The notes under the pieces were generated by a model. The model saw only the letters and a program-made list of their open reading frames with translations. It made no database searches and was not told where the DNA came from. A stretch of DNA of 6,656 nucleotides from Zygophlyctis sp. KS116 (taxonomy: Eukaryota > Fungi > Chytridiomycota): positions 1 to 6,656 of the forward strand of contig BAAFSQ010000430.1 of assembly GCA_054661495.1 (NCBI GenBank). Reading direction: 5' to 3'. Positions 1 to 6,656 of this stretch are shown here, piece by piece. Each line of letters begins with the position of its first letter. Positions within the stretch are counted from its first letter, which is position 1. The position numbers were made by a program, and so were the translations under genes.

Positions 1-862
1 AGTCATATACACCGCCTTGGAATATATGATTGGATTCCTAAAATGCATCAATTAGTTCTTTCCACATTTACATCACTCTCTATTGATATACCAACTTATC
101 TTTTCGCTGAAGATCCTAGGAACCCACCTCAAATTGTTACAAAAGCCCAATCTTTTAATGTTCTTGTGGGAATAATGCAAAGAGCCGGTTATTATCCTTT
201 TACTCAGGTAAAATTAAATTTTAGTTTATACTAGCTGGATACCAATGATCCTGAAAAAATAGCTCATAGCAAAAAGAATCCAGACAGTAATTAACTTTTT
301 CCTAATTTTTAGAAAGATTTTTAGAAGTTTGGCTTATTAATGTATTTGGTGATTTTTTCAAAATGGTTCAACCTGCTCTTCCACAATCATTTAATCACTA
401 TCCGATTGTATTTAATTTATATTTTAAAATTAGCCACAACTTTTCAATTTATTTACTGTAACTATTCCAAACTTGGCATTTGGATTAAAACTGCAGATTG
501 CATCTGTAAGACAAGTAAGTAAACTCACTGATTTACCAAAAAAAATGGTTGTTCATTTACAATGGGTTAATCAGTTGATGGGATGGATCAGCCCTTTTTT
601 AGTATTTTGCAAGGATACTTCTGTTTATCTATTTAATTACACAATTACACCCCCATTAATAATTTCGGGACCTCAACTTCGAAAGATTCAATATTTTCGG
701 AATGGAGTTTCTAATGCAATCACGTTAATTAGAAATCATATTACAATGTCTAATCATATTGTTGGACTAATGTCTTCTAGTTATCAAGGTAAATCAATGG
801 ATGGTGGAAAGCGCAGAGAGGTTATAGACAGAGAGTCTAGGTTGAGATCTAGATTGTCTTGA
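1..862 (+). CDS. 3' part of a hypothetical protein gene, join(<1..207,235..286,313..407,434..862)
   Basis: Frame 1 is open from base 1 (SHIHRLGIYDW...YPFTQ). Three GT..AG introns (208-234, 27 nt; 287-312, 26 nt; 408-433, 26 nt) join track ORFs 43..234 and 473..862 into one continuous frame ending at TGA 860-862 (...RESRLRSRLS*). No family recognised. Confidence 0.75.
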
Positions 863-920
863 AAAATAAAAAATAAAAATTTCAATTGAGTAGAACCTTG
901 GCCTGAGAGTCAACCTCAAA

Positions 921-2115
921 ATGGAATTGGCGATTTCATCTCGAGTCGGTAACAATCTTTTCTAACGATATCATAGACAAGGGATTATCTAAAGGTCCCA
1001 ATGTAGCACCTAGAGTCAGACCAAGAGTCAAAGCAGTGGAAGAGCCAAGGAAAAAGGCAAAAGTTGATGAGCCACTTCCAGTCGTTGAGGAAATTGTTCA
1101 AGAGGAACAACAACAAGAACCAAAAACTATCGATACATCAATTCAAATGGGAAATATTATAAAGGTTCCAGAGATGATCACTCCTCTGGTTGCTGCTGCT
1201 CCTACAGTCGATGAATGTCCAATTATAATGAAGGATTTGATCAAATCAAAGTTTCAAACTGGAAAACTCTCAAAGAGTGAAGTTGCTAGACGTCAATTAA
1301 AGGCAGAGAAGAAAAAGTCTATTGTCAAGGATGTTATCAAGGATGAAGTAAAGGTTGCAGAAAGTGTTGAAAGCTCTCCAGATGAATCATTACAGGCTCC
1401 TAGAGGTCCACAATTGAGACTTGTTAATGGTCAAATGGTAATTGATGAAAATTCTCTCACTGTTGCTACCGAAAAGGAAAAGGTGGATTTTCAGAGAATA
1501 GAAGAAGGTACGGCTCGGTATGTTTCTTCAGCTTCTTTTCGTTTGCGTCCAAGAACTGCTAGAGTGAAATGGACTCCAGAACTCACAGAACTCTTTTATG
1601 ATGGGCTATCATACTTTGGAACAGATTTTGGATTAACTGCATTGTTATTTCCGGGATTTTCAAGGAATGTTATAAAGTTGAAGTTTAATCATGAGGAAAG
1701 GACAAATAGCTCAAAAGTTAATGAAGCTTTAATGAATAGAAAAGTTCCAGGAGAAGATTTAAAAATGATTATGAAGTCTAATTTAACTTTGAATTTGGAA
1801 AAGGAAGAAGAATCTACTCAAGCAAAAAATTCTTCAACTCAAAAGAAATCAAAGACTGGAGTTCAAGACGATAAAGAAAACATTCAAGAGCAGGAAGAGA
1901 CAGTCCCTGAAAATGTTCAAGAAGCTATTAAAGAATCTCCAACAATTGTGGAGAAAGTATTTCAAGAAACTGCCCAAAGATCATTTAAGGACGCTATTGA
2001 TAATGTTCAATCAATTTCATCTAGTTTTTCAAAGACTAGTCAAGGACCCAAGATTGCACCCAGGGTGTCTAATCGTCCTGCAAGGAAACCCAAATCAGAT
2101 GCTACATGTGATTAG
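921..2115 (+). CDS. BDP1: Transcription factor TFIIIB B'' subunit (Bdp1), join(921..948,977..2115)
   Basis: Contains the Bdp1-type motif GPQLRLVNGQMVIDENSL followed by the SANT/Myb-like domain KWTPELTELFYDGLSYFGTDFGLTALLFPGFSRNVIKLKFNHEERTN. ATG at 921 (AAAATGG context) and a 28-nt intron 949-976 (GTAACA..CTAAC..TAG) give the in-frame N-terminus MELAISSRVDKGLSKGPNVAPRVRPR. The track start at 1036 is an internal GTG. Confidence 0.92.
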
Positions 2116-2260
2116 TTAATTTCAGTTTATATATTTTTAGGATTTTGAATAGAATACATTTGCTTATTTCTCAAACATTTACACTACATTTCTCTTACAT
2201 AAATATCGCCAGATCGCCAATTAATCTGACAAAAATTTAGGCAAAGTTATAAAGATCGTG

Positions 2261-3271
2261 TTACTGCCTGTTTTTGTAAGCCCCAAGTCTTTGCAATGCT
2301 TCATCATTTATCTGAAATGCCCATCCGTTTCCACGAACTTTTCTAATTTGTAAATATTTTTGGCATACAGTGATGTTGGAATTGGAAAAATCCATTCTTT
2401 CCATGTTTCACCCAAAACAGATCTAATATTCCCTTTCCAACCTAAATTATATACATTTCTTTCAAACTCTGTTCCAGCTCTTGCCACCAATAATCTCCCA
2501 GCCCCTTCCATATATTCAATCGTTGTTAGATTATTTAAGAGTAAATAAACATGCATCCCACCAAAAACCATCAAACTAAATGAAAAGGCACCTGAAACAA
2601 TTAATAGCATCAGCAATTCAAAGTTATTAATCACCATAAATGACTATAATCACGATCATAAATCTTTTAAAATACCTCTTCCAGAACCAAATGTAAAGCG
2701 ATGAAAAATATAAACAATGAGTAGCAGAATGCATAAAACAAGAATTGAAAAAAGTATTTATCTAAAACCTATGTTTAAAAGTCTTACAATTATCAAATCC
2801 CAAACAATTATTCATCCATGGACAATGATGGTCCATCTTCAAAATGCAACGAGAACAACTTGAACAATGATGAGTCCTATCTGGCTTTACAAAGTTACAT
2901 TTTGAACAAAACCGCGGCTAATACTTTAAAATCAGCAGTGCTTACTCTTCCATTCCTTTTAACTTGAAGAGAAATAAATTCCTGATTTAAGCCATTCTCC
3001 ATTTCATCTACCATCCCGTTTGGAGACCCGGGATGTGTCATTATAGTTTTATAATAGCAAGTCATCATAACCATAAATAAACCAATCGGCGCCAAAATCA
3101 TCCCTTTGAATCGCATCAGGGGAAGTATTGATCCAAGTATTCCGATCATTGACCATACTATTACATTCAGAATTTACTACTTTTACTCATAATTGCTACT
3201 AATATTACAATCGGACTCCAGTAAAATGCCTTTATCATCAACAAGAGCCCAGTTTTACAAGCTCTTTTCAT
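2261..3271 (-). CDS. DHHC-type protein S-palmitoyltransferase (Pfa3/ZDHHC2-15-20-like), complement(join(2261..2342,2369..2643,2676..2761,2788..2917,2946..3157,3187..3271)), 289 aa
   Basis: Spliced translation gives two N-terminal TM segments, THPGSP, the cysteine-rich domain [46 protein letters not shown], two more TM segments, TTIE, and [26 protein letters not shown]. Five GT..AG introns of 29, 28, 26, 32 and 26 nt; exons sum to 870 nt in frame. Confidence 0.93.
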
Positions 3272-3796
3272 AGACTGTATAATTTCACGTTCCGCACAGT
3301 TCGTAATCAATTTACGCCACTGCGGAAAGTATATTATAGTAGCGTTTCCATTAGATCTCCTCATGCTAAATGTTAACGTATAGTGCAATTATGAGCCTAG
3401 TGTCTCTAGAAAACATAAAAAACATAAAAAATCTAGAAAGAAATCTGTAGAAAAAGAAAATCTCAAAAATCTATTAATTACAGTAGAAGCATCGCTAGCA
3501 AATTTAACAATCGTTCTTGACAAGATACAAACCAGAAACAAGCTCAAGATTTCCTCGTGAAATATTTCTTCGTTACGATCAGTCTATCTAAAGACAAATC
3601 TCAAAGAAAATCTAATAAACGTCAACGAATAAAACACTTTCTTATCAAACTAGCACTGATTTCTCTTAAAAAATAACAATTCTATTGACACATTTCTTAA
3701 AATAACTGCATGCCAAGCCAACATCACAGTGTTCACCGTGTTGTTTTTCATTAAGCATGTTTTGGAACTCAATACACAATAATTTCTGAATGGTAC

Positions 3797-3804
3797 AAAG
3801 TGAA
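3797..3804 (+). repeat. 8-bp target-site duplication, left copy
   Basis: AAAGTGAA directly before the left TIR, identical to 5723-5730. Confidence 0.95.
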
Positions 3805-3817
3805 CAGGGCATATCAA
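3805..3817 (+). repeat. Left terminal inverted repeat of the hAT element
   Basis: CAGGGCATATCAA, the exact reverse complement of 5710-5722. Imperfect similarity extends to about 33 bp with 5 mismatches. Confidence 0.95.
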
Positions 3818-3863
3818 AATATTATTGCAGTAGAATTGCTCGGAATAATTATAGACAAATATA

Positions 3864-3961
3864 TTATTGCAATTATTTATTAACTTCCAATCAATTATTG
3901 CAATTATTTATTAACTTCCAATCAATTATTGCAATTATTTATTAACTTCCAATCAATTATT
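3864..3961 (+). repeat. Left subterminal tandem array, 31-bp unit x about 3.2
   Basis: TTATTGCAATTATTTATTAACTTCCAATCAA occurs exactly at 3864, 3895 and 3926, followed by a partial copy. Confidence 0.95.
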
Positions 3962-5546
3962 TCCCACACCCTTAACAACTTCAGCAACGGTCTGCACATT
4001 CCATAGTCCCTTGTTAACTCGTAAATACAGTATCATTTCCAACGTTTGTGGAAGCAACTTTCGCAAATCACTCCAAACCAAACCCGCTAATGAAAACAAA
4101 CGTTCGCACACGTTAGAAGTGGCAACTATTGCCTCTAAACCTTCATAGAAGCCTTTTATTATTTTATACGCTAATGTAGCCGTTGGCTTCTGTGGTGAAA
4201 TCTCAACAGCGCAACTTGGATTTACCTCCTTTTTAAACTTCCAAAGGACCTCTTGATTTAATTCGGTAATAGCCAAGGGGTTATCTAAGATGCTCCGAGC
4301 TGCAGTGATAAAGTCTAAATTTCGTCCATCGACGTAATCGTCAGTGCAAAATTTCTTGATAACATCAGTCCACTTTTTTTCATCCAATTCTTTCATTAAT
4401 TCATCGATAGCATTCTTAGCATCCAAAATATTTAAGTCTGCCGTTTGAAGATAAATTGTGCAATCATTTACAATCTTTAGCTTTTTGTAAATCTCATAGA
4501 GATTATCTCTTGTATCATCATTTGGAATCAATTCAAGAAATTCTCTTTGCACTTGCTTAGTTGAGAAGTTCTTGCTCACTTTCCCAATTTCTTTCACTGC
4601 CTCTTCAAAACTAACTGCCTCTCCATCACCTTCTCGAAAATATCGTTTGACCATATTAAAAGTAGAACTCCACCGAGTTGTATTTCTCTGAACCGGTGCA
4701 AGGTGGCATTTATGGCTCCTCATTAAGGCCCTCATCTTCGGACTCGAGAGCTTTACCTACCGTCAACCAATAATTATATTACCATCAATTTATGGATATC
4801 ATCCAAACATTCCAAATCAGCAGATGCTATATATAAATTCACTGCAAGTGCCAAACGGTGCGACATGCACCCTATGAAAGGGACGTTTAGGATTCTTGCA
4901 ATGCATGGATTTGTCTCCGTATTGTCTGAAACCATGAATGCAATGCATTCTAAAGATTTTCCATAAAATGATAATGTATCCTGAATAAATTCGCAGGTAG
5001 TTTGAGCATTTTGTGAAGTTTCGTCGCCCATGGGAGAGCAAGCTAGAAGATATTGCTGTAGTTTAGATATTGCTGTAGTTTACCTGTAGTTTATCAGTTG
5101 AAAGATCAACAAAGCTTGCATAAATTGCAACAAAATGAGTTCCACTTTCAGTCCAACCGTCAATTACAATACCGAATGTTTTAGGAAGAATCTTGGCCAT
5201 TTTCTGTTCTACTTTACGCAACAAAGCAACTATGTACTTTTTGAGTGTGTTTACAGAAATACTTCCTTGCCCATTTATTTTCAACAAACATAAAAGGCTG
5301 GTTGGCGAAAACTATACCCTCAATCCATCCGCAGATGCCAATATCTTTTTGATCAACTTGAACCGAAACACCCAAGGCGGCTATACGATTCTCTTTTTCA
5401 TTATTTTTTGCGGATTCGAGAATTTCATTTACGTTGTCATGGCCGATTGCATGCGTTTTTAGATTCGTGTATCCCGTTTTATCCTTGATTTCATCAAATA
5501 AATGAGTCTTGTAGTCCATAGGTAAGAATTCCGTCTTGGTAGTCAT
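3953..5546 (-). pseudogene. hAT transposase, about 513 codons, two introns (5056..5083, 4757..4782), one frameshift near 5255-5265
   Basis: Motifs in the expected order: partial BED-finger tail TGYTNLKTHAIGH, FGIVIDGWT (D1), MVSDN (D2), GCMSHRLALAV (CxxH), TRWSST, and ATSNVCERLFS..LEMILYLRVN (catalytic E and C-terminal hATC domain). The frame changes between WARKY and ISVNTLKKY and I found no GT..AG pair that repairs it. Confidence 0.9.
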
Positions 5547-5579
5547 TTCGAAATTTAAAAAAAAATTCAGCTCTAAAAA

Positions 5580-5665
5580 TCTAAAAAATCAATTATTGCA
5601 ATTCTCAAGCTCTAAAAAATCAATTATTGCAATTCTCAAGCTCTAAAAAATCAATTATTGCAATT
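5580..5665 (+). repeat. Right subterminal tandem array, 31-bp unit x about 2.8
   Basis: CTCTAAAAAATCAATTATTGCAATTCTCAAG at 5610-5640, with a near-complete copy at 5580-5609 and a partial copy at 5641-5665. Confidence 0.95.
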
Positions 5666-5709
5666 ATTTTATTGCAAAATATTGCAGATAATTGTATTGC
5701 AATACAATA

Positions 5710-5722
5710 TTGATATGCCCTG
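5710..5722 (-). repeat. Right terminal inverted repeat of the hAT element
   Basis: TTGATATGCCCTG, followed immediately by the TSD AAAGTGAA. Confidence 0.95.
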
Positions 5723-5730
5723 AAAGTGAA
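5723..5730 (+). repeat. 8-bp target-site duplication, right copy
   Basis: AAAGTGAA directly after the right TIR. Confidence 0.95.
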
Positions 5731-5738
5731 TTGTATTT

Positions 5739-6235
5739 TTAGTAACATATGCGGGGAACATTCGTACTATTCGGCTGTATACATATTTTCGAAATGCAAT
5801 CATCATTTGAAGAACAATAATAACCACCATATCCAAGACACTTATTTTCATGACATTTCAAATTCTTAGTATAATAGCTAGAACTTTCGCACTCAGCATG
5901 TCCTGATGTACAGTATTTACTTTTGCACTCTGAATCCACAGTACAATATCCTCCAAGTGGAACAGAATTGTCTACTGGAAAATAACACTTGTTTTCGTCC
6001 AGATTACAGTATTTGGAAGCGCAGTCAGAATTTTCGTGACATTCAGAGCCAAGTTTGGCCTTGCACTTCATACCAGTCTTGGTACCCACACACGTTAATC
6101 CATCCGCACAATAGCCCTGATAACATGCCTGATCTAAAGTTGGTGCCGTTGGTCCACCATCACCCCAACTACCACCTTGCCCGTAAACAACATTAAACAA
6201 TGCAACATTCCAACAGTCAAAATAGTAAATTTCAC
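5739..6235 (-). CDS. Small cysteine-rich, probably secreted protein (18 Cys); 5' end appears damaged, possible pseudogene
   Basis: ORF 5739..6200 has three G-x-x-C-x5-C-x-S-K-x-C repeats (GSECHENSDCASKYC, GGYCTVDSECKSKYC, GYYCSSNDDCISKIC). There is no in-frame ATG upstream of them. A signal-peptide-like leader (V)KFTILTVG/VALFNVVYG begins at GTG 6235 and is split by a 1-nt frameshift near 6207. Confidence 0.7.
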
Positions 6236-6430
6236 TTTAGTTTCTTAAACTTTTGTAAAAGATCTATAAATAGAACTATGGCTTATAGAATTGCGGCATG
6301 TGCGCCGTGCGTCCATTACGACAGAGTAGAGATTATATATTTTTAAAACATGCCCCATCCAAGATCAGCTACTTTTATATTATTTTAGAGTAAATAAATG
6401 CATTAGTTTGAAGATTATTATCATAGCCAT

Positions 6431-6655
6431 CTAGATAATCTTGTCTTCATCCAATTCAAAGTGTTCTTGTAGTGTCTTTTCGCCTGCAAGAAAGAGTGTA
6501 TTTTTCAATATTTGTTTAATGGCATCTTGTCTCAAAAGGTGAATGCTAAGCCGACTAAAGTCAAAAGGACTCTTCTTCGAGCCGCTAATTTCACCATTGG
6601 GGCGCAGACCAACATAACAAAGAAAAGATCCCCGGCCAATAAGTACAAAAAAGAC
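6431..6655 (-). CDS. Probable 3' end of a hypothetical protein gene running in from beyond the window
   Basis: 74 open codons from the window edge (VFFVLIGRGSFLCYVGLRPNGEISG...EHFELDEDKII*) to TAG at 6431-6433, with higher GC than the adjacent intergenic DNA. No family recognised. Confidence 0.5.
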   Translation of the reverse strand, partial: VFFVLIGRGSFLCYVGLRPNGEISGSKKSPFDFSRLSIHLLRQDAIKQILKNTLFLAGEKTLQEHFELDEDKII

Positions 6656-6656
6656 A

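Follow-up and report, generated by a model that had tools for sequence, protein, structure and literature searches.

The window analysed here, a stretch of 6,656 nts from the chytrid Zygophlyctis sp. KS116 (contig BAAFSQ010000430.1), contains the gene BDP1, a DHHC palmitoyltransferase-like gene and a decayed hAT element. The best named matches of BDP1 are in Boothiomyces and Terramyces (35% identity), which places the host among the chytrids, probably near Rhizophydiales. A large host gene has three adjacent introns of 26-27 nts (208-234, 287-312 and 408-433, forward strand) that are precisely absent from a related species (L062:3285-3560). This species shows about 68% identity in the neighbouring genes and apparently shares three upstream introns of the same gene; adjacent loss through cDNA or three gains could explain this difference. 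Beyond the element, a 153-aa cysteine-rich ORF (5739-6200, reverse strand), with no Pfam match, has its stop 9 nts from the target duplication. The genes and the parts of the element are as follows:

921-2115, forward strand: BDP1 gene, one intron (949-976)
2261-3364, reverse strand: DHHC palmitoyltransferase-like gene, five introns (2343-2368, 2644-2675, 2762-2787, 2918-2945, 3158-3186)
3797-3804, reverse strand: right copy of the 8-bp target-site duplication (8 shared letters at the empty-site joint)
3805-5722, reverse strand: decayed hAT element, 1918 bp, with inverted repeat; empty site in run X4
3805-3817, reverse strand: 3′ terminal inverted repeat
3863-3961, no strand: subterminal exact 31-bp array, 3′ end
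3953-5546, reverse strand: broken transposase coding region, catalytic Asp at 5159-5161 (DGW) and 4924-4926 (SDN)
4757-4782, reverse strand: native 26-nt intron of the hAT family, at the same position in L058, L059 and L065
5580-5665, no strand: subterminal exact 31-bp array, 5′ end
5710-5722, reverse strand: 5′ terminal inverted repeat, 13 perfect nts, 46 nts at 76% when extended
5723-5730, reverse strand: left copy of the 8-bp target-site duplication (8 shared letters at the empty-site joint)

The 8-bp target-site duplication and the short terminal inverted repeats, which start with CAG, place the element in the hAT superfamily (oomycete/chytrid-type, with BED, DDE and dimerisation domains), together with the DGW, SDN, CxxH and E motifs. 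Its relatives match PF05699 (hAT dimerisation, 7/34) and PF02892 (BED), and the transposase pieces of the window, which have no Pfam match of their own, keep the hAT motifs. Unlike autonomous hAT elements, the window copy is decayed, and its family carries tiny introns of its own. The 12.7-Mb assembly contains no second close copy, but about 20 more distant hAT loci. The 31-bp arrays at the two ends have a common core motif and are likely, as putative subterminal repeats, to bind the transposase; an exact array of this kind is missing from the 5′ end of the related element L059. An internally deleted derivative of the element, with a joint from 4135 to 5478, is present in run X5.

The coding region is interrupted between the two catalytic aspartates by 28 nts that have the form of an intron:

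5084-5093, reverse strand: end of the upstream exon, 10-nt template, two copies of which lie in the insertion
5083, reverse strand: single non-templated G, source of the donor
5056-5083, reverse strand: 28-nt insertion, candidate new phase-0 intron (GTA donor, CTAA at -11, CAG acceptor)
5049-5055, reverse strand: start of the downstream exon, 7-nt template, one copy of which lies in the insertion

Read on the reverse strand from 5093 to 5049, the order is the 10-nt unit, G, the 10-nt unit with 7 nts, and the 10-nt unit again with the identical 7 nts. The earlier note had described the insertion as one G plus exact 17-nt and 10-nt copies of the flank, and this is reproduced at the same coordinates: 27 of the 28 nts can be traced to the flanks with zero mismatches, and the two copied units have a common first base. 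Tandem Repeats Finder reports a period of 17 (5048-5082) and a period of 11 (5073-5093), each at 100% match, and the 18-nt tandem run at the insertion exceeds those of all 200 simulated sequences (maximum 16, mean 8). Eleven equivalent placements of the 28 extra nts are possible, and of these the last alone, 5083 to 5056, starts with GT and ends with AG. The added G makes the donor, the duplicated copy supplies the acceptor and the join gives the branch-like motif, all as first proposed. If left unspliced, the candidate intron introduces an in-frame TAA; once it is removed, DKLQ-QYLLACSP is read between the aspartates of DGW and SDN, as had been noted, with the length found in L059. The further claim that removal restores the frame holds for the 28 nts themselves, as it would for any insertion that is removed, but the frame of this copy is already broken upstream, at 5258/5259.

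The repeat structure is all that could favour an assembly artefact, which the earlier note had named as an outcome that would undo its reading. However, the 28 nts are identical in independent assemblies, namely L060 (ENA ERZ28594211), L067, L068 and run X3, the last of which contains one 1678-nt contig at a depth of 265 with zero differences from the window. Furthermore, the repeats are shorter than the assembly word of 31. L068 and X3 may come from the same sample as the window, and L060 and L067 represent different haplotypes. An artefact is hence extremely improbable and was ruled out, and the insertion stands.

The splice signals of the candidate were compared with those of the host. Twelve host introns, homology-checked against a related species, served as reference; a self-trained gene model and a profile-guided aligner, both noisy on dead copies, supplied candidate introns only, which were then homology-checked. 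All 12 are 26-32 nts long with GTA..TAG ends, a range within which the 28 nts fall, as had been pointed out. The candidate has the features of a U2-type intron of this host (GT..AG, GTA donor, YTRA at -10 to -13, 23-33 nts), and its CTAA at -11 occupies the modal branch-like position of host introns. It contains the sole nearby GT, and its acceptor is the sole one 23-33 nts from that GT. It ends in CAG, whereas 12/12 host introns end in TAG, and it is GC-richer, at 32% against 8-32% in the host introns. With a weight-matrix model trained on a small set of 25 host-type introns (33 when those of hAT elements are added), the candidate scores at the 20th percentile of the 25 real introns and at the 45th of the 33, and outscores 139 (141 with the 33-intron model) of 143 exonic decoys, defined as GT..AG stretches of 23-32 nts in 5 kb of checked exons. 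Among simulated duplications of 24-32 nts in this element, 7.7% can be removed as GT..AG and 2% as GTA..AG, and a score this good is reached by at most 0.1%, under a null of simple duplications and for a candidate picked by eye from the whole genome. Taken together, the splice score and the simulation raise the odds that the insertion is a real intron, short of settling the matter. On these sequence features, the 28 nts would somewhat probably be spliced out if the element is transcribed.

The earlier note had proposed an alignment with related elements as a check of intron gain, and the outcome supports a gain. The relative L059 (~80% identical) shows a gap of exactly 28 columns at the insertion and has no intron there, and the other hAT families of the genome are open across the site. 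Because the outgroup lacks precisely these nts and the other families read through the site, the 28 nts are interpreted as gained; an old intron later overwritten at this position was rejected, since it is absent from every relative. The evidence thus supports an insertion that is real, derived, recent and templated from its flanks. All copies of at least about 99% identity that span the site, representing four haplotypes (window/L068/X3, L067, L060 and X4), contain at least the G + 10-nt part, and no insertion-free copy at ~99% identity was found among these four. Likewise, no close insertion-free copy was found in JGI metagenomes, GTDB, IMG/VR and cluster look-ups, in which the protein length range left out a full-length intact allele (~290 aa to the first native intron). 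The samples in which this sequence was found are all freshwater, and no RNA run was found to contain it.

The copy carrying the insertion bears four other lesions:

5477/5478, reverse strand: BED finger CxxC segment (about 50 nts) deleted relative to L059; extra letters in X4 record 14 and at the X5 joint
5258/5259, reverse strand: 17-nt frameshift deletion between two 6-nt direct repeats; X4 keeps the 17 nts, and the deletion is common to L060
4153-4173, reverse strand: remnant of a second native intron, whose donor and preceding exon were taken by a 74-nt deletion at 4173/4174; L060 keeps the 74 nts
4056/4057, reverse strand: 3-nt deletion, the latest lesion, absent in L067, X5 and X7

The frameshift at 5258/5259 lies upstream of the first catalytic Asp. 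With this frameshift, the missing BED CxxC and the 74-nt deletion, no intact transposase frame exists after splicing, and the window copy is predicted to be unable to make transposase even with the 28 nts spliced out. Since the carrier has decayed, splicing of the 28 nts would not be under current selection. L060 keeps the 74 nts and L067 keeps the 3 nts, and both bear the insertion, which is therefore older than these two deletions. The window, L067 and L060 are two deletions apart with zero substitutions in 1.3-1.7 kb, and indels appear to outpace point changes among these close haplotypes. Over 3805-5722, a comparison with L060, L067, X4, X5 and X7 shows very close haplotypes that differ by several deletions and almost zero substitutions.

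A partial state of the insertion is present in run X4, which comes from a separate study. One lake contig (contig 13) covers 4993-5287 at a depth of 2.5 with one mismatch to the window; only the 17-nt unit of the insertion is missing from it, so that G + 10 nts (11 nts) remain, and it retains the 17 nts deleted in the window at 5258. Judging from record lengths, other X4 contigs would carry extra letters at the positions of the BED and 74-nt losses of the window. The X4 copy is apparently otherwise intact, as pieced together from records that are separate contigs, possibly of different copies. Because X4 shows an empty site at the locus of the window, with 8 shared letters at the joint, this copy is probably elsewhere in the genome.

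The X4 sequence alone fits equally well either one complex insertion with a later partial collapse or two successive steps. In the latter case, an 11-nt frameshift as in X4 would have come first, through slippage that duplicated 11 nts with one change or through a 10-bp target duplication plus a G left by Mutator-like excision, and a 17-nt duplication would then have produced the spliceable 28 nts, a compensatory intron birth rescuing the element. Contig 13 is exactly the intermediate that such a history predicts. Mutator elements typically produce target duplications of 9-11 bp, and at least 10 MULE matches are present in the genome. However, the evidence for the intermediate is one contig at a depth of 2.5, the same few bases would have to be altered by a second event, and collapse of perfect direct repeats of 18 nts is presumably a much more frequent mutation. 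In addition, the 11-nt state is a frameshift that splicing at the next acceptor, at +24, would not correct; with no nearby acceptor that repairs the frame, it would seem beyond rescue by splicing. A two-step origin is hence distinctly unlikely. A single origin of the 28 nts followed by collapse in the X4 lineage is favoured, because both units start at one base, because a perfect direct repeat of 18 nts readily collapses, and because the contrast between an otherwise intact X4 copy and the four deletions of the window lineage would be easier to explain with an ancestor that still worked. The claim of the earlier note that a templated event gave an immediately spliceable intron thus stands as regards flank templating, recency, good splice signals and host-typical size, but in view of the 11-nt haplotype in X4, birth in one step is one of two histories.

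We therefore favour, with a probability of roughly 0.5, a history in which one break repair made a spliceable 28-nt intron, the transposase stayed usable, the element moved and its descendants decayed. A single error-prone repair, by iterated templated insertion of the alt-EJ/SD-MMEJ type, would have copied the flank twice from a single start and added one G. The 28 nts would have brought a donor, a branch-like motif and an acceptor at host intron length, allowing precise removal by the spliceosome. The transposase would thus have remained usable despite the insertion and the element would have kept moving, before the window lineage decayed through four deletions and the X4 lineage through collapse of the perfect 17-nt repeat. 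One family-A polymerase match, at G000:C49:21033-21779, and two Ku genes were found in the genome; Pol theta was not identified beyond that single family-A match. Replication slippage, or a Mutator footprint followed by duplication, are possible alternative mechanisms. Against the favoured history stand the CAG end and higher GC content of the candidate and the predicted inability of the window copy to make transposase. In addition, dead hAT copies are moved in trans, as the internally deleted derivative in X5 illustrates; occurrence of the insertion at several loci is therefore no proof of function.

A real, though lesser, possibility is that repair left a neutral scar in an hAT copy that was dead or non-autonomous: a frameshift that was never a working intron and whose GT..AG ends and 28-nt length are a coincidence among many small duplications. 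The four other lesions of the copy and the excess of indels over substitutions agree with this possibility, as do a perfect 27-nt duplication in the hAT element of L034 that lacks GT..AG ends and the 7.7% of random 24-32-nt duplications that are GT..AG-removable. Conversely, the score obtained in at most 0.1% of simulated simple duplications, the lack of an insertion-free close copy among the four haplotypes and the otherwise intact-looking copy in X4 argue against such a scar.

Tandem duplication and break repair are established or proposed routes of intron gain (PMC3443670), and cases have been described in the fungi Neurospora (PMC4317165) and Cryptococcus (PMC2395259), as well as repeat-flanked gains in Drosophila (PMC2809761). 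As in tandem genomic duplication, the candidate consists of exon sequence duplicated locally, and its removal restores the coding sequence exactly. In contrast to that route, there is no parental AGGT and no copied old intron, the donor being the added G and the branch-like motif the join; two nested copies are present instead of one duplication, and the length is 28 nts against about 100-600 nts in the fungal cases. A classical AGGT duplication was rejected, since the insertion-free junction is CAG-CAA and the insertion does not consist of a single tandem unit of 28 nts. With break-repair gains, the candidate shares a short direct repeat that overlaps both splice sites (10 nts here, 5-12 nts expected; 0-4 nts in 25 host introns) and a likely end-joining origin, whereas the filler in those reports is mostly unknown or mitochondrial and here 27 of the 28 nts come from the flanks. 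Synthesis templated repeatedly from the flank, with one odd base, is a signature of SD-MMEJ/alt-EJ (PMC7407515), and templated insertions of the alt-EJ, SD-MMEJ and TMEJ type resemble this case in their flank-templated repeats, their apparently untemplated base and the microhomology deletions in the same element. In the literature searched, they are reported as mutation scars and not as a source of complete introns, and no intron gain of this kind through templated insertions is described there, within the incomplete coverage of that literature. Introners share recent intron gain with this case; an Introner was rejected because the 28 nts match once in the genome (by a search that may miss very short matches), originate from the local exon and show nothing that would point to intron mobility. 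Gain of an intron assembled entirely from repeated copies of its own flanks is hence a variant of known duplication and break-repair gain.

Most new introns cannot be traced to a source, as their sequence had drifted before discovery (PMC3443670). Here, the filler is fully traced without mismatch, and both an intron-free outgroup and a partial state exist in public data, which makes the insertion, as far as its sequence goes, a clean candidate for intron birth, albeit a single one and within a transposon copy that is dead. Were such events frequent in genomes with introns of ~27 nts, the rate of intron gain would be determined by intron size itself.

A broader reading is that, in a tiny-intron chytrid lineage, flank-templated duplications are intron-sized, so that single repair events regularly yield complete, precisely spliced introns, and that transposase genes record a series from new perfect cases (the window insertion and the 28-nt array of L013) to family-specific introns of greater age, in which longer boundary repeats persist. 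Both parts together are doubtful at present. In 97.6 kb of hAT-rich loci, five exact duplications of at least 12 nts were found (the window insertion, the L013 array, the 27-nt duplication of L034 and two 31-nt subterminal arrays), along with near-perfect duplications of 10 to 64 nts. The hAT loci L007, L011, L012, L018, L041, L058-L060 and L066 have family-specific introns of 23-30 nts at differing transposase positions, and such gains therefore do become fixed. No flank-derived sequence was found in the 12 host introns (longest match 4-8 nts vs 18 in the candidate). Terminal direct repeats average 3.3 nts in 13 hAT introns vs 1.1 in 25 host introns (p = 0.0002, in a hand-checked, non-independent set in which the AG|G context alone may explain the difference).

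Several of these loci deserve a brief description. In L013 (G000:C159, around 1839-1919), a 28-nt unit occurs three times in another broken hAT transposase; each extra copy is GT..AG-removable, with a low splice score, weaker than that of the window insertion. The perfect 27-nt tandem duplication of L034 (1459-1513, G000:C156) lies in a dead hAT element at nearly the same protein position as the 28-nt insertion. Finally, L065 (about 1920-1950, also in L064), a decayed relative of the window element, carries a 20-nt GT..AG insertion with a 9-nt copy of the upstream exon.
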